A DNA stretch of 64,000 nucleotides. Source: Candidatus Moraniibacteriota bacterium (GTDB lineage Bacteria > Patescibacteriota > Minisyncoccia > Moranbacterales > UBA1568). Positions within the stretch are counted from its first letter, which is position 1, and every line of letters starts with the position of its first letter. The translations under genes were made by a program, and so were the position numbers. Below, in pieces: positions 1 to 64,000 of this stretch. The stretch lies in contig JBAQEZ010000002.1 of assembly GCA_049287005.1 (NCBI GenBank), forward strand, positions 19,268 to 83,267, in the 5' to 3' direction. The notes beneath the pieces were generated by a model. That model saw only the letters and a program-made list of their open reading frames with translations, ran no database searches and was not told the DNA's origin.

Positions 1-878
1 AAATACTCGGCATCAATTCCGTGACGCCAGACAGCCTTGCTAAGCTCGAAAAGCGTCAGAGTACTCGTATCTATGACATCAATATCCCGCGTGTTTTTGC
101 TGTTTTTTTCAATATGACCAAGAGCGTCGCGCTGGCCAGCGATGAAGTGCGGGCCGCTCTGTCCTATGCTACTGATCGGGATGCGATCATAGCGGAAGTG
201 CTCTCTGGCAAGGGCCAACCTGCCTTGAGCGCTTTTCTTCCGTTCATGGCTGGCTATGATAGCAGTCTCGCGCGCCCCTCTTTTGATCAGGAAAAAGCGA
301 ATGCGCTGCTTGATAATAGCGGATGGACGCGCGGCGCAGATGGCGTGCGCACCAAGGGAAATGCGGCTTTGGAAATCACGCTGACCGTGCCGGATTGGCC
401 GGAGTTGAGCCGCACGGCGCATCTTTTGCAAGAACAATGGGAACGAATAGGCGCGCGGGTCACAGTGAATGTCATAGGCGCCGCAGACCTGCAGCAGAAT
501 GTGATCCGCCCTCGTGAATATCAAGCGCTTCTTTTCGGTGAGGCAGCGATGCTTTCTTCCGATCCGTATTCTTTCTGGCATTCCAGTCAGAAACGCGATC
601 CAGGACTCAATCTCGCTCTTTTCGATAACAAGGACGCTGATGATATTCTGGTGTCGCTGCGCGAAGAACCCGACTTCGAAAAGCAACTGGAAAAATATCG
701 AGCTTTTCAGATCATCTTATCCAAAGAAAATCCAGCGGTGTTTTTATATACCCCTACCTATCTGTATGTTGTCAGTGACGTCGTAAAGGGGGTGGATGTA
801 CAGAATATTGATGCGGCACACTTTCGTTTGAGCAATATCAGAGACTGGTATATGAATACCCAGAGAATTAAGAAATAA
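1..878 (+). CDS. ABC transporter substrate-binding protein, family 5 (Opp/Dpp type), C-terminal fragment; 5' end lies upstream of the window
   Basis: ORF runs from the window edge in frame. Fold pattern and length are typical of the C-terminal lobe of SBP_bac_5 proteins (…FWHSSQKRDPGLNLALF… region). Stop at 876-878. Confidence 0.6.
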   Translation, partial: ILGINSVTPDSLAKLEKRQSTRIYDINIPRVFAVFFNMTKSVALASDEVRAALSYATDRDAIIAEVLSGKGQPALSAFLPFMAGYDSSLARPSFDQEKANALLDNSGWTRGADGVRTKGNAALEITLTVPDWPELSRTAHLLQEQWERIGARVTVNVIGAADLQQNVIRPREYQALLFGEAAMLSSDPYSFWHSSQKRDPGLNLALFDNKDADDILVSLREEPDFEKQLEKYRAFQIILSKENPAVFLYTPTYLYVVSDVVKGVDVQNIDAAHFRLSNIRDWYMNTQRIKK

Positions 879-898
879 TAAAAATAATCGATAAAAAT

Positions 899-1921
899 AT
901 GCCACATCCGCTCGATGTATCCAATTTTCGTCAAATGATTATTGACAGTCCGCGGCAGTTCCGTACGGGCATGGAGCTGGCCGATGGCGTGCGCCTCGAA
1001 GGGGATTTCGACAAAATAATGATTTCCGGTATGGGCGGATCCGCTTTGCCGGGGAACCTTTTCCGCGTCTACCTGAACGATCTTTTCCGGCATGGCGGCA
1101 GTCGGCCGCTCGCCGTGTACCAGAACCGATTTTACGGCTTGCCTCCTGAGGCTCATGATCATTGTCTCAATTTCATCTGCTCCTATTCCGGCAATACCGA
1201 AGAAACCGTTGCTTCGTTTGAGGACGCACTGGCGAATGATCTCCCTTGTATCGGACTCTCGAGCGGTGGCAAGGTCGAAGAGCTTTGCAAGGCGCACGGC
1301 ATCCCTCATATCAAACTCCCTGTTCCGACGCCCGGCTTCCAGCCGCGGGTCGGTACCGGATATTTTTTCGGAGCCCTTTTCCAGGTACTGGTAAATCAGG
1401 GGCTCGTGTCCAATGGACGGCAGGAGATGCTTGCCGTGGCCGACGAGTTGCAATTACACCTCGTTGACTTGGAGGAACAAGGCAAGGCGTTGGCGAAGAA
1501 GCTCGTCGGAAAAACACCGGTCATCTATGGATCGACCAAGTACAAGTCCGTTGCAATGGTCTGGAAGATAAAATTGAATGAAAACGCCAAGACCCCGGCG
1601 TTCTGGAATTATTTCCCGGAACTCAATCATAATGAGATGGTCGGGTTTACCAACCCGCAGGGAAAATTCATCATTCTCATGCTGCGCGATCTCGGCGATT
1701 ATTCCAAGGATCTGAAGCGGTTCGAAGTGACGGCGGAATTGCTCCGCAGCAAGGGGATTGAGGCCGAAATAATAGACATGGTAGGCGAGAGCGTATTCGC
1801 CAAAATATTCACGAGCATCGCCTTGGGTGATTTCACCTCCTACTATCTCGCGCTCGAATATGGTCAAGATCCGACTCCTGTGGATATGGTCGAAGAACTG
1901 AAAGCGCTTTTGGTAGCTTAA
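899..1921 (+). CDS. bifunctional phosphoglucose/phosphomannose isomerase (SIS-domain, archaeal-type PGI/PMI)
   Basis: 340 aa. ISGMGGSALPG SIS motif near N-terminus, second SIS-like half, and a size matching the PGI/PMI family. ATG at 899. Confidence 0.65.
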   Translation: MPHPLDVSNFRQMIIDSPRQFRTGMELADGVRLEGDFDKIMISGMGGSALPGNLFRVYLNDLFRHGGSRPLAVYQNRFYGLPPEAHDHCLNFICSYSGNTEETVASFEDALANDLPCIGLSSGGKVEELCKAHGIPHIKLPVPTPGFQPRVGTGYFFGALFQVLVNQGLVSNGRQEMLAVADELQLHLVDLEEQGKALAKKLVGKTPVIYGSTKYKSVAMVWKIKLNENAKTPAFWNYFPELNHNEMVGFTNPQGKFIILMLRDLGDYSKDLKRFEVTAELLRSKGIEAEIIDMVGESVFAKIFTSIALGDFTSYYLALEYGQDPTPVDMVEELKALLVA

Positions 1922-2071
1922 ATAAAGGGATAGAATGGTAGCCCGGTGGCGAAACTTCGAAAGTGTTGGTAGAGTAATGATGCGTTGTCGTATTGCTATC
2001 ACGTGGGCTGTGTTGAAGCAAAAGTATAATTTTTTTAAAAACTTCGTTTATTCGAAGTTCTACTACCGGGT

Positions 2072-3103
2072 ATGTATAGCGTCATTTTGTGCGGCGGATC
2101 AGGAACGCGTCTGTGGCCGATGAGTCGGAAAAACCTGCCGAAGCAGTTTTTGAAACTCTACGGAGATCAGTCGCTCCTGCAGGAGACATATCTGCGGAGT
2201 CGAGCCATATTGCCCGCAGACCACATTTTTTTTGTGACGAACAAGAAAAATTGCCGGCATGTTTTGGAGCAGATTCGCGGCATTGAGAAGGCGTTTCCGG
2301 CAGCACAGGTGATCATCGAACCGGTGGCACGCAACACGGCACCAGCTATCGCGCTGGCCATGAAGTATCTCGCCGAAAAAATAGGGATAGCGGAGGCAGA
2401 AACGGTGCTTTTCCTTCCATCTGATCACTACATCGGAAACAAGGCGGCATATCTGAAGACCATAGAAAAAGTCATGAGTATCACGGGGGACTGTATCGGT
2501 ACGATTGGCGTTGTTCCCACGAAGGCCGAGACGGGGTACGGGTATCTTCGCAAAGGAGACAAGAGGGCTGACGGTTCTTTTTCCGTACTGGAGTTCAAGG
2601 AGAAGCCGGATAAGGCGACTGCGGAGCAGTATCTGTCATCGGAGGAGTATCTCTGGAATTCCGGTATGTATTTTTTCAATACGCGGACGTTTTTTCAAGA
2701 GCTCGTGGCGTATGCGCCGGAGATAGCTCGTTTTTTTGAAGATGACTTCGCGACGGTTTTGACAAAGTATCTTTCTGCACCAGCAGTGTCTATCGATTAT
2801 GCTCTATCGGAGAAGTCGAAGCGCGTCGTAGTATGCGCGGGGGAGTTTGGCTGGAGCGATATCGGATCCTTCGATAGTCTGGCGGATATTGTCGGGCACA
2901 ATCCGACCGCGAGACACATTGGTATCGATTCCAAGAACGTATATACCTATAGTACGGAGAATCGGCTGATCGCGACTATCGGAGTGGAAGATCTGATCAT
3001 CGTTGAGACGAAGGGGAGCATCCTGATTTGTAAGCGCGGACGTTCCGAAGATGTGAAGAAAGTCGTCGAAAAGCTGAAGGAAAGTGAACCGGATGAGCTA
3101 TAG
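2072..3103 (+). CDS. manC: mannose-1-phosphate guanylyltransferase (GDP-mannose pyrophosphorylase)
   Basis: N-terminal LCGGSGTRLWP nucleotidyltransferase G-loop. 343 aa with C-terminal left-handed beta-helix-like region. Confidence 0.8.
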   Translation: MYSVILCGGSGTRLWPMSRKNLPKQFLKLYGDQSLLQETYLRSRAILPADHIFFVTNKKNCRHVLEQIRGIEKAFPAAQVIIEPVARNTAPAIALAMKYLAEKIGIAEAETVLFLPSDHYIGNKAAYLKTIEKVMSITGDCIGTIGVVPTKAETGYGYLRKGDKRADGSFSVLEFKEKPDKATAEQYLSSEEYLWNSGMYFFNTRTFFQELVAYAPEIARFFEDDFATVLTKYLSAPAVSIDYALSEKSKRVVVCAGEFGWSDIGSFDSLADIVGHNPTARHIGIDSKNVYTYSTENRLIATIGVEDLIIVETKGSILICKRGRSEDVKKVVEKLKESEPDEL

Positions 3104-3212
3104 GAGCTGATTTTACCTTACTGAGCGGTTTAACCGCTCAGTGGAGAAAATTGGCGTGAATAAGGTAAAAAAGTGCCGAAAACTAGGTTGTTTATGGGAT
3201 AGAAGAGGGGTT

Positions 3213-3239
3213 GACCGCCGTCGTTCGCGAACGACGTGG
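3213..3239. promoter_or_regulatory. near-perfect palindrome (core CGTCGTTCG·CGAACGACG, extended CCGCCGTCGTTCG/CGAACGACGTGG) immediately upstream of a -35 box; candidate operator/regulator site
   Basis: Perfect 18-bp inverted repeat read directly from the sequence. It abuts TTGACA at 3240. No U-tract follows, so it is unlikely to be a terminator. Confidence 0.35.
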
Positions 3240-3268
3240 TTGACAGGATTATTTTGGCGTGGTAGAAT
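3240..3268 (+). promoter_or_regulatory. sigma70-type promoter TTGACA-17 bp-TAGAAT driving tRNA-Leu with a leader of about 115 nt
   Basis: Exact -35 consensus, 17-bp spacer and 5/6 -10, located 120 bp upstream of the tRNA-Leu 5' end. Confidence 0.55.
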
Positions 3269-3390
3269 GAAAAATCGAGAAACCAGAGTCATGCGCTCTC
3301 GTTTTACAGACCCTTCTTCATCTTGATACGCAATCTTCCTCGAGGCACGGGGAGTTCTTCAGTTGTTTGTAGAAGTCGATAGAAAAAGAG

Positions 3391-3474
3391 GCCTTGGTGG
3401 CGGAATTGGTAGACGCACTAGCTTCAGGTGCTAGCGCTCGCAAGAGCATGGGAGTTCGAGTCTCCCCTAAGGCA
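3391..3474 (+). tRNA. tRNA-Leu (anticodon CAG), type II with long variable arm
   Basis: Cloverleaf with acceptor GCCTTGG/CTAAGGC, anticodon loop TTCAGGT, T-arm GGGAG-TTCGAGT-CTCCC and a long variable arm. Confidence 0.85.
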
Positions 3475-3653
3475 CAACGTAAAAATAATCCTCCTCTGAT
3501 TTCAAGGGAAGGTTCATCTTTCGTGATAATTCATTTTTGTTGGTGGCTAAAAAATACCCCGACAAAAAAAACTAATCAATTCTGCGAGCATCTCTCACCC
3601 CCCGGTCTTATGGTAGATGAGGGGGAGAGGGCGTTCGAGAATAAGTAAACAGT

Positions 3654-5693
3654 ATGCAAACGAACAATTCGTTTCAGAAAAGCCAAAGTGCGAGCAGGCC
3701 TCGCAGCGCTTTTGGCAGTGGAAGCTCGAGTGCTTCCGTCGCAGGGGGTCAAAAAAGTACCATCGGTGCCTTTGAAGGCGTCGTGGCTCATGCGCAGGCA
3801 CCGCGTGCCTTGCACAAGAAGCCTGAGTACACACAGGCAAGGTCTGTCATCAAGTCCGGGGAAAAGCCTCAGGGAAGCAAAGTGAATCCTGTTGTCAAGG
3901 GACAGCAGGCAAAGAAACCGGCAGGAAAAAAGAGCGGACGCCGTGATAACCGCCGTTTTCCGATGGCGACCACGAGCCGCTTGGAGTCCAAGCACAACGG
4001 TATCAGCGTCCCATTGGTCGGCGCGAAGCGTTTGCGCATCGTCCCGCTTGGCGGGCAGGAAGAAGTCGGCCGCAACATGACGGTTTTCGAATATGGCAAT
4101 GATATCGTCATTGTCGATATCGGACTGCAATTTCCGGAAGAAGATATGCCGGGAATCGACTATATCATTCCGAATGTCAGTTACCTGAAAGGGAAGGAAA
4201 AAAATATCCGTGGCGTTATTTTCACGCACGGACACCTCGATCATATTGGCGCCGCGCCGCTTCTTTTGAAGCAGCTCGGATATCCGCCAGTCATCGCTCG
4301 CGATCTGACGCTGGCACTCATCAAGCACAAAGTGGAGGACCAAGAAAAAGGTGCTGCCAGCCGCTTGAAAATGGTGCGAGTGAAAGAACTCAATGATCGG
4401 ATCAAACTGGGTATATTTGAGGCGCGTTTTTTCGAAGTCGAACATTCCATCATGGATGCTATCGGCATCGTACTTCTTACGCCGGTCGCCTCGGTCGTCC
4501 ATATGGGTGACTGGACGATTTCCAATGATCCCATCGAAGAGAAAGAAATTTCCTACAAGCATCTGGCCGACCTGCCGCGCCCGACGATCCTCATGTTGGA
4601 GAGTTTGGGAGCCTTGAAGAAAGGCTTGCCGCCATCAGAGCAGGAAGTGCATCAGAACCTGAAGAATCTGATCCGGAGCGTTCCGGGTCGCCTGATTATC
4701 GGTACCTTCGCTTCGCAGATCCGCCGGATCAGCTATCTCATCGAGTACGCGGAGCAGCTTGGGAAGAAAGTCGCGCTCGAGGGCTACAGCATGAAGATGA
4801 ACATCGAAGTTGCCAAAGAGCTCGGGTATATCAAAGTCAAGAAAGACACGCTGATCACCGTCAATGATATTCACAAGTATCCCGATAATCAAGTCGTGGT
4901 CATCTGTACCGGTGCCCAGGGTGAGCTGAATGCCGCACTTTCGCGCATCGTGACGGACAATCATCGCTTCATCAAGCTGCAGAAGAACGATACGATCGTT
5001 TTCTCCTCCTCGGTCATTCCTGGCAATGAACGGACGATTCAGCGTCTGAAGGACAACCTGTATCGCAAGTGCGATAACATCATTCATAGCGATATCATGG
5101 AAATCCATATCGGCGGTCACTCCACGGCGCAGGGGATGGAGGAAATGCTTCGCCAGGTGAAGCCGACCTATTTCTTGCCGGTTTATGCCAATCATTATTT
5201 CCTCAAGGAAGCGGCCAAAATCGCTTTTCGGATGGGCTTTCCGGTGCAGAACGTGTTCGTTCTGGATAACGGCGGAGTCTTCGAAGTGGATGAGAAAGGT
5301 ATGGCGACCGTACTGAAAGAGAAAGCCGACACGAGCTATGTCTTCATCGATGGCTTGGGTATCGGCGATATCGGGCACGTCGTGCTCCGCGATCGTCAGG
5401 TGCTCGCGCAAGATGGCATGATCGTTATCACGGCCATCATCGATTCCAAAACCAAGAATATCGTCGGCAATATCCAGATTACCTCGCGCGGCTTCATTCA
5501 TGTGAAAGAAAACTTCGATCTCGTGAATGAAACCAAACGCAAAGTGGAGAAGGTCGTGAAGGAGAATACGTCCAAGGGCACTTCGATCGATTGGGACCTC
5601 GTCCGCAATCAGATCCGCGAAGTCGTGGGCCAATTCCTCTTTACCAAGACGGAACGCCGGCCGATGGTGCTGCCAGTAGTCATTGAAGTCTAA
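3654..5693 (+). CDS. rnj: ribonuclease J (metallo-beta-lactamase/beta-CASP RNase) with an N-terminal basic low-complexity extension of about 125 aa
   Basis: HGHLDHIG zinc-binding motif, beta-CASP and C-terminal domain. A canonical RNase J start (…RIVPLGGQEEVGRNMTV…) appears only after the extension. An alternative start exists at the Met near 3963. Confidence 0.85.
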   Translation: MQTNNSFQKSQSASRPRSAFGSGSSSASVAGGQKSTIGAFEGVVAHAQAPRALHKKPEYTQARSVIKSGEKPQGSKVNPVVKGQQAKKPAGKKSGRRDNRRFPMATTSRLESKHNGISVPLVGAKRLRIVPLGGQEEVGRNMTVFEYGNDIVIVDIGLQFPEEDMPGIDYIIPNVSYLKGKEKNIRGVIFTHGHLDHIGAAPLLLKQLGYPPVIARDLTLALIKHKVEDQEKGAASRLKMVRVKELNDRIKLGIFEARFFEVEHSIMDAIGIVLLTPVASVVHMGDWTISNDPIEEKEISYKHLADLPRPTILMLESLGALKKGLPPSEQEVHQNLKNLIRSVPGRLIIGTFASQIRRISYLIEYAEQLGKKVALEGYSMKMNIEVAKELGYIKVKKDTLITVNDIHKYPDNQVVVICTGAQGELNAALSRIVTDNHRFIKLQKNDTIVFSSSVIPGNERTIQRLKDNLYRKCDNIIHSDIMEIHIGGHSTAQGMEEMLRQVKPTYFLPVYANHYFLKEAAKIAFRMGFPVQNVFVLDNGGVFEVDEKGMATVLKEKADTSYVFIDGLGIGDIGHVVLRDRQVLAQDGMIVITAIIDSKTKNIVGNIQITSRGFIHVKENFDLVNETKRKVEKVVKENTSKGTSIDWDLVRNQIREVVGQFLFTKTERRPMVLPVVIEV

Positions 5694-5718
5694 TCTGAAG
5701 AAATTACAGGTGATAAAA

Positions 5719-5744
5719 AACTTCCCGATTTGGGGAGTTTTTTT
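5719..5744 (+). terminator. rho-independent terminator after rnj (AACTTCCC-gattt-GGGGAGTT + T7)
   Basis: 8-bp stem including one G·U pair, a 5-nt loop and a T-tract. Confidence 0.5.
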
Positions 5745-5986
5745 GCATATTAATAGTAATCCTTTTTCTCGCAAGCAACCTTCTCAGAGGTCGTTCGTCC
5801 GCCAGCGACGGACTTCTCTTATAAAATTTTTTTGATCCGCCGAAATCGGCGGCACCATGCTCAAAAAAACTTTAACTCCTCCTGGAAGATTCTTGCGACA
5901 AAAAGTATATCCCAAAAGCGCTGTCATTTCAGCTCCTTTTTTGAATATGGTACAATAAAGGCACTAACCGTTAGGATGTTTCGTAT

Positions 5987-7060
5987 ATGTCAAAAAGGCT
6001 TTTTTCGGGGATCCAGCCGTCGGGCAACCTGCACTTGGGGAACTATCTCGGGGCTATCAAACAGTGGGTAGAGCTTCAGGAGAGCAATGAGGCCATCTTT
6101 TGTATCGTCGATCTGCACGCTATCACGGTGCCGCAGGATCCGGCAGAACTACGGAAGAAGATATTGGAGATCGCCAAAGTCTATCTCGCCGCCGGTATCG
6201 ATCCGCAGAAGGCGACTTTGTTCATCCAGTCGCACGTCAAAGAACACGCTGAGCTCGGATGGATTCTGAACACGATTACCAAGAATGGCGATCTGACAAA
6301 AATGACACAATTTAAGGACAAATCAGGCATCTCTGAAATCGAGGTTGACGCAAAAGATGAAGTTGGGAAAGAAAGAGGTGAAGCTGCTGAAATGTATAAC
6401 CGTGAAAATCGGCAGTGGAAAGAGAGATTTAATTCTGTCGGAGTCGGGCTTTTCGATTATCCTGTGCTTATGGCGGCGGACATCTTGCTTTACGATACAG
6501 AGCTTGTTCCCGTAGGAAAGGATCAGATGCAACATATCGAATTGGCGCGTGATTTGGCGAAACGTTTCAACAAACGTTTCGGAGAAACATTCGTGATTCC
6601 GGAAGGCAAGCTTTCCAAAGAAGGCGCGCTTATTATGGGGCTCGATGATCCGATGAAAAAAATGTCGAAGTCTGCTCCGAGTGAATATAACTATATTGCG
6701 CTTACTGACAATGCCGAGACGGTACGGAAAAAGATAAAAAAAGCGGTTACCGATAGTGGTTCGGAAATTGTGTATAGTGACGAGAAGCCTGCTTTGAAAA
6801 ATCTTATCAATATTTACATGCTTCTTTCTGGAAAATCTACTGGAGATATCCAGGTAATGTACCGGGGTAAAGGGTATGGTGATTTTAAAAATGACTTGGC
6901 GGAAGTTATCGTGAATTTTCTCACGCCATTTCAAGAACGTTTGAGCGGTATTCCTGATGAAGAGGTTTTGGCGGTTCTCAAATCTGGTGCTGAAAAAGCC
7001 CGTTCTTTAGCAGGGGTAAAAATGAAACAAGTGAGCGAACGAGTCGGACTCCTTGTCTAA
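5987..7060 (+). CDS. trpS: tryptophan--tRNA ligase (class I; HIGH-like GNLHLGNY and KMSKS motifs) with an insertion of about 30 aa after the KDKS motif
   Basis: N-terminal …GIQPSGNLHLGNYLGA…, KMSKS at the C-terminal third, and the conserved GLFDYPVLMAADILLY block. Confidence 0.9.
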   Translation: MSKRLFSGIQPSGNLHLGNYLGAIKQWVELQESNEAIFCIVDLHAITVPQDPAELRKKILEIAKVYLAAGIDPQKATLFIQSHVKEHAELGWILNTITKNGDLTKMTQFKDKSGISEIEVDAKDEVGKERGEAAEMYNRENRQWKERFNSVGVGLFDYPVLMAADILLYDTELVPVGKDQMQHIELARDLAKRFNKRFGETFVIPEGKLSKEGALIMGLDDPMKKMSKSAPSEYNYIALTDNAETVRKKIKKAVTDSGSEIVYSDEKPALKNLINIYMLLSGKSTGDIQVMYRGKGYGDFKNDLAEVIVNFLTPFQERLSGIPDEEVLAVLKSGAEKARSLAGVKMKQVSERVGLLV

Positions 7061-7076
7061 AAGATTGCAGAAAAAA

Positions 7077-7109
7077 AGCTTGCCCAAGGGGAATGGGCAA
7101 GCTTTTTTG
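7077..7109 (+). terminator. rho-independent terminator after trpS (AAGCTTGCCCA-aggggaa-TGGGCAAGCTT + TTTT)
   Basis: Perfect 11-bp stem followed by a T-tract. Confidence 0.6.
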
Positions 7110-7243
7110 TGACGCGTTGCGCGCGGGAGAGCTAGACGCTGAGTTTTGCCAAGAACAAGGGCATACCCTCTTTGGATGCCTGAGGAGAGGAAAATGTAGT
7201 ATACTAGGAGGGGAGGAGGAGATAATCAATAACCAAGAAGAGT

Positions 7244-7714
7244 ATGTTGGGATTTGAAATATCGAAAATTGAACAAGAAGCATCTGCCAAGCCGTTCCGC
7301 AAACGGACAGTGGTGTGGGAAAGCATAGTGGAGGAAGGTGTCGAGCTTGAGCTCGTAGATGCCATCATCGAACGGGTCGCTTCAGAGGAGCATCCGCTCT
7401 ATGCGTACAGTCGGCAGTCCGAATTCCGCGATAAGATACGGGCGGCGGCGGTCAAGGCGATTCACGAGCTCATTCAGGGCGATCAGAAGAATTTTTCCGA
7501 TCCGATCGATGAGAAAACGAAAACATGGGATAGCGAAATTGCGCATAGCGGCAACGATCCCGATGTAGATATCAAGAAATATGGACGAACGCTTGTCGGA
7601 AGTCTGACGACTCTGGCTGGAGGGAGGGAGAATCTGATCGAGAGGGTCGTCGCGTTGATGATCGCGGACGAGAAGAGGCGACAAGGAGAGCAGGACGCTA
7701 CCGCGCGGCAATAG
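7244..7714 (+). CDS. hypothetical protein (156 aa, acidic)
   Basis: Intact ORF with a protein-like composition. The GGAGGGGAGGAGGAG purine run lies 23 nt upstream. No recognisable motif. Confidence 0.4.
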   Translation: MLGFEISKIEQEASAKPFRKRTVVWESIVEEGVELELVDAIIERVASEEHPLYAYSRQSEFRDKIRAAAVKAIHELIQGDQKNFSDPIDEKTKTWDSEIAHSGNDPDVDIKKYGRTLVGSLTTLAGGRENLIERVVALMIADEKRRQGEQDATARQ

Positions 7715-7762
7715 GATATGCGGAAACAAAGAAGACGTATCGTGGTTCCGATGCGTCTTTTG

Positions 7763-8125
7763 CTAGGATGGGATTCCCCGCGCGTAGAGGTGCTGGCGGC
7801 AATGGATTTCCAAAGCGATAAAGAAGAGGATTTTCTGACGCGTTTCCGGCATATCGGCGATGACGATTTGCAGGTGGGCCAGTTTTTCTTGGGAGCGTAG
7901 GAAGAGGTGGTCCAACAATCGTCTGTATGGCAGGATTTTCCCAGGACGGAATCTCTTGATTTTCTCGAACAGGCGCTGATATTCTCCTACGCGCCAGGGG
8001 ATATCCGAATCCGGATCGATCAGGTAACCCTCGAGGAGCAATCGTTCCCCCCGGCGGATAACCTGGTGATCGTCGAGCGCTTCCATCAGAGCGCCGACTT
8101 GCTTGAGGGCGCTTTCTGTCGTCAT
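7763..8125 (-). CDS. hypothetical protein (120 aa), convergent with the preceding ORF
   Basis: This frame has a balanced composition. The overlapping 146-aa ORF at 7698..8138 is R/P-rich and looks like an antisense artefact. Confidence 0.3.
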   Translation of the reverse strand: MTTESALKQVGALMEALDDHQVIRRGERLLLEGYLIDPDSDIPWRVGEYQRLFEKIKRFRPGKILPYRRLLDHLFLRSQEKLAHLQIVIADMPETRQKILFFIALEIHCRQHLYARGIPS

Positions 8126-8188
8126 GGTATTCCTCCAAGAGTCAAAGAACAGGCAAGTATTATCTCTTTTCCTGAAAATGTCAAGAGC

Positions 8189-9523
8189 TTAGCTGCGGAT
8201 CAGGGCAAGAAGTTCGTTTCGCTTGATTGCCATCATTTCCGGATCTTTCGCTTCGAGATTGAGGCGGAGCAGGGGTTCGGTATTGGAGGGGCGGACGTTG
8301 AACCACCAGTCGGGGTAGTCCACTTTCAATCCATCGAGCTCGTGTTGCTTGCCGTCAGCGTATTTTTCTCTGAGCTTGGCGAGGATAGCGTTCTTGTCGG
8401 CGACCTCACTGTTGATTTCGCCGGAATGGGAATAGCGCTTCAACCCATGCACCAGTTCGGAAATTTTTTGTCCCGTTTTTACCATCAGATTCAAGAGAAG
8501 GAGTGCTGGCAGCGTGCCGGCCTCGGCAAATGAATTTTCTTCGAAATAATAGTGGCCGGAAAGCTCACCGGCAAAGATAGCACCGTCTTCGCGCATTTGT
8601 TTTTTGATGTTGGCATGACCGACCTTGCATTCTATCGCAACGCCGCCGTTTTCCTCGATGATTTCTTTGACCGCGCGAGAGGAACGGAGATCATAGAGGA
8701 TAGTTGCGCCAGGACGCTTCTCGAGAATGATTTTGGCGAGGAGTCCGGTAACAAGATCCATCGGCATGATTTCTCCTGTCTCGTCGACGAAGCCAATACG
8801 ATCCGCGTCGCCGTCGTACGCGATGCCGAGATCGGCCCGTGATTCTTTCACTTTCGCGCGGAGTTCATCGAGAGTATCAAGCTTGAGCGGGTTGGCTTCA
8901 TGGCATTCGAATGGATGATCGAGGTCATTGTACAGATTGACGATGGAAAGATTTTCGGGGAATTGCTCGTAGATGGGCAGTTCGAACACGCCCATGGCGT
9001 TGGCGGTATCGATAACGAGAGTGAAACGCTTGTCTTGGAACTCCGCGAACGAAGTGAAATAGCCATAATAGGCGGGACAAATATCCTCGGTAGTTATGGC
9101 TCCCTTCTGCGCAACGTTCTTCCAGACACCGCGCAAGGCGAGATCACGGATGGAGTGGAGGCCAGAATTTTCACCCACCGGTATGGCACCGCGCAAGGCG
9201 ATTTTCAAGCCGTTATACTGCGGGGGATTGTGCGAAGCGGTGAGGGAAATAGCCGCATCGATATCCAGGCGTCCGGCAGCGAAATACACCATCGGCGTCG
9301 TGATGACGCCGAGATCTATGACATCGCAACCGGCATCCATCACGCCCCGCGCGAAACTGGCGAAAAGAGACGGGCTTGAGGCGCGGATATCGCGACCGAT
9401 ACCGAGGCATTTCGGTTCGAGATGCTCGACGACCGCACGACCGATAGCATAGGCAGCATCTTCATCGATGTCATCAGGGTAAATACCGCGGATATCATAG
9501 GCCTTGAAAATGTTCGGATTCAT
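8189..9523 (-). CDS. phosphomannomutase/phosphoglucomutase (alpha-D-phosphohexomutase)
   Basis: Active-site TASHNPPQYNG motif and four-domain length of 444 aa. Confidence 0.85.
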   Translation of the reverse strand: MNPNIFKAYDIRGIYPDDIDEDAAYAIGRAVVEHLEPKCLGIGRDIRASSPSLFASFARGVMDAGCDVIDLGVITTPMVYFAAGRLDIDAAISLTASHNPPQYNGLKIALRGAIPVGENSGLHSIRDLALRGVWKNVAQKGAITTEDICPAYYGYFTSFAEFQDKRFTLVIDTANAMGVFELPIYEQFPENLSIVNLYNDLDHPFECHEANPLKLDTLDELRAKVKESRADLGIAYDGDADRIGFVDETGEIMPMDLVTGLLAKIILEKRPGATILYDLRSSRAVKEIIEENGGVAIECKVGHANIKKQMREDGAIFAGELSGHYYFEENSFAEAGTLPALLLLNLMVKTGQKISELVHGLKRYSHSGEINSEVADKNAILAKLREKYADGKQHELDGLKVDYPDWWFNVRPSNTEPLLRLNLEAKDPEMMAIKRNELLALIRS

Positions 9524-9706
9524 AGGTGAATGATCAAAAGTAACGCTTCTATTATAGCATAGTACAGATTATGCCAAGCGTGTTGACGCACACGGTTTTT
9601 CTTGCGAGAATAAGGGGTGTTACGCGTTACTTTATTCGGAAATCGCCAGCCTCAGGCTGGGTCCGCCTCGGTCGGAGATTTCGGTTATCGGTTATTTACT
9701 CGTAGT

Positions 9707-10756
9707 ATGGCTCTCAAAGTCGGCATCGTCGGATTGCCCAACGTCGGAAAATCGACTCTTTTCAAGGCGCTCACGCGGAAAGCGGTAGACATCAACAATT
9801 ATCCGTTCTGTACTATTGAACCCAATGTCGGCATCGTCGAGGTACCCGATGAACGCCTGGCGAAACTGGCGATACTTTCCGGAACCAAGAAAATCATCCC
9901 GGCAGTGATCGAATTCGTTGATATCGCCGGTTTGGTGAAGGGGGCAAGCGTTGGGGAGGGGCTGGGCAATAAATTTCTCGCCAATATCCGCGAGGTGGAC
10001 GCTATCGTGGAAGTGGTGCGCATTTTCGAGAACCCGGATATCATTCATGTCCACAATCGCGTGGAGCCGGCAGAGGATATCGAGATTATCAACACGGAAC
10101 TTGTTTTGGCCGATATGGAAACGGTTGCCAAGCGTAAACTGAAAACCATCAAAGAGGCGCGTGCCGGGAAGAAAGAAGCTTTGGCCGAAATGGCGGTGCT
10201 CGACGGGATCGAGACAGAGCTGCACGCCGGACGTCTGGCCTACGATGCCGTGCAAAAGCTTTCCGCTGAAGAAAAAAGGATCGCGCGAGAATTGCAGCTC
10301 CTCACCGCCAAGCCGTTTTTGTATGTATACAATGTGTCCGATATCGACCGCGCCCTGAGTCCGGAACTGGAAAGCCGGCCGCACGTGAAACTGGATGTCA
10401 AAATTGAGGAAGAGTTGCTAGAAATGTCAGTCGCAGAAATACAGGAGATGGAGTTGGAGTCTCATATCGGAGATTTGGCGAAAAAGGCCTACGCGCTCCT
10501 GGGACTCATGACATATTTCACGACCGGGGTAGAGGAGACGCGCGCCTGGACCATTCCCCAAGGCTCGACCGCACCGCAAGCGGGTGCTGCCATTCATGGT
10601 GATTTTGAAGAAAAGTTCATCCGAGCCGAAATTATCCATTGGATCAAGTTGCTGGAGGCTGGCTCGTGGAGCGCCGCGCGTGAGAGCGGTTCGCTCCGTC
10701 TCGAAGGCAAAGACTATATCGTACAAGACGGAGATGTCATCGTGTTCAAGATCTAG
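9707..10756 (+). CDS. ychF: ribosome-binding ATPase YchF (Obg-like GTPase family)
   Basis: [15 protein letters not shown]-loop, TGS-like C-terminal domain. Start trimmed to ATG 9707 (MALKVGIVG…); the track ORF begins at an upstream GTG. Confidence 0.85.
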
Positions 10757-10770
10757 CGTTGCGAGCGGGG

Positions 10771-10799
10771 TTGACACTCGTTTTTTGGCAATCTATAAT
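10771..10799 (+). promoter_or_regulatory. perfect sigma70 consensus promoter TTGACA-17 bp-TATAAT upstream of groEL
   Basis: Exact hexamers and spacer read from the sequence, about 115 nt upstream of the groEL ATG. Confidence 0.55.
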
Positions 10800-10802
10800 A
10801 GA

Positions 10803-10811
10803 GAGTGCTAA
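10803..10811 (+). promoter_or_regulatory. CIRCE-like half-site GAGTGCTAA just downstream of the -10; the left arm is degenerate (TTGACACTC overlaps the -35) and the spacing is non-canonical (23 instead of 9)
   Basis: Matches the right arm of the HrcA operator consensus TTAGCACTC-N9-GAGTGCTAA. A partner CACTC lies upstream. Confidence 0.3.
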
Positions 10812-10908
10812 TAGGGGGAATAGTTAAATGGTTAAATGGTGAAATTGTTCGATAGTTTCATTGTTATGTATTCTGTAACAATGGAACAATAAAACAATGG
10901 AGCAATAA

Positions 10909-12564
<1,656 letters not shown>

Positions 12565-12602
12565 AGGTAAGGAGAAAGAACGCGGCAAGAGGGATCGGCA
12601 AA

Positions 12603-12626
12603 AAGAGGCGCATGCGCCTCTTTTTG
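12603..12626 (+). terminator. rho-independent terminator after groEL (AGAGGCG-catg-CGCCTCT + TTTTT)
   Basis: Hairpin followed by a T-tract. Confidence 0.55.
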
Positions 12627-12646
12627 TGTTATAATAAAAAAGAGAA

Positions 12647-14416
12647 GTGAAATACATACAAAAAATTATGCGTATCGAACTCGATCAGTTGAAAAGTTTT
12701 TTACTCGATTCCAATATTGTTCCCAAGGAAACCATCGAGCAAGTAGCAGCGGAAGCCAAGCAGAATAACAAGAATCTCGGTACGCTGCTCTTGGAAAAAA
12801 AATTGATTGAAGAGGCAGAACTTCAGAAGGTGTACGCTTATATTCTGGGTATTCCCTTTGTGGATCTTTCCAAGGAGACTATAGCTATCGAGGTTTTGCA
12901 AATCGTACCTGAACTGATCGCCAAAAAATATAACATCGTTTCTTTCGAGAAAAGCGGTGCCAATCTGAAGGTGGCGATGCTCAATCCTGAAGACCTGCAG
13001 ACGATTGATTTCATCAAGAAAAAAACCGGATTGAAAATAGTGCCGTGCCTGACTACGCGTGAGAGCATCCAGGTCGTGCTTCGCCAGTACGAGAAGAGCC
13101 TCAAGGCGGAATTCGGCGATATCCTGACTGGCGATATCAAGCCGGACGGCGAGAGTAACGATGATGAGGATTTGGAACAAGTGGCTGCCGGACTGCCGAT
13201 TATCCGTATCGTGGATACGCTGCTCAAACACGCTATTCTCGAATCGGCGAGTGATATCCATATTGAACCGGATGAGAAAGAGGTACATGTCCGGTATCGT
13301 ATCGACGGTGTGCTCCATGATGCCATGACCCTGCCCAAGGATGTGGCGGCTGGTCTCGTGGCGCGCATCAAGGTGCTTTCCAATCTGAAGCTTGATGAAC
13401 ATCGTCTGCCGCAGGACGGGCGCTTCAAAATCCAAAATGACGAATACAAGATTTCTTTCCGTGTCAGTATGCTGCCGGTTTTTGACGGGGAGAAAATCGT
13501 CATGCGTCTTTTGGATGAGACCTCCAAAGGGTTGACGCTGGAAAAGATGGGGCTGGGCGGATCGGCGTTGGAAGCGGTGCATCGCGAAATCAACAAACCG
13601 AACGGGATGATTCTCGTCACCGGCCCGACCGGATCCGGCAAGACCACCACCCTCTATACGGTGATGGATATCCTGAATACGCCGGAAGTCAATATCAGCA
13701 CCGTCGAGGATCCGGTCGAATATCGTATGCCGCGCGTGAATCAGACCCAGATCAACCCGAAGGTGGGCATGACGTTCGCTGCCGCCCTGCGGTCGCTCTT
13801 GCGCCAGGATCCGGATATCATCATGGTGGGTGAAATTCGTGATCAGGAAACGCTGGAGATCGCTATGCACGCGGCTATGACGGGGCATCTCGTGCTCTCG
13901 ACGCTGCATACCAACAACGCGGCCGCGACGCTGCCCCGTATGATCGATATGGGTGCGGAACCGTTTCTGATCGCCTCCACGGTCAATGTTATTATCGCGC
14001 AGCGCCTCATCCGTCGTTTGTGTGTCGAATGTCGAAAATCCTACACACTGGATAAAAAAGAGATCGAATCGCTTGCCAAATCGTATGATATCGAAAGTAT
14101 CTTCCAATTTCTCAAAAATGACCCAGTGGGTAAAAAATTCGTTGAAAAAGCGACCAGCTGGGACAATGTGACACTCTACAAGCCGACAGGCTGTGATCAG
14201 TGTGGCGGGGAAGGGTATCGTGGCCGTAATGGCATTTATGAAGTCCTTCCGATGGATACGAATATCCGCAAGCTGATTACGCAGTCAGCAACCACGGAAG
14301 AGCTGGAAAACGAAGCCAAGAAAAACGGTATGGCCACCATGGTAGAAGACGGCTTTCTTAAAATAGTGCAGGGGATTACTTCGCTGGAAGAAGTGATGCG
14401 CGCAACTAAAGAATAA
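12647..14416 (+). CDS. type II secretion / type IV pilus assembly ATPase (GspE/PilB family) with N-terminal GSPII_E_N domain
   Basis: Walker A GPTGSGKTTT, Asp box, His box, and the tetracysteine CVEC…CDQC zinc motif. Track start is GTG 12647; an in-frame ATG (MRIELDQ…) lies about 21 nt downstream. Confidence 0.85.
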   Translation: MKYIQKIMRIELDQLKSFLLDSNIVPKETIEQVAAEAKQNNKNLGTLLLEKKLIEEAELQKVYAYILGIPFVDLSKETIAIEVLQIVPELIAKKYNIVSFEKSGANLKVAMLNPEDLQTIDFIKKKTGLKIVPCLTTRESIQVVLRQYEKSLKAEFGDILTGDIKPDGESNDDEDLEQVAAGLPIIRIVDTLLKHAILESASDIHIEPDEKEVHVRYRIDGVLHDAMTLPKDVAAGLVARIKVLSNLKLDEHRLPQDGRFKIQNDEYKISFRVSMLPVFDGEKIVMRLLDETSKGLTLEKMGLGGSALEAVHREINKPNGMILVTGPTGSGKTTTLYTVMDILNTPEVNISTVEDPVEYRMPRVNQTQINPKVGMTFAAALRSLLRQDPDIIMVGEIRDQETLEIAMHAAMTGHLVLSTLHTNNAAATLPRMIDMGAEPFLIASTVNVIIAQRLIRRLCVECRKSYTLDKKEIESLAKSYDIESIFQFLKNDPVGKKFVEKATSWDNVTLYKPTGCDQCGGEGYRGRNGIYEVLPMDTNIRKLITQSATTEELENEAKKNGMATMVEDGFLKIVQGITSLEEVMRATKE

Positions 14417-14423
14417 TTGCGAA

Positions 14424-14450
14424 AAACGGGGATCAAACCCCGTTTCTTTT
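14424..14450. terminator. bidirectional rho-independent terminator between convergent gspE-like and rel genes (AAACGGGG-atcaaa-CCCCGTTT, T-rich on both strands)
   Basis: Symmetric hairpin with U-tracts in both orientations. Confidence 0.55.
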
Positions 14451-14471
14451 CATGAGAGGCGACAACAGCAC

Positions 14472-15995
14472 CTATTCTTTCATCCTGAATTCGCTGTTGC
14501 GCAATTCTCGCCGGATGTTGGATTTGGCGGTAGAGGTTTTGACGAAGTTGAGCCAGTCGCGGCTGGGCTTCTTTTTTTCTTTGACCGTCAGGATTTCGAT
14601 AACTTGCCCATTTTCTATATGGTAGTCGATGGGGACCATTCTTCGATCAGCCTTGGCGCCCACGGCTCGATTGCCGATTTCACTGTGGATAGCATAGGCG
14701 AAATCAATCGGCGTCGCTCCTTCCGGAAGCTCAATAATGTCGCCTTTCGGCGTAAAGGCGAAAATATGATTTTTGAAAAATTCTATGCGGAGTCCCTCAA
14801 TGAATTCCTTGTCATCGCGGCCGATTTCCTTTTGCCATTCTTTGAGCTGTTTCACCCAGGTCAATTCTCTGGGCAGGCTCGTGGGTCCGACGTTCTTGCG
14901 GAAGAAGAGATTGCGCCAACTCGGGCGCACTTTTTCCGTGTACATCCAGTGAGCCGCGATACCGTATTCGGATTCGTCATGCATTTTTTGGGTGCGGATC
15001 TGGATTTCGAGGATCCGACCATCCGGACCGAAGACGGTCGTATGGAGCGATTGGTAGCCGTTGGGTTTCGGTAAGGAAATGTAGTCTTTGATGCGACCGA
15101 CCATCGGGCGGTATTCGCGGTGAATGATACCGAGTGCCTCGTAGCAGTCGGCGATCGTGGGGACGACGATGCGGATAGCGATGAAATCATAGATTTGGGT
15201 GACGTCCATGTCGTGTCGCTTGAGTTTCTGGTAGAGCCGGTACAGATGTTTGGTGCGGCCGCTCATATCCAGTATTTGGATCTTTTCTTTTTCTAGGACG
15301 GTACTGAAAAGCTTGATGACCCGATTCATATATGCCGTTCCTTCGTGCAGATAGGTTTCCTCGATCCTTCTGGTTTCCGCGTAGTGTTCGGGTTCCAAGT
15401 ATTTGAAGCACAAGTCTTCGAGTTCGCCTTTGATTTCACCGATGCCGAGGCGATTGGCGATAGGGGCGTAGACTTCCATTGTTTCTCTGGCGATGCGTTC
15501 CTGTTTTTCGGGAGGAAGATGCTGGAGGGTGCGCATATTGTGCAGCCGGTCGGCAAGCTTGATAATCACGACACGGATGTCCTGTGCCATGGCGAGGAAC
15601 ATCTTGCGGAGATTTTCGAGATAATATTCTTCTCTCGTACCGCGTAGTTTTATTTTTCCGAGTTTGGTGATGCCGTCGATGAGATACGTGACTTCGGAGC
15701 CGAACTTTTTCTCTATTGCCGCGAGAGTGACCTCAGTATCTTCGGGCACGTCATGCAGGATGGAGGCGACGATCGTTTTCGTGTCCATGCCGATTTCGGC
15801 GAGCGTCTTGGCCACATGCAGGCAGTGTAGGATATAATCTTGGCCGGATTTTCGTTTTTGTCCCCGGTGTGCATTGTCCGCAAAGCGATATGCTTCCATG
15901 ATGAGCTTCTGATCATCGCTCGAGAGAGGACGAACCGTGGCCTGCAGGACATCGTTGATAATAATGGGGGCGGGCATATTTTTTTGGAGAAACAT
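14472..15995 (-). CDS. bifunctional (p)ppGpp synthetase/hydrolase, short form (HD hydrolase + synthetase + TGS; about 507 aa, lacking the long C-terminal regulatory region)
   Basis: HD domain (…ASILHDVPEDT…), RelA/SpoT synthetase motifs and a TGS-like segment. Confidence 0.85.
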   Translation of the reverse strand: MFLQKNMPAPIIINDVLQATVRPLSSDDQKLIMEAYRFADNAHRGQKRKSGQDYILHCLHVAKTLAEIGMDTKTIVASILHDVPEDTEVTLAAIEKKFGSEVTYLIDGITKLGKIKLRGTREEYYLENLRKMFLAMAQDIRVVIIKLADRLHNMRTLQHLPPEKQERIARETMEVYAPIANRLGIGEIKGELEDLCFKYLEPEHYAETRRIEETYLHEGTAYMNRVIKLFSTVLEKEKIQILDMSGRTKHLYRLYQKLKRHDMDVTQIYDFIAIRIVVPTIADCYEALGIIHREYRPMVGRIKDYISLPKPNGYQSLHTTVFGPDGRILEIQIRTQKMHDESEYGIAAHWMYTEKVRPSWRNLFFRKNVGPTSLPRELTWVKQLKEWQKEIGRDDKEFIEGLRIEFFKNHIFAFTPKGDIIELPEGATPIDFAYAIHSEIGNRAVGAKADRRMVPIDYHIENGQVIEILTVKEKKKPSRDWLNFVKTSTAKSNIRRELRNSEFRMKE

Positions 15996-16057
15996 ATGAG
16001 ATACGAGCGTACCTATACAGTATATACAGTATTAAGCTAAATCCAAAGGAGGTGTTG

Positions 16058-16087
16058 TTGACAAACGCAACTGAGTTGCGTTAGTAT
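16058..16087 (+). promoter_or_regulatory. promoter TTGACA-17-TTAGTAT with a perfect palindrome AACGCAAC-TGA-GTTGCGTT (16064..16082) filling the spacer; candidate Zur/Fur autoregulatory operator
   Basis: The inverted repeat lies exactly between the -35 and -10 of the promoter of the Fur-family gene. Confidence 0.45.
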
Positions 16088-16093
16088 GGAAAC

Positions 16094-16528
16094 ATGCAAT
16101 ACACAGAAGAAATCCTGACAGTGCTGAAAGCGCATCACTTGCGTCTCACGAAGACGCGCAAGGCTTTGCTGCAGGTTTTTTTTCGGTATGAGACGCCGCT
16201 TTCGGCACAGGATATTTTACATGAGTTACCCAAGACGTACAGAGTGGTGAACAAGACAACCGTGTACCGAGAACTGGAGCGGTTACAAAAAATAGGCATT
16301 ATTAGCGTAGTACAGCTGGGAGACAGACGACAGTATTATGAACTGGCTTCACGCGAACATCACCACCATCTCGTCTGTTTGCGTTGCGAGCAAGTGGAAG
16401 ATGTCGATATGGATGAAGCAAAGCTGTTGGCAGAGGAAAAAAAAGTGAGTCGCGAGAAAAACTTCGCTGTTTTGCGGCATTCGTTGGAATTTTTCGGGTT
16501 CTGCGAACACTGTCAGTCGCTGGGATGA
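16094..16528 (+). CDS. zur: Fur-family metalloregulator, probably Zur (first gene of the znu operon)
   Basis: Winged-helix N-terminus, HHHH…C..C…C..C metal sites, followed after a 4-bp gap by znuA. Confidence 0.7.
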   Translation: MQYTEEILTVLKAHHLRLTKTRKALLQVFFRYETPLSAQDILHELPKTYRVVNKTTVYRELERLQKIGIISVVQLGDRRQYYELASREHHHHLVCLRCEQVEDVDMDEAKLLAEEKKVSREKNFAVLRHSLEFFGFCEHCQSLG

Positions 16529-16531
16529 ATT

Positions 16532-17476
16532 ATGAATCATGAACAGGTAAAAAAAAGAGTATATTGCATGGTGCTGGCCATCATTATTGGTGGGGGGGTT
16601 TTTATTTGGATACGCAATCAAACGCCGAGCACTGTTTTTCAGGGAGGGGAAAAGAAGCTTTCCGTGACGACCAGTTTTTATCCGCTCTATTTTTTTGCGA
16701 CACAAATAGCTGGTGAGAGAGCGGATATCGTGAATGTCACGCCGGCCGGGGTTGAGCCGCACGATTATGAACCGACATCGCGAGACAGAGCGCGTATCGA
16801 GGAGAGTCAATTGCTCATTTTGAACGGCGGAGGTTTGGAAGCATGGGGAGAGAATATTAGGAAAAATATCGATCCGCAGCGCACGCATATCGTTGTCGCC
16901 GGAGAGGGATTGATTACCGACCAGAGGGTGGAAGACGGGAAAACGGTTGTCGATCCGCATGTGTGGCTGAGTCCGATACTCGCTGCACAGATGGTGGAGA
17001 AAATTACCCAAGGCTTTGCGCAAGTTGACCCGGCCAATAGTCGTTTGTATCGATCCAATGCCGATCTCCTCCAATCGAAACTGAGCGCTCTGGATGGTGC
17101 TTATAGGCAAGGACTCGCTCGCTGCGTGCAAAAAAATATCATTACTTCGCATGCGGCCTTCGGATACTTGGCGCAAACCTATGGATTGCGGCTGCTGTCC
17201 ATCGCAGGACTATCGCCCGATGCTGAACCATCGACCCAAGAGTTGGGCAATATCGCAGTGTTCGCGCGGGCCCACGATGTCCATGTCATATTTTTTGAAA
17301 GTCTCGCCAGTCCCAAATTGGCGGAGACGATTGCCACGGAAATCGGCGCCACGACGCTCGTATTGAATCCTCTGGAAGGTCTCAGTGAGAGCGAAATAGC
17401 CGCTGGAGAAAATTATCTGTCGGTCATGGAAGACAATCTCATTCATTTAGAAACAGCACTGCAATGCGATCAGTAG
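16532..17476 (+). CDS. znuA: metal (Zn/Mn) ABC transporter substrate-binding protein, TroA/ZnuA family
   Basis: TroA-like fold signature with N-terminal membrane anchor/signal. Sits in the operon with the ATPase and permease. Confidence 0.7.
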   Translation: MNHEQVKKRVYCMVLAIIIGGGVFIWIRNQTPSTVFQGGEKKLSVTTSFYPLYFFATQIAGERADIVNVTPAGVEPHDYEPTSRDRARIEESQLLILNGGGLEAWGENIRKNIDPQRTHIVVAGEGLITDQRVEDGKTVVDPHVWLSPILAAQMVEKITQGFAQVDPANSRLYRSNADLLQSKLSALDGAYRQGLARCVQKNIITSHAAFGYLAQTYGLRLLSIAGLSPDAEPSTQELGNIAVFARAHDVHVIFFESLASPKLAETIATEIGATTLVLNPLEGLSESEIAAGENYLSVMEDNLIHLETALQCDQ

Positions 17477-18201
17477 ATCACACTAAAAATATCATTGAGG
17501 CACAAGGCATCTCTTTCTCCTATGATGGGAAGGCGGATGTTTTGCACGGTATCACGTTGGCTATTCACCAAGGGGATTACGTGGGCCTGATCGGTCCCAA
17601 TGGAGCTGGGAAAACCACGCTGCTCAAGATCATGGTAGGTCTGCTCGTGCCGACCCGGGGAGAAGTCAGATTATTCGGACAGAAAATCAGCGATTTCAAA
17701 GCTTGGCACAAAGTCGGATATGTACCGCAAAAAGCGACGCATTTCGATGCGGGCTTCCCAGCGACTGTCGAGGAGGTGGTGCTGATGGGAAGATACGCCA
17801 GACGAGGTCTCTTTGCCAGGACTACCCAGGAAGACAGGAGGTTGGTCAAGGAGGCTTTGCAGCACGTCGATATGTGGGCATACAAAAAACGGCTTATCGG
17901 AGATCTTTCGGGAGGGCAGCAGCAGCGTGTTTTTATCGCTCGCGCTATCGTGAGCTTGCCTGAAGTTATTTTTTTGGACGAGCCGACGACCGGTATTGAT
18001 AAGCAGGCTCAGGATGATTTTTACACGCTCCTGAGGAAGCTCAACTCTGAACTCGGATTGACTTTGGTGCTCATAACGCATGATATAGAACGAGTGACGC
18101 GTGAAGCGATGCACATAGCCTGGATCGACCGGACGTTAGAGAGTTATTCTTCGCCTGAAGAGTATTTGAGAATGAGGAAAAGAGAACAGACATTACTATG
18201 A
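17464..18201 (+). CDS. znuC: metal ABC transporter ATP-binding protein
   Basis: Walker A GPNGAGKTT, LSGGQQQR signature, Walker B. Confidence 0.8.
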   Translation: MRSVDHTKNIIEAQGISFSYDGKADVLHGITLAIHQGDYVGLIGPNGAGKTTLLKIMVGLLVPTRGEVRLFGQKISDFKAWHKVGYVPQKATHFDAGFPATVEEVVLMGRYARRGLFARTTQEDRRLVKEALQHVDMWAYKKRLIGDLSGGQQQRVFIARAIVSLPEVIFLDEPTTGIDKQAQDDFYTLLRKLNSELGLTLVLITHDIERVTREAMHIAWIDRTLESYSSPEEYLRMRKREQTLL

Positions 18202-19019
18202 TGCCAGATATTTTTCAGTACAGTTTCATCATACGCGGCATGGAGGCCGGCATGATCGTGGCATTCATCGCGCCACTGATCGGGATTTTCCTGGTGCTGC
18301 GGCGATATTCGCTGATTGCGGATACTCTTTCGCACGTCTCTCTCGCGGGTATCGCTATCGGTCTCTTCCTGGGCATCAACCCGGTTCTCACGGCTTTGGT
18401 GACGACCGTTCTCGCTTCACTGGGTATCGAGCGGTTGAGAGATTCGAAAAGGGTCTATGGCGAGTCGGCATTGGCACTTTTTCTATCGGGGAGTCTGGCA
18501 CTCGCTATCGTATTGCTCAGCTTGGCGCATGGGTTCAATACCAATCTGTTCAATTATCTCTTCGGGAGCATTGTCACCGTTACGAGGCAGGACGTATATA
18601 CGATCGCTGTTCTCGCTGTTATTGTCGTGATTCTGCTCCTGGCATTCTATAAAGAGCTGGTGTATGTGACATTCGATGAGGAAGCGGCGCAAGTCAGCGG
18701 CATCCCGACGCGTCTCATCAATATTATCCTGATTGTTTTGGCAGCGCTGACGGTTTCTCTAGCGATCCCTATCGTCGGAGTGCTCCTTATCGCGGCACTT
18801 ATTGTGATTCCTGTCGTGACAGCGCTCCAGTTGCGGAAAAGTTTCATGCAGACGATTCTGTATGCCGAAGCGGTTTCATTTTTTTCTGTTCTGTCCGGTA
18901 TCATGGTTTCTTTCTATCTCAATCTCTCCACCGGCGGGACGATCGTGCTCATCATGCTCGCCATTTTTGTCTCGGTGTTGGCCGGCAAGTCTCAGCGCGC
19001 GTCCAAATGGTTTGCGTGA
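18198..19019 (+). CDS. znuB: metal ABC transporter permease (ABC-3 family)
   Basis: Eight-TM hydrophobic profile typical of ZnuB/MntB. Start overlaps the znuC stop. Confidence 0.8.
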   Translation: MMPDIFQYSFIIRGMEAGMIVAFIAPLIGIFLVLRRYSLIADTLSHVSLAGIAIGLFLGINPVLTALVTTVLASLGIERLRDSKRVYGESALALFLSGSLALAIVLLSLAHGFNTNLFNYLFGSIVTVTRQDVYTIAVLAVIVVILLLAFYKELVYVTFDEEAAQVSGIPTRLINIILIVLAALTVSLAIPIVGVLLIAALIVIPVVTALQLRKSFMQTILYAEAVSFFSVLSGIMVSFYLNLSTGGTIVLIMLAIFVSVLAGKSQRASKWFA

Positions 19020-19087
19020 ACGGATGGTTTTCTTTTGTTTTCATGCATAAAAAATGATATACTGAGAAAAATGATTATCTCTCCCAT

Positions 19088-19588
19088 ATGAATCTCAAAG
19101 GGTCGTCTCTCGTGTTTTCTTTGGTGGTGCTGTCCGTACTTCTGATCAGCGCCCTTTCCGTGGCGACTGTTGCGGTGACGACGAGTCGGTCTTCTCTCTC
19201 GTCGAAAAGTTCCAACATTTCTTTTCAGGTAGCCGATAGTGCCGTGGAAATAATGTTGCGAGAGATTTATCAAGTCAATGACAAACACATAACGCTGCCT
19301 GACCCCCCGACTGGTTCGCTGGCGGAACCGAGCGATCTGGCCAGCAGCATCAAGGACAGTACGCAGGATTCGACCGTGAGGTGCGCCTCGGGGCAGATTA
19401 CTGGGAAGGTCGGCGTGGGTGATTATACGGCCGTCCTGTATGAGAGTGATACGAATACCCCTCCCAACTTTACGCCGCTTGCCTGTGATGATGCTGATTG
19501 GCGCACCAAAGTCATCAAAATAAAATTTCAAGGCGTCTATCAAGGAGCGTCACGCGCCGTAGAAGTCGGTATCAAGCCATTGTTGTAG
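19088..19588 (+). CDS. PilX-N-like / minor-pilin-like exported protein (tentative)
   Basis: N-terminus MNLKGSSLVFSLVVLSVLLISALSVATVA resembles the PilX_N hydrophobic segment. It lacks the +5 Glu of true prepilins. Confidence 0.3.
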   Translation: MNLKGSSLVFSLVVLSVLLISALSVATVAVTTSRSSLSSKSSNISFQVADSAVEIMLREIYQVNDKHITLPDPPTGSLAEPSDLASSIKDSTQDSTVRCASGQITGKVGVGDYTAVLYESDTNTPPNFTPLACDDADWRTKVIKIKFQGVYQGASRAVEVGIKPLL

Positions 19589-19643
19589 ACTGCTCAAGAA
19601 AAAAAGAGCACGAGCATTTTTTGGGTGACAATATTCTTTCATA

Positions 19644-19669
19644 AAAACAGGGGTTCGCCCCCTGTTTTT
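19644..19669. terminator. bidirectional terminator between the pilin-like gene and convergent topA (AAAACAGGGG-ttcgc-CCCCTGTTTT)
   Basis: 10-bp stem flanked by A/T runs on both sides. Confidence 0.5.
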
Positions 19670-19759
19670 ATGTCTGTTCTAACCCGTTTCCTCTTGTTTG
19701 TGCGGTTTGTAGTCGGAATTTTCCTTCGCTCTTCTGAGCTACGGATGAGCAGGAGCTCT

Positions 19760-21922
19760 TCATCCCTTTTTGAGTTTATGAGGGTTGTGGTTGGGACATT
19801 CTTTTTTGCTGCAGCGTTCCGGGATGGTTTTCGTTCCCTCCATCATTAAAGAGCCACAAAGTTTACATATATTGCCGGTTGGCTTGGCCTTGATGGCGTT
19901 TTTGCAATCGGGATAATCGGAGCAGCTGTAGAAGATGCCGAAGCGGCCGCGGCGCTCGGTCATTTTTCCTTTGCCGCAGGTCGGGCAGGTGATATCGGTC
20001 GAAGGGAGAGCATTCTCATCTTTCTTGATGAATTTGCATTTCGGATAATTGGAACAGGCGATAAATTTTCCGAATTTCCCGGTCCGTTCCATTAATTTCC
20101 CGTCCTTGCACTTGGGGCAGGCTTCGCCGGTTTCTTTGGGCGGCTCGACGATTTTACCTTCGAGGGTGAGCGCGCCGGTGCATTCCGGAAAGCGTGCACA
20201 ACTGAAGAATTTTCCCGAGCGGGCGAGCTTTATGACCATCGGGCCTCCGCAGACAGGGCAGAGCGTGTCCTCCGGCGCGTCGCCCATATTGGTCACTTTG
20301 TCGATCTTGTCCTTGCTCTTCACTTCTTTGGCGAACGGCGTATAGAAGTCGCGGAGCGTCTTTTCATATTCGCGTTCGCCGGCCGCGATCTCATCGAGTT
20401 TGTTTTCCATATCAGCGGTAAAAGTTTCAGATACGATATTTTCGAAATGGGCGAAGAGGAAATCATCGACAACAAGCCCTGTATCGGTAACTTGGAGCGC
20501 TTTGCCAACTTTTTCGACATAGCCGCGATCCTGAATAGTTTTCACGATTGAGGCATAGGTGCTCGGCCGGCCGATGCCGCGCTTCTCAAGCTCTTTGACG
20601 AGACCGGCTTCGGTATAACGCTTGGGCGGTTCCGTCTGTTTCTCTTCGGACTCTATTTTTTCCAAGGCGAGCGGATCCGAAGCGACGACTTGTGGCACTT
20701 CGACATCGTCGCCGCGGGCGGCTGTATCGAGCGCCAACCATCCGGCGAAGAGGAGATGAGAACCGCTCACGGAAAAATTCGGCAGGGCGCAGTCGGTCGT
20801 ATTGGCGATGATTTTCGTGCGCAAAATTTCCGCGTCAGCCATCTGGGAAGCCAGCGTCCTGATCCGAATGAGCGCATAGAGCTTCTTCTCATCCTCAGTG
20901 GAGCCGGCAGTTTTCTTGGTCGAATCCGTCGGTCGGATGGCTTCGTGGGCTTCCTGGGCATTCTTACTCTTTGTTTTGTAGCGGCGGACAGAGAGATATT
21001 TGTCGCCGAATTCTTTCGTCACGGCAGCGATGATTTCCGGCAGAGCCGTTTCGGAGAGTGAGATACTGTCGGTACGCATATAGGTGATGAATCCCTGCTC
21101 ATAGAGTTTTTGCGCGGCGCGCATCGTGCGGGAGGGGGACATGCCGAGACGTGAGCTCCCGGCTTGCTGGAGCGTGGATGTCGTAAAGGGCGCGTACGGA
21201 CGACGGAGTGCTTCCGTGGCCGTCACTTCGACGATTTCCCAGGGTTTTGTTTTCGCGATCTTTAGGATATTTTCCGCTTCCTGCAGCTCTCCTGGCTGTT
21301 TTGTGCAGGTGAAGACGATTTTCTCGTTTTTCTTGGTTGCACATTCGGCCGTGAGGATGTAGTAGGTGACAGGGATGAAGGTCTGGATTTCTTTTTCGCG
21401 CAAGGCCAGAATGTGGAGCGCTGGCGATTGGACGCGTCCGGCCGAGAGGCCATAGCGTACCTTTTTCCATATGAGTCCGGACAGATCGTAGCCGACGAGA
21501 CGATCGAGCACGCGTCTCGCTTCCTGGGCCTTGCGCAGATTCGTGTCGAGTTCGCGAGGGTGAGCGACGGCCTCCTGCACGGCTTTCTCGGTAATTTCGT
21601 AGAAGAGAACGCGTTTGGGGTTTTTGATGTTGCAGGTTTCGGCGACATGCCAAGAAATCGCCTCACCTTCACGGTCGGGGTCGGTAGCGAGGAGAACAGT
21701 ATCGCTTTTTTTCACAAGTGCTTTGATTTCCTTCACGACGGATTCTTTGCCCGGGGAGATGATATAGTGCGGGATGAAACCGCCTGCGATATCGATGGCG
21801 TCTTTGTTCGATTTGGGCAGATCGCGGACGTGGCCGACGGAGGCGACAACTTTGTATTCGCCGTTCAGATATTTTTCGATGGTTTTGGCTTTGGAAGGAG
21901 ACTCTACTATAAGTAACTTCAT
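19760..21922 (-). CDS. topA: DNA topoisomerase I with C-terminal zinc-ribbon repeats
   Basis: TOPRIM start MKLLIVESPSKAKTIEKYL, active-site Tyr region, and four C-x2-C…C-x2-C zinc ribbons at the C-terminus. Start trimmed to the canonical Met. Confidence 0.9.
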   Translation of the reverse strand: MKLLIVESPSKAKTIEKYLNGEYKVVASVGHVRDLPKSNKDAIDIAGGFIPHYIISPGKESVVKEIKALVKKSDTVLLATDPDREGEAISWHVAETCNIKNPKRVLFYEITEKAVQEAVAHPRELDTNLRKAQEARRVLDRLVGYDLSGLIWKKVRYGLSAGRVQSPALHILALREKEIQTFIPVTYYILTAECATKKNEKIVFTCTKQPGELQEAENILKIAKTKPWEIVEVTATEALRRPYAPFTTSTLQQAGSSRLGMSPSRTMRAAQKLYEQGFITYMRTDSISLSETALPEIIAAVTKEFGDKYLSVRRYKTKSKNAQEAHEAIRPTDSTKKTAGSTEDEKKLYALIRIRTLASQMADAEILRTKIIANTTDCALPNFSVSGSHLLFAGWLALDTAARGDDVEVPQVVASDPLALEKIESEEKQTEPPKRYTEAGLVKELEKRGIGRPSTYASIVKTIQDRGYVEKVGKALQVTDTGLVVDDFLFAHFENIVSETFTADMENKLDEIAAGEREYEKTLRDFYTPFAKEVKSKDKIDKVTNMGDAPEDTLCPVCGGPMVIKLARSGKFFSCARFPECTGALTLEGKIVEPPKETGEACPKCKDGKLMERTGKFGKFIACSNYPKCKFIKKDENALPSTDITCPTCGKGKMTERRGRFGIFYSCSDYPDCKNAIKAKPTGNICKLCGSLMMEGTKTIPERCSKKECPNHNPHKLKKG

Positions 21923-22003
21923 AGGGGGCTGATGGAGAATCATTGATGCATGATGCAACAATTTCTTCTTTTATATCACTTATCAATTATCGGGTATCTG
22001 TAC

Positions 22004-23104
22004 TTATAGCTTTATATAATGCATGCCGCCGACGTTCCGTATGAATCCTTTTATCTCGAGCAGTGCCAGCAGGGAACTGACAGACGATGTTTCCAGTCTA
22101 GTCGCTTTGATAATCTTGTCAACGTGAGTGGGCTCATGTGAGAGAAACGTGAGGATATTTTCTTCTTCCCGCGAGCAGGATATATTTTTTAGGAGAGTGG
22201 TGCTTTCGGATGAAGCAAGCGGCTTTGCCGGCAGAGGAAATTCTTCGAGAATATCCTGCACGGAGGTGACTATTTTGGCTCCCGCCCGGATGAGTCGATG
22301 GGTGCCGAGAGAGAGTGGGGAGAAGATAGACCCCGGTACGGCGAACACCTCCCGGTTGTCATCCAGAGCGAGGCTTGCCGTGATGAGGGCGCCGCTTGTT
22401 TCCGGCGCTTCGATTACCAGTGTGCCGAGGGTCATGCCGGCCACAATCCGGTTGCGGGCGGGGAAGGTGCCTTCGTTTACCGGTGTGCCGGGAGGGTATT
22501 CGGAGAGGAGGGCGCCGGCATGCATGACGGCTCTGGCCAGGGACAGGTGCGATTGGGGAGCGATGGACGCGTCATCGATACCGCCGCCCAGTACCGCCAG
22601 TGTTTCGGATCCTGCTTCCAGCGCTGCCTTGTGAGCGATCGAGTCGATACCGAATGCCAACCCGGAAACCACGATGTATCCGGCAGCGGCAAGGTCGGCA
22701 GCGAGACGGTGAGCGGCTTGTCTGCCATAGCTGGTACATTTGCGCGAACCGACGATGGCGATGAGCGGTTTTTCTTCCCAGCCATACGTGCCACGCGTGT
22801 AAAGAATCATCGGAGCATCGGGAATTTCTTTCAAAAGACGCGGATAAGCTGCATCGGTGAATGTGAGTATGTTGATGTTTTGATTGGTGATATTCTCCCA
22901 TTCTTGGTCGGGACGGAGGGAGTCTCTTCCTGAGCTGAGAGCGGCGACCGTTTTCGGGCCGAGTCCTTTTACGGCGAGCAACGCTACCGCATCGGCTTCC
23001 CAGATAGCCTCGGCGCTACCGAAGCGTTCGAGAAGATTGCGCAACGTTTTGTTGCCGATGCCGGGGATGAGACTGAGCGCGTGGAGCAGGGCGGATGAGT
23101 GCAT
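22004..23104 (-). CDS. dprA: DNA processing protein DprA (Smf), Rossmann-fold DNA-binding protein
   Basis: SAM-like N-terminus (LIPGIGNKTLRNLLERFGS), central Rossmann core (GLAFGIDSIAHKAAL…TLAVLGGG), C-terminal winged helix. Located directly upstream of topA, the conserved smf-topA arrangement. Confidence 0.8.
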   Translation of the reverse strand: MHSSALLHALSLIPGIGNKTLRNLLERFGSAEAIWEADAVALLAVKGLGPKTVAALSSGRDSLRPDQEWENITNQNINILTFTDAAYPRLLKEIPDAPMILYTRGTYGWEEKPLIAIVGSRKCTSYGRQAAHRLAADLAAAGYIVVSGLAFGIDSIAHKAALEAGSETLAVLGGGIDDASIAPQSHLSLARAVMHAGALLSEYPPGTPVNEGTFPARNRIVAGMTLGTLVIEAPETSGALITASLALDDNREVFAVPGSIFSPLSLGTHRLIRAGAKIVTSVQDILEEFPLPAKPLASSESTTLLKNISCSREEENILTFLSHEPTHVDKIIKATRLETSSVSSLLALLEIKGFIRNVGGMHYIKL

Positions 23105-23201
23105 ATTCCTTGCATTTTGTTTTTTCTGAGAGAGGTCGGTACCGTTATTGTAACGAGGTTTTTTCTCGTGAGCAAATACGGCCGTAGTAAGGGATTGGAA
23201 G

Positions 23202-23230
23202 TTGACTCCGCGTGTTCTTCTTGGTACAAT
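23202..23230 (+). promoter_or_regulatory. promoter TTGACT-17 bp-TACAAT upstream of the tRNA cluster
   Basis: Near-consensus hexamers with a 17-bp spacer, about 70 nt before tRNA-Ala. Confidence 0.5.
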
Positions 23231-23299
23231 CATTTTACGTTTTGGATCCGTAAAAACGTTTTTTTGTTTGAGCGGGTGCTCCCGTTTTTTTGACGCAAT

Positions 23300-23372
23300 G
23301 GGCCGTTAGCTCATCTGGTAGAGCACCGCATTTGCAATGCGGGGGTGGCAGGTTCGAGTCCTGTACGGTCCA
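23300..23372 (+). tRNA. tRNA-Ala (anticodon TGC)
   Basis: Cloverleaf with anticodon loop TTTGCAA and the G3·U70 alanine identity pair. Confidence 0.85.
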
Positions 23373-23453
23373 CAATTCCCTTCCTTGATTCTTTCTCGCA
23401 TTCGTGTTAGCATGCGAGATGTTATTTTGCAAGGGGATGGGGATATCCAATGG

Positions 23454-23527
23454 GGGTGATTAGCTCAGTTGGTTAGAGCGCTACACTGATAATGTAGAGG
23501 TCCCAAGTTCGAATCTTGGATCACCCA
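23454..23527 (+). tRNA. tRNA-Ile (anticodon GAT)
   Basis: Cloverleaf with anticodon loop CTGATAA. Confidence 0.85.
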
Positions 23528-23640
23528 CAAAACTGCTCAAGGCAGCAATAATCAATAATCAAATTCCAAGAAATAAAAAAACGTGCTATCTTTGGTTGGT
23601 GATTGGATTTTGGCGATTAGCATTTCAAGTGAAGCGATAG

Positions 23641-23695
23641 AGCGGGATAGAGCAGGCTTGGTAAGTCAGCTCGTCTGGTTTGTAACGAAGAGAAG
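23641..23695 (+). pseudogene. decayed partial copy of the 5' half of the downstream initiator tRNA-Met (AGCGGGATAGAGCAGGCTTGGTAAGTCAGCTCGTCTGG…)
   Basis: Strong similarity to positions 1-35 of the tRNA at 23724, but the anticodon and T arms no longer fold. Confidence 0.4.
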
Positions 23696-23723
23696 GGATG
23701 CAGATAAAGTAAGAATCATATAT

Positions 23724-23797
23724 AGCGGGGTAGAGCAGTCTGGCAGCTCGTCTGGCTCATAACCAGAAGGTCGGTGGTTCGAATCCACCCCCCGCAA
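23724..23797 (+). tRNA. initiator tRNA-fMet (anticodon CAT)
   Basis: Near-identical to E. coli tRNA-fMet over most of its length, with A11:U24 and a 1:72 mismatch (A1·A72). Confidence 0.75.
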
Positions 23798-23908
23798 CAA
23801 GCGATAGCGAAGAGAGGAGGGAGCAAACAAACGGTTTTGCTTGCGATGGATGAGAGGGGATTTTTTCAGTTATTTTTATTTTTGATATTTTCACTTTGAA
23901 CTATCTAT

Positions 23909-23982
23909 GCCAGGGTAGCTCAGTTGGTTAGAGCATAGCCTTCATAAGGCTGGGGTCGCGAGTTCGAATCTCGCCCCTGGTA
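23909..23982 (+). tRNA. tRNA with anticodon CAT: elongator tRNA-Met or lysidine-modified tRNA-Ile2 (not resolvable from sequence)
   Basis: Cloverleaf with anticodon loop TTCATAA, a G1·U72 wobble, and three G-C pairs in the anticodon stem. Confidence 0.7.
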
Positions 23983-23999
23983 CAAGCAATTCAAGACAC

Positions 24000-24076
24000 G
24001 GGGGCGTAGCTCAGCTGGTTAGAGCGACTGCCTGTCACGCAGTAGGTCGCCGGTTCGAGTCCGGTCGCTCCCGCCA
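24000..24076 (+). tRNA. tRNA-Asp (anticodon GTC), CCA encoded
   Basis: Cloverleaf with anticodon loop CTGTCAC, ending …CGCTCCCGCCA. Confidence 0.85.
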
Positions 24077-24282
24077 AGAAAATATCTACACTCTGTCGGT
24101 GTGGATATTTTTATGAGATGACTGGGCGAGAAGTTTATTCTTCGGAGGGGTAAATCCGTCCCTCCTTGCCAAGAAAAAAGGGGATTTCCAAGTTCTCTTT
24201 TTTGTTATGGACAGAAACAGGAAATCGTGCTATTATGTACAGTTCATTTGTGAGCATCCCGCTCATACCAACCTGGAGGGAA

Positions 24283-24705
24283 ATGAACATGATCAAGGAA
24301 TTGCATCTGGTGGCGCGTGTGATCTACACTGTTCTCGTCACTCTGTTCTTTTCAAGTATCAGTGGCTTCAGCTTCTCGGCGTCCTTCATGGGCATCGGCT
24401 GGGTCATCTTCCTGATGAGCTTCATGTTTCAGTACTACGTGTTGCATTTCGTGCTCAAACGGAGTGCTAAAACGCCACGAGACAGACTCTACATCCTGAT
24501 TGGGTGGTTCATCGTGTCGGTGGCAGGGATGTTGATTACTGCGTACATGATTCCGTCCTTGACGGAGCTGAGCCAGTACGAAAGTGACAACGCATTCCTT
24601 CACAAGGTGGCGTTGTGGGGCAGCATCTTTGCCGCCTTCGGGTCGGCCTTTGTCGCGATGACCTGCGCTCGTCGCGCATTCACTCGTCATGGAGGCCTTG
24701 GCTGA
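24283..24705 (+). CDS. hypothetical integral membrane protein (about 140 aa, 4 TM)
   Basis: GGAGGG Shine-Dalgarno sequence 3 nt upstream of ATG 24283. Hydrophobic helices. The track ORF extends further upstream. Confidence 0.45.
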   Translation: MNMIKELHLVARVIYTVLVTLFFSSISGFSFSASFMGIGWVIFLMSFMFQYYVLHFVLKRSAKTPRDRLYILIGWFIVSVAGMLITAYMIPSLTELSQYESDNAFLHKVALWGSIFAAFGSAFVAMTCARRAFTRHGGLG

Positions 24706-24744
24706 GGGGTAACACCTCCTCCGCGGGATTCCCGCACCCGATTG

Positions 24745-24782
24745 GCTACTAGGTTTCGACCTGGTAGCCTTTCTTCTTTTTT
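24745..24782 (+). terminator. rho-independent terminator (GCTACTAGG-tttcga-CCTGGTAGC + CTTTCTTCTTTT)
   Basis: 9-bp stem (one G·U pair) followed by a T-rich tract. Confidence 0.5.
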
Positions 24783-24996
24783 ATTGTGCTACGAGCTTTT
24801 CGATTCGTCTGAGTAGCAAGTTGAACTTATCGCTGTTTTCCAGCCATTTCCCGAGAATGATAAGGTAGTAATCGTTCCTTACTGTGTCTCGTCCTCCCCG
24901 CCAAAATAAAAAATACACCCATGGAGCGCGTTTCTTTGTTTTTGGAGAGGATTTTTTTTGGTGCTAGACTGGAAACCATGACACTCTCTTTTCCTT

Positions 24997-25599
24997 ATGC
25001 CACAACAACCTGCTTTTCAGTCGTCAGATCGGATGCATGCGGAGCCTGCTTTGCAGGAACGTTTTCTTTTGCATGTCTGTTGCGCTCCGTGCAGTATCGC
25101 GGTAATTGATGATCTTCGCGTCCAATATGATCTTCGCGTTCTCTTTTACAATCCCAACATCCATCCGGAAGAGGAATATCTGAAACGGAAAAAAGAAGTC
25201 ATCCGTATCTGCGAGGAATGGCAGGTGCCGATGCTTGATTACGATTATGATCCGAGCGCATGGGATGAACAGGTACGCGGACTCGAGGATGAACCGGAAG
25301 GAGGTCTCCGTTGTGCCGCCTGTATCACGATGCGTCTTCTCCGGACGGCGGAGATTGCGAAGGAACAAGGGGTGAGGCTGTTCGGCACGACGCTTACCAT
25401 GGGGCGCAACAAAAGAGCCGTGATGATCACGCCGATCGGTGAAGCGGCTGCGCGCGAGCACGACATCCGGTACTACGCCGAAGATTGGAAGAAAAAGGGG
25501 CGCGAAACGAAAGCGCGAGCCATGGTGAAAGAGCGCGGTATCTATCGTCAGGCGTATTGTGGCTGCCGCTATTCTCTCCGCAACCAGAGGGAAGAATAG
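24997..25599 (+). CDS. queH: epoxyqueuosine reductase QueH (DUF208)
   Basis: Signature LLHVCCAPCS near the N-terminus and additional conserved Cys. About 200 aa. An alternative start exists at the Met 12 codons in. Confidence 0.75.
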   Translation: MPQQPAFQSSDRMHAEPALQERFLLHVCCAPCSIAVIDDLRVQYDLRVLFYNPNIHPEEEYLKRKKEVIRICEEWQVPMLDYDYDPSAWDEQVRGLEDEPEGGLRCAACITMRLLRTAEIAKEQGVRLFGTTLTMGRNKRAVMITPIGEAAAREHDIRYYAEDWKKKGRETKARAMVKERGIYRQAYCGCRYSLRNQREE

Positions 25600-25673
25600 C
25601 GTATATTTTTTCGCCCTTGGCATATCGGCCTAGGACTGGTAAAATCGGGTCAGTATCCATTATCAGAAAATAT

Positions 25674-25931
25674 ATGAGTCTGTTCGAAAAGTTTTTTTCA
25701 TCTAAAAAAGAAGAGGATTTTGTGGAACACCTGCCCGAAGCTCCGGATGTCCAGCCGGGACTGGAAGAAACCCCGATCATTCTGGAAATCGATCATAATA
25801 AGTGGCAAGAGAGTAACCCCGGAGGAGTGAAAGAGATTATCGGCCGTATCAGCGAGGAAGAGGCCGCTGAGAGAGAGCGGCAGAGGATCATCGACAAGAT
25901 CATCGAAGAAAGAGATAACAAAACGAATTAA
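25674..25931 (+). CDS. hypothetical small acidic protein (85 aa)
   Basis: The ORF remaining after trimming the track ORF, whose 5' part overlaps queH. Confidence 0.3.
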   Translation: MSLFEKFFSSKKEEDFVEHLPEAPDVQPGLEETPIILEIDHNKWQESNPGGVKEIIGRISEEEAAERERQRIIDKIIEERDNKTN

Positions 25932-25952
25932 CCTGTGTATTCTGATGCGCCA

Positions 25953-25985
25953 GAACCTGTCATTAAGACAGGTTCTTTACTTTCG
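25953..25985 (+). terminator. rho-independent terminator (GAACCTGTC-attaa-GACAGGTTC + TTTACTTT)
   Basis: Perfect 9-bp stem. Confidence 0.5.
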
Positions 25986-26227
25986 AGGCGTAGCTTGCCT
26001 TTTCGCAAGGAAAGCGTATGCTGGAGCCAGTAAAGGGAGGGATCACCGCAGACAGTGGTCCTTTTACAATTTTGAACCAAGAGAAGGAGAATACCGTGGT
26101 CAAGTCGACGGCAGCGCCGCAACAAAGAAGAAGGAAAATTCCAGTCAGTCCGGCTGCGAAAAAGCCGTCCAGTCTGGTCAGGGGACTGCTGAAACAAGTG
26201 GATCATCTCAGGCCGACCAAGCCGAAA

Positions 26228-27640
26228 ATGACCAAGCTGTTCGTCCTAGATACCAATGTGCTCATGCATGATCCGATGAGCCTCTTCCGGTTTGAGGAGC
26301 ATGACATCTGCATTCCGCTGATGACGCTCGAAGAGCTCGACAACAACAAGCAAGGGCAGTCGGAGGTGGCGCGCAATGCGAGGCAGGCGAGCCGCATGAT
26401 TGATGAGATCCTTGTCGGCTGTGAGCATGCCATCAATGAAGGTATCGGACTTGCCGTCCGATCTCAGGGTGAGGCGACCGGACGGCTCTTTCTCCAGACC
26501 GAGGAGATCGCTGGTGATCTGCTGCAAGGTCTACCGAGTAGGAAGGCTGACAACCAGATTATCGGTGTCACGATGCATCTATCGGAGAAATTTCCGAAGC
26601 GGGAAGTGATCCTGGTGACGAAAGACATCAACATGCGCATCAAGGCTCGCGCGCTGGGACTGGAGGTACAGGACTATTTCAATGACAAGGTCATGGAGGA
26701 CACCGACCTGCTCTACACCGGCGCACGAGAACTGCCAGCCGACTTCTGGGACACTCATGCCAAGGATATGCAGTCCTGGAAACAGGATGGCCACTCCTTC
26801 TACCGCATCCAGGGACCGCTTTGCTCCGACCTGCTCGTCAACGAGTTTGTTTGTCAGGCTGGCGGCGAGCATCCGCTCCACGCTCGGGTGCGTGAGACCA
26901 GCGGCAAGAGTGTCGTTTTGGAAACGCTGACCGATTACCGCAACCACAAGAACGCTGTTTGGGGCATCATGGCGAAGAACCGCGAGCAGAATTTCGCGCT
27001 CAACCTTCTGATGAATCCCGACATCGATTTCGTCACCCTGCTCGGTCAGGCCGGCACCGGCAAGACACTCCTTTCATTGGCGGCTGGACTGGTGCAGGTG
27101 TTTGAACAGAAGCGTTATAGCGAGATCATTTTTACTCGCGTAACGATACCTACCGGTCCCGACATCGGCTTTTTGCCCGGTACCGAGGAAGAAAAGATGC
27201 TTCCGTGGATGGGCGCGATGGAAGATAACCTCGAAGTGCTCGGTGTAGGCGGCAGTTACGATGGCCAGAAAGACGGTGAAAGCAGGCGTTCGGATGATTG
27301 GACCAAAGGGGTAACGATGGATCTGATCCGTCAGCGTCTGAAGGTGAAGTCGCTCAATTTCATGCGCGGCCGCACCTTCCTCGAAAAACTCCTCATCATC
27401 GACGAGGCGCAGAACCTGACGCCCAAGCAGATGAAGACGCTTATCACCCGTGCCGGCCCTGGTACGAAAGTCGTTTGTCTCGGCAACATCGCACAGATCG
27501 ACACGCCTTACCTTACGGAAGGCAGCTCCGGTTTGACGTACGTCGTGGAGCGTTTCAGGGGGTGGCCGCATTCGGGCCATATCACGTTGCAACGCGGCGA
27601 ACGCTCGCGCCTGGCTGATTACGCCGTACTCGTGTTGTAA
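26228..27640 (+). CDS. PhoH2-type protein: N-terminal PIN nuclease domain fused to PhoH-like P-loop ATPase
   Basis: PIN acidic residues (VLDTNVLMHDP…, …EELD…), then Walker A GQAGTGKT and Walker B LIIDEAQN. Start trimmed to ATG 26228. Confidence 0.8.
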   Translation: MTKLFVLDTNVLMHDPMSLFRFEEHDICIPLMTLEELDNNKQGQSEVARNARQASRMIDEILVGCEHAINEGIGLAVRSQGEATGRLFLQTEEIAGDLLQGLPSRKADNQIIGVTMHLSEKFPKREVILVTKDINMRIKARALGLEVQDYFNDKVMEDTDLLYTGARELPADFWDTHAKDMQSWKQDGHSFYRIQGPLCSDLLVNEFVCQAGGEHPLHARVRETSGKSVVLETLTDYRNHKNAVWGIMAKNREQNFALNLLMNPDIDFVTLLGQAGTGKTLLSLAAGLVQVFEQKRYSEIIFTRVTIPTGPDIGFLPGTEEEKMLPWMGAMEDNLEVLGVGGSYDGQKDGESRRSDDWTKGVTMDLIRQRLKVKSLNFMRGRTFLEKLLIIDEAQNLTPKQMKTLITRAGPGTKVVCLGNIAQIDTPYLTEGSSGLTYVVERFRGWPHSGHITLQRGERSRLADYAVLVL

Positions 27641-27734
27641 CCATCGTTTCGTCTTGAGCCCGCTGGAGAATCTTTCCGGTTGGGCTCGTTTTTTTTGTAT
27701 GCTAGGATAGGAACATATATTTTCCTCATATTGT

Positions 27735-29285
27735 ATGACTCAAAAGGAAGCGCTCTCTCTCATCAAAACCGGCGTCAGTGTTTTTTTGACCGGCGAAGCG
27801 GGATCCGGGAAGACGCATATCATCAACCGGTACACGGAGTACTTGCGCGAGCACGAGATCGATTTCGCCGTGACGGCCTCAACCGGTATCGCCGCCACCC
27901 ATATCCACGGGATGACGATCCATTCATGGAGCGGGATCGGTGTCCATCAGGCATTGAATGATGATGATCTGCAACATATCGCCGAAAATCGGTACGTCGC
28001 GAAGCGGATCAAGAAAGCCAAAGTGCTTATCATTGATGAGATTTCCATGCTGGACGGTAATACGCTTACGTTGGTCGAAAGGGTATGCCGCAAAATCCGC
28101 AAATTGCAGCTGCCGTTCGGCGGCCTGCAGGTCGTGCTGGTGGGAGATTTTTTTCAGTTGCCGCCGGTGGCCGCGCAAGGCAGAGGAGTGGAATTCGCTT
28201 TCGATTCGGATGCGTGGCAGGGACTGATGCCGACGGTGTGCTATCTCACCGAGCAGCACCGCCAGGAAGACAGCGTGTTTCTGGGCATCCTCTCCGCCAT
28301 CCGGAACAATACCTTTGATGAGATGCATTTCGAAAGTCTGAGCGGACGGATCATTTCCCCGGCAGAATTGCCGGACGACATGCCGCGTTTGTTTTCGCAC
28401 AATGCGAATGTGGACACAATCAACTCGGCGGAATTGCGCAAGCTGCCCGGGAAAACCCGGCTGTTCGTCATGGCGGTGCGCGGGCCGGAAGCGCTGACGG
28501 ACGCCCTAATCCGTGGCTGTCTCTCGCCGGAACGCCTGGAGCTGAAAGAGGGAGCCACGGTCATGTTTACGAAAAACAATGCTAGTGAGGGTTTCGTGAA
28601 TGGCACGCTCGGTACCGTAGTCAGTTTTGACTCAGAAAAACACTATCCCATCGTGAAGACTTCGGATGGCGCGCGCATCGCGACGGAACCGATGGAATGG
28701 ATGATAGCGGAAGGTGATGAAGTCTTCGCCAAGATCACCCAGCTGCCGCTCCGGCTGGCGTGGGCGATGACCATTCACAAGAGTCAGGGTGTCAGCCTGG
28801 ATTCCGCCGTGATGGATCTCTCGCAGACCTTCGAGTATGGCCAGGGGTATGTCGCGCTCTCGCGGGTGCGCAATTTATCGGGTGTCCATCTGCTTGGGGT
28901 GAATGCGCGCGCCTTCCAAGTGCATCCGCTGGTTTCAGACAAAGATGAACAGTTTCGCGTCGCCTCACTGGTCGCGGAGCATGAGCAGGAAGATCTTTCG
29001 GAAGCAAGACAGAAGGAACTGGAGAAAAATTTCATCACGCTCTCTGGAGGACGCCAGAAAAAAGAGAAAACGGCGAAAAGAAAAAAAGCATCGCTGGACG
29101 GTCAGCCGTTGGAAAAAAATCGTGCCGTGCATCCGCAGGCCTATCAGCGGTGGACTCCGGAAGAAGATGAAAAATTGAGAAAATGCTGGAGCCAGGGCGT
29201 GCAGATCCGCGCCATAGCGGAAACCTTCGGCCGCAAGCGGGGTGCCATCTCTTCCCGTCTCAAGAAGCTGGGATTGTCCCAATAA
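27735..29285 (+). CDS. Pif1/RecD-family SF1 helicase with C-terminal Myb/SANT-like helix-turn-helix
   Basis: Walker A GEAGSGKTH, motif II LIIDEISM, AAA_30/UvrD_C-like core. C-terminus: WTPEEDEKLRKCWSQG…IAETFGRKRGAISSRLKKLGL. Confidence 0.75.
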   Translation: MTQKEALSLIKTGVSVFLTGEAGSGKTHIINRYTEYLREHEIDFAVTASTGIAATHIHGMTIHSWSGIGVHQALNDDDLQHIAENRYVAKRIKKAKVLIIDEISMLDGNTLTLVERVCRKIRKLQLPFGGLQVVLVGDFFQLPPVAAQGRGVEFAFDSDAWQGLMPTVCYLTEQHRQEDSVFLGILSAIRNNTFDEMHFESLSGRIISPAELPDDMPRLFSHNANVDTINSAELRKLPGKTRLFVMAVRGPEALTDALIRGCLSPERLELKEGATVMFTKNNASEGFVNGTLGTVVSFDSEKHYPIVKTSDGARIATEPMEWMIAEGDEVFAKITQLPLRLAWAMTIHKSQGVSLDSAVMDLSQTFEYGQGYVALSRVRNLSGVHLLGVNARAFQVHPLVSDKDEQFRVASLVAEHEQEDLSEARQKELEKNFITLSGGRQKKEKTAKRKKASLDGQPLEKNRAVHPQAYQRWTPEEDEKLRKCWSQGVQIRAIAETFGRKRGAISSRLKKLGLSQ

Positions 29286-29352
29286 ATATTTTCTGATCAC
29301 GCCGCTTGCTTCCATCTGCTATAATGGAGAGGTAATCTATTAAGTCACGCCT

Positions 29353-30534
29353 ATGGATAGGGACATGAATTCTCTTTCGGAATATGTCGCAGGACGTATT
29401 CGTGCCGGTGTTTCCAAAGCGCTCATCGAGGAAGAACTGCTTACCGTCGGTTGGTCGGAAGAAGAGGCGGATGCCGCCTATCGGGCGGGTCTGGTCGCGT
29501 ACGGAGCGCCGGTACCGAGCGAGGGCAATCGTCCGACATTGTCTCGCAAGTCTTCGGCGGTAGACGTCGTCATCAATTTTTTCTCATTTATCCTGCTCGG
29601 TATCATCGCGACCGCTCTCGGGACGCTCTTCTTCCAGATCATCAACAAATATTTCCCTGATCCGCTCGACGTGACGAACGGGTATGTCGCGTCTCTGTCG
29701 AGCACTATCCATTATGCGATCGCCGCTCTCGTCATCGGGTTTCCTCTGTATTTTGTCGCGCTGCGGATATGGTTCCGCAAGTTCCGGGAAGATGAGGGGC
29801 GCACCGAGTCGCGTCTCTCTAAGTGGCTCACCTATGTCGTCCTCCTGATAAGCGCTGTGACCATCGTCGGCGATCTCATCACCCTGGTCTTCACGTTCTT
29901 GCAGGGCGAGATTACGGCACGTTTCTTCTTGAAGGCGCTGACCATCCTGGCCGTGGCCGGGATCATTTTCGGCTTCTACTATCTGGAGCGCCGCAAGATC
30001 CAATATCATCTGGATATCCCGCGCGCCATCTTCCAGTCTTTCGGCCGCGGAGTGGCTACCTTGGTCGTCGTGGCGGTCGTTCTGGGCTTCATGGCTTCCG
30101 GATCGCCGGCGACCGAACGCAACCGGACGTTCGATCGCACGCGCGCCGATCACCTCAGTTCGCTCTCGGGCTGTGTCGAGAGTTATGCTCGGACACTCGG
30201 ACAGCTGCCTGCTTCCCTGTCCGATCTTAGGCAATCGAGCCAATGGAGCTATTGCAGTGACTTCATGCAGGATCCCGAAACTCAAGCCCTCTATAGTTAC
30301 CGCGTCGTGACCCCGTCTCGGACGGAGGGAGCGGCGCACGTGGGAGAATTTGAACTCTGTGCGACGTTCGCGTTCGCTTCTCAGAATGGGACGACAGACA
30401 CGGCTCCGTATGGCAAGAACGTCTGGAGCGACCATGCGGCCGGGAAAAGCTGCGATACGGTGACGGCTCAACTTCTCGTGCCGACTTATCCTGTCCAGCA
30501 GCAGGGGGACACGCTTCAGAATCCTATCAAATAG
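29353..30534 (+). CDS. hypothetical membrane protein (soluble N-terminal domain, 5-6 TM, C-terminal extracytoplasmic domain)
   Basis: Hydrophobicity pattern. The opposite-strand ORF 29584..30537 is Arg-rich antisense. Confidence 0.45.
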   Translation: MDRDMNSLSEYVAGRIRAGVSKALIEEELLTVGWSEEEADAAYRAGLVAYGAPVPSEGNRPTLSRKSSAVDVVINFFSFILLGIIATALGTLFFQIINKYFPDPLDVTNGYVASLSSTIHYAIAALVIGFPLYFVALRIWFRKFREDEGRTESRLSKWLTYVVLLISAVTIVGDLITLVFTFLQGEITARFFLKALTILAVAGIIFGFYYLERRKIQYHLDIPRAIFQSFGRGVATLVVVAVVLGFMASGSPATERNRTFDRTRADHLSSLSGCVESYARTLGQLPASLSDLRQSSQWSYCSDFMQDPETQALYSYRVVTPSRTEGAAHVGEFELCATFAFASQNGTTDTAPYGKNVWSDHAAGKSCDTVTAQLLVPTYPVQQQGDTLQNPIK

Positions 30535-30608
30535 CACGGCGGGAGAGGGAGAGTGTCCCGTTTTCCGGAGAAAAGACGCCTGGTACTGAAGAAAGAAAAA
30601 ATCTTTTT

Positions 30609-31220
30609 ATGAATGATAAAAGATACGATATTGCTATCATTCCGCCGAGCGGTATCGCGGAGCAAGCGATCAGTATGAGCCGAGAGCTGCAACGGTTCGG
30701 AGCCTGCTTCGTTCTCGATGGTCAGACCTATCGTCCGCATATCTCTCTCTATCATGTACCTTTGGCTGAAAAAGTATTGAGCACCGTGATAAGCATATTA
30801 GAAAAGATCGCGGCCCAGACGAGGCCGTTTTCCTTGGAGCAAGACACGTACTATCCGGATCAGGGGGTATGGATCGGGGTACGCTATATTGCGGACAAGG
30901 CCATCTTGGATTTGCATACGACGGTCATCGCGGCGACCAAGGAATACCGCTCCGAGCAGGACGATATCCGTTATTTGGAACGCTGGCCGGAGCTCAGTCC
31001 GGCGCGGCGTAAAAATATCGAAGAGTGCGGTTGGTCAGATGCCTTTGCGTATTATTCTCCGCATATCAGTTTCACGAAACTGGAGCGTCCGCAAACGGAT
31101 GTCCTCATCCATCTTCCGCATCGCGACTTTTCTTTTCTCGCCGATCATATCGGCCTGTATGAGCTCGGCAAACACGGAACGTGTGCGGAGCTCGTGGCAG
31201 ATTTCAAACTCACGGAATAA
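30609..31220 (+). CDS. 2H phosphoesterase superfamily protein (LigT-like)
   Basis: Two H-x-S/T motifs (PHISLY and PHISFT) spaced as in 2H enzymes. Confidence 0.5.
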   Translation: MNDKRYDIAIIPPSGIAEQAISMSRELQRFGACFVLDGQTYRPHISLYHVPLAEKVLSTVISILEKIAAQTRPFSLEQDTYYPDQGVWIGVRYIADKAILDLHTTVIAATKEYRSEQDDIRYLERWPELSPARRKNIEECGWSDAFAYYSPHISFTKLERPQTDVLIHLPHRDFSFLADHIGLYELGKHGTCAELVADFKLTE

Positions 31221-31231
31221 TATTTTGCGCT

Positions 31232-31690
31232 ATGCGTATCACCAGTCCCGCCTTTGCGGCAAATGGCATCCTTCCCACCGCCTTTACCTGCGACGGCGCG
31301 GGCGTCAATCCGCCTTTGACGTTCGCGGATGTGCCTCAGGCAGCCCGGAGCCTCGCGCTGATCGTGGATGATCCCGATGTGCCGAAACAGCTCCGCTCAG
31401 ACGGGCTCTTCGTGCATTGGACGTTGTGGAACATCAACCCACTGGTCTCGGATATTGAGAAGGACAGTGTGCCGCAAGGCGCGGTCGAGGGTGTCACGAC
31501 GCGGGGCGTGCCGGGTTTTGTCGGCGCCTGTCCGCCGGACCGCGAGCATCGTTATTTCTTCAAGCTCTACGCCTTGGATGCACAGCTCGTCCTTCCGGTG
31601 ACAGCGGGCAAGGATGATCTCGAGCGAGCGATGGCTGGCCATATCTTGGCCGCGGCCACGCTGATGGTCCGCTATGATCGTCCTCGTTGA
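31232..31690 (+). CDS. YbhB/YbcL-family phosphatidylethanolamine-binding protein (PEBP/RKIP-like)
   Basis: …LIVDDPDVP… and …GACPPDREHRYFFKLYALD… PEBP signature. Start trimmed to ATG 31232. Confidence 0.7.
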   Translation: MRITSPAFAANGILPTAFTCDGAGVNPPLTFADVPQAARSLALIVDDPDVPKQLRSDGLFVHWTLWNINPLVSDIEKDSVPQGAVEGVTTRGVPGFVGACPPDREHRYFFKLYALDAQLVLPVTAGKDDLERAMAGHILAAATLMVRYDRPR

Positions 31691-31711
31691 ACCTCCTGGA
31701 AAAGCGAGTTG

Positions 31712-32923
31712 CTATTGAACGCCTTTTTTTCTTTGGTTGAAGGTAGTGAACACTTCCGCATAGAGACTCTGCCACTCATGCGCGATTTTGGCGCGGGAAA
31801 ATTGCTTGACGGTGGAGACGCCGCCCGCGCCCAGCCGCTTGCTTTCTTCCGGGTGCTGATAGAGGAACAGGATTTTAGCGGCGAGCGTTCGGTAATCGCC
31901 GGGCTCCACGAGAAGGCCGTTCTCATCGGGTCGGATATATTCTGCCAATCCCCGGGCCCGGGCTCCGATGACGGGGATACCGGTCGCCATCGCCTTCATC
32001 ATGCTCAAGCTTTGCGTTTCAGCGGTACTCATGATGGCGAAGACATCGGCTGCCCGATAGATCCTAGCATGATCTTCTGGGCTGACTGTGCCGAAAAATT
32101 TCACCCGGGCTTCGATGCCGAGTTCTCGGGTGAGCGTCCGGAGTGCCGCTTCGGCTTCGCCATGCCCGGTGATAGCCAAACACACTTCTGGAAAGCTGTC
32201 TTTAATGAGTGCCATGGCTCTGATGATATCATCGATGTGCTTTTCCGGAGCCAGGCGGCCGGTATAGAGGAGGGTAAATGACGTGAGTCCAAATTCTTTT
32301 TTGAGGCTCGTCCGCTCTTCCGGAGAGGCGGGAAAGAAATGGTCCAGGTCGATCGGGTTGGAGATGACACGGCTCGGTTTGTGAAATCCATTCTGTCGCA
32401 TCTCGTCGAGGATACCCTGAGAGGGGGCGGTGACAAAATCACAATGATTGTAATACCAAGAAACGAAACGGAGAGCAAAACGCGTGAGGAAAGGTGCACG
32501 GAGCGGGCTGTATTGCAAAAATTCGGTGAGAGGCGTATGGCTGGTTCCGACGAGAGGGCGCCGCAAGAAAAAACTGGCAGCCAGGCCTTCGAAGCCGGCT
32601 CCGAAAAAAAGATGGGTATGGATGATGTCCGGCTTGTCTTTCCGCAGAGAGAGCCAATGAAGGAAAAAAGGAATGACCATGCGGCCCTGCTTGGTCGGTG
32701 CCGGGTAGGGCAGAGAGAAGAGCCGCTTGACGGATACTCCCTCGCCGATGCGTATTTCCTCATAGGGGAGATGCGAGACGGCAAAGTCTTGCCGCGAATA
32801 ACGCGGCACGGAAAAAGTGATCTTGTCGCCGAGACCGCAGAGTTCGCTCGCCTGCTCCACGAGCGAATCGGAAATCCCGGAAAGTTCCGGATAAAAATTA
32901 TCTGAAAAAACGGCTATTTTCAT
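31712..32923 (-). CDS. glycosyltransferase family 4 (GT-B)
   Basis: MKIAVFSDNFYPE N-terminus, EGFG/EAMA-like C-terminal motifs (…TGIPVIGARARGLAEYI…). Confidence 0.8.
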   Translation of the reverse strand: MKIAVFSDNFYPELSGISDSLVEQASELCGLGDKITFSVPRYSRQDFAVSHLPYEEIRIGEGVSVKRLFSLPYPAPTKQGRMVIPFFLHWLSLRKDKPDIIHTHLFFGAGFEGLAASFFLRRPLVGTSHTPLTEFLQYSPLRAPFLTRFALRFVSWYYNHCDFVTAPSQGILDEMRQNGFHKPSRVISNPIDLDHFFPASPEERTSLKKEFGLTSFTLLYTGRLAPEKHIDDIIRAMALIKDSFPEVCLAITGHGEAEAALRTLTRELGIEARVKFFGTVSPEDHARIYRAADVFAIMSTAETQSLSMMKAMATGIPVIGARARGLAEYIRPDENGLLVEPGDYRTLAAKILFLYQHPEESKRLGAGGVSTVKQFSRAKIAHEWQSLYAEVFTTFNQRKKGVQ

Positions 32924-33024
32924 ATATGGGCAGGAAGAGAGATTACCGGTTGGCCTCTTCTGTCTCAAAGAATAGAAGAGAAAGCGGTTTCTGTCCATAT
33001 GGACTTGTGTTAGAATAGGGTCAT

Positions 33025-33765
33025 ATGAAACTCTCTATTATCATTCCGGCCTACAACGAAGAGGCCTATATCGGGAAGTGCCTCGAATCCATAGTGGAGG
33101 AACAGGCACGTCATCATTTTGACGTGGAAATCATCGTCGTCAACAATGCTAGCACCGATCGGACGGCGGAGGTGGCGCGATCTTTTTCTGTTGCCCGTGT
33201 GATAGATGAGCCGAGGAAAGGCTTGGTGCGCGCCCGCCAAACGGGATATGAAGCCTCCGGCGGTGAATTGGTCGCGAATGTCGATGCGGATACGCTGGTG
33301 CCCGAGGGCTGGATGAAACAAATATTCGAGGAATTTGTCGCCGATCCAGAGTTGGTCGCGCTCTCCGGTCCCTATATCTATTATGATTTGTCGCCGGTAC
33401 TCAACGGGTGCGTGCGTCTCTTCTACGGTTTGGGGAAATTCGTGAATGTTCTCAACGCCTGGGTGACGGGACGGAGCGGTACCATGCTCCAGGGCGGAAA
33501 TTTCATTGTGCGCCGCAGCGCCTTGGCAGCAGCCGGAGGCTTCGATCTCAATTTTGATTTCTATGGCGAGGATACCGCGATTGCCAAACAGATGAGCCGT
33601 CGGGGCAAGGTGAAATTTACGTTTCGTCTCCCGATGTATACGTCCGGCCGCCGCTTGCGAGCGGAAGGCATCTTCACTATGACCGTGAGGTATGGGATGA
33701 ATTTTTTGTGGACCATTCTTTTCGACAAGGCTTATTCCAAACAATATAAAGATATTCGCTTATGA
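33025..33765 (+). CDS. glycosyltransferase family 2 (GT-A)
   Basis: LSIIIPAYNEE start, DxD (VDADT) motif. Confidence 0.8.
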   Translation: MKLSIIIPAYNEEAYIGKCLESIVEEQARHHFDVEIIVVNNASTDRTAEVARSFSVARVIDEPRKGLVRARQTGYEASGGELVANVDADTLVPEGWMKQIFEEFVADPELVALSGPYIYYDLSPVLNGCVRLFYGLGKFVNVLNAWVTGRSGTMLQGGNFIVRRSALAAAGGFDLNFDFYGEDTAIAKQMSRRGKVKFTFRLPMYTSGRRLRAEGIFTMTVRYGMNFLWTILFDKAYSKQYKDIRL

Positions 33766-36158
33766 AAGCACGGTCTTGGTGGAGCCGATATGAAAAAGAA
33801 GCGCGCGATCTCGGTTATATCGTCGCTCGCAATGTTTTCTTGCTCACCAATGGCATCATCGCGCTCGTGGTCGGGCTGCTTATCGTGTTCGGAGATATCC
33901 AAGCGGGCATTTTCCTTGGTCTCGTGCTGGTCATCAATATGACGTTGGGTCTGGGGCAGGATATCCGTGCCTGGTATGCGCTCCGTCGCCTGCAATTGTT
34001 GACGGCTCCGCGCGTTGTCCGCGTGCTGCCTGACGGTACGGAAGAATCCGTCTTGACTGAAGTCATAGAGAAAGGAGATCGACTCAAGCTGAAGACAGGA
34101 GATGAAATTCCATGCGATGGGACACTGCTCGAGGCGCATGCGCTCGAGCTGAATGAAGGACTGATCACGGGAGAGGCTGCTTCCTTTTCGCGTCGGGCGG
34201 GCGAGCATGTCTTGGCGGGGAGCATCATCACGGCCGGGACCGGCCTCTTGTCGACGGATACCGTTTTCAAGGAGAGCCGGATCGCGCGTATGACCGAAGG
34301 CATCCAGAGCTATAGCGTGAACGCCAGTCCGATTCAGAAAGCCGTGAGCCGCGTTATCCAATATTCCGGTTATATCCTGGTAGTGGCTATCGGCTTCGTC
34401 GTCTTGCGCGGCTTCGTGGTGCATACATCGAATCTGATCGTGATCAAAAATATCGGTGCCTTGGCCAGTTCCATCGTTCCGCAGGGATTGATATTCGCGA
34501 TGACGCTCCTGTTCGCTTATGGCGCGGCGCATCTCTATCGGCGCAATGTCTTGCTCCAGGAAGTGAACGCGACGGAAAAGCTGGGTCGTATCCAAAACCT
34601 CTGCATGGATAAGACCGGCACCTTGACGGAGAATAAGCCGACGGTAGAAAAGATGGAGACACCTCCAGGAGGAGAGAGTGAGACCGCCAAACGCTTGGCG
34701 GCGGACTACGTTCTCGGTTCCGGTGATGCCTCGCAGACGATGCTGGCGCTGCGCGAATACGTCGGGGATGCGCAAACCGCGGGCCAGGTCATCAATACTT
34801 CCGCCTTTTCCTCGTGGCATCCTTACGGTGCGATCGAAATCATTCGGCCGACGGGGGAAGCGGATGTGCTCATCGTCGGGGCGGGGGAATACCTGGTGCC
34901 GCACCTGATGAACGCATCGGAGCAAGCGTGGTTTGCGGAGATTGAAAAACGGGAAGCGGCGCAAGGGAAACGCATCATCTGTCTGGCGCGCGCGGAGACA
35001 GCGCATCTGCCGAAAGATTTATCGCTCGCCAAACTCTCTCTTGTGGCCGTTTTCATCTTATCCAGCAAGCTCCGTCCGGGCATCCGGGAGGCCATCGCAT
35101 TTTTTCAGGATCGGGGCGTGCATATCCGCATCATTTCCGGCGATCATCCGGAAACCGTCCGGGCCGTGGCAGCTATGGCCGGGATACGGCACTGCGACCA
35201 GGTGATTACCGGACGAGAAATGAGCCAGTGGACGGAAGCGGATTTCGCCAAGCGGGCTCGGACGTACTCGATTTTCGCCCGCACGGTTCCCGAGCAGAAG
35301 GAGAAAATTATCGCTGCCCTGAAAGAGGACGGCTTCACGGCGATGGTCGGGGATGGCGCCAATGATGCGCTCGCGATCAAGAAAGCGGATCTGGGCATCG
35401 CCATGTTCGAAGGGGCGCCGGCCACCAGGCAGCTCGCCTCGGTCGTGCTCATGAACAATAGTTTTACGGCGCTGCCGGGCGGCGCCGCGCTCGCCGACAG
35501 CATCATCAAGAACGCGGAAATTTTTGCCAGCCTGTTTTTCGGAGCGGCTCTGATGGGGCTGTTTCTTTTTTTCGGAGTGAGCGTGCTTGGGTATCCGTTC
35601 CCCCTCACTCCGCTCAACATCACCCTGACCAATTATTTCATGGTAGGTTTTCCCGGCATCCTGGTATCTTATTGGACGATTTGGCCGGCAGAAAAAGTAC
35701 AAACTCCGAGCACGGGCGCTTTTCTCCGCATCATCTCTCCCTTCATCATCGGATCGGCGTTCCTCCAGGCCGCGACGCTCCTCGTTGTTTTCGTCCTGAG
35801 TCCGGAGACCATGAAGGCGGGCGGATCCAATCTCTGGGTCGTCCTGGCTTCCATCGTGACCGGATACATTTTTTTCCTGTCTGCTCCCGGCATGTATCGG
35901 GGCGTATTGCTGGCCAGCCAACGGCGAGATATCATCATCCTCACCATCGTGGAAATGTTGTTTCTCCTGTTCGTCTCCCGCACTCCTTTTCTGCTGAAGT
36001 TTTTCGAGATTACGGGAGCCTGGCCTGATCGCGCCGCGTTGACTGTGCCGCTTCTGTCCCTGGGCCTGTACGGGTTGCTGCAATTTGGCTTGGTCCTTCT
36101 GCTCAGGCGGTTCGTTAGAGTCTCTGTCGAGAAGACGGCACCTGCGTCGGCCGGCTGA
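33762..36158 (+). CDS. cation-transporting P-type ATPase (specificity unresolved)
   Basis: DKTGTLT phosphorylation motif, GDGANDALAIKKADLGIAM hinge, about 10 TM. ATGA overlap with the GT2 stop. Confidence 0.8.
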   Translation: MKARSWWSRYEKEARDLGYIVARNVFLLTNGIIALVVGLLIVFGDIQAGIFLGLVLVINMTLGLGQDIRAWYALRRLQLLTAPRVVRVLPDGTEESVLTEVIEKGDRLKLKTGDEIPCDGTLLEAHALELNEGLITGEAASFSRRAGEHVLAGSIITAGTGLLSTDTVFKESRIARMTEGIQSYSVNASPIQKAVSRVIQYSGYILVVAIGFVVLRGFVVHTSNLIVIKNIGALASSIVPQGLIFAMTLLFAYGAAHLYRRNVLLQEVNATEKLGRIQNLCMDKTGTLTENKPTVEKMETPPGGESETAKRLAADYVLGSGDASQTMLALREYVGDAQTAGQVINTSAFSSWHPYGAIEIIRPTGEADVLIVGAGEYLVPHLMNASEQAWFAEIEKREAAQGKRIICLARAETAHLPKDLSLAKLSLVAVFILSSKLRPGIREAIAFFQDRGVHIRIISGDHPETVRAVAAMAGIRHCDQVITGREMSQWTEADFAKRARTYSIFARTVPEQKEKIIAALKEDGFTAMVGDGANDALAIKKADLGIAMFEGAPATRQLASVVLMNNSFTALPGGAALADSIIKNAEIFASLFFGAALMGLFLFFGVSVLGYPFPLTPLNITLTNYFMVGFPGILVSYWTIWPAEKVQTPSTGAFLRIISPFIIGSAFLQAATLLVVFVLSPETMKAGGSNLWVVLASIVTGYIFFLSAPGMYRGVLLASQRRDIIILTIVEMLFLLFVSRTPFLLKFFEITGAWPDRAALTVPLLSLGLYGLLQFGLVLLLRRFVRVSVEKTAPASAG

Positions 36159-36217
36159 TTGCTTTCTTTCCTGGATTTGAGTACTATGGAATTGATTTTG
36201 AACCGCATCCTTCCTTT

Positions 36218-36907
36218 ATGAACGCGTTCCTCTCCCGTCACAGACAGTACTGGTCGCAAAAGCGATACCTCCACTCCTCTCTGGTAGGCCTGTTTCTGTT
36301 TGTCGTGAGTCTCGTCGCCAATCGGTATTCCAGTTTCTATGCCACGGCGCAAGCGAGCAATCCGGTCACGGATCTGCTTTTGGATAATTTGCCGGTCATG
36401 CGAGTGGAGTGGATCGTGAATGATGTGGCCGCCCTTTTCGGTTTCTCTATGCTCTTTCTTATCCTGTGGCAGCCGCGCCGCATTCCGTTCATCCTGAAAG
36501 CCGTCGCCTTGTTCGTTTTTATCCGTTCTGGCTTCATTGTTTTCACGCATCTCGCTCCTTTTCCGGAGCGCATCTATCTGGATCCGAATGATCTGTTTCG
36601 CACCCTGACCTACGGAGGAGATTATTTCTTCTCCGGGCACACGGGGATGTCGTTCCTCATGGCTCTCATCTATTGGCAGGAAAAACGGGTGCGCTATTTC
36701 TGTCTGGCCGCGTCGGCGCTCCTCAGCGTCGGAGTGATTCTGGGCCATCTGCACTATTCGATCGATGTGTTCGCCGCTTTCTTCATCACCTATGGCGTTT
36801 TCGTCATGGCCCAGCGGTTTTTCCCCTATGCCTACAACGTCTTTTCCGAGGGCCGCAGCATGCCCAAACTCGAGAAAACTTCCGATTTCGAAAAAGCGGT
36901 GAGCTGA
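36218..36907 (+). CDS. PAP2-like membrane protein (AUR1/sphingolipid-synthase-like variant motifs)
   Basis: FSGHTG and GHLHYSIDV resemble PAP2 motifs C2/C3. About 6 TM. Confidence 0.4.
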   Translation: MNAFLSRHRQYWSQKRYLHSSLVGLFLFVVSLVANRYSSFYATAQASNPVTDLLLDNLPVMRVEWIVNDVAALFGFSMLFLILWQPRRIPFILKAVALFVFIRSGFIVFTHLAPFPERIYLDPNDLFRTLTYGGDYFFSGHTGMSFLMALIYWQEKRVRYFCLAASALLSVGVILGHLHYSIDVFAAFFITYGVFVMAQRFFPYAYNVFSEGRSMPKLEKTSDFEKAVS

Positions 36908-36961
36908 CCCGCCACGCCCGTTGGAATGACGAGCACGCGGTTTTAATTGTATCGGGAAATC

Positions 36962-37501
36962 ATGGGGAATAAGGCACGGGAGCAAAAATTCTTTTTACTG
37001 TATGAGAGCCAAGCGGATGCTCTTTTTCGTTTTGTCTTTTTTCGGGTGAGCGATCGTGAAGCGGCCAAAGATATCGTCCAGGAAGCCTTCCTCAAGATGT
37101 GGGAAACGCTCTGTTCTGACAAAGATATCCAGAACGAGCGGGCGTTCCTCTTCCGCATCGCCTCAAATCTCGTGATTGATCGCTATCGGAAAACCAAGGA
37201 GTATTCTTTGGACAGTTTGGCCGAGCAGGGTTTCGACGCCCCGGATGATCCGGGGATACCGATCGAAACTCGAATCGATGTCGGTACGGCCCTCGAACTG
37301 CTTCAGCGTCTTCCCGAAAAATATCACGAAGCAGTCTGGCTCAGGGCGGTGGAAGAGTGGTCAGTGAAAGATATCGCCGCCCTTTTTGATGAGACGGAAA
37401 ACGTGATCTCTGTTCGTATCCATCGCGGGCTCAAGCTGTGGCGAAAGCAGATCAGCGAAGATGCCGGTAAGAAATCAGGGGCTGAAACGTCAAAAGAGTA
37501 A
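36962..37501 (+). CDS. ECF-type RNA polymerase sigma factor (sigma-70 regions 2 and 4)
   Basis: Region 2 (…FRFVFFRVSDREAAKDIVQEAFLKMW…) and a region 4 HTH. Start set at the ATG after the track TTG start. Confidence 0.75.
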   Translation: MGNKAREQKFFLLYESQADALFRFVFFRVSDREAAKDIVQEAFLKMWETLCSDKDIQNERAFLFRIASNLVIDRYRKTKEYSLDSLAEQGFDAPDDPGIPIETRIDVGTALELLQRLPEKYHEAVWLRAVEEWSVKDIAALFDETENVISVRIHRGLKLWRKQISEDAGKKSGAETSKE

Positions 37502-37509
37502 AGAATCCT

Positions 37510-38364
37510 ATGCAGAGAAATATGTACAATAGGGAGGATGGACAAGGTGAGCGCGCGGCGTTTGCTTCGCTGCATGCGCGCATTCTTTCGACTGAAGAGA
37601 AAAGTACGATGCGCCAAGCGTTGCAAGCGGCAGTATCGCGGTCCCAGTCGGCTGCCTTGCGACCAGAACGCCAGCCAGTCGGATTTTTCTCGTTTTTCTT
37701 CGGGCGCACGTTTGCGGTCTCAGCGCTTTCTCTCGTCCTGGTTGTGGGTGGCGGCTTCGGTGTCGCTAGGGCTGCGGAACAGTCGCTCCCGGGACAGCCC
37801 CTCTATCCGATGAAAACCCAATTCAATGAACCGCTCGTGGCGAGTCTCAAAAATTCTGATGCGGCGCGCATAGAATGGGAGCATCAATTGGTACAGCGGA
37901 GAATGGCAGAAGCTGAAACGCTCGCGGAAGCAGGGAAGCTCGGCGATAACGAGAAGCATGACATCGAACGCCAGCTCTCTGTGCATCGGAAAACATTGGA
38001 ACAGCTCAAGGGACGGAGCATCACCGATGATGAATTTGTTCCGGCTCAACTCGAAACCGAATCCAAGAAAATTCAGGTGCGTTTCGAGTATCAGGAAAAC
38101 AAAGCTTCTCTCCATATCGAGGAGAAAAATACGGAGAGCAAGCGTGATGATGAAAAGGGGAACGGAGAGAGCTCGGTGCATCGAGAGCGCCAAGACTCCT
38201 CCATGGAAAAGCGTACCGATGCAGAGGTTCGATCACAGAAGCGAGAGGGTGAGGAAACCAAATCACGCTCGAAGACGGAAGCGGATGGCCGGTCGGGTCT
38301 GGAGCAGAAAGTCGACCAAAAAAATGGCACGCTGGGCTCTGTGCAGAGTGAGAACGCCGTGTAA
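37510..38364 (+). CDS. single-pass membrane protein downstream of the ECF sigma factor; putative anti-sigma/partner (DUF5667-like)
   Basis: One TM (FAVSALSLVLVVGGGFGVA), a helical extracytoplasmic domain and a charged C-terminus. Confidence 0.35.
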   Translation: MQRNMYNREDGQGERAAFASLHARILSTEEKSTMRQALQAAVSRSQSAALRPERQPVGFFSFFFGRTFAVSALSLVLVVGGGFGVARAAEQSLPGQPLYPMKTQFNEPLVASLKNSDAARIEWEHQLVQRRMAEAETLAEAGKLGDNEKHDIERQLSVHRKTLEQLKGRSITDDEFVPAQLETESKKIQVRFEYQENKASLHIEEKNTESKRDDEKGNGESSVHRERQDSSMEKRTDAEVRSQKREGEETKSRSKTEADGRSGLEQKVDQKNGTLGSVQSENAV

Positions 38365-38415
38365 GATTCCTCTCCGAGCGTCGTCTTAAGGAGTGTAACC
38401 AGTAAAAATAATACT

Positions 38416-38865
38416 ATGAAGATGCACAAAAGCATTTTTGGGTTGGCACTCGCCGTCGCAGGAGTAGCGGCCGTGTCCCAAGCCCCGGCGGTGTTCGCAC
38501 GGCAGGGAGGCAGTGAACATGGTCCGGTTGCGACAGCTTCCGTGGCTGTCAGTCAGGCGAAGGCGATTGAGATCGCTCAGGGGAAGCTCGCTGGCGCTAT
38601 GACGAGAGCCCATCTCGATACATATAACGGCAAAGCCACGTGGAAGATCCGTATCTTGTCGACTGATGGATTGCAGCGCGGTGATTTTCGGATCGATGCC
38701 ACTACCGGCGTTATCCTGAATTTCAATATCCGGACGATCAAGAGCCACCAGATTGATCGCGCGGCCGCGCTCGCGACCAAAATTGAAAAGAAAAAACTGC
38801 ATCTTGCAGAAAGAGCGCACAAGCTGGAGCTGAAGAGAAATCACTTGGATCAAAACGGACGGTAA
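38416..38865 (+). CDS. secreted PepSY-domain protein
   Basis: Signal peptide and a PepSY-like pattern (…AKAIEIAQGKLAGAMTRAHLDTYNGKATWKIRILSTDG…). Confidence 0.5.
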   Translation: MKMHKSIFGLALAVAGVAAVSQAPAVFARQGGSEHGPVATASVAVSQAKAIEIAQGKLAGAMTRAHLDTYNGKATWKIRILSTDGLQRGDFRIDATTGVILNFNIRTIKSHQIDRAAALATKIEKKKLHLAERAHKLELKRNHLDQNGR

Positions 38866-38891
38866 ACGTCAGGGGAAATGCAGGGAAGAAG

Positions 38892-38922
38892 AAACCCCGG
38901 AAATGTTCCGGGGTTTTCGTTC
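38892..38922 (+). terminator. rho-independent terminator (AAACCCCGGAA-atg-TTCCGGGGTTT + TCGTT)
   Basis: 11-bp stem. Confidence 0.5.
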
Positions 38923-39206
38923 TGTGTCCTGACCGGTCCTGCACGCTGCCGAGATCCTGCCCAGGACGGCGACGCTTGCTCGCGGGGGGATACGTGGTAA
39001 AATGGCAATATCTAACACTCTACGCATATGGCTACGCTGAAAGAGCAAGATGGAAGCAAGCGCGGCAAGCGGAATCCCGGTTTGCTGTCGCACAAGGAGA
39101 TTGCACCATCGACCTACGAGGCCTCTCGTCTCGAGGGCAAGGTGCAGAATCTCGGCATCAAGAATCTCGGACATCAGAAAAAAAAGAAGTCCCAAGCTTA
39201 GCGATC

Positions 39207-39236
39207 GAAAAACCTGCCCTCAAGGCAGGTTTTTTG
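39207..39236. terminator. bidirectional terminator (AACCTGCC-ctcaa-GGCAGGTT + TTTT) at the 3' end of the minus-strand DUF1003 gene
   Basis: Hairpin with A/T runs on both sides. Confidence 0.55.
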
Positions 39237-39263
39237 TCGCTGAATTCAGGCCGGCGCTCCGGA

Positions 39264-39812
39264 TCACTCCTCTTTCTTGATGGTCTTGATCTCGCGAAGC
39301 AGTTCTTCCAGGGCGCTCTGGATGTGTTCGATTTTCTGGGTATCATGCGTGCGATCGGCGGTGTATTCCTGATCATCCTTCTCGATCTCCTCGCCGAGAC
39401 CTTCCACGTCCTCCGAGATTTCCTCCACATCCTCGCTGATTTCTTTGACGTCCTCCTGGATATCATCGATATCCTTGGACATCTCCTCGACATCTTCTGA
39501 AATATCCTCCACGTCCTCCGAGATTTCCTCCACGTCTTCGCTCACTTTGGCGAGCTTGTGCACCTGATGGTTGACGGTCATCTGGATGAAGATGGAGAGA
39601 TAGATCGCTTCGAGCGAGACGACAGTGGTCAGGATGAGCATGATCTGGTCGAAACCGAAGCCGATCCACTGCAGCGCAAAAATCCCCACGAAAAAGACGG
39701 AGTGGAGGATGAGGGAGAGGGGAGAGCCGATATGGCGCGGAGCATCGAGCGCGATCCGTTCGAGGAATGGCGCCGCCGGCGCTGGAGTATTTTTTTCTGC
39801 CGGTGTTTTCAT
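39264..39812 (-). CDS. DUF1003-family membrane protein with a C-terminal acidic tandem-repeat tail
   Basis: Core GSPLSLILHSVFFVGIFALQWIGFGFDQIMLILTTVVSLEAIYLSIFIQMTVNHQ matches the DUF1003 pattern. The tail is (S/EDVEEI)n. Start trimmed to ATG 39812. Confidence 0.55.
   Translation of the reverse strand: MKTPAEKNTPAPAAPFLERIALDAPRHIGSPLSLILHSVFFVGIFALQWIGFGFDQIMLILTTVVSLEAIYLSIFIQMTVNHQVHKLAKVSEDVEEISEDVEDISEDVEEMSKDIDDIQEDVKEISEDVEEISEDVEGLGEEIEKDDQEYTADRTHDTQKIEHIQSALEELLREIKTIKKEE
39400..39560 (-). repeat. in-frame 18-bp tandem repeats encoding (SEDVEEI) units inside the DUF1003 gene
   Basis: At least 7 imperfect head-to-tail copies of ctccacgtcctccgagatttc-like units, read directly from the sequence. 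Confidence 0.6.
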
Positions 39813-39895
39813 AGTCCCAGTGTAGTTTCTTTTGGCCGTATTGAAAAGGGCGGGTTTCGGTGTTAGGGTAGAGGTACAGGATAACAACAACTGCT

Positions 39896-40153
39896 ATGAA
39901 GGCATTTACAGACCAAGTGCTCTCGGTCGTGGCGCGGATCCCGCGCGGCAAGACGCTCAGCTATGCTCAGGTGGCGCGCCAGGCCGGCAGCCCGGGAGCG
40001 GCCCGCGCGGTCGGTTCCATCATGCGGAAAAACGTCGATCCCGCCATTCCCTGCCACCGGGTCATCCGGAGCGACGGCTCTTTGGGACAGTACAATCGCG
40101 GCGGTACGGCAGCCAAAGCCCGCATCCTCCGCGCCGAGGGCGCGCCCTGCTAG
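39896..40153 (+). CDS. ogt: methylated-DNA--protein-cysteine methyltransferase, stand-alone C-terminal (DNA-binding/active-site) domain, 85 aa
   Basis: PCHRVI active-site motif, HTH (…LSYAQVARQAG…) and RAVG… conserved block. Confidence 0.7.
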   Translation: MKAFTDQVLSVVARIPRGKTLSYAQVARQAGSPGAARAVGSIMRKNVDPAIPCHRVIRSDGSLGQYNRGGTAAKARILRAEGAPC

Positions 40154-40183
40154 GATGGAATAAACCCTGAAAGAACACCGATT

Positions 40184-40630
40184 ATGCAGATTCATGAATT
40201 GGGGCATGTCGTGCTGTATGTATCGAGCCTCGCGCGCTCGGCGGATTTTTATCGTGATACGTTGGGGTTCCATGAGATTGCGCGCGATAGGCAAATGGCG
40301 CTTTTCTTTTCCGGCCGCACGCACCATGAATTGCTCCTGATTGAAATAGGCGGCAGCCCGATACCGAAACACGCACCGGCTCCCGGACTGTACCACATCG
40401 GATTCAAGATCGGAGACGGTCCGGAAGCGCTGCAAGCGGCCTATCGCGAATTGCAAGACCGGGGAGTGACCATCATCGGAGCCACGGATCATCACGTGAC
40501 TCACAGCCTCTACATTCTCGATCCCGACGGCAACGAACTCGAACTCTACGCCGACGTCTCGGACGCATGGAAAACCGATCCCCGGGCCGTGCTCAAGCCG
40601 GGCACGTATCTTCCGCTGGAGGATAAATAG
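40184..40630 (+). CDS. VOC-family (glyoxalase/bleomycin-resistance/dioxygenase fold) protein
   Basis: Paired beta-alpha-beta-beta-beta modules (…HVVLYVSSLARSADFYRDTLGF… / …YHIGFKIGD…). Confidence 0.7.
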   Translation: MQIHELGHVVLYVSSLARSADFYRDTLGFHEIARDRQMALFFSGRTHHELLLIEIGGSPIPKHAPAPGLYHIGFKIGDGPEALQAAYRELQDRGVTIIGATDHHVTHSLYILDPDGNELELYADVSDAWKTDPRAVLKPGTYLPLEDK

Positions 40631-40635
40631 ACACG

Positions 40636-40660
40636 AACCTGCTACGAGGCAGGTTTTTTT
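40636..40660 (+). terminator. rho-independent terminator (AACCTGC-tacgag-GCAGGTT + T7) marking the left edge of the AT-rich island
   Basis: Hairpin followed by a T7 tract. Confidence 0.55.
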
Positions 40661-40741
40661 GTGGGGAATAAGTGAATTTTAACTATATTTCAAAAATAAT
40701 TAAATTTAGATTTTTAATAAAAATGGCTTAAATAAAGATAC

Positions 40742-40770
40742 TTGACATGAACATAGAGTCATATTATTAT
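40742..40770 (+). promoter_or_regulatory. candidate promoter TTGACA-17 bp-TATTAT; the predicted transcription start coincides with the lexA ATG (possible leaderless mRNA)
   Basis: Hexamers read from the sequence. The first in-frame ATG of the LexA winged helix (40777) lies 7 nt after the -10. Confidence 0.35.
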
Positions 40771-40776
40771 TTAATT

Positions 40777-41418
40777 ATGAAAAAATATCTTACTCTAAAA
40801 CAAAAAACTGTTCTCGAATTGATTTACGACTCTATCCGTTCTTCCGGTTTCCCGCCCACCCTAGCCGATCTAAAAGAGGAATTAGGAGTGTCTTCCAATC
40901 AGTCGGTTTTGAATTTTTTAGAAATATTAGGGAAAAAGGAATGTATAAAACGTGAAGAAGGGCAGGCACGGAGCATTACAATTTTGCCTTTAGGATATAG
41001 AGAAATAGGGAAAGAACCTCTGGTGCGGGTAACTGGTTATTCAGCAGCTGGACCCTACATTGAATCTTTTACAGAAACTTTGAATTGGTTGCCGCTTGAT
41101 GGGCAGGTCTTGGAGAACGAACAAATAAACCAAGCGCGAGACAAGGTGTTTATTATCCAAGTTATTGGTGATTCTATGATTAATGTGGGAATTAATGATG
41201 GTGATAATTTATTAGTCAAAGAATCCAGGGAGTATAAAAGTGGAGATATTGTTCTCGCGCGAACTGATGATGGCGTAACGGTAAAGCGTTTTATTGCTGA
41301 GGGAGGCAAAAGATATTTAAAGCCGGAAAATCCTACCTATGAAAAAATGGTAATTATCCCCGGCGAAGTACAATTTCAGGGCAAGATAATTCTAAACCTT
41401 TCTAAAATAAACCAATAA
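40777..41418 (+). CDS. lexA: LexA-family repressor (LexA winged-HTH + S24 autopeptidase)
   Basis: N-terminal LexA_DNA_bind pattern (LTLKQKTVLELIYDSIRSSGFPPTLADLKEEL…), S24 catalytic Ser (GDSM) and Lys (VKRF). AT-rich codon usage like the rest of the island. Confidence 0.75.
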   Translation: MKKYLTLKQKTVLELIYDSIRSSGFPPTLADLKEELGVSSNQSVLNFLEILGKKECIKREEGQARSITILPLGYREIGKEPLVRVTGYSAAGPYIESFTETLNWLPLDGQVLENEQINQARDKVFIIQVIGDSMINVGINDGDNLLVKESREYKSGDIVLARTDDGVTVKRFIAEGGKRYLKPENPTYEKMVIIPGEVQFQGKIILNLSKINQ

Positions 41419-41419
41419 T

Positions 41420-43336
41420 ATGGTGGATCAAAAAAAGACCAGTGAAATTTTTGGAAAAATATTTCGGAATCCGGATATGCAATTTGGGCTTTCCGTATTC
41501 GAGGGAATTATTCCGGAACAAGTGCTGAACCTTTTCGAAAAAGAGGGTAAATATTATTTGGAATGTTTAAAAAGAAAGAAAAGTATTCAAGCCAAGCCGG
41601 AAGAAATTGTGCGTCAACTTATGATCCATAAACTGGTTAATTTTTACAAATACCCGCTTGATCGAATGGATGTGGAGGTGGATGTGCAATTCGGTCGAGA
41701 AATCGGATCTAAGAGAGCAGACATTGTTATTTATCGCGAAGATGGTCGGACGCCGTATCTCGTGGTGGAAGTCAAGAAACCAGATGTCAAAGACGGTCTG
41801 GGCCAGCTCAAAAGCTATGCCAATGCGACTGGCGCTCCGATTCTGATACTTACTGATGGGAAAATACAAAATAATATTTTGCGAACTGACCCGAATCTTT
41901 TTGAGGATCTCCCGGAAATTCCGAAGTTTAATGAAACCGTGGAAGACGTGCGATCCAAAAAACTGACTTACAATGATCTTGATGAGATTCCCAATTTGCA
42001 ACAGCTTGTTTATGATTTGCAGGAAGTTGTGCTGGCAAACAGCGGCGTGGACTCCTTCGATGAAATTTTCAAGTTGATCTATGCCAAATTGTATGATGAA
42101 ATTGAAACTCCCAGAAATGAAAACAGGAGGTTCAGGGTAATTGCGGGCGTAACCAACAAAGAGAATCTCAATAATATTCAGCGCCTTTTTGAAGATGCTA
42201 AAAATCAGTGGCGCGATGTGTTCAAGGCGAATGATGAGATAGAGATTCCGGAAAATACGATTGTACCGGCAGTGTCGCTTCTGCAAAAATATCGACTTTT
42301 TGGTTCCAACCTTCAAATTATTGACGACGCTTTTGAATATCTCATCAATTTGGATGCCAAGGGAGAAAAGGGGCAATATTTCACACCACGCCACGTGATC
42401 GATATGGCGGTAAAAATGTTTCACCCCACTTCCAAAGATTTTATTATTGACACCGCCGCGGGCAGTTGCGGATTTTTGCTCCACGCGATGCAATATGTTT
42501 GGAATAATGAGCTTAATAAAGAAAAGTGGGGAGAAAGTTATGGTGTGAAGCAGAAAGATTATGCGGAAAAACGTTTGTTTGGTATAGATTTTGATCCGCG
42601 TTCAGTAAAAATCGGAAAAGCGATGATGCTTATTGCCGGAGACGGGAAAACAAATGTTTCTTATGCCGACTCTCTTGATAGCGAAGTATGGAATGAGGAC
42701 GTGAAGGCGAGGTTCAGGCCGTTTCTTAGAAATTTTAAAGACCATGAAGAAAATAGAAGAAATCAGGAAAAGATGGCTGATTTTAATTTTGATATCGTAC
42801 TTACTAATCCGCCGTTTGCTGGAGAGAAAAAAGGCGTGATTCTCAATCGGTATGATCTTGGGTTCAAGTGGGACAAAGATTTTCAAAAAACATCCAAACA
42901 TCAAAACAAAGTTTCACGCGATGTACTTTTTATCGAACGGGATTTGAATTTCTTGAAGCCAGGCGGGCGAATGGCCATTGTTTTGCCGCAAGGAGTTTTG
43001 AATAATACGCAGATGGAGTATGTCCGCAAGTTTGTCATGAATAAAGCAAAAATTTTGGCGGTGGTGGGGCTTCACGGAAATACTTTCAAACCGCACACGG
43101 GCACAAAAACATCCGTTTTGTTTTTGCAAAAATGGGGTGGTGAAGCTGGCGAGCCACAAGTGGATTACCCGATTTTTATGGCTGTATCCAAAAAGGGCGG
43201 CAAAGATACTTCTGGCGAATATGTTTATAGAAAAGATAGCGAGGGGAATGTGATGTATGACGATTGGGGGAAAAAAATCATTGACCATGATCTAGATGAA
43301 ATCGCGGAGGAGTTTTTGAATTTTATGAAAAAATAA
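41420..43336 (+). CDS. restriction-modification protein: N-terminal PD-(D/E)xK/HSDR_N-like nuclease domain fused to gamma-class N6-adenine DNA methyltransferase (BcgI-A-like, or HsdM with N-terminal nuclease-like domain)
   Basis: Residues about 95-150 (RADIVIYREDGRTPYLVVEVKKPD…ILILTDGK) match the D…EVK nuclease core. Motif I (IIDTAAGSCGFLL) precedes motif IV (NPPF). 638 aa. Starts 1 bp after the lexA stop. Confidence 0.75.
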   Translation: MVDQKKTSEIFGKIFRNPDMQFGLSVFEGIIPEQVLNLFEKEGKYYLECLKRKKSIQAKPEEIVRQLMIHKLVNFYKYPLDRMDVEVDVQFGREIGSKRADIVIYREDGRTPYLVVEVKKPDVKDGLGQLKSYANATGAPILILTDGKIQNNILRTDPNLFEDLPEIPKFNETVEDVRSKKLTYNDLDEIPNLQQLVYDLQEVVLANSGVDSFDEIFKLIYAKLYDEIETPRNENRRFRVIAGVTNKENLNNIQRLFEDAKNQWRDVFKANDEIEIPENTIVPAVSLLQKYRLFGSNLQIIDDAFEYLINLDAKGEKGQYFTPRHVIDMAVKMFHPTSKDFIIDTAAGSCGFLLHAMQYVWNNELNKEKWGESYGVKQKDYAEKRLFGIDFDPRSVKIGKAMMLIAGDGKTNVSYADSLDSEVWNEDVKARFRPFLRNFKDHEENRRNQEKMADFNFDIVLTNPPFAGEKKGVILNRYDLGFKWDKDFQKTSKHQNKVSRDVLFIERDLNFLKPGGRMAIVLPQGVLNNTQMEYVRKFVMNKAKILAVVGLHGNTFKPHTGTKTSVLFLQKWGGEAGEPQVDYPIFMAVSKKGGKDTSGEYVYRKDSEGNVMYDDWGKKIIDHDLDEIAEEFLNFMKK

Positions 43337-43349
43337 TTATTAAAATCAT

Positions 43350-43943
43350 ATGTTTAATCAAAGTAAAGACGGAATAAAGAGTGAAAAGATAATTTATATT
43401 TTTATTGATGCTTCAAATCTTTGGCAAGCACAGAAAGCTAAGGGGAAACTTTTTGATTACGAGAAGCTTAGAAATTTTTTGAAAAGCAAGTTTGAAGGAT
43501 CAGAAATAAAAGTTTTTTACTATACTGCATATCCTGCTGATGGGACGAGAAGTTACAGTACTGATGGGAGACATAAATTTTATACTTTTCTAAAGAAAGG
43601 GCTAGGTTTTGTTGTTAGAAAAAAGGAGTTAAAACGTATATCAGTAATTACTGACGAAGGACAAGCTATTGAGGAAAAGGGAAATATGGACGTGGAAATG
43701 ACCATTGATGTTATACACTATATGAAAAAATATGGTGTAGCTATTTTGTTCACAGGTGATTCAGACTTTTTAGCACTAGTGACTTATTTAAGAAACGGCG
43801 GTAAAAAGGTTTATATTTTTTCATCGGAAAATAATGTTTCTAGAGAGTTAAAAACTGGAGGGGATGGATACTTTGATGTGCTGAAAATCAAAGAAGACAT
43901 CTGGGGCAAGGAGTTAAAATATAGGTCTGAAAAAGCCGAATAA
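43350..43943 (+). CDS. NYN-domain (LabA/PIN-like) putative ribonuclease
   Basis: IFIDASNL, NMDVEMTIDVI and LFTGDSDFLALV acidic motifs of NYN/PIN-like RNases. 13 bp after the M gene stop. Confidence 0.7.
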   Translation: MFNQSKDGIKSEKIIYIFIDASNLWQAQKAKGKLFDYEKLRNFLKSKFEGSEIKVFYYTAYPADGTRSYSTDGRHKFYTFLKKGLGFVVRKKELKRISVITDEGQAIEEKGNMDVEMTIDVIHYMKKYGVAILFTGDSDFLALVTYLRNGGKKVYIFSSENNVSRELKTGGDGYFDVLKIKEDIWGKELKYRSEKAE

Positions 43944-43947
43944 AAAC

Positions 43948-43973
43948 AACCCTCCTCGCGGAGGGTTGCTCTT
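43948..43973 (+). terminator. weak terminator-like hairpin (AACCCTCC-tcgc-GGAGGGTT) with a poor U-tract
   Basis: 8-bp stem read from the sequence. Confidence 0.3.
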
Positions 43974-44097
43974 GGATGTAATACCCTTTCAGTTATGGCT
44001 AACCGAAAGACATTACAAATATAGCAGATTATAATGGTTTGTCAAGGGGTTTACGCTTTCATCAACTAATACACTTATTATTTATATAAATAACAAT

Positions 44098-44451
44098 ATG
44101 GAAAATCAAGACCAGGACAAACTGATGAGACTATATACGAGATTGAGTGCTCTTAAAAATAATTTATCAAAAGATCATGGTATTTTGGACACTTTTGTCA
44201 AAGAATATTACACAATCGTTAATGAGCTAGTCGAGCTAACAGGTTTAAATTTAGACGAATTTAAAATTCCAATGTCTGAGGTTAAACCATATCTAATTGG
44301 TAGAGACTATGATGGACAAAAGACTTATACGGAAGAAATATTTTGTAACGGTTCATTATTTTTTAGTAAATTTGATGCCTTGATGACATATTTTCAAATA
44401 AAATATTTATCAAAAGAAAATATGAAAATTGGCTTTAATACCAAAGAGTAA
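44098..44451 (+). CDS. hypothetical protein (117 aa), immediately upstream of hsdS (3-bp gap)
   Basis: Intact ORF with island-like AT-rich codon usage. No recognisable motif. Confidence 0.4.
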   Translation: MENQDQDKLMRLYTRLSALKNNLSKDHGILDTFVKEYYTIVNELVELTGLNLDEFKIPMSEVKPYLIGRDYDGQKTYTEEIFCNGSLFFSKFDALMTYFQIKYLSKENMKIGFNTKE

Positions 44452-44454
44452 TTT

Positions 44455-45816
44455 ATGAATTTTTCAATAATTCAAAAATCTCAACTCGAAGGCGCTTCGC
44501 GGCTTGATGCTGAATATTATCAGCCGGAGTTTCTAATGTTTGTAAACAATTTAAAGGGGTTTGAATTGCAATTATTGGAAGAAATATCTTCAAAGATAGA
44601 TGTTGGTTTTGTGTCTTCTATGGTAAGACATTTTTGCAATAATGGGGTACCGTTGCTAAGAACACAAAATGTTGATGAGTTTGTTACAGATTTTGAAAAC
44701 GGTATTGTTTATATTGACGAAAAGTTTCATAAACAATTAAAAAAGAGCCAAGTTTATCCCGGGTATGTTTTATTGGCGAGAAGCGGGTCAATTGGCAACG
44801 CGAGTGTTGTAACGGAAAATAATCCGATTGCAAATTCTGCAGATATTATTTTGATAAAACCAAAAGAAAACATCTTGCCAGAGTATTTGGCAGCCTTTTT
44901 AAATTCAAAATACGGTAGGTTTCAGATTGAGAGAGGATCAAGCGGGGGTCTTCAGGGGCATATGAATTTATTTAGTCTCGAAAAAATAATCCTTCCTGTT
45001 GTAAGTATTGATATCCAACAGACGATTAGAATGATAGTTTTGCATGGTCTAGATGCATTCGAAAATTCAAAATTATTATATCAGCAAGCCGAAAATTTAC
45101 TTTTAGAAGCATTGGGATTAAAGGGTTTTGATAATGAGGAAAAATTATCATCAATTGTGAATCTTTCTGAAATAGAGTCAGCTTGTCGTATAGATGCTGA
45201 ATATTATCAGCCAAAGTATAAAATCATTGAAGATAAAGTTAAAAATTATAATGTGCATAAATTAGGTGATTTGGTTTCAATGAAAAAAGGGATTGAAGTC
45301 GGGGCGGAAAAATATCAAGAAGAGGGAAAAGTTTTTATTCGGGTGAGCAGTATGACAAAATTTGGAATTGAGGAGAGTGATCAAAAATACCTGAGCGATA
45401 AATTGTATGAAAAATTGAAAGATGACTTTGAACCAAAAAAAGGTGAAATTTTACTGACCAAGGATGCAACTCCGGGGATTGCTTTTGTTTTGAAAAAAGA
45501 TATTCAAGGGATCGTGTCAGGTGGCACTCTTCGGTTGAAATTGAAAAATGTAGGAGTTGAGCCTGAATATTTGGCACTTTGTCTAAATTCCATTATTGGG
45601 CAAATGCAAGCCGAGCGAGATGCTGGCGGATCAGTCATCGCCCACTGGAAACCGGAACAAATTAAAAATGTTCTTATCCCGATTTTATCCAAGGAAATAC
45701 AACAAAAAATTGCTGATTTTGTTCGACAATCTCACGAAGCACGAAAAAAAGCAAAGGAATTGCTTGAGGAGGCAAAAAGAAAAGTTGAAGAAATGATTGA
45801 GAAAGGGGGTGAATAA
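44455..45816 (+). CDS. hsdS: restriction-modification specificity subunit (HsdS/BcgI-B-like) with two target-recognition domains
   Basis: Duplicated conserved segments (…RLDAEYYQP… and …RIDAEYYQPKY…) flanking two variable TRDs. C-terminal coiled-coil. Confidence 0.85.
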   Translation: MNFSIIQKSQLEGASRLDAEYYQPEFLMFVNNLKGFELQLLEEISSKIDVGFVSSMVRHFCNNGVPLLRTQNVDEFVTDFENGIVYIDEKFHKQLKKSQVYPGYVLLARSGSIGNASVVTENNPIANSADIILIKPKENILPEYLAAFLNSKYGRFQIERGSSGGLQGHMNLFSLEKIILPVVSIDIQQTIRMIVLHGLDAFENSKLLYQQAENLLLEALGLKGFDNEEKLSSIVNLSEIESACRIDAEYYQPKYKIIEDKVKNYNVHKLGDLVSMKKGIEVGAEKYQEEGKVFIRVSSMTKFGIEESDQKYLSDKLYEKLKDDFEPKKGEILLTKDATPGIAFVLKKDIQGIVSGGTLRLKLKNVGVEPEYLALCLNSIIGQMQAERDAGGSVIAHWKPEQIKNVLIPILSKEIQQKIADFVRQSHEARKKAKELLEEAKRKVEEMIEKGGE

Positions 45817-45817
45817 T

Positions 45818-46024
45818 ATGGCAAAATACAATCGGAATTCAGGGAAGCCGTGGACAGGGAAAGAGGTTGAGAAACTTGAAAAACTAGCGAAAGGAAATAC
45901 ACCTACGCGAGTTATCGGTCTTGATCTCGGTCGTACGGAAAATGCAGTTCGAAAGAAAGCATCACAAAATGACATTACTTTAAATCCGCCAAATCAAAAA
46001 CCGTATAATCGGAGGAAAAAATAA
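45818..46024 (+). CDS. small Myb/SANT-like HTH protein (68 aa)
   Basis: KPWTGKEVEKLEKLAKGNTPTRVIGLDLGRTENAVRKKAS fits the W-x2-EE-x-L…G…I…GR-x3-A tri-helical pattern. Same domain as the helicase C-terminus at 29.1 kb. ATG 1 nt after the hsdS stop. Confidence 0.4.
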   Translation: MAKYNRNSGKPWTGKEVEKLEKLAKGNTPTRVIGLDLGRTENAVRKKASQNDITLNPPNQKPYNRRKK

Positions 46025-46215
46025 AGTCATAAATAAAACCAGTGTGTCGATTCAGCTTTTCCGCTCTCCCTGTGAGATATCCGGAAAACAGCATAACGGC
46101 GTGACATTTTTCCAGCTCGAAAGAGTTGGTTTTTGTTTGGGTGTATAATTGGAAAAGAAAAGGGGTCAGGTACCTTTTTGAAAATTACGTAACCGGTTAC
46201 GTACAAGATGAAGCT

Positions 46216-46479
46216 ATGTATTACCTCTATATCCTCAAGTGTGCGGATGGGACGCTGTATACAGGGATCACGGTTGATCTGAAGCGGAGGATCACGGAGC
46301 ATAATAGTTTGGCGCTCGGGGCGAAATATACCCGGGGGCGCCGGCCAGTCATTCTTGTTTTTTCTCAGAAATTTCGCACCCGTTCCACCGCCTCCCAGGT
46401 CGAATCCCGCATCAAGAAACTCTCTCGCATTCAGAAGCTTGAGCTCATTGCCTCTGTTTATGAGGCCAAGAAAGTATAA
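46216..46479 (+). CDS. GIY-YIG nuclease family protein (short stand-alone, YhbQ/UPF0213-like), copy 1
   Basis: YYLYILKCADGTLYTGITVDLKRRITEHN… contains the GIY…YTG and RR…EHN motifs. Start trimmed to ATG 46216. Confidence 0.7.
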   Translation: MYYLYILKCADGTLYTGITVDLKRRITEHNSLALGAKYTRGRRPVILVFSQKFRTRSTASQVESRIKKLSRIQKLELIASVYEAKKV

Positions 46480-46529
46480 AAGAAGCATCCCTCTGCAAAG
46501 CGGGACTTCACAGGGTGTATGATTAAGCC

Positions 46530-47051
46530 ATGAAAAAACGAGTGATCATTGTAATCGGTATCGTCTGTGTCGGCCTCATCGGTATGGTCGGTTTTGCAGT
46601 TTTTAAGAGGCAGTCGCCGGAGCCGGTCGGGTGCACGATGGAGGCGAAGCTCTGCCCGGATGGGTCGGCAGTCGGACGGAGCGGGCCGGAGTGCACATTC
46701 GCTCCGTGCCCGAGTGTCCCGATCGCGAACGAAAATATCCGCGTCACGCTGCCTTTGCCCGATGACGTCGTCAAGAGTCCGCTCAAGATACAAGGCGAAG
46801 CGAGAGGTCTATGGTATTTCGAAGGGAGCTTCCCGGTCTCCATTATCGGCGAGAATGGGATGACGCTCGGGCAAGGAATCGCACAGGCCCAAGGGGATTG
46901 GATGACTACGGACTGGGTGCCGTTCGAGGCAACAATTTCTTTTACCGTGCCCGAAACTGCGACTGGAACACTCATCCTGGAAAAGGACAATTCATCCGGT
47001 CTCCCCGAAAACGCTGACGAGCTCCGCGTCCCCGTGCGTTTCGCTCCTTAA
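46530..47051 (+). CDS. membrane-anchored exported protein with a 4-Cys knob motif and Gmad2-like Ig-fold domain
   Basis: TM anchor, then GCTMEAKLCPDGSAVGRSGPECTFAPCP, then a beta-rich domain resembling Gmad2. Confidence 0.45.
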   Translation: MKKRVIIVIGIVCVGLIGMVGFAVFKRQSPEPVGCTMEAKLCPDGSAVGRSGPECTFAPCPSVPIANENIRVTLPLPDDVVKSPLKIQGEARGLWYFEGSFPVSIIGENGMTLGQGIAQAQGDWMTTDWVPFEATISFTVPETATGTLILEKDNSSGLPENADELRVPVRFAP

Positions 47052-47068
47052 CCCGATATCTCGAAGCC

Positions 47069-47395
47069 ATGGAAAAGATGCACATCAACGAACGGGGCGC
47101 GCATACGACGGTCATCGAGGGCGCTCGGGATATCCTGAAGGCTCTCCGGAAGATCGGGGTCGAAACGGCTCCCGGCGTCATCGAAGGGAACGTGAAGGCG
47201 CACGGGAAAAGCGTGAAGTTGAAGCTGCTCAATTCCAAGACGTTCGAGATGGTCGTCGTCGTGAACGGCTCCAAGCAGACGTTCAAGGTCTATGGCAAGG
47301 ATCAGGCCGGTATCGCGGGCATCATGCAGGACATGAAGCAAGATGGTTGGAATGCCCAGGAAACGCTGGACATTTCCCCGGAGCGTGATATCTGA
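47069..47395 (+). CDS. hypothetical protein (108 aa)
   Basis: Intact ORF with protein-like composition. No motif. Confidence 0.35.
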   Translation: MEKMHINERGAHTTVIEGARDILKALRKIGVETAPGVIEGNVKAHGKSVKLKLLNSKTFEMVVVVNGSKQTFKVYGKDQAGIAGIMQDMKQDGWNAQETLDISPERDI

Positions 47396-47422
47396 TCACA
47401 TACATCATTCATCGATAAGCGT

Positions 47423-47503
47423 ATGCTCCTGATAGTCGTCATAGTGGTCGCGGTCCTCATCTTCGGAGCGGCTTTCATCGCGGTCTCCGAGAAGAAAAAA
47501 TGA
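47423..47503 (+). CDS. possible 26-aa hydrophobic micro-protein (MLLIVVIVVAVLIFGAAFIAVSEKKK)
   Basis: ATG…TGA ORF whose stop overlaps (ATGA) the start of the next ORF. A single TM-like segment. Below the size cut-off of the ORF track. Confidence 0.2.
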   Translation: MLLIVVIVVAVLIFGAAFIAVSEKKK

Positions 47504-47547
47504 AGAAAAAAATAAAAAAAATAGAAAAGATGGAAAGGATGGGAAAA

Positions 47548-47808
47548 ATGAAAAAAAATCTGTATGCTCTCTATATGCTCAGATGCGCGGATGGGACCCT
47601 GTATACGGGGATCACGGTCGATGTGCGCAGGCGGATCAGCGAGCATAACTCTTCGTCGCTGGGGGCGAAATATACCCGCGGGCGGCGACCGGTGAAACTG
47701 GTTTTTTCCAAGTTGTTTCGCAATCGCTCCGAGGCATCCGGAGAAGAGGCTCGCATCAAAAAATTGTCTCGCGCAGAGAAGCTCGCCATGATCAAGAAAA
47801 AAATATGA
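47548..47808 (+). CDS. GIY-YIG nuclease family protein, copy 2 (paralog of 46216..46479)
   Basis: LYALYMLRCADGTLYTGITVDVRRRISEHN…: same motifs. About 75-80 % nucleotide identity to copy 1 over about 230 bp. The track ORF starts at 47500 with a Lys-rich leader. Confidence 0.65.
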   Translation: MKKNLYALYMLRCADGTLYTGITVDVRRRISEHNSSSLGAKYTRGRRPVKLVFSKLFRNRSEASGEEARIKKLSRAEKLAMIKKKI

Positions 47809-47815
47809 AAGCATC

Positions 47816-48115
47816 ATGATGGATCGGTTGCCTCCTGTAGTGGTTTTTTTCCTGGCTGCCAATCTCGCGGCGTTTTTGGTTATGCTTTGGGACAAGACGC
47901 GTTCGCGGCAGGCAGGCGCGGAGCGCATCTCGGAGGGGCTGCTCTTTTTCATGGCCACCATGTTTGGGAGCGTCGGGGTCTACGCGGGCATGTTCGCCTT
48001 CCGGCACAAGACGCGCAAGTGGTATTTCCTCATCGGCATCCCCATGCTGATCGTGGAAAATAGCGCTCTCTTGTATCTGGTATACGGTATCCGTAATCTT
48101 TTGCTGTGGGAATAG
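47816..48115 (+). CDS. DUF1294-family small membrane protein
   Basis: …WDKTRSRQAGAERISEGLLFFMATMFGSVGVYAGMFAFRHKTRKWYF… matches the DUF1294 pattern. Confidence 0.6.
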   Translation: MMDRLPPVVVFFLAANLAAFLVMLWDKTRSRQAGAERISEGLLFFMATMFGSVGVYAGMFAFRHKTRKWYFLIGIPMLIVENSALLYLVYGIRNLLLWE

Positions 48116-48198
48116 TTCGGAGATACCAAGAATACGTTTTTTATAAAAAAATCCGGCAGCCCTAGGATCAGGGTTGCCGGTTTTGTCGAGCGCCGCGT

Positions 48199-48993
48199 TC
48201 AGGCGTGCAGCAGTTCATGGCTATTGGTCTTGGCGCGCATCTCTGCATCGACGCGTCTGATGATGATCGTGCAGGAGAGACTGTATTTGCCATTGACCGG
48301 AGGGAGGTCGCTTGCCATTACCACTGAGCCTTCGGGCGCGCGACCATAGGCGATTTCGCGCACAATCTCGTTCTCGTGCGTCCGGTGGTAGAGGAAAATC
48401 GCCTTCGTGAGCCACTGATGTGCGGCCCAACGGTCGGTGTGGTTCTCGCGAGCGCCGGGAAGATCGGAAGCGGTAGCAACGAGCTGTTGTTTTCCAGCAT
48501 CACGGAAATTGCCGGCATCGAGTTGAGTGAGACCCCATTCGAGCACCTCCTGGAACAGCGGATTTTTCGTATCTGGAGATATGCTCGCTCGCTGTTTCCA
48601 GAGTTCGTCGATGAACCCGTTGACAGGCTGGATAGTGATGCTTCCGCCGAGGGTAAGATAGCGGCGTATCAGGTCGATGATAGGATGCTTGCCGGTGCCG
48701 GGCGCATCGTCCCATAGCTCGGCATAGGCACGCTTGATCAGTTCTTCGTGCATCTGGGTAATGCTTCGGAAGATGCAGTGACTCCACCAGTCGAGGAGCA
48801 TAGCCGAGGCATACTGATGGGGTCGTGAACCGACGAACATCGTCTGGGCTGGCTCGGAAAGCGCTTGTCCGGTGATGACAAATCCGAGAGTCATGTCCTC
48901 CGGATTCCGACCAGCATAGCGATTGATACTGATGATGTCCATGTTGGCGGAAAAGTTCCGCGGATCGAATTGCTGGGAGGTAGTGGGGGTCAT
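48199..48993 (-). CDS. hypothetical protein (264 aa)
   Basis: GGAGAT Shine-Dalgarno sequence 7 nt upstream of ATG 48993. No recognisable family motif. Confidence 0.45.
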   Translation of the reverse strand: MTPTTSQQFDPRNFSANMDIISINRYAGRNPEDMTLGFVITGQALSEPAQTMFVGSRPHQYASAMLLDWWSHCIFRSITQMHEELIKRAYAELWDDAPGTGKHPIIDLIRRYLTLGGSITIQPVNGFIDELWKQRASISPDTKNPLFQEVLEWGLTQLDAGNFRDAGKQQLVATASDLPGARENHTDRWAAHQWLTKAIFLYHRTHENEIVREIAYGRAPEGSVVMASDLPPVNGKYSLSCTIIIRRVDAEMRAKTNSHELLHA

Positions 48994-49143
48994 GAGATCT
49001 CCTGGTTGGTAAAGAAGGGCTTCTATCCGGAAAGGACAGAAGCTATATTGTACGTGAGGAAGCGCTTTTGTCAAGAGAAATGACGAGCGGCAGACAACAG
49101 GGTCCTCCTATATCTGGTATACTGGTATCTGTAATCTGTTGCT

Positions 49144-49905
49144 GTGAGCATATCTCGTATGAAGACAACCGATCTGATATTTTTGGATACGGAGACGACA
49201 GGGATGGGACCGGAGGATCGCTTGTGCCAGGTGGCGTATGTGTTCGCCGGAGAAGAATATGAGTCGCTCTTCAAGCCGCCGCTCCCGATTACCATCGATG
49301 CGATGGCAGTGACGCATATCACGAACAAAGCGGTGGCAGACAAGGAATCCTTTGCGGGTTCTGAAATGGAGAAGCATCTCGCGGGGATTTTCGCGGTCGG
49401 CACTGTCTTGGTCGCGCACAATGCGAAGTTCGACGCGGAAATGCTTCGGCGCGAGGGACTCGATATCGGAGAGACTATCGATACGTTCAAGGTGGCGTAT
49501 CATCTGGACACAGCGGGAGTGGTGCCGAAATATGGTCTGCAGTATCTGCGGTATTATCATGATTTGGAAGCGGAAGATGCCTCAGCGCATGACGCGCTGG
49601 GAGATGTCCGGGTGCTGCAGAAACTTTTTGATTTTTATTTCGCGCAGATGCTGGCGGTGTCAGGCGACGAAGAATCGGTTTTACGAGAGATGCTCGAGAT
49701 TTCGGCGCGCCCGGTCTTGTTCAGGAAATTCACTTTTGGAAAATATACCGGAAGAGACGTGAGCGCCGTGGCGCAGGAAGACGCTGACTATCTGAGCTGG
49801 CTCCTCAATCAGAAAATCATGACAAGGGAAAGAGGTGAAGAAGATGATGAAAATTGGATCTACACGCTGGATTACTACTTGAAGCCGAAAGACGCTCCGC
49901 GGTAA
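49144..49905 (+). CDS. DnaQ-like 3'-5' exonuclease (DEDDh; Pol III epsilon-like) with a C-terminal extension of about 90 aa
   Basis: Exo I (FLDTETTG), Exo II (VAHNAKFD), Exo III (HDALGD) motifs. Confidence 0.75.
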   Translation: MSISRMKTTDLIFLDTETTGMGPEDRLCQVAYVFAGEEYESLFKPPLPITIDAMAVTHITNKAVADKESFAGSEMEKHLAGIFAVGTVLVAHNAKFDAEMLRREGLDIGETIDTFKVAYHLDTAGVVPKYGLQYLRYYHDLEAEDASAHDALGDVRVLQKLFDFYFAQMLAVSGDEESVLREMLEISARPVLFRKFTFGKYTGRDVSAVAQEDADYLSWLLNQKIMTRERGEEDDENWIYTLDYYLKPKDAPR

Positions 49906-49975
49906 ATGCTGTGGGTATAAAAAAAGGAAGGGGAGTGGGATGTCCCGCTCGCCCTCCATTGTGGTGGCGCATTGT

Positions 49976-50560
49976 CTATATCGCTGTCATTTTTTTCTTC
50001 GACCGTACGACGGTTTTGACCGGCGGTCTGATGACGATCGTGAGCACCATTTTGGCACGCAGTAGGTCGTCGTCGTCATCCTTGAGAGTGGCGTCGAGAA
50101 AGCGAAAGCCGACGGCCCCTCCGATCAGTCTGCTCCGCGCTAGGCGCTCGTCATCATCCTTGGCTTTGCCGAATATCTTTTCGTATTCGCGCTCGAATGC
50201 AATTTTTTGCGAGCGAGCGAATTTTTTGTCGGTCAGCCGATCGGTATTCGCGATGAGGACGGCCGTCTGTCTTTTCACCATTCGGTCGTATTTTTTCCCT
50301 CCGATGTCTGACATGTATTGGAATGTTTCCAAAAATGCCTGGTAATCAGCCGTTACCATATCGGCTTCCGTCGGCTTCGCGTCTTCGAAGAGGAGCAGAG
50401 TCATATATTGCTGGCGGACACTGTCGTAGAACTCCATGACAGACTGCCATTTGTTGATAGTCTGCTCTGCTCCCCATGCTGATGACGACAGGGTGCCGAA
50501 CAAAAGCAACGAAATGAACAGTGTAGCGGAAACCGCGGTGAGACGCAGACTTTTCGACAT
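49976..50560 (-). CDS. hypothetical secreted protein (signal peptide; charged helical)
   Basis: N-terminal signal peptide (MSKSLRLTAVSATLFISLLLFGTLSSSAWG). Confidence 0.4.
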   Translation of the reverse strand: MSKSLRLTAVSATLFISLLLFGTLSSSAWGAEQTINKWQSVMEFYDSVRQQYMTLLLFEDAKPTEADMVTADYQAFLETFQYMSDIGGKKYDRMVKRQTAVLIANTDRLTDKKFARSQKIAFEREYEKIFGKAKDDDERLARSRLIGGAVGFRFLDATLKDDDDDLLRAKMVLTIVIRPPVKTVVRSKKKMTAI

Positions 50561-50789
50561 GATGATACCTCCAGTTGTTAGTGAACGGCAAGCGGAACCG
50601 GATCGTTCCTTCGTTTGTTTTCCATCGGAATGAAACGCAATCGAAGAAAGAATGACTTTATATTATAGCGGAAAATATGTATTTTGTCAAGAATGAGGGG
50701 GACGAGCAGAGGAGACATTCTTTGTGGCGCTGCCGGGAGCATCTGCCAAGAGAGTGACAGGGGAATGGACAAAATCATTATTATCTGTT

Positions 50790-51257
50790 ATGGTAGCACG
50801 CAAGCAGGGAAGTATTGGTTTGTTTTTTGTGGCGCTCTACAGTGCCGCATCTCATGGAGTGACCACTTATGATAGAGGAGAAATCAACATGGATGTAAGC
50901 GGAGTAGGTGCTGTGCCGACAATCACGGCGTCAGCAGTTCCTGCCACATCGGCGGCAGTGGACTCCGACGGTCTCGATAACTCGACTGGAGGAGATGCGT
51001 CCGACGGAGGGAATCAGCTGCCGGATGCGCCAGGATTCAAGGCTGTATTGGAGGCAGCCAAACTGAAACTGGCTGCCGAAGGCGACCTTATCAGCGCGTT
51101 CAACGACCTGGTCAGCGATTACAACCTACTGATCAAGGACTTCTCGGTACCGTCGGCGAATCCGCTCATGGCTCTCGGACGGTATGCTGCGACAGCATCG
51201 CTTGGCGTGACCGTTACTCTGGCGGTTGTTGGTACGAATATCGACACGACGCAGTGA
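50790..51257 (+). CDS. hypothetical secreted protein (signal peptide, Ser/Ala/Thr/Gly-rich)
   Basis: Start trimmed to the Met preceding the hydrophobic signal (MVARKQGSIGLFFVALYSAAS). Confidence 0.3.
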   Translation: MVARKQGSIGLFFVALYSAASHGVTTYDRGEINMDVSGVGAVPTITASAVPATSAAVDSDGLDNSTGGDASDGGNQLPDAPGFKAVLEAAKLKLAAEGDLISAFNDLVSDYNLLIKDFSVPSANPLMALGRYAATASLGVTVTLAVVGTNIDTTQ

Positions 51258-51301
51258 GGACATACTACCCCTCACGCTCGAGCTTATCACCGAGAGCATC
51301 T

Positions 51302-51340
51302 AGATGCCTACCGTATGAACGTTATACGGAGGCATCTTTT
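51302..51340 (+). terminator. strong rho-independent terminator (GATGCCTACCGTAT-gaacgtt-ATACGGAGGCATC + TTTT)
   Basis: 13-bp stem with one mismatch. Confidence 0.55.
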
Positions 51341-51477
51341 CATTTGTCCAAGAAAGGATGATTTCTGTCATGAGCGATTCAGCGGATATTGATCCGATAT
51401 CACCGATGCGGTATTTATTCACATCCCTATGCGCACCAACCGTGTTATACTGAAAGCGTAACTCGTATCAAATAAAT

Positions 51478-52224
51478 ATGGATACAGGACTCAAAGACAA
51501 AGTTGCGATCGTAACCGGTGCGGGGCAAGGCATCGGCAAGGGAATCGCTTTGGCGCTGGCTCGAGAGGGTTGTCGCGTGGTGGTTTCCGATATGAATGAA
51601 GAATCATGCACCGATACGGCGCATGAGATCGAAGCTCTCGGCGTGAAGGCTCTGCCTGTCCGCTGCGATGTCTCTTCTGCCCAGGCGGTGTCCGCTCTGT
51701 TTGCCCAGACCAAGGAGTATTTCGGCCACCTGGATATTTTGGTCAATAATGCCGGCGTCTATCCGTTCGTACCGTTCGAGTCTCTGGAAGAGTCGGATTG
51801 GGATCACGTGATCGATATCAATCTGAAAGGTGTTTTTCTGTGCTCCAAAGAGGCAGCAAAGATGCTACCGAACGCAGGACGAATCGTCACTGTGTCTTCT
51901 ATCGCTGCATTGGTAGGGTTTGAAGGACTGACCCATTATTGCGCTTCCAAGAGCGGCATCAACGGGTTCACGCGCGCGTTGGCGCTGGAGCTGGCGAAAA
52001 GGGACATTACCGTAAACGTCGTTGCCCCGGGGGCGATCGCCACTCCCGGTGCGTCCGGAGCCATGAGCGAAGAGGCGATGAATCAGACGCTGGCGATGAT
52101 TCCGGCGGCACGCCAAGGCACGCCCGCAGACATCGCCAATGCGGTGGTGTTTCTCGTCTCTGCCGCGTCGAGCTATATTACCGGCCAGGTGATCGTCGTG
52201 GACGGCGGCTGGACGCTCAGATAA
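51478..52224 (+). CDS. short-chain dehydrogenase/reductase (FabG-like 3-oxoacyl-ACP reductase family)
   Basis: TGAGQGIGKG cofactor motif, NNAG, S…YxxxK catalytic triad (YCASK). Confidence 0.8.
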   Translation: MDTGLKDKVAIVTGAGQGIGKGIALALAREGCRVVVSDMNEESCTDTAHEIEALGVKALPVRCDVSSAQAVSALFAQTKEYFGHLDILVNNAGVYPFVPFESLEESDWDHVIDINLKGVFLCSKEAAKMLPNAGRIVTVSSIAALVGFEGLTHYCASKSGINGFTRALALELAKRDITVNVVAPGAIATPGASGAMSEEAMNQTLAMIPAARQGTPADIANAVVFLVSAASSYITGQVIVVDGGWTLR

Positions 52225-52309
52225 GAGAGAGGCAAGCAGCCGATATCTGTCTTGAAAGTTCTTTGCGTCAGGGAAAATCATAAAGTGAAAAAACATAAGG
52301 CTCACTCCA

Positions 52310-52555
52310 TTGGAAATGCTGCTGATCGTCTCCACCGTATTGGAATTCAATCCTTTGTTTCAAGCCGTCAAAAGCATCAGAACGAAAAGCGTCAAAGATG
52401 TCTCTCTCTTCACTTTCCTCTCCATTCTCATCATCGGGTCGCTCTGGCTGTATTATGGCATTACGATTGATAGCATCCCCCTCATCGTGGGCAATACCAT
52501 CAAAGTATTCACTGCCCTCGCTGTCGTGCTGATTTATTTCAGGTATAAGAAATGA
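52310..52555 (+). CDS. SemiSWEET / PQ-loop 3-TM sugar-transporter half-unit (81 aa)
   Basis: Colinear with bacterial SemiSWEETs: …NPLFQAVKSIRTKSVKDVS…LWLYYGI…IPLIVGN…RYKK matches the PQ, TKQTRDIS, WxxYG and YYK motif positions. Confidence 0.7.
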   Translation: MEMLLIVSTVLEFNPLFQAVKSIRTKSVKDVSLFTFLSILIIGSLWLYYGITIDSIPLIVGNTIKVFTALAVVLIYFRYKK

Positions 52556-52583
52556 ATAAGCGGGAAGAAAAAGATATAATAAT

Positions 52584-53777
52584 ATGAATGTTGAACATCC
52601 CAACTTGATTGGCGAACAGCCAGCAGAGTCTTTCCTGGAAGCTCCTCCAGAACATATCCAGAGAATTTTGGATACAGTCAATCTGGAAACAGAAGAGCAA
52701 GAAAAGCCGCGTCTGCATGTTTCCGCGTATGCGGGGGAACAATTTGCAGCGTTAGAAGAAGCGTTCGATGGTTTGACGCCCGAAACGGGGCCGGCGGTGA
52801 TTGCCGTGGTGAGGTGTTGGAATAAAAAAGAAAAAGACCTCCAGGAGTTTTTGGAACGGATCGAGAAATTCAAGCAGCAGATACCGGGTTTGCAGGGCGT
52901 ACTCATGATCATCAATAAGGATGGAGAGAAGGGGAACACCACCGAAGAAAACTTGCAAACCCTTTTGGGCCAGGCGCACGGATCCCTCCCCGTCGTGCCT
53001 CTCCAGGTGGAGCATTATAGCTGGACTGCGGGATTGAACGCCGGCGCATCCGTTCTCAATGAGCTGTGTCTGGAGAAGGGGATCGACCGAAAAAGCCTGC
53101 GCGTGGCGAATATTTCTTTCGACACGGACCTGGACGAGGCAGAGCTGGAAAAATGCAATGCCGCTATTCAGGAAAATGAGTTTGTCATCACGGCTCGCAA
53201 AACATCCGACGGCGCGTCTCCTTTCGTGAAGGGGCATGAGGAGCAAGAACTTTGGAATCGGTTCAAAGAGATGTTGCGCATGCCCAAGGCAGCCAAGCTC
53301 TCTGAGCTAGCCTATACCATGCGCAATACGTTCAATGTGATTGCCCTCGATGATATCATCGCCATGGGCGGGTTCAATCCTCTCTGCAACGGAGAGGCCT
53401 TCACTTCCAACCGTTCCGAGCCCCTTTCGCAGATGAAGCGTCCTGAGGAGGTGGCGATTGCCGGGATGGAGGATATAGAATTTTTTATGCGTCTCATTTT
53501 CCGTGCGCTCCAAAATGACAAGACGAGCACGCTGAAGGAATTGAAGGCGGCTATGGATAATCCTGTATTTTATAGAGATACAGCGTGGGAGAATCTGCAT
53601 GAACTGAAAAAAATAGACAAGATCGGCAATGAAATGGTGGCGCTCTCGCTGATCTTGAGCGAATTGTCAGGGAAGAGGACCATGCCGACCCGTAACGAGG
53701 GAGAAACAAAAACGGTGGGCCTGGTGAAAGATTTCTATGTGCCTCGGATCATGCAGGATTTTGCGCTGCGCAAGTGA
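52584..53777 (+). CDS. hypothetical protein (397 aa)
   Basis: Intact ORF, no recognisable motif. Confidence 0.4.
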   Translation: MNVEHPNLIGEQPAESFLEAPPEHIQRILDTVNLETEEQEKPRLHVSAYAGEQFAALEEAFDGLTPETGPAVIAVVRCWNKKEKDLQEFLERIEKFKQQIPGLQGVLMIINKDGEKGNTTEENLQTLLGQAHGSLPVVPLQVEHYSWTAGLNAGASVLNELCLEKGIDRKSLRVANISFDTDLDEAELEKCNAAIQENEFVITARKTSDGASPFVKGHEEQELWNRFKEMLRMPKAAKLSELAYTMRNTFNVIALDDIIAMGGFNPLCNGEAFTSNRSEPLSQMKRPEEVAIAGMEDIEFFMRLIFRALQNDKTSTLKELKAAMDNPVFYRDTAWENLHELKKIDKIGNEMVALSLILSELSGKRTMPTRNEGETKTVGLVKDFYVPRIMQDFALRK

Positions 53778-53825
53778 GTTTCTCTCAGTGATAGGTACCG
53801 CCTCTAATTCTTTCCCCCCTCCTTT

Positions 53826-54167
53826 ATGAAAATATTCATCGTGATCGTGTTAGTCATCATGGGGCTGACGTTTTTCGTGACTTCCAATACCGGACCGGTG
53901 CCGCTTCATTTCTTCACGCTGACGAGAGAGGTGCCACTCTCGTTTATTCTGGTGTTTCCCATCGGCATCGCGCTCCTCGTTTTCGCGATCTATCACGTGC
54001 GCCAGAGGAGCAAAGCGAACTTCATCATCCGCGATCTGGAGGATAGTCTCGAGAGCGAGCAGGAAAAAGTCTTGGAAATAGTCAAGCGCACGCATGAACT
54101 GGAAATAGAGAACCAGAAGCTCAAAATCCGTTTGGGCGGTACCACGTTTGATGATGACTCCTTATGA
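53826..54167 (+). CDS. LapA-domain-like small membrane protein (2 TM + coiled coil)
   Basis: Two N-terminal TM helices followed by a charged coiled-coil tail (…ELEIENQKLKIRL…). Confidence 0.45.
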   Translation: MKIFIVIVLVIMGLTFFVTSNTGPVPLHFFTLTREVPLSFILVFPIGIALLVFAIYHVRQRSKANFIIRDLEDSLESEQEKVLEIVKRTHELEIENQKLKIRLGGTTFDDDSL

Positions 54168-54685
54168 AAGGACTCCTGATTGCCTTGTGGAAGAAACTCA
54201 ATTTTTCCAAACACCTGCAACTGCGCATCATCCGGATGTTTCAGGATCAGTTCCTCGTCGGCGTGACTGGTCTGATTTTCAATGAAAAAGACGAAGTGCT
54301 GGTGTTCAAGCACACCTACCGGCAGACGGCTTGGAGCTTGCCCGGGGGATATATGAATGGGAAAGAACATCCCAAAGAAGCTCTGATGCGAGAAATCAAG
54401 GAAGAATCTGGGTTTACCGTGAGTATCGATTGGCGGATGAAAGTGCGCACGGACAGGGAAACGGCACGCCTGGATATTTCCTACATCGGCACCTATATCG
54501 GAGGAGCCTTCGTCACTTCACACGAAGTGAGCGAAGCCAAATTCTGCTCGCTCAACAATTTGCCTCCTATCCGCAGGAATCAGCTGTTTCTGATCGAAAG
54601 AGCATTGGAGCAGCGCAAGCGTTTTTTTTCTGACACTACTTATTCGGATGCTCTCTCCGAACAAAAGCATATCGCGTATCTGTGA
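54164..54685 (+). CDS. NUDIX hydrolase
   Basis: Nudix box GGYMNGKEHPKEALMREIKEESGF. Confidence 0.75.
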   Translation: MKGLLIALWKKLNFSKHLQLRIIRMFQDQFLVGVTGLIFNEKDEVLVFKHTYRQTAWSLPGGYMNGKEHPKEALMREIKEESGFTVSIDWRMKVRTDRETARLDISYIGTYIGGAFVTSHEVSEAKFCSLNNLPPIRRNQLFLIERALEQRKRFFSDTTYSDALSEQKHIAYL

Positions 54686-54735
54686 ATAATGAGTGTCCCC
54701 GTGTCTTGAAAAAAAATACGCGGCACTCTTTTGTA

Positions 54736-54764
54736 TTGACAGTTTTTTGCGTGAGGAGTATTAC
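54736..54764 (+). promoter_or_regulatory. candidate promoter TTGACA-17 bp-TATTAC upstream of 54828
   Basis: Exact -35 hexamer. A short hairpin (AGGTC-tgtc-GACCT + TTTTT) lies in the leader. Confidence 0.35.
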
Positions 54765-54827
54765 GAAGACAAGGAGGTCTGTCGACCTTTTTGGTTATTT
54801 CGCAATATCCTATAGGGAGCGGTTCTC

Positions 54828-55328
54828 ATGAACATCAACATCGGATTCGACTTGTCACGCGTCATCATCGCGGGTCAGGTCAAGCGTCAACCGGATTTCG
54901 TCTCGAATGGCAACGTTTTTTTGCCTCGGGCGGTCGATACTCTTTTGGCCATCACGGGTCGGTATGGAGCGGATCATATTTTCATCGTCTCGCATGCCAA
55001 GAGCCAGGATGAAGAAGACCGCATCCGGGAATGGTGCGGGCGACATGGTTTTTACGCTCGTACCGGCATTCTCGCTCAGAATGTTCTCTTGTGCCGGGAA
55101 CGTCTCGAGAAGCGGACCTTCTGTGAGCGGTTTCATTTCGATGTCTTGGTCGATGATCGCCTGGAAATCCTGGGACAGATCGCCGACGTGGTGCCGCAGC
55201 TTTTCCTGTTCCAGGGTCGCAAAAAGGAGATACAGAAGAGGAAGAATCAACCGTACCGGACACTGCTGGACAAACGCATCACGCGTGTCAATTCCTGGGG
55301 CGACCTCGGCAAGTGCTTGCTGTGCTGA
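54828..55328 (+). CDS. hypothetical protein, possibly HAD-like hydrolase
   Basis: Weak HAD-like motifs only (IGFDLS…, …FDVLVDD…). Confidence 0.3.
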   Translation: MNINIGFDLSRVIIAGQVKRQPDFVSNGNVFLPRAVDTLLAITGRYGADHIFIVSHAKSQDEEDRIREWCGRHGFYARTGILAQNVLLCRERLEKRTFCERFHFDVLVDDRLEILGQIADVVPQLFLFQGRKKEIQKRKNQPYRTLLDKRITRVNSWGDLGKCLLC

Positions 55329-55441
55329 GTGTCTGCCCGCATTCATGGTTTTGAGCAAAGACTCAAATCCCCATTCATCTAAGCGTCTGACGAACCGGTC
55401 AGGCGCTATTTTTTATGTGATATACTTTGTGTGTCATGCGT

Positions 55442-56173
55442 ATGAAAAAGTCTCGTATCGGCATTATGGGATCGGTGGCGGCGGGTATCTTACTGGCCGT
55501 TGTGCTGGGCATGTATATATTGCGCTCGCCTCATGATATTCCCCAGGGAGCGTGCACGAAGGAGGCCATGTTTTGCCCCGATGGTTCGGCTGTCGGTCGG
55601 ACTGGTCCAGCGTGCGCCTTTGCTCCGTGTCCTGATCTGCCGAAAGAAATCAGTACGCCGGAACTGGTGCCACCGCTCGATCGAGCGAAGGAGCGGGTGA
55701 CCAAGAAACCTTTCGGCATTTTCATTGATCCTCAGACTTCGCCGGTACAGCCGGAGCGCTTTCGCGGTTATCACACGGGGACGGATTTCGAAACTTTTCC
55801 TGACGAGAGCGCGAGCGACGTTGCGGTGCATGCGGCCTGTGCAGGGACGCTCGGGATGAAGCAGCACGTTTCCGGCTACGGCGGCATCCTCGTGGAGCGC
55901 TGCGTATTGGACGGCAAATCGGTGTCGATTGTTTATGGTCATATAGCGCTCGGGAGCGTGACGGCGCAGGTCGGCGATGCTCTCGAACAGGGGAGCCTGC
56001 TCGGAGTGTTGGGTGCGGCCAGGAGCGCCGATACGGACGGAGAACGCAAGCACCTGCACTTCGGAATATTCAAAGGTGGTGTAGCAGACATCCGTGGATA
56101 CGTCGCTTCGCAACAGGAACTTAAACAGTGGAGCGATCCTTGCCTTTTCGTCTGTACCGGAAAAAATGAATAA
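55442..56173 (+). CDS. membrane-anchored M23 (LytM) peptidase with N-terminal 4-Cys knob motif
   Basis: HxxxD (YHTGTD) and HxH (HLHFGI) M23 motifs. N-terminal TM then ACTKEAMFCPDGSAVGRTGPACAFAPCP. The track ORF starts at an upstream TTG. Confidence 0.7.
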   Translation: MKKSRIGIMGSVAAGILLAVVLGMYILRSPHDIPQGACTKEAMFCPDGSAVGRTGPACAFAPCPDLPKEISTPELVPPLDRAKERVTKKPFGIFIDPQTSPVQPERFRGYHTGTDFETFPDESASDVAVHAACAGTLGMKQHVSGYGGILVERCVLDGKSVSIVYGHIALGSVTAQVGDALEQGSLLGVLGAARSADTDGERKHLHFGIFKGGVADIRGYVASQQELKQWSDPCLFVCTGKNE

Positions 56174-56444
56174 GCAACATATGCCATCGTTCTTGATCGA
56201 CGTACGCACTCCGGAAGAATATGCGGAACATCACGCCGCCGGCGCGGTGAATATTCCTATGGAAGAGATTTTTGACGGGAAGCTGGGCGTACTGGCGGAT
56301 ACCAAAAAAGATACGCCGCTTTGCCTCTACTGCCGTTCCGGTAATCGTTCGGAGCGCGCCAAAGAGATGCTCTCGTCCCTCGGTTACACCGACATCCGCA
56401 ATCTGGGCGGAGTGGAGGATGCGCAACGCTTTTCTATCGAATAA
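56166..56444 (+). CDS. single-domain rhodanese-like sulfurtransferase
   Basis: Active-site loop YCRSGNRS. 8-bp overlap with the preceding gene. Confidence 0.7.
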   Translation: MNKQHMPSFLIDVRTPEEYAEHHAAGAVNIPMEEIFDGKLGVLADTKKDTPLCLYCRSGNRSERAKEMLSSLGYTDIRNLGGVEDAQRFSIE

Positions 56445-56457
56445 AGGGACATCTGTG

Positions 56458-57888
56458 ATGAAGTCAGGCGGTAAAAATTTTTGGCGCTGGTGCGGGATTT
56501 TTTTCAGAGTTTTTTTGTGGACTCTGCTTTTGCTTGCGGCCGTTTTCGCTTTTTTCTCTCTTCGTCAGCGCGGAGGCGGTACCGCGCTGTATCACGCGAA
56601 CCTCTCCCCGCAAGAAGCAGTGTCTATTACGGGCACAGGTTCGATGTTTCCGACTTTTCCCAAAGGCACGAGCGCCAAAATTTCTGATTGGGCCAATGAA
56701 ATCGTCGCGACACCGCTCATGTACCGGTACGCCGATTATCGGCAGCTGGTCGGGCGCGGCGATATCGTTTCGTTTTCCAACGACAAGACGGCGGAGCTCA
56801 TCACGGCGAAGTATGGCGAAGCACAGCGGGGGAGCGGATTCGTGAAACGCGTCATCGGTCTCCCTGGGGATACGCTGGAAATCAAGGATGGTTTCGTGTG
56901 GATCAACGGCGCGATCCTACAGGAGCCGTACACGGCGGCGCGCCGCTCGACGTTCGGCGGTCCGGCCATCAAAGAATGCGAGGCGGTGACGATTCCGGAA
57001 GGGAGTCTGGCGGTTTTGGGTGACAACCGGAAGGGCAGCGATGATTCGCGCTATGAGCTCGGACTGATCCGTCTCGCGGATATCGATCACATCTTGCCGT
57101 TTGCCGAACAGGGCGAGTATCAGGGCTTGTGGCGCACGCTCGCTGCGGAAAATAAGCATGACGCCGATCAGCCGACGCTTGACATCGATCAGTATGTCGG
57201 TTTGCTCAACCAGAAACGCATCGCGGAAAACGTCGGTCCTTTGAAGTACAACGCCAAGCTGGCAGCCTCAGCCCAAAAGAGGGCTGACGTGATTATCCGG
57301 AACGATGACTTCAGTTATGAAGGAGAGAAAAGCGGCGGCTATACCATGAGCGATGCGCTCAAGGAAGTCGGCTACGCGAACGTCATCTGGAATGAAGCTT
57401 TTGCGGAAGGTTATTATACGGCCGATGAACTGCTCGGCTATTATATGGAATCCAAGAGTTGGCAGCAGCTTTTTCTCGATAAGCGATATCAGGACGTCGG
57501 TCTGTCGGTAGAGCTCGGCGTGATCAACCATTGTCCGGTGCAGGTGATCGTTCATCATGTGGGCGGCTATGTGCCGCCGCACTATGCGGCGAGCGACATC
57601 CGGAGTTGGAAAAAATTACTCAAAAACATGGAAAGCATCCGGTCCGGATGGAAAGAGTGGGACGCTGCGCAGGATTTTTATCAGGAGTATAAGGGCGATA
57701 TCAAACGGATCAACGAGATTATCGGCATCCGCATCCAGAATAGCCAGGCGATCATTGCTCGGATGGAAGCCGATCAGTGGCTCACTGCCACAGAGGAGCA
57801 GATGGTCAAAGATGATCGCGCTTTGGGCGAAGAGCTCAATCATCTGATCGAGAAGATCAACAAAAAAGCGAGGCAGTACGGGACTTGA
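56458..57888 (+). CDS. lepB: signal peptidase I (S26) fused to a C-terminal CAP/SCP-like domain and helical tail
   Basis: S26 boxes: SMFPTF (Ser), RVIGLPGD, VLGDNRKGSDDSRY (Lys/Ser-Lys dyad context). C-terminal about 200 aa with a CAP-like …GYANVIWNEAF… / …HCPVQVIVHHVGGY… pattern. Confidence 0.65.
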   Translation: MKSGGKNFWRWCGIFFRVFLWTLLLLAAVFAFFSLRQRGGGTALYHANLSPQEAVSITGTGSMFPTFPKGTSAKISDWANEIVATPLMYRYADYRQLVGRGDIVSFSNDKTAELITAKYGEAQRGSGFVKRVIGLPGDTLEIKDGFVWINGAILQEPYTAARRSTFGGPAIKECEAVTIPEGSLAVLGDNRKGSDDSRYELGLIRLADIDHILPFAEQGEYQGLWRTLAAENKHDADQPTLDIDQYVGLLNQKRIAENVGPLKYNAKLAASAQKRADVIIRNDDFSYEGEKSGGYTMSDALKEVGYANVIWNEAFAEGYYTADELLGYYMESKSWQQLFLDKRYQDVGLSVELGVINHCPVQVIVHHVGGYVPPHYAASDIRSWKKLLKNMESIRSGWKEWDAAQDFYQEYKGDIKRINEIIGIRIQNSQAIIARMEADQWLTATEEQMVKDDRALGEELNHLIEKINKKARQYGT

Positions 57889-57931
57889 CCCGCGGGTGTA
57901 TAATGGAAGTGTAAATAGTAATACTCTTCAT

Positions 57932-58333
57932 ATGAAAAAAGGATACTGCGGCAACATTGAGAAGCTGACGATCGAGAACAAAAATTTCCGTCAGGTGCTT
58001 TACACGGCCGAACACTGCCAGTTGGTGCTGATGTCGCTTCTGCCAGGCGAGGAAATTGGTCTCGAGACGCACGCCGGCAATGATCAATTTCTCCGCTTTG
58101 AGCAAGGGGAGGGAAAGGTTGTCATTAATGAGAGCGAATATACCGTCGGTGACGGTGATAGCGTCATCGTCCCCTCCGGAGCGCGGCACAACGTGATCAA
58201 CACGTCGGCGACCGCTGAGCTGAAACTGTATACGATTTATGCTCCCGCGCATCACCAGGACGGCATGGTGCGCGCGTCGCGCGCGGAAGCGGTAGCGGAT
58301 GACCCGGAGTTTGATGGTCAGACAACCGAATAA
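57932..58333 (+). CDS. cupin-domain protein
   Basis: Two-motif cupin pattern (…ETHAGNDQFLRFEQGEGKVVIN… / …VIVPSGARHNVINTS…). Confidence 0.55.
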   Translation: MKKGYCGNIEKLTIENKNFRQVLYTAEHCQLVLMSLLPGEEIGLETHAGNDQFLRFEQGEGKVVINESEYTVGDGDSVIVPSGARHNVINTSATAELKLYTIYAPAHHQDGMVRASRAEAVADDPEFDGQTTE

Positions 58334-58337
58334 TCTT

Positions 58338-58730
58338 ATGCGGCAGGGAAGAGTGCATCGTTTTTTGAGGGGACGGAGGCGTGTCGACTACTGGTCTGTG
58401 CCGCACTTCCTTTTCGGTACGGTGACGGCTCTCTTCACTATCGTTTTTGTGTTGCCGGCAGGATCCATGTTGCTCGTGACGGCAGCCCTCGCGATTTTTT
58501 GGGAGCTTTTGGAAAAACGCTTGGGGTTGCGCGAGGGGGAGGGGAATAGCGTCACTGATGTGTTGCTTGCGCTGTTCAGTTTTGGTATCACTTTTGCTCT
58601 GATTGATCGGACAGATCCGAATCCGGAACATCACAGCGCTCTCCTGATCGTGACCGTCATCTTGTACCTCTCTGTGAATTTCTTTGCGTGGCGCGCTCGT
58701 TTCGATCACGACCGCGAATTTCAGGGATGA
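58338..58730 (+). CDS. hypothetical membrane protein (3-4 TM)
   Basis: Hydrophobic helices. Start moved downstream of the cupin stop. Confidence 0.35.
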   Translation: MRQGRVHRFLRGRRRVDYWSVPHFLFGTVTALFTIVFVLPAGSMLLVTAALAIFWELLEKRLGLREGEGNSVTDVLLALFSFGITFALIDRTDPNPEHHSALLIVTVILYLSVNFFAWRARFDHDREFQG

Positions 58731-58772
58731 TGACTATCGCGATGCAGTGTGGTGTATACTGTATTCAGACGT

Positions 58773-59159
58773 ATGGAAAAGAATGATATTTGGAGAAAAA
58801 AGAAGGTGTGCATCATCGACGATGACCAGGATATCTGCGAGATATATCTGATGAAGTTTCGGTTGGAAGGATTTGATGTCGCCGTAGCGACCAACGGCGA
58901 GGAGGGCTTGAAAATGATCCGTGAGACAGAGCCGGATGTCATTTTGCTCGACATAGAAATGCCCGTGATGAATGGCATAGAGGTGTTGGCAGCTCTGCGC
59001 AAAGACCCGGTATGCGGCAAGATCCCTGTCATCATGCTGACCAATCAGGACAATGAAGGCGCGTACAAAGAAGTCGGACAATTCAATACGCGTTTCTATA
59101 TCATCAAATCTCTCGCTACTCCGCAAAAAGTCGTGGATCTCGTACGCGAAGTATTGTGA
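58773..59159 (+). CDS. orphan response regulator, receiver (REC) domain only
   Basis: CheY-like DD…D…T…K pattern (VCIIDDDQDI…VILLDIEMP…IMLT…). No output domain. Confidence 0.7.
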   Translation: MEKNDIWRKKKVCIIDDDQDICEIYLMKFRLEGFDVAVATNGEEGLKMIRETEPDVILLDIEMPVMNGIEVLAALRKDPVCGKIPVIMLTNQDNEGAYKEVGQFNTRFYIIKSLATPQKVVDLVREVL

Positions 59160-59251
59160 GCGGTACGGAACATGGTTCTCGGGATGCAGATATTATAAAA
59201 GGCTTAAGGAAGCCATCGATGTGGAGACTGGAACGGAGAGGATGAGGGGGA

Positions 59252-59280
59252 TTGACAGAATACGGAGAATAAGCTATAAT
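59252..59280 (+). promoter_or_regulatory. perfect consensus promoter TTGACA-17 bp-TATAAT upstream of cspA, with a 5'UTR of about 60-70 nt
   Basis: Exact hexamers and spacer read from the sequence. Confidence 0.5.
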
Positions 59281-59349
59281 GGAGCCGTGTAGTAGACACA
59301 GGAAACAGAGTCGAGTTTTCGCGGTATTAAGCAATCGTAAACAAATCGT

Positions 59350-59547
59350 ATGCAAGGAACTATCAAAACCCTTACGGACAGAGGATTTGGATTCATCTCT
59401 CGCGAAGGCGAAGAGAAGGATCTCTTTTTTCACTCCAAGGAATTGGTCGGTGTTACCTATGACGAATTGAAAGTAGGCGACACTGTCTCTTTCGAAGTCG
59501 TGAATGGTGAAAAAGGCCCAGCAGCTACAGGCGTATCTCGCGTGTAA
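59350..59547 (+). CDS. cspA: cold-shock protein (CspA family, S1-like OB fold)
   Basis: RNP1/RNP2 motifs (RGFGFI, FFHS). 65 aa. Confidence 0.9.
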   Translation: MQGTIKTLTDRGFGFISREGEEKDLFFHSKELVGVTYDELKVGDTVSFEVVNGEKGPAATGVSRV

Positions 59548-59565
59548 TTGTGAATCTTTCAAAAG

Positions 59566-59589
59566 CACCCTCTTCGGAGGGTGTTTTTT
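59566..59589 (+). terminator. rho-independent terminator after cspA (GCACCCTC-ttcg-GAGGGTG + T6)
   Basis: Hairpin followed by a T6 tract. Confidence 0.55.
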
Positions 59590-59691
59590 GTTTGGCGTAT
59601 CCTATGAAATCATTTTGTAGAACACAATTCCTGCAGAGCAGGATTGAACCGGGTGTATAATAAAGGCAGAGGCAAGAAGGAATAATTTATT

Positions 59692-60132
59692 TTGCTCAAT
59701 ACGAAAAATATGACTATACCACTCTGGAGCATCGTCACGCTCGTGGCGGAGATCGGCGTGACAGCGGCAGTGTTTCATATCATTTGGAAGGGCGTCGCGG
59801 AGGTGCGCTTCAACCGGCCATTGGCGTTCGGGGTGCTGGCTTATGAGGTGCTGTTCAATATCTCGTACATGCTGGGGCGCACGCTGGAACACGCCAATGA
59901 GAAGCCGGTTGTCGCGGAGAAATCCGGCGTGGCCGCGCTGGCTATCTTTCACGGCGTCTTTTCGCTCGTGATGTTCGTGGCGCTGGTAGCTTTTTTCTTG
60001 GTGGCGGCGAACCGCTATGCCAAGGGCGAGAATTTTTTCCTGCACCATCATCGTCTGACATCGGTCTTCCTCTCTGCTTGGGGGGTATCGGTGCTCTCGG
60101 GCGTTTTCTTCTTCGTCCGGCTCTATCTGTGA
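59692..60132 (+). CDS. hypothetical membrane protein (4 TM)
   Basis: Hydrophobicity pattern only. Confidence 0.4.
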   Translation: MLNTKNMTIPLWSIVTLVAEIGVTAAVFHIIWKGVAEVRFNRPLAFGVLAYEVLFNISYMLGRTLEHANEKPVVAEKSGVAALAIFHGVFSLVMFVALVAFFLVAANRYAKGENFFLHHHRLTSVFLSAWGVSVLSGVFFFVRLYL

Positions 60133-60339
60133 TCTGAAAAGCAAAAAGCCCTCAATGCGGGAGGGCGGCTGAGTCCCTTGAAAAAGATTAACGGAAAAAA
60201 TATATTTTTCCCTGAAATCCAGGTGGGTCTCAATTTTGCGCAGTCCTTTCTGAAGGCTTTTCATCTCGAGTATAGCACATCATGCTGCAAGACCAGTATT
60301 GCCGCGCGGAACGAAAGAGTGTATAATGTACTCACTACT

Positions 60340-60741
60340 ATGAAGTCTTTGAAAAAACTCATTACTGGAAGCTTGATCATAGTCCTCGCATCACTTGTGG
60401 GTAGTTTCTGCATGCACCCGATGGTGGCGCAAGCGGCTCCTGGAGATATGGCGATGAGCGTATCGCCGTATGGCGCTGTCGCGGACACCGGGGGATGTCT
60501 TGTTCCGTCAGGCGATGCCATCTCCCACGCGATCAATACCTGTACTTCTGATTGTGTGACTCAGGTGCCGCAAACGATCAATGCCAAGAAAGTCGCCGTT
60601 GATAATGCGCAGAATTTCACGGTGCCTGTGTCTGGTGATCAGCAGGAGCAATTCTCAGAATTATTTTCAGAAGCGGTGAGTTTCTCTGGGACTCATCCTC
60701 CTTCCCCGGACATCCTTTTTTCCGTTTTCAAGAAAGAATAA
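60340..60741 (+). CDS. hypothetical secreted Cys-containing small protein
   Basis: Signal peptide (MKSLKKLITGSLIIVLASLVGSFC…AQA) then a Cys-bearing domain. Start trimmed within the track ORF. Confidence 0.35.
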   Translation: MKSLKKLITGSLIIVLASLVGSFCMHPMVAQAAPGDMAMSVSPYGAVADTGGCLVPSGDAISHAINTCTSDCVTQVPQTINAKKVAVDNAQNFTVPVSGDQQEQFSELFSEAVSFSGTHPPSPDILFSVFKKE

Positions 60742-60859
60742 AGTTTTTTCATGACGCTCTGCAAAAGATAAGAGGGATTATTATTGTTCTTTTGGGGCGT
60801 CAGGGTACCATTTCTTCGTATTTGAGAAATGGTTTTTTATGTGTAACAATACAAAATAT

Positions 60860-62692
60860 ATGAACAAGACAACTATCGATATCGCCGGGATGCATTGCCG
60901 CTCGTGCGAGATATTGATCGAAGACAAACTGACTCAGATTGCCGGTGTTCAGAGAGCCGTGGTGAATTATAAAAAAGGAACCGCGGAGATTCACTATGGA
61001 GCAAAACAGCTGAATATGAACGCTGTTGACCTTGCCGTGAGGGAGGCGGGATACTCTTTCGGACAGCAGAACGGAACGAAAGGGAAAGGAGCTCTTTTCA
61101 GTAAAAATCCTCAAGATTACAAAGATTTGTTTGTGGCCGCTCTTGTTCTCATCGGCCTCTATCTGATTCTGAAAAATCTCGGACTGACCAGTATCAATGT
61201 AGGCGGATCCGCGTCAAATCCTTCGAGCTTGCCGGTCATTTTTCTGGTCGGATTGACGGCAGGACTTTCGACATGTATGGCGCTGGTTGGCGGTTTGATT
61301 TTGGGTATTTCCGCTCGGCATGCCGAGTTGCATCCCGAGGCGACTCCGATGCAGAAATTCCGACCTCATTTATTTTTCAACGCAGGGCGTGTAGCGTCGT
61401 ATGCGCTCCTGGGCGGCACTCTCGGTTCGCTCGGATCACTCTTCCAGCTTTCTGGCGGTACTTTGGGTGTGTTGACTATCGTCGTGGGAGTGGTGATGCT
61501 GATGCTCGGGATGAAACTGATAGGAATATTTCCGAGAATGGAAAATGGCGGACTGATGCTTCCGAAGGGAATCAGTAGGTTTCTGGGAATCAAAAAGCAT
61601 CATGACAAAGAGTATAGCCACCGGGGCTCGATGATTACGGGTGCACTGACATTCTTCCTTCCCTGCGGATTCACGCAGGCGATGCAGCTCTACGCGATCA
61701 GCACCGGCAGTTTCACGCAGGGTGCGTTGATCATGGGAATATTCGCGCTCGGCACTGCGCCGGGATTGCTCGGTGTCGGTGGTCTGACCTCGGTGATCAA
61801 GGGAGTCTTCGCCCAGCGCTTTTTCAAGTTTGCCGGAATCCTCGTGATTTTCCTGGCAGTGTTCAACATTGCCAATGGATACAATCTGACGGGGTGGCAG
61901 TTGGGATCGGGCTCCGGTACGCAGAGCGCAGACACGCTTGTCGCGAATGATCCGAACGTGAAACTGGAAAATGGTGTGCAGGTTGTGCGTATGACCGAAG
62001 GGGCATCAGGATATGCACCGAACAAATTCACGATTCGCAAAGGCGTACCGGTCAGGTGGATCATCGATGCTCAATCGCCGTATTCGTGTGCCAGCAGCAT
62101 CATGATGTCCAAGTTCGGAATCAAGAAAAGCCTGAAGGCAGGTGAAAACGTCATCGAGTTCACGCCGACCGAGACCGGAGCTATTCCTTTCTCGTGTTCA
62201 ATGGGTATGTATACTGGTGTATTTACGGTTGTCGATAACCAAGGAGTCGGATCGGCAACGAGTACTTCAAATGCTGCAGGATCAGCCCCAACAGCAGGTT
62301 CTTGCGGCGGCGGAACAGGTGGGGGCTGCGGCGGATGTGGCGGTGGAAAGTCCGTGACACCAACAGTAGGATCGGTGCAAAGCGCGCCATCAACTGGTGG
62401 CGCCGTGACGCCAGCGACTGAACAGATCATCAATACGACGTATACCTACGCGAACGATATTCAGCCGAATACGTTCAAGGTAAAAGCCGGACAGCCGGTC
62501 AGGTTTGTCGTTGATGTGAAAGAAGACGGAGCAGGCTGTATGAGTACGATCATGATTCCCGGGCTCTCGAGCCAGCCACAATTGCTGCAAAAAGGCAGCA
62601 AGCTGGAAATGACGTTTACGCCGGAGAAGAAGGGTGTCTACAACATCACGTGCGCTATGGGCGTACCGCGAGGGACGCTGACTGTCGAATAA
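60860..62692 (+). CDS. multidomain copper-handling protein: HMA metal-binding domain + DsbD/CcdA-like (paired-Cys) multi-TM core + Gly/Cys-rich linker + two cupredoxin-like domains with Cys/Met (no His) site
   Basis: GMHCRSC (MxCxxC) HMA motif. TM core with …LSTCMALVGG… and …FFLPCGFTQAM…. Linker SCGGGTGGGCGGCGGGKS. Two beta-sandwich repeats ending SCSMGMYTGVFTVVD and TCAMGVPRGTLTVE. Confidence 0.6.
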   Translation: MNKTTIDIAGMHCRSCEILIEDKLTQIAGVQRAVVNYKKGTAEIHYGAKQLNMNAVDLAVREAGYSFGQQNGTKGKGALFSKNPQDYKDLFVAALVLIGLYLILKNLGLTSINVGGSASNPSSLPVIFLVGLTAGLSTCMALVGGLILGISARHAELHPEATPMQKFRPHLFFNAGRVASYALLGGTLGSLGSLFQLSGGTLGVLTIVVGVVMLMLGMKLIGIFPRMENGGLMLPKGISRFLGIKKHHDKEYSHRGSMITGALTFFLPCGFTQAMQLYAISTGSFTQGALIMGIFALGTAPGLLGVGGLTSVIKGVFAQRFFKFAGILVIFLAVFNIANGYNLTGWQLGSGSGTQSADTLVANDPNVKLENGVQVVRMTEGASGYAPNKFTIRKGVPVRWIIDAQSPYSCASSIMMSKFGIKKSLKAGENVIEFTPTETGAIPFSCSMGMYTGVFTVVDNQGVGSATSTSNAAGSAPTAGSCGGGTGGGCGGCGGGKSVTPTVGSVQSAPSTGGAVTPATEQIINTTYTYANDIQPNTFKVKAGQPVRFVVDVKEDGAGCMSTIMIPGLSSQPQLLQKGSKLEMTFTPEKKGVYNITCAMGVPRGTLTVE

Positions 62693-62709
62693 TCAATGAC
62701 TTCAATACT

Positions 62710-62916
62710 ATGAACGCACAAATCTTCAAAATCGACGGTTTTCATTGTGAGGCATGCGTGAAAGTGTCAACCATGAAAATCAAAAAAATCAGCGATGTAG
62801 AGGATGTCACTATCGCACCAGACGGAACAGCTACAGTATGCGCCAGTCGAAGCATAACACTGGATGAGATATCCGGAGCACTCGATGGATTGGGGTATAC
62901 GGTCGCGGCTCTCTAA
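62710..62916 (+). CDS. copZ: HMA-domain copper chaperone (CopZ-like)
   Basis: GFHCEAC metal-binding motif in a ferredoxin-like fold of about 68 aa. Confidence 0.65.
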   Translation: MNAQIFKIDGFHCEACVKVSTMKIKKISDVEDVTIAPDGTATVCASRSITLDEISGALDGLGYTVAAL

Positions 62917-62946
62917 TCACGTCTAACTCAACTTGAATGAATTCGT

Positions 62947-64000
62947 ATGAAAAAGAAACTAGCTTTGCAGATTACAGGGATGCACTGTGTATCGTGTGAG
63001 ATCTTGACCAAAGAGGAGTTGAGCACCCTGTCCGGTGTCAGTGATATCGCGATCGATGCGAAACTGGGCACAGGGGAACTCGTACTCGAGAACGAGATGA
63101 ATTCCCGGCAAGATGTTATCGATGCCATCAAACGGGCGGGATATGGCGCCACCGTGACCACTGAAGAGGCCGTGGTTTCGGTTGCGTCACCTGCACAGGA
63201 GAATGAGATCGTTGTCACTCACAATGAAGTGAAAAACGACAAGCCGATCAAAATGAAACTGGAAACGAAAATCGAAGCCGAAGGGCGTATATTGGAGGGT
63301 ACGGATGGACACCCGTATTTCGAAGGAAAAATAAAAAATGACCGGAGTGCGGAATTCGATATCCCTTCGGGCGATAATGAGGCAAAAAGTTTTATTGATC
63401 AACTGGTAAAGACGGCCAGCTTGTCTCATCTGTTCGACACGGTTGTCGGCGGCGGAAAAAATGGTGTCCGAGTGGAAGAGCAGCTTGCGGCGAGCGGGAC
63501 AACCTCGACAGCCAGCGTGTCTGCGAAAGCGGGGGATCCGAACAAGCGCGTGAGTCTGTCGCTGTTTGGGATGCATTGTTCTTCGTGCGCGAACATCATC
63601 GAAAAACAGCTGAAGAAGGTTCCTGGGGTCAAGCAGGCCAATGTGAACTTTTCCGCTGAAAAGGCATCTATCCTTTTTGATGAAAGCGTTTCAAGTACGA
63701 AAATGCTTATGGACGCGATCGCCAAAGTCGGATATCGCGGAGAAGAAGTGGATGCCAAGGATACGGAATACGAGACGCGGAAACGTGAGAAGGAAATTTC
63801 TTCCTATTTCAGCAAATTCCTGTTCAGTTTCATTCTGAGTCTTCCGATGCTCTACTTCATGCTGTTGGATTTTTTCACGTGGCTGCCGGGGGAGGCGGCA
63901 TTCGCGCCGTATATCGGTGTATTCTCGTTGCTTTTGACTATCCCGATACAGTTCATTATCGGAGCTGGCTTCTACAAGGGCATGTGGTCGTCACTGAAGA
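62947..64000 (+). CDS. copA: copper-translocating P1B-type ATPase, N-terminal part (two HMA domains separated by an insert of about 110 aa, then first TM helices); continues beyond the window
   Basis: GMHCVSCE and GMHCSSCA HMA motifs. Membrane helices begin near the end of the window. No stop before 64000. Confidence 0.8.
   Translation, partial: MKKKLALQITGMHCVSCEILTKEELSTLSGVSDIAIDAKLGTGELVLENEMNSRQDVIDAIKRAGYGATVTTEEAVVSVASPAQENEIVVTHNEVKNDKPIKMKLETKIEAEGRILEGTDGHPYFEGKIKNDRSAEFDIPSGDNEAKSFIDQLVKTASLSHLFDTVVGGGKNGVRVEEQLAASGTTSTASVSAKAGDPNKRVSLSLFGMHCSSCANIIEKQLKKVPGVKQANVNFSAEKASILFDESVSSTKMLMDAIAKVGYRGEEVDAKDTEYETRKREKEISSYFSKFLFSFILSLPMLYFMLLDFFTWLPGEAAFAPYIGVFSLLLTIPIQFIIGAGFYKGMWSSLK

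What the first reader, a model, noticed from the sequence alone, without database searches (positions are those of the whole stretch)
40636..46025. AT-rich 5.4-kb island carrying a composite restriction/defence locus (lexA | R-M fusion | NYN | unknown | hsdS | Myb-like)
GC drops from above 50 % in the flanking genes (VOC at 40184; GIY-YIG at 46216) to about 36-40 % across six consecutive genes. The drop begins exactly at a terminator at 40636-40660 and ends at 46025. Such a compositional step points to horizontal acquisition. The gene set looks like a defence island: two tight operons, lexA/R-M-fusion/NYN (gaps of 1 and 13 bp) and unknown/hsdS/Myb-like (gaps of 3 and 1 bp). No integrase, transposase or flanking tRNA is visible, so the mobilisation route is unknown.
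Basis: partly seen in the sequence, partly recalled or inferred. Interest (0 to 1): 0.8.

Follow-up and report, generated by a model that had tools for sequence, protein, structure and literature searches.

The report
LexA-led mobile restriction module with cargo
The AT-rich stretch is a horizontally acquired copy of a restriction-modification cassette widespread in ultra-small (CPR) bacteria: a LexA-type repressor gene heads it, and a variable slot inside it carries here an RNase gene with a previously uncatalogued small RNA.

Summary
Window 40661-46025 has 36.5% GC against 51.9% for the rest of the 64 kb. Island genes have GC3 of 0.25-0.43; flanking host genes have 0.59-0.80.

The host is a Candidatus Moraniibacteriota (CPR). 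The island is not a random collection of genes. It is one copy of a conserved module found in many CPR classes, with its own GC of about 30-42%:
- a lexA-like gene;
- a nuclease-methyltransferase fusion ("RM");
- a variable cargo slot;
- hsdS.

The RM protein is closest to the type IIB enzyme BsaXI and keeps its four catalytic nuclease residues. No HsdR is present in the window.

The LexA-like protein keeps its cleavage site and Ser/Lys dyad. It sits behind a conserved promoter that appears leaderless and carries a palindrome between the -35 and -10 boxes.

Here the cargo slot holds a NYN RNase, a convergent roughly 70-nt small RNA gene and a 117-aa helical protein. The small RNA is not in Rfam. 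It has at least 120 metagenomic copies, and 92 of 110 testable ones sit next to a NYN gene.

Relatives of the host carry other R-M systems at the same place, downstream of the VOC gene. No mobilisation gene was found.

This is a new variant of a known kind, of moderate interest.

The parts
40635..40660 (+). Intrinsic terminator of the host VOC gene; left compositional edge of the island
   Evidence: 9-bp stem, 4-nt loop, T-run. GC falls from 0.58 to 0.34 across it.
40723..40737 (.). Conserved upstream element ATGGCTTAAATAAAG. It is a GCTT-N5-AAGC dyad in several homologous promoters; its function is unknown.
   Evidence: Alignment A1 of 13 module promoters. DNA homology between module copies starts at 40712-40721.
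40742..40770 (+). Promoter of the lexA-RM-NYN operon: TTGACA, 17 nt, TATTAT. Only 6 nt separate the -10 box from ATG 40777, so the mRNA is probably leaderless.
   Evidence: Matches 11 of 12 consensus positions. The same layout, with 6-7 nt from the -10 box to the ATG, is seen in most of the 13 aligned loci.
40747..40762 (.). Candidate operator ATGAACATAGAGTCAT (consensus ATGAC-N6-GTCAT), between and overlapping the -35 and -10 boxes
   Evidence: The GAC...GTC dyad is conserved in the aligned promoters; G59, T60 and C61 are invariant or nearly invariant. It is the best-matching copy found in a promoter setting; five other single-mismatch matches were not examined. Matches are only marginally above chance across the window, 36 against 25.5 expected, reached by 2 of 100 shuffles.
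40777..41418 (+). LexA-like repressor, 213 aa: winged-HTH plus S24 autoprotease. Ala91-Gly92, Ser133 and Lys170 are present.
   Evidence: Pfam LexA_DNA_bind and Peptidase_S24. TIGR00498 scores 134.9 bits against a cutoff of 110.95. Full-length match to E. coli LexA structures, E 8e-21. The Ser and Lys motifs are kept in all 15 homologues and the cleavage site is Ala-Gly in 13 of them, Cys-Gly in L013 and L014.
41420..43336 (+). Bifunctional RM protein, 638 aa. N-terminal PD-(D/E)xK nuclease (E86, D101, E117, K119), helical connector, gamma-class N6-adenine methyltransferase (NPPF 463-466) and a C-terminal helix.
   Evidence: HSDR_N_2 + N6_Mtase. PADLOC MTase_I PDLC03034, E 2.6e-185. Best PDB match is RM.BsaXI, type IIB. 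The BsaXI catalytic residues E73, D90, E105 and K107 (PMC11997821) align to residues that are invariant in 15 family members.
43350..43943 (+). NYN (PIN-like) predicted ribonuclease, 197 aa; cargo gene
   Evidence: PF01936, E 4e-22. PADLOC 'LabA-like NYN nuclease', E 2e-11. Acidic residues D20, D114, E116, D120, D137 and D139 are invariant in 59 distinct homologues.
43942..44045 (-). Small RNA gene. Promoter: TTGACA at 44045-44040 and a TG-extended -10 ending at 44018. Transcript: about 44013 to 43942, made of hairpin 1, an invariant AGGGUAUUACAUCC linker and a terminator hairpin with a U-run that overlaps the NYN stop codon.
   Evidence: Promoter scan matches 11 of 12 positions, with TG. Conserved in every RM locus that has NYN. 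At least 120 metagenomic copies. Covariation supports both hairpins. No Rfam family reaches its gathering score.
44007..44035 (+). Promoter-like site (AAGACA, 17 nt, TATAAT) for the second operon, unk117-hsdS-small. It overlaps the small RNA promoter back to back.
   Evidence: Matches 10 of 12 consensus positions. This is a consensus match only.
44098..44451 (+). 117-aa protein of unknown function: predicted helices plus a beta-hairpin
   Evidence: No Pfam family reaches its cutoff and there is no NCBIfam, PADLOC or PHROG hit. The family has 234 representatives at E <= 1e-3. AF2 model pLDDT 85. No specific fold match. Homologues sit before hsdS in L004 and L147 and after an AAA_15 ATPase in L150.
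44455..45816 (+). Specificity (S) subunit, 453 aa, with two target-recognition domains. It is mosaic: the conserved blocks 44455-44532, 45062-45260 and 45661-45812 separate variable domains.
   Evidence: Methylase_S, two stretches. PADLOC Specificity_I, E 3e-60, full length. Patchy DNA homology to other copies. Protein identity is 30-79% while the RM protein stays at 64-89%.
45818..46024 (+). 68-aa basic protein, possibly a Myb/SANT-like HTH. It is AT-rich but absent from the other module copies examined.
   Evidence: PHROG 323 'transcriptional regulator', E 5e-9. No Pfam hit. The top PDB hit is a Myb-like domain at E 0.67, not significant. No tblastn hit in the fetched loci searched.
46031..46215 (+). 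Right junction: terminator-like hairpin (46112-46129), TATAAT (46144-46149) and an 18-bp perfect palindrome TACGTAACCGGTTACGTA (46186-46203) in front of the host GIY-YIG gene
   Evidence: 82% identical over 121 nt to the stretch after hsdS in L003, and alignable further on, where it precedes a KilA-N gene. GC is intermediate. GIY-YIG has host-like GC3 of 0.61.

Best explanation
Window 40661-46025 is a horizontally acquired copy of a mobile restriction-modification module that circulates among CPR (Patescibacteria) genomes.

Shown:
- The core is three genes in fixed order, lexA-like, RM and hsdS, with a variable cargo slot between RM and hsdS.
- RM is a single polypeptide with an N-terminal PD-(D/E)xK nuclease and an N6-adenine methyltransferase. 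The S protein has two target-recognition domains.
- No translocase (HsdR) is present in the window.

Inferred (enzyme): RM and S assemble as an (RM)2S complex like the type IIB enzymes BcgI and BsaXI. The complex would methylate a bipartite site on host DNA and cut unmodified incoming DNA near the site. Swapping of recognition domains in S changes specificity between copies.

Inferred (control): The LexA-like protein, first gene of a probably leaderless transcript, binds the palindrome between the -35 and -10 boxes of its own promoter. It thereby keeps RM, and here NYN, at a low steady level after a burst on entry into a new cell. This is the role that C proteins or RptR play in other R-M systems. 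Its intact autocleavage site and Ser/Lys dyad would in addition allow derepression when RecA filaments form, for example on DNA damage, phage replication or self-restriction.

Cargo: The slot here holds a separable two-part cassette, a NYN ribonuclease with a convergent roughly 70-nt small RNA, plus a 117-aa helical protein. The most likely reading is a toxin-like RNase held in check by the small RNA, acting as a back-up layer of defence. This step is conjecture.

Arrival: The module sits at a spot downstream of the VOC gene that holds different R-M systems in related genomes. The route of insertion is unknown.
For: Composition step.

Module conservation. Of 17 genome loci with an RM homologue, 14 have a LexA-like gene directly upstream and 15 have hsdS downstream. 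Further metagenome loci show the same order: L045, L068, L094, L100, L119. The module has its own GC in every host.

Type IIB likeness. The best solved relative is RM.BsaXI. Its four catalytic residues align to E86, D101, E117 and K119, which are invariant in 15 family members, as is NPPF. The S protein has two recognition domains. No ORF in the window is HsdR-like; the two ORFs of 700 aa or more are TopA and a P-type ATPase. Outside CPR the family occurs as a bare RM+S pair on a Klebsiella plasmid and as an 1179-aa single chain on plasmid pAQ6. The BsaXI paper describes both layouts, RM + S and single-chain RMS, for type IIB enzymes.

LexA-like controller. Domains and the TIGR00498 score are above cutoff. 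The match to solved LexA is full length. The Ser and Lys motifs are kept in all 15 homologues and the cleavage site is Ala-Gly in 13 of them. The promoter and dyad are conserved in 13 loci. In L012 an XRE-type HTH occupies the same slot. In L150 a LexA-S24 module is fused to a C5 methyltransferase.

Cargo slot. It holds NYN, DUF3800, RhuM, membrane proteins and unknowns in different copies.

NYN-sRNA cassette.

Hotspot.
Against: - No enzyme activity, methylation motif or transcript was observed; everything rests on sequence.
- The RM protein is annotated in databases only as a methylase. PADLOC files it under type I M subunits.
- An HsdR gene elsewhere in the genome cannot be excluded from a 64-kb window.
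- LexA binding to the dyad is inferred from position and conservation. In this window the dyad is imperfect.
- Whether the genome has another lexA, or a recA, was not tested.
- 18 of the 110 testable small RNA copies lack an adjacent NYN gene.
- The small RNA shows no excess complementarity to the NYN translation start, so its link to NYN may be indirect.
- No mobility gene or insertion scar explains how the module moves.
Confidence: 0.72

Rival explanations
1. The pair is a methylation-only (orphan M+S) system. The N-terminal HSDR_N_2 domain would be inactive or serve DNA binding, so the locus sets an epigenetic mark rather than restricting DNA.
For: Sources name the protein 'N-6 DNA methylase' or 'type I M protein'. 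PADLOC's best model is MTase_I. No separate nuclease gene is present.
Against: The four residues shown by mutagenesis to be essential for BsaXI cleavage align to residues invariant across 15 homologues of 60-91% identity. That pattern fits an active nuclease under selection. The mosaic S subunit and the spread by horizontal transfer are typical of restriction systems.
Confidence: 0.13
2. The lexA gene is the host's ordinary SOS regulator and merely lies next to an inserted R-M system. It does not regulate the module.
For: It passes the NCBIfam LexA equivalog cutoff and has every LexA hallmark.
Against: Its GC3 is 0.34, like the island and unlike host genes at 0.59-0.80. It is 1 bp from RM. LexA-like homologues sit directly upstream of RM in 14 of 17 genome loci from different CPR classes, with a conserved promoter and dyad. 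DNA homology between copies starts upstream of its promoter. No other match was found in a promoter setting, and matches are only marginally above chance in the 64 kb. It could still double as the cell's only LexA, which was not tested.
Confidence: 0.1
3. The locus is a reduced member of the MADS methylation-associated defence system, with MAD2-like methylase and MAD5-like S subunit.
For: NCBIfam MAD2 at 307 bits and MAD5 at 182 bits are the top NCBIfam hits. PADLOC mad2 and mad5 also hit.
Against: Both scores are far below the curated cutoffs of 720 and 400. The PADLOC MTase_I and Specificity_I models score much higher. No other mad gene was detected among the six proteins.
Confidence: 0.03
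4. The NYN gene and small RNA are an ordinary RNA-processing pair of CPR cells that happens to sit in the slot. They are not a toxin-antitoxin or defence element.
For: In 53 of 62 copies with enough flank, no RM homologue follows the cassette. Some small RNA copies lie beside ribosomal protein genes without NYN: L022, L060. There is no excess pairing to the NYN start region.
Against: The cassette recurs in the cargo slot of a defence operon alongside DUF3800, RhuM and membrane proteins, which often accompany R-M systems (this last from general knowledge). NYN has PADLOC hits to defence-associated models. The convergent layout with a 3' overlap recalls type I toxin-antitoxin pairs.
Confidence: 0.3
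5. The low GC is native, a functional or mutational peculiarity, not a sign of transfer.
For: Nothing specific. Many carriers of the module are themselves low-GC, so no step is visible there.
Against: The step is sharp in GC and GC3. The same block is a trough in every high-GC host: L003, L007, L016. Relatives have other cargo at this site.
Confidence: 0.02

Closest known systems
Type IIB restriction-modification enzymes of the 'RM + S' layout (BcgI, BsaXI; PMC11997821)
   Same: One polypeptide has an N-terminal PD-(D/E)xK nuclease with the E...D...ExK residues, a helical connector and a gamma-class N6-adenine methyltransferase. A separate HsdS-like subunit has two recognition domains. There is no translocase. 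RM.BsaXI is the best solved relative.
   Different: Similarity to BsaXI is distant (E 2.7e-24, local), and the protein lacks BsaXI's long C-terminal 'paddle' (638 against 916 aa). Cutting on both sides of the site is untested. A LexA-type regulator and an internal cargo slot are not described for the type IIB systems in that paper.
RptR-controlled type I R-M system with embedded DarTG2 toxin-antitoxin in enteropathogenic E. coli (PMC12255303)
   Same: A repressor gene heads the operon and binds repeats or palindromes in its promoter. A toxin module is embedded inside the R-M operon. The regulator and its site are conserved along with the R-M system.
   Different: RptR is described only as a small transcriptional regulator, with no protease or damage-sensing domain mentioned. 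That R-M system is classical type I with HsdR. The cargo is a protein-protein TA pair (DarTG), not an RNase with a small RNA. The lineage is Gammaproteobacteria.
C (controller) proteins of type II R-M systems (reviewed in PMC3874152)
   Same: A small regulator is encoded at the head of the R-M operon and acts on its own promoter to time and limit expression after transfer. In L012 an XRE-type HTH like a C protein occupies the lexA position.
   Different: C proteins are roughly 80-aa XRE HTH proteins without a protease domain, and they mainly delay a separate R gene. Here R and M are one protein, and the regulator is a full LexA homologue.
E. coli symE/symR next to the hsd genes (PMC1891008)
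   Same: Both have a LexA-repressed toxin and a cis-encoded small RNA. From my own knowledge, SymE is RNase-associated and lies next to the type I R-M genes.
   Different: SymR overlaps the 5' end of symE; here the small RNA lies at the 3' end. SymE has an AbrB-like fold, not NYN. LexA there is the chromosomal SOS repressor.
EcoprrI-PrrC (anticodon nuclease embedded in a type I R-M operon; from my own knowledge, not checked here)
   Same: A latent ribonuclease gene is inserted between subunit genes of an R-M operon, giving a second layer of defence.
   Different: PrrC is an ABC-ATPase/HEPN-type anticodon nuclease kept silent by protein contact with the R-M enzyme. No small RNA is involved.

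Membership tests
Type IIB R-M (RM + S layout) | Single polypeptide with an N-terminal PD-(D/E)xK nuclease carrying the catalytic E...D...ExK residues | tested here: met
   HSDR_N_2, E 3e-24. E86, D101, E117 and K119 align to BsaXI E73, D90, E105 and K107 and are invariant in 15 homologues.
Type IIB R-M (RM + S layout) | N6-adenine methyltransferase domain in the same chain, with an AdoMet motif followed by NPPF/Y | tested here: met
   N6_Mtase, E 2e-34. DTAAGSCGF at residue 344 and NPPF at 463-466, with the G348-F352 stretch of the first motif and all of NPPF invariant.
Type IIB R-M (RM + S layout) | Separate HsdS-like specificity subunit with two recognition domains | tested here: met
   Methylase_S, two stretches. 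PADLOC Specificity_I covers residues 17-449.
Type IIB R-M (RM + S layout) | No ATP-dependent translocase subunit | tested here: inconclusive
   None in the island or the 64-kb window; the two ORFs of 700 aa or more are TopA and a P-type ATPase. None next to the 17 other copies. The rest of the genome was not seen.
Type IIB R-M (RM + S layout) | Cuts both strands on both sides of a bipartite site, excising a short fragment | not testable with these tools
   Needs purified enzyme.
LexA repressor (TIGR00498) | Winged-HTH LexA DNA-binding domain plus S24 domain, scoring above the family cutoff | tested here: met
   134.9 bits against a cutoff of 110.95. Both Pfam domains hit. The match to solved LexA is full length.
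LexA repressor (TIGR00498) | Ala-Gly cleavage site and Ser/Lys catalytic dyad | tested here: met
   A91-G92, S133 (GDSM) and K170 (TVKR). The Ser and Lys motifs are kept in all 15 homologues; the cleavage site is Ala-Gly in 13 and Cys-Gly in L013 and L014.
LexA repressor (TIGR00498) | Represses a genome-wide SOS regulon through a shared operator | tested here: inconclusive
   No match other than the island's own was found in a promoter setting, and matches are only marginally above chance in 64 kb. The whole genome was not available.
LexA repressor (TIGR00498) | RecA-filament-stimulated self-cleavage | not testable with these tools
   Biochemical assay needed. Presence of recA in this genome was not checked.
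Classical type I R-M | Separate HsdR (helicase-nuclease) subunit alongside HsdM and HsdS | tested here: not met
   No HsdR in the window or beside other copies. The nuclease domain is fused to the methylase instead.
MADS defence system | MAD2 and MAD5 above the NCBIfam cutoffs, plus the other mad genes | tested here: not met
   307 bits against 720 and 182 bits against 400. No further mad hits among the six proteins.
C-protein-controlled R-M | Small XRE-family HTH controller | tested here: not met
   The regulator here is LexA-type. An XRE HTH takes its place only in L012.
Rfam small RNA families | Score at or above a family's gathering threshold | tested here: not met
   Only tRNAs pass in the window. 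The best sub-threshold hit is BTnc231 at 30.6 bits against 80.4, with many non-standard pairs.
Toxin-antitoxin pair with an RNA antitoxin (type I or III) | Toxic protein neutralised by an adjacent small RNA | not testable with these tools
   Only the layout (convergent, 3' overlap) and co-occurrence (92 of 110) are shown. No pairing to the NYN start region.

The most novel reading that the evidence does not exclude
A full LexA homologue has been recruited as the built-in controller of a mobile type IIB-like R-M module. DNA damage or phage-induced RecA filaments would then switch on restriction together with whatever cargo sits in the operon. The NYN-plus-small-RNA cargo would be a new kind of RNA-controlled ribonuclease toxin (abortive-infection or addiction module) that is widespread in CPR bacteria. 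The LexA-S24-methyltransferase fusion seen in L150 would be the same logic in one chain.
Probability: 0.3. Interest if true: 0.75.

Novelty: new variant of a known kind. Interest (0 to 1): 0.55.

Why it matters
CPR bacteria have tiny genomes and were long thought poor in defence systems. Here a compact, self-regulated R-M module spreads across many CPR classes and carries a slot that samples accessory genes.

If the LexA-type controller works as inferred, it links restriction directly to a DNA-damage signal. I found no description of this for R-M systems in the papers I could search.

The small RNA next to NYN is a concrete, testable new RNA family with more than a hundred copies. It could give a first handle on RNA-based regulation, or on toxin control, in uncultured bacteria.

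Practically, the S-subunit mosaics predict many new bipartite methylation specificities. These could be read from long-read metagenomes and used to link mobile DNA to CPR hosts.

Tried and rejected
- Flanking direct or inverted repeats as insertion scars: only short chance-like matches.
- tRNA as an integration site: the nearest is 16 kb away.
- A phage origin: neither the RM protein nor the small RNA pattern was found in IMG/VR viral contigs. GenBank phage hits to the RM protein are at most 46% identical.
- Exact-protein look-up of the RM protein in assemblies: not on record.
- Function of the 117-aa protein:
  - No family reaches its cutoff in four HMM libraries.
  - Foldseek against PDB gave nothing below E 0.39.
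- Small RNA as a trans-acting antisense to the NYN translation start: duplex energies are no better than against control segments of the coding region, -15.6 against -17.8 kcal/mol.
- Small RNA as Rfam BTnc231 or Phe leader: sub-threshold matches driven by the terminator hairpin.
- LexA dyad elsewhere in the window as evidence of a regulon: only marginally above chance.
- The DnaA-box-like motif TTATCCACA, seen upstream of many CPR promoters in the fetched loci: not enriched in this window.
- MADS membership: rejected on curated cutoffs.

Full report
**1. Observation**

The compositional island is real and unique in the window.
- GC is 0.29-0.44 in every 400-bp step between 40600 and 46199, and 0.46-0.60 on both sides. 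No other 1-kb bin of the 64 kb falls below 0.456.
- In non-overlapping 500-bp windows, the ten inside the island average 0.369. The 116 outside average 0.519 +/- 0.037. The highest inside value equals the lowest outside value.
- Third-codon-position GC is 0.25-0.43 for the six island genes. It is 0.59-0.80 for VOC, the MGMT-like gene, GIY-YIG, Gmad2, TopA and a P-type ATPase.
- The nearest tRNA genes are at 23300-24076.
- No flanking repeats bound the island.

**2. Host and gene content**

Database names for identical or near-identical proteins place the window in a Candidatus Moraniibacteriota MAG, a member of the CPR/Patescibacteria.

The six proteins are:
- **LexA homologue.** It has LexA_DNA_bind and Peptidase_S24 domains. 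TIGR00498 scores 134.9 bits against a cutoff of 110.95.
- **Nuclease-methylase fusion ("RM"), 638 aa.** It has HSDR_N_2 plus N6_Mtase domains.
- **NYN-domain protein.**
- **117-aa protein.** No family reaches its cutoff in any of the four libraries.
- **HsdS-like protein** with two recognition domains.
- **68-aa basic protein.** It has only a PHROG 'transcriptional regulator' hit.

**3. The R-M core**

The RM protein's best solved relative is RM.BsaXI, a type IIB enzyme. The BsaXI cryo-EM paper identifies E73, D90, E105 and K107 as the catalytic residues and calls them absolutely conserved in type IIB enzymes (PMC11997821).

In the phmmer alignment these pair with E86, D101, E117 and K119 of the window protein. 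All four, and the NPPF methylase motif, are invariant in an alignment of 15 family members of 60-91% identity.

No HsdR-like ORF exists in the window or beside the other copies.

The NCBIfam MADS models MAD2 and MAD5 hit far below their cutoffs.

Outside CPR the same family occurs in two forms. One is a bare RM+S gene pair on a Klebsiella IncF plasmid. The other is an 1179-aa single chain on Picosynechococcus plasmid pAQ6. The BsaXI paper describes both layouts, RM + S and single-chain RMS, for type IIB enzymes.

I therefore read RM+S as a BcgI/BsaXI-like type IIB-type system. Its cleavage behaviour remains untested.

**4. It is a conserved mobile module**

A scan of one genome per species found 17 loci with an RM homologue of 64-89% identity. 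They come from Moranii-, Kerfeld-, Peri- and Saccharibacteria, Absconditabacterales and unclassified Parcubacteria.
- 14 have a LexA-like gene immediately upstream and 15 have hsdS downstream.
- DNA similarity to the window starts at 40712-40721 in most copies and ends at about 45803-45833.
- The module keeps 30-42% GC in every host. It shows as a trough in the other high-GC hosts: L003, L007, L016.
- HsdS is mosaic. Three short conserved blocks separate recognition domains that share only 30-79% identity, while RM stays at 64-89%. This is the usual sign of specificity swapping.
- RM homologues of up to 92% identity, more than 7,000 hits at E <= 1e-20, are spread over CPR metagenomes.

**5. 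The site is a hotspot**

Genomes whose VOC protein is 83% identical (L140-L143) or 78% identical (L144-L146) keep partial synteny on the left: an MGMT-like gene and, further off, TopA. They do not have this module.

Instead, AT-rich cargo of other kinds follows VOC:
- an N4/N6 methylase plus Dam plus another LexA-like protein;
- or a type III Mod-Res pair plus a DpnII/MboI-like gene.

A RhuM-Fic gene sits upstream.

**6. The LexA-like controller**

Aligned homologues all start at the position of ATG 40777. All keep the GDSM serine and the (T)VK(R) lysine. Thirteen of the fifteen keep the Ala-Gly cleavage site; L013 and L014 have Cys-Gly there. The protein aligns over its full length with solved LexA structures.

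Upstream lies a near-consensus promoter, TTGACA-17-TATTAT at 40742-40770. Its -10 box ends 6 nt before the ATG. The same 6-7-nt spacing recurs in most of the other loci, which argues for a leaderless transcript.

Between the -35 and -10 boxes all copies carry a dyad, consensus ATGAC-N6-GTCAT. A second conserved element, ATGGCTTAAATAAAG, lies just upstream. No other match was found in a promoter setting. Matches are only marginally above chance across the window.

Three further facts tie a regulator of this kind to the methylase:
- In L012 an XRE-type HTH gene replaces lexA.
- In L013 and L014 a LexA-like protein only 27% identical holds the same place.
- In L150 a complete LexA-S24 module is fused to a C5 DNA methyltransferase next to a Vsr gene.

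The inference is that the protein autoregulates the operon, as C proteins or RptR do, and adds a damage-sensitive switch. I found no paper describing a LexA-type regulator of an R-M system in the searchable library. The nearest described architecture is RptR heading a type I system with embedded DarTG2 (PMC12255303).

**7. The cargo slot**

Between RM and hsdS the copies carry zero to three unrelated genes:
- NYN (window, L004, L005, L007, L018, L147);
- DUF3800 (L007, L008);
- RhuM (L012);
- small membrane or coiled-coil proteins and unknowns.

**8. NYN and a small RNA**

The NYN protein keeps the acidic residues expected of a PIN-like nuclease.

Directly after its stop codon, on the opposite strand, lies a small transcription unit.
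- It has a TTGACA -35 box (44045-40) and a TG-extended -10 box ending at 44018.
- It encodes a roughly 70-nt RNA with a hairpin, an invariant AGGGUnnUACAUCC linker and a terminator hairpin. The terminator's U-run overlaps the NYN stop codon.
- A pattern from its conserved core found nothing in viral contigs.
- In 92 of 110 sites with enough flank, a NYN gene of 44-88% identity converges on the RNA's 3' end. Only 9 of 62 sites have an RM homologue beyond NYN.

On 94 distinct sequences, 98.5% of cells pair. There are 118 cells with changes on both sides, against 26 +/- 4 in shuffles and 4-31 in slid controls. One caveat applies: the search pattern fixed the 5' arm of hairpin 1.

A covariance model finds the RNA in every NYN-bearing RM locus and in L011, but in no RM locus with other cargo. 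It finds no second copy in the window. Rfam has no matching family.

Two points argue against a strict pairing of the RNA with NYN. Eighteen sites lack an adjacent NYN gene, some of them beside ribosomal protein genes. The RNA also shows no special complementarity to the NYN start region.

The toxin-plus-RNA-antidote reading is therefore a hypothesis. A housekeeping RNase/RNA pair is a live rival.

**9. The other two genes**

*The 117-aa protein.* It belongs to a family of about 234 representative sequences, most of them small stand-alone proteins of similar length. Close homologues sit in the same RM-NYN-x-hsdS position (L004, L147), or after an AAA_15 ATPase in another R-M context (L150). 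A confident model (pLDDT 85) gives helices plus a beta-hairpin with no informative structural neighbour.

*The 68-aa protein.* It was not found in the module copies and small-RNA loci searched. 'Myb-like' remains a guess.

**10. Right junction and mobility**

The stretch 46031-46215 contains a terminator, a TATAAT box and an 18-bp perfect palindrome. It precedes the host-like GIY-YIG gene.

It is 82% identical over 121 nt to the stretch following hsdS in L003, and alignable further on, where it precedes a KilA-N gene. It may mark a shared recombination joint or a portable regulatory cassette.

No integrase, transposase, tRNA or repeat explains the insertion. Uptake followed by recombination at a variable hotspot is the default guess and is unproven.

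**11. Verdict**

The locus is best filed as a new variant of a known kind: a type IIB-like R-M system with an unusual LexA-type controller and an internal cargo slot.

The most original item is the NYN-associated small RNA.

Interest is moderate. R-M islands are common. But the regulator, the modular slot and the RNA are each testable and, as far as I could search, undescribed.

Noticed in passing
window 43942-44045, minus strand: Candidate small RNA gene of about 70 nt with its own near-consensus promoter and terminator, convergent with the NYN gene. It has at least 120 metagenomic copies, and 92 of 110 testable ones sit next to a NYN gene. Covariation supports two hairpins. It is absent from Rfam.
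   Followed up: yes
window 46031-46215; L003 7013-7180, 8299-8324, 9960-9998: Terminator plus TATAAT plus an 18-bp perfect palindrome (TACGTAACCGGTTACGTA, 46186-46203) in front of GIY-YIG. An 82%-identical stretch (121 nt, alignable further on) follows hsdS in another Moraniibacteriota locus, in front of a KilA-N gene, and parts of it are repeated there. It could be a portable regulatory cassette or a recombination joint.
   Followed up: partly
window 46216-46479 and 47500-47808: Two paralogous small GIY-YIG genes flank a Gmad2-domain gene (46530-47051) and a 108-aa ORF, just right of the island. GIY-YIG homologues also lie near module copies in L005 and L009. Any role in mobility is unknown.
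   Followed up: no
L150 1083-2651, minus strand: A 522-aa protein that fuses a complete LexA (HTH, Ala-Gly site, GDSM, a TLKK motif at the catalytic-lysine position) to a C5 DNA methyltransferase. It lies next to Vsr, an AAA_15 ATPase and a homologue of the 117-aa protein.
   Followed up: partly
L012 9188-9439: An 83-aa XRE-type HTH (HTH_3) gene occupies the position of lexA directly upstream of the RM homologue. This suggests interchangeable controllers.
   Followed up: partly
L140-L146 (relatives of the host, downstream of the VOC gene): The same chromosomal spot holds other AT-rich R-M cargo in related genomes: an N4/N6 methylase plus Dam plus another LexA-like protein, or a type III Mod-Res pair plus a DpnII/MboI-like gene. 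RhuM-Fic genes sit upstream. The site behaves as a defence hotspot.
   Followed up: partly
promoter regions in L004, L010, L011, L016 and most small RNA loci (L021-L139): A DnaA-box-like motif, TTATCCACA or its complement, sits within about 15 nt upstream of the -35 box of many CPR promoters in the fetched loci. It is not enriched in this window (13 matches against 10.8 expected).
   Followed up: partly
L003-L018, between RM and hsdS: The cargo slot holds DUF3800 (L007, L008), RhuM (L012), several small membrane or coiled-coil proteins and unknown proteins of 176-315 aa. In L014 a DUF2188 gene sits between lexA and RM.
   Followed up: partly
L001 and L002 (Logan contigs of the same strain): Both short-read contigs that carry the identical VOC-lexA junction end inside the RM gene. 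This fits several diverged copies of the gene in those communities breaking the assembly.
   Followed up: no
L011 4821-4915 and L068: The small RNA lies directly after the RM gene without any NYN gene, and with a different terminator hairpin. The RNA can therefore persist without NYN.
   Followed up: no

Follow-up and report, generated by a model that had tools for sequence, protein, structure and literature searches.

In the canonical LexA/SOS circuit (E. coli; B. subtilis DinR), a two-domain repressor with a cleavage site and a Ser/Lys dyad is combined with a palindromic operator over its own promoter, and lexA stands alone or together with repair genes. Known LexA motifs include CTGT-N8-ACAG and GAAC-N4-GTTC. 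In restriction-modification (R-M) systems controlled by C (controller) proteins, such as C.PvuII, C.AhdI and C.Esp1396I, the gene of a small Xre-type helix-turn-helix (HTH) repressor or activator of about 70-100 aa lies directly 5′ of the restriction gene and is co-transcribed with it, and its product binds a palindrome in its own promoter. In other immune operons a linked regulator maintains repression until DNA-damage signals induce expression, as is the case for the WYL repressors CapW/BrxR and for CapH-CapP. Type IIB enzymes (BcgI, BsaXI) unite a PD-(D/E)xK nuclease and an N6-adenine methylase in one polypeptide, use a separate HsdS-like subunit with two recognition domains and have no HsdR translocase; we know of no Type IIB system headed by lexA.

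Candidate-phyla-radiation (CPR) bacteria have tiny genomes, mostly without CRISPR, and are thought to depend on R-M systems for their defence. The SOS network of Patescibacteria was reportedly the subject of a study by Sanchez-Osuna, Barbe and Erill (2017, Environ Microbiol 19:3465), and the motif or operon presented below may have been reported there before. Our literature search found no paper linking LexA to R-M control or CPR LexA operons, and a 2013 review of R-M regulation mentions LexA only for toxin-antitoxin systems, not as an R-M regulator (PMC3874152).

The locus analyzed here is likely, judging from its sequence and that of its relatives, to be a lexA-R-M operon repressed by LexA itself and inducible through RecA*, in which LexA takes the position of a C protein and which represents a lineage-wide design.

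Genes of the lexA-R-M module

The window, i.e. the whole stretch of DNA analyzed, comprises 64,000 nucleotides from a Candidatus Moraniibacteriota bacterium (GCA_049287005.1 JBAQEZ010000002.1:19268-83267), and positions are counted from its first letter. The following genes and intervening elements were distinguished within the module.

40777-41418, plus strand: lexA, 213 aa, with a winged-helix DNA-binding domain and an S24 autopeptidase; NCBI 'transcriptional repressor LexA', MFZ2187120.1
41420-43336, plus strand: nuclease-methyltransferase (RM) fusion, 638 aa, with an N-terminal PD-(D/E)xK domain (HSDR_N_2) and a gamma-class N6-adenine methyltransferase
43350-43943, plus strand: NYN-domain protein, 197 aa (Pfam NYN, 4.2e-22)
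43950-43967, plus strand: GC-rich hairpin CCCTCC-TCGC-GGAGGG with a weak T tail, a possible partial terminator
44007-44035, plus strand: promoter-like AAGACA-17-TATAAT, 3′ of the preceding hairpin
44098-44451, plus strand: small ORF, 117 aa, without a family match and with one relative only among the loci (L067, 43% identity)
44455-45816, plus strand: specificity (HsdS-like, S) subunit, 453 aa, with two target-recognition domains (Pfam Methylase_S in two stretches; PADLOC Specificity_I, 202 bits)
45818-46024, plus strand: small basic ORF, 68 aa, the last low-GC gene of the module (GC3 0.30)
46112-46137, plus strand: terminator-like hairpin and T-run at the right module edge, after which genes of host composition (GIY-YIG, Gmad2) follow

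The first-pass annotation described the product of lexA as a canonical LexA, with a LexA winged helix and an S24 Ser/Lys autopeptidase, and the protein has all of these features. Matches were obtained to Pfam LexA_DNA_bind (PF01726; residues 3-65, E 1.2e-13) and Peptidase_S24 (PF00717; E 1.6e-24), and the score against the NCBIfam lexA equivalog TIGR00498 (135.2 bits, cutoff 110.95) places it within this family. The dyad, Ser133 (in GDSM) and Lys170 (in VKRF), is invariant among 26 homologues. In the same set Ser89 and Gly92 of the cleavage site SAAG (S89-A90-A91-G92, with scission at Ala91-Gly92) are also invariant, and Ala90 is nearly so. With its catalytic residues intact, this canonical LexA would be predicted to undergo RecA*-stimulated self-cleavage.

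Homologue searches returned 1476 and 1251 significant matches; the best 120 of each set all consist of these two domains, and wherever a source name accompanies them it is LexA. Neither the window nor ~0.9 Mb of related loci yielded a further LexA or S24 gene. In six loci recA adjoins lexA, which fits a bona fide LexA. The conserved start of the gene is at 40777 (213 aa), in agreement with the NCBI annotation; the start of the longest ORF (40747, 223 aa), which falls inside the -35 hexamer, was rejected as an annotation artefact.

The stop codon of lexA (TAA, 41416-41418) and the ATG of the 638-aa ORF at 41420 are separated by one base (41419), exactly the 1-bp gap recorded in the first-pass annotation. 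Neither a terminator nor a Shine-Dalgarno sequence was seen between the two genes, and an internal promoter may lie inside lexA.

In the RM fusion the catalytic residues D101, E117 and K119 (HSDR_N_2) and the NPPF motif at 463-466 (N6_Mtase) are invariant among 44 homologues. The protein matches PADLOC MTase_I (PDLC03034, 616 bits) over nearly its full length, and databases call its family 'Type I M'. Its best solved relative is RM.BsaXI (8w0p, E 2.7e-24), although the aligned part is the methylase only (residues 211-575). As in BcgI and BsaXI, a PD-(D/E)xK nuclease and an N6-adenine methylase reside in one polypeptide, the HsdS-like subunit with two recognition domains is encoded separately, and no helicase or translocase gene was found in 40.7-46.1 kb. 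The fusion resembles a Type IIB RM subunit, and from this likeness two-sided cleavage at a bipartite site would be predicted. The best NCBIfam matches for the RM fusion and the S subunit are MAD2 and MAD5 of MADS (methylation-associated defence system); membership was rejected, the scores being 307.5 (cutoff 720) and 182.4 (cutoff 400), respectively, with the other MADS genes absent from the module.

The NYN gene occupies an accessory, variable slot between the RM and S genes, and only a subset of modules carries it. The NYN proteins of loci L014 and L030 are 87% identical, even though their RM genes fall in different clades. Owing to the putative hairpin and promoter-like site that follow (43950-44035), the S gene may escape control by LexA; it may be transcribed by read-through from the lexA promoter or also from a promoter of its own. 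S subunits are 35-62% identical across modules whose RM subunits are 77-95% identical. The 68-aa ORF, for which no family match and no relatives among the loci were found, is joined to the S gene by TAA-T-ATG, the same arrangement as at the lexA/RM junction. No integrase or transposase was identified in the module.

Promoter, candidate operator and linkage across relatives

Four elements precede lexA.

40635-40663, plus strand: intrinsic terminator (stem GAACCTGCTACGAGGCAGGTTT and T-run) of the host gene that precedes the module
40720-40737, plus strand: conserved upstream element AAAATGGCTTAAATAAAG, with GGCT invariant in the alignment of relatives
40742-40770, plus strand: sigma-70-type promoter, TTGACA (40742-40747), 17-nt spacer, TATTAT (40765-40770), 11/12 matches
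40747-40762, no strand assigned: candidate LexA operator ATGAACATAGAGTCAT, which matches the clade consensus ATGACyAwwTrGTCAT imperfectly

The upstream host gene encodes a glyoxalase/VOC protein (40184-40630), and its terminator forms the left edge of the low-GC module, GC content dropping from ~0.55 to <0.40 directly 3′ of it. In many relatives the conserved upstream element is a full hairpin with a T-run (AAAATGGCTTA..TAAGCCATTTT) just 5′ of the -35 hexamer, whose arms show compensatory changes (GGC/GCC to AGC/GCT); in the window copy the left arm alone is intact. Some relatives, among them L029, L037 and L050, carry candidate DnaA boxes (TTATCCACA) 5′ of lexA.

The TTGACA-17-TATTAT promoter predicted in the first-pass annotation is present, scores highest among the promoter-like sites in the region scanned (40300-46600) and is conserved across every aligned relative. 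Its -10 hexamer ends 6 nt 5′ of the lexA ATG (40777), which leaves no space for a Shine-Dalgarno sequence. The lexA mRNA is probably leaderless, with a predicted transcription start at the A of the ATG, and in this respect it would differ from canonical lexA transcripts.

Related loci were retrieved by LexA peptide patterns alone, in a metagenome scan with alignment (a scan of genome collections gave 3 loci), so the sampling is not biased toward R-M genes. This yielded 71 distinct LexA relatives (51-93% identity) from Moranbacteria, Nomurabacteria and Paceibacterota, each with at least 200 nt of downstream sequence. An R-M gene lies directly downstream of lexA in 68 of the 71 (~96%), belonging to the HSDR_N_2-methylase fusion family in 55 and to other, unrelated types in 13, namely DpnI, C5 methylase, N6_N4 methylase with or without TdeIII, N6_Mtase with a half-size S, a TaqI-like fusion and a Tsp45I/DpnII-like enzyme. 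With two exceptions (DpnI in L016 and a 393-aa ORF without family assignment in L052), the gene that comes first after lexA in these 13 loci encodes a methylase or a fusion containing one. Among the 55 unique relatives with the fusion family, most of the gaps that separate the RM gene from lexA fall within -20 to +9 nt, +1 being the commonest value. The flanks of the lexA loci in relatives consist of housekeeping genes.

In 68/71 distinct relatives the promoter is conserved together with a distance of 6-8 nt between the -10 hexamer and the ATG and with an abutting R-M gene. This conservation strongly supports the earlier suggestion that lexA is the first cistron of a restriction operon with a leaderless promoter. 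The placement of lexA at the head of a defence operon, which the first-pass annotation had called unusual in case this were the only lexA of the cell, proved to be the norm of the lineage and not a peculiarity of this genome. The proposed analogy with a C-protein-like controller received direct support from a sister clade: in RM fusion homologues at 66-67% identity, a 69-aa HTH_3 gene lies 4 nt upstream, in the position of lexA.

The gene arrangement of C-protein systems is reproduced here, with a co-oriented regulator gene directly 5′ of the restriction gene (1-nt gap), predicted co-transcription and a palindromic candidate operator in the shared promoter. The protein itself differs, as it comprises 213 aa with a winged HTH and an S24 domain and is not a small Xre-type regulator; moreover, LexA could be inactivated by RecA*, a damage input that C proteins lack. 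LexA is a positional analogue of C proteins, not a member of their family, and probably also a functional analogue.

The 16-bp palindrome, with the core GAC-N6-GTC, lies in the -35/-10 spacer, 29-31 nt 5′ of the lexA ATG, in 66/70 unique promoters. In the window it begins on the final nucleotide of the -35 hexamer and ends 3 nt upstream of the -10 hexamer. Scored with a position weight matrix trained on the 70 unique promoters, the window copy, whose left half-site is imperfect (GAA, not GAC), reaches 15.8 bits, compared with 21-22 bits for the best copies. At a threshold of at least 14 bits, 965 kb contained 72 matches at lexA promoters and 6 elsewhere (chance expectation 4-8), i.e. there is no excess away from lexA promoters in ~0.9 Mb around lexA. 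The half-sites covary symmetrically (e.g. from ATGAC..GTCAT to CCGAC..GTCGG), and the palindrome is retained regardless of the type of R-M system downstream; it is absent from the C-protein-headed homologue L099. These features suggest that ATGAACATAGAGTCAT is likely to be a LexA operator located in LexA's own promoter.

The first-pass annotation pointed to the region 40660-40776 as a place for a shared LexA box and singled out an AT-rich inverted repeat, TTAAATTTAGATTTTTAA (~40699-40716). The region does hold a conserved palindrome, the one at 40747-40762, whereas the AT-rich repeat is not conserved among relatives. Elsewhere in the window TGAC-N6-GTCA occurs at chance level (19 observed, 20 expected), and the search for a further operator there found none. 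Nor does the window show enrichment of the Cheo-type box GAAC-N4-GTTC (13 occurrences with at most one mismatch, 29 expected; none perfect). The window operator only half resembles this box.

Two-domain architecture, cleavage site, Ser/Lys dyad and a palindrome over the own promoter are shared with canonical LexA/SOS systems, and by this likeness negative autoregulation with RecA*-triggered release would be expected. Unlike in those systems, the operon carries R-M genes, the candidate operator is of the form ATGAC-N6-GTCAT, and no repair gene with an operator was found in ~0.9 Mb of loci, the adjacent recA included. The recA upstream regions of three lineages (L071, L078/L081, L053) lack the palindrome, the best score being ≤3.5 bits. 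Since no operator precedes recA in these lineages and there is no excess in ~0.9 Mb, these sequences do not demonstrate a classical SOS regulon, and the protein could be a dedicated regulator.

Composition and exchange of R-M cassettes

Genes of the module, lexA included, have GC3 values of 0.25-0.43, and host genes 0.60-0.69. The value for lexA itself (0.34) bears out the island-like AT-rich codons attributed to it in the first-pass annotation. The whole module, together with lexA, is compositionally foreign in this genome. Its acquisition by this 52%-GC Moraniibacteriota genome from a lower-GC relative would best explain this composition. A search for flanking direct repeats (att sites) around the island gave only AT-rich chance matches.

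In a clustering based on LexA identity, two RM clades are mostly congruent with LexA groups, and the other R-M types are nested among them as sporadic replacements. As read from these loci, lexA with its predicted operator-promoter is a constant head behind which at least 7-8 kinds of R-M cassette have been swapped, lineage-wide in Parcubacteria/Paceibacterota. Recent sweeps were rejected as the cause of the spread of the RM family, because saturation of synonymous sites seems to be largely reached: genes whose products share 78-93% of their amino acids are 73-83% identical in nucleotide sequence, and the same codon is used at only 48-60% of identical residues. The high conservation of the RM protein thus reflects purifying selection.

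Proposed regulation and alternative explanations

In the mechanism that we propose, lexA and the R-M genes would form one transcription unit starting at the lexA ATG. A LexA dimer bound to the 16-bp spacer palindrome would block RNA polymerase and, in a self-limiting manner, hold down the production of both LexA and the Type IIB-like nuclease-methylase; the reach of this control into the NYN and S genes is less certain. Accumulation of ssDNA, caused by damage, by stalled replication or by end processing after restriction of incoming or insufficiently methylated DNA, would lead to RecA filaments, self-cleavage of LexA at Ala91-Gly92 via Ser133/Lys170 and derepression of the operon. LexA would then act in place of the small C protein of related R-M systems, with a DNA-damage input in addition. 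CapW/BrxR and CapH-CapP belong to other protein families with other modes of sensing, whereas here the sensor would be the LexA-RecA pair of the cell, and the cargo is R-M and not CBASS or BREX.

If the sole damage-sensing repressor of these bacteria is wired to whichever R-M system is resident, the core output of the SOS response would differ across a very large part of bacterial diversity. The sampled CPR relatives probably tie anti-phage restriction enzymes to a DNA-damage alarm. With a cleavable LexA in the role of the C protein, R-M control would then operate in a novel way, and searching downstream of lexA would provide a simple R-M finder for such genomes. The idea can be tested with purified protein, the 16-bp operator and reporter fusions, which requires no culturing.

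The purpose that we rank first is increased restriction and modification during DNA invasion or damage; feedback protection against self-restriction, by means of extra methylase, would come second. According to a review, imbalance of an R-M system induces the SOS response (PMC3874152), which could supply the input signal for the proposed loop. On the other hand, making more restriction nuclease once DNA is damaged seems hazardous to the cell, and classical Type I systems respond in the opposite way, by restriction alleviation (PMC11109961, PMC4231737).

A bolder version of the proposal, which we put forward only tentatively and regard as doubtful, extends to Parcubacteria/Paceibacterota as a whole. 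In these bacteria the LexA-RecA circuit might have been turned from a repair regulon into a master switch of innate immunity, the lexA operon serving as a universal docking site for R-M systems and the regulon consisting essentially of lexA and R-M and leaving recA outside its control. Restriction of invading or own DNA would yield ends that, through RecA*, lead to more restriction and modification, and a DnaA box would provide a replication-status input in many lineages.

The protein might alternatively be a paralogue resembling LexA, dedicated to R-M control and acting on its own operon only, with a housekeeping lexA elsewhere running the SOS response. Such a role would agree with an operator that is the only one within 10 kb on either side, with recA upstream regions devoid of it, with a gene that travels with a foreign island (GC3 0.34) and with its C-protein position. 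We nevertheless consider it unlikely, given that the protein passes the NCBIfam equivalog cutoff, that the best 120 of both homologue sets are all two-domain proteins carrying, where named, the name LexA, that no second LexA/S24 match exists in the window or ~0.9 Mb of loci, and that recA is adjacent in six loci and the flanks of relatives are housekeeping. Genomes of ~1 Mb in this group, moreover, rarely keep paralogous regulators. The adjacency could also lack regulatory meaning if the 3′ side of lexA were an insertion or recombination hotspot (a defence-island anchor) and the R-M genes used their own promoters. Defence hotspots beside conserved genes are known in other bacteria, and at this site unrelated R-M types have replaced one another and accessory genes such as NYN move between modules. 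However, the orientation is always the same, the gaps of -20 to +9 nt, often in the form TAA-T-ATG, contain no terminator, and a methylase or methylase-containing fusion comes first in all but two of the 13 other-type loci. Coupling this tight and uniform is not expected from insertion preference alone, which makes mere adjacency quite improbable; a hotspot and an operon are compatible, not mutually exclusive.

Type I and Type IIB enzymes typically recognize bipartite sites with an N6 spacer, and the GAC-N6-GTC palindrome has this form. It might be the target of the R-M enzyme or methylase itself, autoregulation proceeding by promoter binding or methylation; some methylases do autoregulate by binding their own promoters (PMC3874152). 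This is a very remote prospect, as the palindrome is kept whatever the R-M type, including DpnI, C5 and N6_N4 systems, and despite S subunits that are only 35-62% identical and should therefore differ in specificity; it is missing from the C-protein-headed homologue, and LexA is its only constant partner. LexA binding remains the favoured explanation of the palindrome. The sharp compositional step, finally, could indicate that the low-GC block in a 52%-GC contig is a metagenomic mis-assembly joining two organisms. We give this almost no credence: the glyoxalase-lexA-methylase junction recurs in two independent single-run assemblies (L091, L092) and two NCBI MAG records, both module edges lie at terminators in intergenic DNA, and the host genes flanking the block on either side are related to genes of Moranbacteria loci.

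The lexA gene and the restriction-modification fusion

The LexA-like protein of the window is encoded at the head of a low-GC module with the following features.

Features of the module (window positions)
~40660 to ~46030: imported block, bounded by two terminators
40742-40770, + strand: promoter, TTGACA (40742-40747), 17 nt, TATTAT (40765-40770); best promoter-like match of the region
40747-40762: candidate operator copy, ATGAACATAGAGTCAT, 15.8 bits, left half weaker
40747-41418, + strand: longest ORF for the LexA-like protein (ORF call, translation)
40777-41418, + strand: lexA, 213 aa, from the conserved ATG start, same in the NCBI annotation
41420-43336: RM fusion gene (nuclease-methyltransferase, 638 aa)
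43350-43943: NYN-domain gene, first gene 3′ of the RM fusion
between the NYN and S genes: 117-aa ORF
44455-45816: two-domain HsdS-like specificity (S) gene
directly 3′ of the S gene, via a TAA-T-ATG junction: 68-aa ORF

The first-pass annotation had described a canonical LexA (winged helix plus S24 Ser/Lys peptidase) with AT-rich codons, a TTGACA-17-TATTAT promoter and a stop codon 1 bp before the R-M start, and each of these points was borne out. Pfam domains LexA_DNA_bind and Peptidase_S24 span residues 3-65 and 108-205, respectively, and the NCBIfam lexA equivalog model TIGR00498 is matched above its cutoff (135.2 vs 110.95 bits). Alignment with 25 homologues shows no variation at Ser133 (GDSM) and Lys170 (VKRF) or at Ser89 and Gly92 of the cleavage site SAAG (Ala91-Gly92), and almost none at Ala90. 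GC3 is 0.34 for lexA, 0.43 for the RM gene, 0.28 for the NYN gene and 0.29 for the S gene, vs 0.60-0.69 for host genes (RNase J, GroEL, PilB, TopA, PIF1 and others), so lexA belongs by composition to the imported block. The same genes are present, identical, in two Candidatus Moraniibacteriota MAG records, and the left junction is not a chimera, since it recurs in two independent single-run assemblies. Flanking repeats and mobility genes were sought around the block and none were found.

The ATG at 40747 was rejected as the lexA start, as it lies inside the -35 hexamer and adds only translated conserved promoter DNA. In several assemblies gene callers begin at the ATG within this hexamer, giving a 223-aa LexA (P0001, P0005, P0122). 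The extension (window 40747-40776) reads MNIESYYYLI in the window, with a similar MTIESYYYRD in the more distant homologue P0064; its recurrence probably reflects translated conserved promoter DNA.

The lexA stop codon (TAA, 41416-41418) is separated by one base from the ATG of the RM fusion, which joins an N-terminal PD-(D/E)xK domain (HSDR_N_2) to an N6-adenine methyltransferase (Pfam). Residues D101, E117, K119 and NPPF 463-466 are invariant in 44 homologues, the best solved relative is the Type IIB enzyme RM.BsaXI, and the PADLOC “MTase_I” model covers the protein almost end to end (616 bits). MADS models were the best NCBIfam matches, yet membership was rejected, their scores being far under the cutoff. 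The lexA/RM junction (41416-41422) and the S/68-aa ORF junction (45814-45820) have an identical 7-nt sequence, TAATATG, made of a stop codon, one base and a start codon, which suggests translational coupling at both. A hairpin and a promoter-like site are located between the NYN and S genes, so the extent of co-transcription in the module is uncertain.

Lineage-wide conservation of the lexA-R-M arrangement

The closest LexA homologues listed (63-92% identity) all come from Moranbacteria or Parcubacteria, and in every contig examined among them the RM fusion lies directly 3′ of lexA. Another homologue search and three additional contexts showed that the pattern also holds in genomes of Nomurabacteria, Paceibacterota and “Patescibacteria group”, where housekeeping genes flank the operon. 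A metagenome scan with LexA-only peptide patterns yielded 80 more loci (51-93% identity). The tally was made on 94 loci, representing 71 distinct LexA proteins, in which 200 nt or more of sequence was available 3′ of lexA.

Genes directly 3′ of lexA (distinct LexA proteins, out of 71)
RM family as in the window: 55
Other R-M gene: 13
NYN only: 1
Partial unknown ORF: 1
No R-M gene (convergent transporter): 1

The placement of lexA at the head of a defence operon had been remarked on as unusual, should this be the cell's only lexA, but an R-M gene comes next in 68/71 cases; the single instance in the window is ordinary for the lineage, and the lineage-wide rule is the interesting part. Most gaps between the lexA stop and the start of the RM gene measure -20 to +9 nt, +1 being commonest. 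The RM family forms two clades, with 69-95% and 45-54% identity to the window's protein. The other R-M kinds comprise DpnI, a C5 methylase, N6_N4 methylases (one with a TdeIII endonuclease), N6_Mtase with a half-size S, a TaqI-like fusion, and an unassigned ORF followed by a Tsp45I/DpnII-like endonuclease. In a clustering by LexA identity, the two RM clades largely follow the LexA groups, and the other types are sporadic replacements nested within them; lexA is therefore the constant element, followed by a cassette that can be exchanged. Evolution is slower in the RM subunit (77-88% identity) than in LexA (52-70% in the same comparisons), and the synonymous sites of the RM gene look largely saturated, which points to strong purifying selection rather than recent spread. 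The S subunits are 35-62% identical, a variation expected of specificity determinants.

Mobile accessories, such as the NYN gene, occupy the slot between the RM and S genes. The NYN copies in L014 (12568-13158) and L030 (5663-6253) are 87% identical and accompany RM subunits of different clades; in L015 the NYN gene (8864-9454) directly follows lexA, with no R-M genes and gyrB downstream. In two Nomurabacteria-type loci (L069 13823-16723; L093 11823-14726), lexA-N6_Mtase-S is followed on the same strand by a gene for a 967-aa UvrD helicase with a PD-(D/E)xK nuclease domain, AddA-like.

Homologues of the RM fusion (65-68% identity) were also identified in Uhrbacteria, Gracilibacteria and Absconditabacterales. 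Of three contexts examined, two have the classical controller-protein arrangement, with a gene for a 69-aa HTH_3 (Xre-type) protein 4 nt 5′ of the RM fusion; no regulator adjoins the fusion in the other. As closely related R-M systems are headed by either a C-like protein or LexA, these contexts lend support to LexA acting as the controller in this lineage, and the earlier idea of a C-protein-like function gains from the HTH_3 gene occupying LexA's place. The C-protein-headed sister systems (L099 5787-12198; the place of P0302) are situated in defence islands, with SIR2_2, DUF87, SLFN/AlbA_2, GmrSD, DUF2779 and a ParB-N6_N4 methylase among their neighbours.

Promoter, candidate operator and upstream elements

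The promoter ends 6 nt 5′ of the ATG, so the lexA transcript should be leaderless. Alignment of lexA upstream regions revealed three conserved features, i.e. the -35, the -10 and the ATG spacing, and a 16-bp palindrome inside the spacer (consensus ATGACyAwwTrGTCAT, core GAC-N6-GTC), which starts 29-31 nt 5′ of the ATG in 66 of 70 unique promoters. An AT-rich inverted repeat previously proposed as the LexA box is not conserved in these alignments. In some lineages the half-sites co-vary (ATGAC..GTCAT to CCGAC..GTCGG), and such symmetric change is, at the sequence level, the signature of a dimeric binding protein. Because the palindrome is kept whatever R-M type lies downstream, and despite divergent S subunits, it is predicted to be the operator of LexA and not an enzyme recognition site; it was not found in L099, the homologous system without lexA. 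A PWM built from the 70 promoters gave 72 matches of at least 14 bits at lexA promoters and six elsewhere in 965 kb, the latter in line with the shuffled expectation (four of the six were checked, all in coding sequence).

A perfect DnaA box (TTATCCACA) is present within 160 nt upstream of lexA in 37/68 unique promoters (background ~0.011 per 160 nt); these make up more than half of the 65 perfect boxes counted across 0.9 Mb. It lies at ~-51 to -62 from the ATG (e.g. L029, L037, L050) or, in reverse orientation, at ~-81 to -94 (e.g. L025, L041, L049). In many lineages the operon may thus receive a DnaA (replication-status) input. No box occurs in window 40600-40777, the element having been lost from the window's sub-clade.

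Just 5′ of the -35, many loci carry a hairpin with a T-run (AAAATGGCTTA..TAAGCCATTTT), though the upstream genes differ. It is located at ~-68 to -40 in relatives such as L020, L021, L025, L049, L071 and L078, its arms carry compensatory changes, and only the left arm is kept in the window (40720-40737). It looks like an insulating terminator belonging to the lexA “head”.

Regulatory role and genomic surroundings

The gene could be the SOS regulator of its host. It passes the lexA equivalog model, its chromosomal surroundings are housekeeping genes, no second LexA or S24 protein was found in the window or any locus, and recA adjoins the lexA-R-M operon in six loci (L071 3817-4776; L078/L079 8898-9863; L081 5945-6910; L053 14573-15499; L063 2-826, minus strand). 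However, no LexA operator is seen upstream of recA (best PWM score at most 3.5 bits in L071, L078/L081 and L053), and no further operator was detected in the window and loci, so a conventional regulon is not apparent there.

We infer the binding, derepression and feedback steps of the following scheme from sequence. LexA dimers on the spacer palindrome would occlude RNA polymerase, and negative autoregulation of the leaderless lexA-RM transcript would follow; RecA filaments would trigger LexA self-cleavage and thus derepress the operon. Since the SOS response is induced when R-M activity is unbalanced and by post-segregational killing (PMC3874152), DNA ends from restriction of invaders or under-methylated self DNA could feed back on the operon. 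The favoured purpose would be to boost restriction and modification upon damage or invasion. The second option would be a rise in methylase that protects the cell, and it fits the fact that the first gene after lexA is almost always a methylase or methylase fusion. A caution comes from classical Type I systems, which instead alleviate restriction after damage (PMC11109961 and PMC4231737).

The elements combined here, LexA autoregulation and controller-headed R-M operons, are of known kinds. A literature search returned no paper tying LexA to R-M control or dealing with lexA operons of these phyla; a 2017 study by Sanchez-Osuna, Barbe and Erill, reportedly on the Patescibacteria SOS network, may overlap. 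A 2013 review of R-M regulation mentions LexA solely with toxin-antitoxin systems (PMC3874152).

The host genes just 5′ of the module encode an 85-aa MGMT-type DNA_binding_1 protein (39896-40153) and a glyoxalase/bleomycin-resistance (VOC) protein (40184-40630), both neighbours of lexA with a link to DNA damage or toxins. Two small GIY-YIG nuclease-domain paralogues (46216-46479 and 47500-47808) lie just 3′ of it, and a homologue is found immediately 5′ of lexA in L003 (9438-9833); these genes may be left over from an ancestral neighbourhood that was shared. The window also contains a cluster of five tRNA genes (23300-24073) and a further tRNA gene (3391-3474).

Follow-up and report, generated by a model that had tools for sequence, protein, structure and literature searches.

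The locus described here probably encodes a two-protein restriction-modification (R-M) system of the known type IIB kind, in which a nuclease-methyltransferase fusion (RM) is paired with a separate specificity subunit (S) and works without a motor subunit; from its sequence and from a structural model, an ATP-independent, BcgI/BsaXI-like enzyme appears to be its likely product. The genes lie in a low-GC island at about 40.7-46.0 kb of the window (the whole 64-kb stretch of DNA analysed), with a GC content of 32-41% as compared with about 52% in the flanks, and this island is a horizontally acquired cassette. Its genes follow the order LexA-like, RM, NYN, 117-aa ORF, S and small basic ORF, and domain searches and motif location recovered all the features that the original prediction had claimed, at the positions it gave for them. 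The features are as follows.

40742..40770, + strand: operon promoter, TTGACA-17 nt-TATTAT, the island's best promoter match (11 of 12 positions)
40777..41418, + strand: LexA-like repressor, 213 aa (the mechanical ORF begins at 40747, inside the promoter)
41420-43336, + strand: RM gene, 638 aa, with HSDR_N_2 and N6_Mtase Pfam matches
41675-41677, + strand: codon of E86, predicted RM catalytic residue
41720-41722, + strand: codon of D101, predicted RM catalytic residue
41768-41770, + strand: codon of E117, predicted RM catalytic residue
41774-41776, + strand: codon of K119, predicted RM catalytic residue
43350..43943, + strand: cargo gene 1, NYN (LabA-like) nuclease-domain protein, 197 aa
44098..44451, + strand: cargo gene 2, 117-aa ORF, stopping 3 nt before the S start codon
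44455-45816, + strand: HsdS-like S subunit, 453 aa, TRD1-CR1-TRD2-CR2
45818..46024, + strand: small basic ORF, 68 aa from ATG 45818 or 75 aa from TTG 45797
46112..46129, + strand: intrinsic-terminator-like hairpin followed by a T-run, where the operon and the low-GC island probably end

RM has its PD-(D/E)xK nuclease at about residues 38-160; a helical connector at about 190-315 leads to a gamma-class N6-adenine methyltransferase, which spans about 320-600, and a short helix (625-637) follows at the C-terminus. The PD-(D/E)xK or HSDR_N-like module that had been proposed for its N-terminus was borne out by the profile search, in which residues 60-168 matched Pfam HSDR_N_2 (E=3.1e-24; 85.6 bits, cutoff 25), and the strings RADIVIY, VVEVKKP and TDGK were located at residues 99, 115 and 145, respectively. 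No HsdM_N match was returned by Pfam for RM, its N-terminal region being the nuclease domain instead. Residues 300-571 match Pfam N6_Mtase (E=2e-34), with motif I, DTAAGSCGF, at residue 344 (42449-42475) ahead of NPPF at residue 463 (42806-42817), the gamma-class order of motif I before motif IV that had been described. Over its full length RM matches PADLOC PDLC03034 (2.6e-185), the best PADLOC model, which is labelled MTase_I.

The predicted catalytic residues E86, D101, E117 and K119 align to E73, D90, E105 and K107 of BsaXI, whose alanine mutants have lost cleavage (PMC11997821). Invariant in 110 of 110 close homologs, these positions show that the acidic and lysine residues of the D/E/K triad, which the original prediction had singled out for checking, are present and conserved. 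Among 90 representatives of 50%-identity clusters the complete E-D-E-K tetrad is found in 71 and D101 in all; since the remaining 19 distant representatives lack the full tetrad, some members of the family may be methyltransferase-only.

The closest solved relative, by sequence and by model, is a type IIB RM subunit and not an HsdM. The best PDB match of RM by phmmer was the RM subunit of BsaXI (2.7e-24), with the N-terminal domain aligning too, and a family profile searched against the PDB gave 1.3e-37 for BsaXI versus about 1e-18 for HsdMs. An AF2 model of RM (pLDDT 81.3, pTM 0.74), which has the terminal helix 625-637 and no knob insertion, likewise retrieved BsaXI as its top Foldseek match (7.4e-28 over 667 columns). 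BsaXI, a type IIB enzyme consisting of a 916-aa RM and an S (PDB 8w0p, 8w2p, 8w2q), resembles the protein described here across nuclease, helical connector and methyltransferase, and all four of its mutationally defined nuclease residues are kept; its (RM)2S design includes a separate two-TRD S, as is also encoded at this locus. The two RM proteins nevertheless share only about 20% identity, and BsaXI carries a 'knob' insertion (626-742) and a C-terminal 'paddle', both of which are missing here, where a short end helix is found instead. The paddle residues D816 and E823 are also needed for cleavage by BsaXI (PMC11997821).

In size and layout RM matches the BcgI group (BaeI, SdeOSI, Hso63250II, HpyUM032XIII), classed as 'RM, Type I-like, C-terminal tail', which has the same N-terminal PD..ExK nuclease, EcoKI-like gamma m6A methyltransferase and lone C-terminal helix, together with a separate HsdS-like subunit, an A2B stoichiometry and no ATPase. 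The subunits of that group span 626-680 aa (BaeI 626 aa, SdeOSI 630 aa), and the parallel in A-subunit size drawn by the original prediction held, with 638 aa here against 637 aa for BcgI.RM (PMC11997821 Table S2).

The two-TRD HsdS expected 1.1 kb downstream is indeed encoded there, its gene beginning 1,118 nt past the RM stop. S contains two Pfam Methylase_S stretches, matches PADLOC Specificity_I over residues 17-449 (3.4e-60) and matches the S subunit of PDB 1yf2 (7.6e-8); with 453 aa it is longer than BcgI-B, which has about 341 aa. Downstream of RM, 75 of 86 related loci have an S gene, and its product shares 36-84% identity with homologs whose RM proteins share 84-89%, a divergence beside a conserved RM that indicates TRD diversification.

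Genes related to this RM are very widespread, come from many phyla and from plasmids, and carry no annotation beyond 'N-6 DNA methylase' or 'type I M protein'; between CPR classes the cassette moves at 84-92% identity. Homologs at 45-50% identity include single chains of 1,050-1,210 aa that combine HSDR_N_2, N6_Mtase and Methylase_S, such as the 1,179-aa product of a pAQ6 gene of PCC 7002; the single R-M-S chain is the second of the classical type IIB arrangements. In vivo evidence exists for one relative only, the HsdRM/HsdS pair on plasmid D of Anabaena (Trichormus) variabilis ATCC 29413, whose HsdRM is 41% identical to RM (residues 7-572 and 580-625) and has the same E/D/ExK residues, with an S gene next to it. 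This plasmid-borne pair differs in the length of its HsdRM (917 aa), in which about 220 extra residues separate the last two strands of the methyltransferase, and in having neither a LexA-like gene nor cargo genes. It restricts conjugation natively and, when moved into Nostoc strains, drastically reduced conjugation (preprint 10.1101/2025.10.21.683720).

No HsdR or helicase domain was detected in any island ORF by Pfam, NCBIfam or PADLOC. The only ORFs above 700 aa in the window encode topoisomerase I and a P-type ATPase, the other large ORFs being housekeeping genes, and in phmmer searches the six-frame translated window gave no match to EcoKI HsdR, Mfd or RecG. Around some 85 related loci, where the gene order is [LexA]-RM-[0-3 genes]-S, no HsdR was present among the 44 ORFs of at least 650 aa within ±10 kb; the ResIII matches among these ORFs include Mfd and RecG. 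As such, the earlier observation that the island has no SF2 translocase or HsdR extends to the window and to the surroundings of the related loci. Together with BsaXI as closest solved relative, the retained tetrad and the restriction exerted by the plasmid D homolog, this supports the BcgI-like, type IIB reading that had been put forward.

A classical ATP-dependent type I system, with an HsdR encoded elsewhere in the genome docking onto M2S, is highly improbable. The locus shares with type I systems (EcoKI HsdM/HsdS/HsdR) a full-size S of HsdS architecture, a gamma-class methyltransferase core whose sequence and fold are HsdM-like and the expectation of a bipartite target, and the genome was inspected over 64 kb; but here nuclease and methyltransferase are fused in one protein, which has no Pfam HsdM_N match, and HsdR would bring a second, superfluous nuclease. 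The absence of HsdR within ±10 kb of about 85 related loci from many phyla and plasmids and the existence of single-chain R-M-S relatives argue in the same direction, and a cassette that travels between CPR classes is unlikely to have a conserved dependence on a partner in trans. We also consider it unlikely that RM and S are a methyltransferase only, orphan or regulatory and epigenetic, in which the PD-(D/E)xK domain is a DNA-binding or non-restricting module. The annotation of the family in all sources, the MTase_I label, the 19 distant representatives without full tetrad and the missing paddle, a contributor to cleavage in BsaXI, would agree with such a function, but the invariance of the tetrad among close homologs is unexpected for a decayed nuclease and the A. 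variabilis pair restricts incoming DNA. In addition, enzymes of the size of BcgI are active nucleases while having neither knob nor paddle, and a diversifying S on a mobile cassette is in keeping with defence.

That RM and S serve a larger system, MADS-like (methylation-associated defence system) or new, as its sensor and modification module, with the NYN and 117-aa proteins as effectors, seems quite improbable, although the top NCBIfam matches are MAD2 for RM (1.6e-91) and MAD5 for S (1.4e-53), from which it follows that homologous M/S pairs can work inside larger systems. An NYN nuclease with intact Asp motifs inside the operon, recurring after RM in several loci of divergent RM clades, would also suit this explanation. 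However, both scores stay below half of their cutoffs (307 vs 720 and 182 vs 400), no other mad gene was identified among the island ORFs by NCBIfam or PADLOC, and the 117-aa ORF is not conserved even beside NYN. The slot between RM and S is, moreover, hypervariable, holding 59 proteins in about 45 clusters and being empty in many loci, and NYN is thus not required by RM and S.

Rather than being empty, the 1.1-kb interval between RM and S holds the NYN-domain gene (43350-43943) and the 117-aa ORF (44098-44451), with an internal promoter candidate at 44007-44035 upstream of the latter. The NYN protein has intact Asp motifs (IDASN at 19, GDSDF at 136) and matches Pfam NYN (4.2e-22), PADLOC NYN (2.2e-11) and PDB 2qip (6e-4), and, among the 86 loci fetched, just 4 have its gene in the equivalent position, as do L119-L121; in other loci the slot is filled by unrelated genes. 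For the 117-aa ORF no significant match was obtained in Pfam, NCBIfam or PADLOC, and it is unlike its positional counterpart in L001, another locus with a related cassette. Judged from these comparisons, both genes are exchangeable cargo outside the conserved core; type I loci, too, are known to carry accessory genes within the operon (e.g. PrrC). The small basic ORF, preceded by AAGGGGGTG, has no family match in Pfam, NCBIfam or PADLOC and is unlike the ORFs after S in the related loci L001 and L003, and on this comparison is not conserved in related cassettes. Past the hairpin at 46112..46129 the GC content is back at host level.

At the other end of the cassette, the -10 box of the operon promoter ends 6 nt ahead of ATG 40777, which implies a leaderless mRNA, and the promoter spacer holds a partly degenerate operator-like palindrome, TGAACA-TA-GAGTCA (40748-40761). 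Related loci show this palindrome-in-promoter layout ahead of their LexA-like gene too, with the consensus (C)CGACTA-N2-TAGTCG(G). With at most 3 mismatches allowed, the consensus was found in 32 of 44 loci, at a constant spacing of about 15 nt to the start codon, as compared with 6% of random 190-nt windows; the copy at this locus is degenerate, with 3 mismatches in 12 positions. The LexA-like protein combines a LexA winged-helix DNA-binding domain (Pfam LexA_DNA_bind, 1.3e-13) with an S24 autopeptidase domain (Peptidase_S24, 1.8e-24), scores 134.9 bits against NCBIfam lexA (cutoff 110.95) and has the cleavage site Ala91-Gly92, Ser133 (GDSM) and Lys170 (VKR). Its gene has a GC content of 37%, like the island, and a single nucleotide separates its stop codon from the start codon of RM. 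A LexA-like gene is directly upstream of RM in 46 of 86 loci, and LexA-like homologs picked without reference to RM also have RM next downstream. The repressor is cassette-borne and, by its predicted motifs, autocleavage-competent, and the cassette promoter is probably autorepressed by it.

In the type IIB-like enzyme that we propose, two copies of the 638-aa RM would assemble on one S as (RM)2S, as in BcgI and BsaXI, and both TRDs of S would read a bipartite DNA sequence. On host DNA, each RM methyltransferase domain, using SAM, would methylate one adenine (N6) per half-site, and unmethylated foreign DNA would be cut by the PD-(D/E)xK domains outside the site at fixed distances, presumably on both sides; self and non-self would be discriminated by methylation, and no HsdR motor would take part. 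Given that RM lacks the paddle and the knob, the geometry with which BsaXI cleaves is not simply transferable to it. The whole cassette would be transcribed from the single leaderless promoter under putative LexA-like repression, and the NYN and 117-aa genes would not be core parts of the enzyme.

The low GC content, together with an S that diverges to 36% while RM stays at 84-89%, may be read as signs of an active, mobile defence gene, and the less ordinary features of the system are the LexA-type repressor in front of it and the swappable cargo slot inside its operon.

The low-GC island at approximately 40.7-46.1 kb (GC 32-41%, compared with about 52% in the flanks) carries every one of its genes on the plus strand, in the following order:

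40777-41418, plus strand: LexA-like gene (the mechanically called ORF begins at 40747)
41420-43336, plus strand: RM, the 638-aa ORF of the nuclease-methyltransferase fusion (Pfam HSDR_N_2 and N6_Mtase)
43350-43943, plus strand: NYN-domain gene
44098-44451, plus strand: p117, a 117-aa ORF
44455-45816, plus strand: S, the HsdS gene of 453 aa (Pfam Methylase_S, two stretches)
45818-46024, plus strand: p75, a small basic ORF

The original prediction had placed S 1.1 kb past RM; the position is right, with the addition that the apparent gap between the two is taken up by two genes. Motif I of the methyltransferase (residue 344) precedes NPPF (463), and this order and the quoted sequence strings were located as described. 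Pfam, NCBIfam and PADLOC scans showed no helicase domain in the island, in agreement with the earlier statement that it holds no SF2 translocase or HsdR ORF. Flanking direct repeats or att sites were searched for around the island and nothing convincing was found. p75 was rejected as a core part, since the closest related cassettes have nothing corresponding to it. Immediately 5' of the island and adjoining a glyoxalase-family gene, an 85-aa ORF (39896-40153) consists only of the DNA-binding domain of O6-methylguanine-DNA methyltransferase, with the PCHR active-site motif present. Just 3' of the island are two paralogous small GIY-YIG domain genes (46126-46479 and 47500-47808) that share 74% nucleotide identity over 223 nt. 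Similar genes come after the cassette in the related loci L001 and L003, and with only three loci having them, the GIY-YIG genes were discarded as a general mobility factor.

RM combines endonuclease and methyltransferase in one polypeptide, as is characteristic of type IIB enzymes. The proposed N-terminal PD-(D/E)xK/HSDR_N-like module is borne out by profile search, which gives HSDR_N_2 at residues 60-168 (E=3.1e-24) and N6_Mtase at residues 300-571 (E=2e-34). Among PDB sequences, RM is matched best by the RM subunit of BsaXI (8w0p, E=2.7e-24), a type IIB enzyme, and both the N-terminal domain and the methyltransferase align to this subunit; a profile of 41 family members matches BsaXI at 1.3e-37 as opposed to about 1e-18 for type I HsdM subunits. 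The kinship is also structural. An AlphaFold2 model of RM (mean pLDDT 81.3, pTM 0.74) comprises four parts, namely a nuclease core, a helical connector, the methyltransferase and a terminal helix (625-637), and the modelled core follows an alpha-beta-beta-beta-alpha-beta order, with helices at 60-75 and 127-137 and strands at 83-90, 97-105, 112-118 and 141-145. In a Foldseek comparison with the PDB, this model matched the fold of BsaXI RM over its full length as the first hit (E=7.4e-28, 667 columns), whereas HsdM matches ranked lower and spanned only about 430-515 columns. Replacement of E73, D90, E105 or K107 in the N-terminal domain of BsaXI with alanine abolishes cleavage (PMC11997821). 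HMMER aligns these residues to E86, D101, E117 and K119 of RM, so that the catalytic acidic and lysine residues expected of the module are in place, and the 110 close homologs compared (59-92% identity) keep all four without exception. Across 90 representatives of 50%-identity clusters, D101 is retained in every one, E117 in 85, K119 in 82 and the complete tetrad in 71.

The two-TRD HsdS-like module that belongs to a type IIB enzyme is provided by S and its two Methylase_S stretches in the same operon. In size and layout, RM is like BcgI (637 aa), BaeI (626 aa) and SdeOSI (630 aa), a comparison of published lengths and architecture classes (PMC11997821 supplement), and it resembles the group termed 'RM, Type I-like, C-terminal tail', which has a nuclease, a connector, an EcoKI-like methyltransferase and a short terminal helix but no knob, one of the extra structural parts of BsaXI. 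In alignments, BsaXI and an Anabaena homolog have a 100-220-residue insertion where RM has residues 572-580. BsaXI further possesses a C-terminal paddle with two residues needed for cleavage (PMC11997821), which RM lacks; enzymes of BcgI size are without the paddle too, yet are active nucleases. An exhaustive HMMER search of the family gave 3,309 cluster representatives at E<=1e-10. The nearest of these beyond the close clade (45-50% identity) include proteins of 1,050-1,210 aa, several of which contain HSDR_N_2, N6_Mtase and Methylase_S in a single chain according to Pfam. With RM+S and single-chain relatives, the family therefore has both layouts known for type IIB.

The claim that HsdR is missing held in the island, in the 64-kb window and in related loci. 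In the window, only topoisomerase I and a P-type ATPase exceed 700 aa, the remaining large ORFs being housekeeping, and phmmer searches of the six-frame translation with EcoKI HsdR, Mfd and RecG returned no matches. No HsdR/SF2 motor was found within 10 kb on either side of RM in about 85 loci, and the EcoKI HsdR query had no match in any compared locus. Within that distance there are 44 ORFs of at least 650 aa, none of them HsdR, and a family-count scan of these 44 gave ResIII matches in only three, two of which are explained by Mfd and RecG while the third is probably PriA. The ten nearest large ORFs, scanned singly, are housekeeping (Mfd, RecG, MetH, tRNA synthetases, ClpB, PNPase, AcrB and an AddA-like helicase); for the remaining ones, no HsdR-specific family appears in the family summary.

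Restriction already has genetic evidence in one homolog. Plasmid D of Anabaena (Trichormus) variabilis ATCC 29413 (locus L087, 60-2813) encodes a 917-aa protein with 41% identity to RM over residues 7-572 that shares the E/D/ExK residues, and an S gene follows directly. A. variabilis lacking plasmid D or hsdRM is a much better conjugation recipient, wild-type exconjugants are all double recombinants, as expected of linearised DNA, and conjugation falls drastically when hsdRMS is expressed in Nostoc PCC 7120 and in Nostoc M131 (10.1101/2025.10.21.683720). The authors proposed, without cleavage-site mapping, that the plasmid D hsdRMS is type IIB, and put its PD..(D/E)xK motif at residues 444-452, within the methyltransferase domain (10.1101/2025.10.21.683720). 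In alignments to RM and BsaXI, the nuclease residues instead fall within HSDR_N_2, at the N-terminus, namely the E in LEVSV, the D in AADVIVY and the ExK in VECKKP.

For comparison of gene order, we used six loci from a large assembly collection, 80 from species-representative genomes (80 inspected of at least 595 matching loci) and three plasmid loci. A common order was seen in all loci inspected, in which RM, with or without a preceding LexA-like gene, is followed by zero to three variable genes and then S. The S gene was detected in 75 of 86 loci, and most of the remaining contigs stop close to RM. Hosts of the RM family include CPR phyla, Cyanobacteria, Pasteurellaceae, Neisseria, Treponema, Firmicutes and archaea, and between CPR classes the cassette moves at 84-92% identity. 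A phage origin of the cassette was considered and is without support, because viral contigs carry only relatives of up to about 60% identity, mostly 42-48%. The family is large, with at least 7,600 proteins in a large protein set, and under-annotated: the RM gene bears no restriction annotation in any annotated record examined, being named 'N-6 DNA methylase' in the plasmid records, and going by that name, by 'type I restriction enzyme M protein' or by comparable methyltransferase labels in the large protein set. On an Absconditabacterales contig (L002, RM at 10001-11908), translation table 11 breaks up the reading frame of the homolog, and the gene as fetched does not yield the query protein, which fits the alternative genetic code used by this lineage; the slot that separates RM from S is occupied there by a 788-aa SMC_N/AAA ATPase.

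Compared across L001-L086 and L117-L121, this slot is hypervariable, its 59 proteins falling into about 45 BLAST clusters that include NYN, DUF3800, DUF4145, RhuM, LPD3, an RnlA-like domain and AAA_15 or SMC-like ATPases, with many proteins having no family at all. The NYN gene and p117 of the window are therefore cargo and were rejected as core parts, p117 also lacking a counterpart in the closest cassettes. Cargo is present in 30 of 35 loci with a LexA-like gene compared with 9 of 35 without (Fisher p=7e-7, the loci not being phylogenetically independent). In some loci, NYN cargo is more conserved than RM (71% versus 52% in L013 and 59% versus 47% in L049), which suggests that cargo moves between cassettes. 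The next gene after NYN, in the window as in L013, L049 and L119-L121, is always a small ORF (about 100-117 aa), but the only two of these ORFs compared, p117 of the window and the 108-aa ORF of L001, showed no similarity. The identity of S falls to 36% where RM stays at 84-89%, as would be expected if specificity diversifies on a conserved RM. Two further loci, L117 and L118, have identical LexA-like proteins and RM and DUF3800 cargo genes of equal size, and differ in the S region, where a 453-aa S in the former stands against ORFs of 326 aa and 110 aa without a Methylase_S match in the latter, suggesting that S was replaced or disrupted within a population.

If RM were a methyltransferase only, neither the invariance of its catalytic tetrad nor the restriction seen in Anabaena would be expected, and we consider this explanation unlikely. 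A type I system served by a remote HsdR appears extremely improbable. In type I systems, HsdR, which unites an SF2 helicase and a nuclease, accompanies HsdM and HsdS, whereas no HsdR was found beside any of the about 85 inspected copies of this cassette, which moves between CPR classes. Type I HsdM has a helical N-terminal domain, HsdM_N, which is absent from RM, where Pfam gives HSDR_N_2, N6_Mtase and Eco57I only, and single-chain R-M-S relatives likewise argue against a type I system. It is very unlikely, too, that RM and S belong to a larger system that is MADS-like or depends on NYN. The best NCBIfam matches of RM and S are indeed MAD2 and MAD5, respectively, but at scores under half of the cutoffs (307.5 against 720 and 182.4 against 400), and in the island ORFs PADLOC gave only mad2/mad5-like matches and none to further mad components, so that MADS membership was rejected; a dependence on NYN is at odds with the lack of conservation of the genes in the slot.

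The BcgI-like or type IIB reading of the original prediction is thus supported by BsaXI as the best match, by the conserved catalytic residues and by the absence of HsdR nearby, and these sequence comparisons argue for a type IIB-like RM+S enzyme of BcgI size, in other words of an already known kind. Two RM subunits would bind S, one at each of its TRD/conserved-helix halves, as in BsaXI, which is (RM)2S, and in BcgI, which is A2B (PMC3592470). The complex would recognise a bipartite sequence and methylate one adenine per half-site in a SAM-dependent manner, and unmodified DNA would be cut at fixed positions outside the site by the N-terminal PD-(D/E)xK centres, without ATP. It is by analogy with these enzymes that we infer the stoichiometry, the two-sided cleavage and the methylation target.

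The LexA-like gene is part of the R-M cassette. It has a GC content of 37%, takes up 40742-41418 together with its promoter, and ends with a stop codon 1 nt short of the RM start; such a gene is found directly upstream of RM in 46 of 86 loci, often at the same 1-nt distance. Its identity tracks that of RM (62-78% where RM is at 84-89%, and about 40-50% where RM is at about 47%). Two LexA homologs picked independently of RM are both followed by RM, cargo and S, and many further homologs are on contigs that also hold listed RM homologs. The protein scores 134.9 with NCBIfam lexA (cutoff 110.95) and is predicted to be of the LexA/S24 type from its winged-helix DNA-binding domain, Ala91-Gly92 site, Ser133 and Lys170, the last two being separated by 37 residues, the same spacing as for S119/K156 in E. 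coli LexA. A conserved promoter, TTGACA-17-TATAAT, is present 5' of the LexA-like genes, and its spacer contains the palindrome (C)CGACTA-N2-TAGTCG(G), found with at most three mismatches in 32 of 44 loci versus 6% of random windows. About 15 nt separate the end of the palindrome from the start codon, and the transcript is therefore predicted to be leaderless. We take the palindrome to be a putative autoregulatory operator. In L007, it is altered symmetrically in both half-sites (AGACCA-AA-TGGTCT), and the copy in the window, TGAACATAGAGTCA at 40748-40761, is partly degenerate and lies within the island's best promoter match.

Here we speculate, tentatively and with more doubt than confidence, that the cassette may serve as a modular platform for defence, responsive to damage and specific to CPR/Patescibacteria, controlled by an autocleavable LexA and with RM/S carrying exchanged cargo. 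The LexA-type repressor would replace the usual C-protein and, on the spacer operator, keep the leaderless RM-cargo-S operon off until RecA activation, for example by DNA breaks made by restriction or phage, released it. The RM/S pair would also be a stable carrier of rapidly swapped accessory defence genes (NYN, DUF3800, DUF4145, RhuM, AAA ATPases and others). As the LexA-like protein passes the NCBIfam lexA cutoff, 'LexA' annotations in CPR may often denote cassette regulators and not the host SOS repressor, and many CPR genes so annotated would do so if this proposal is true. A search for LexA-controlled R-M systems gave nothing relevant in the searchable literature, where neither the LexA-type control nor the hypervariable cargo slot is described, and these are the parts that a specialist might find new.

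Thousands of entries named only 'N-6 DNA methylase' or 'type I M protein' are probably complete motor-less restriction enzymes, which alters counts of defence repertoires and of barriers to gene transfer, especially in CPR/Patescibacteria, uncultivated bacteria with small genomes. The compact RM+S clade, which has neither knob nor paddle, represents a natural test of the elements that type IIB cleavage needs. Type IIB enzymes are useful reagents, as in 2b-RAD, and the highly divergent S on a near-constant RM scaffold is a ready source of new specificities. Taken with the cargo slot, the LexA control suggests a defence cassette that is both regulated and modular and that could yield new accessory defence genes.
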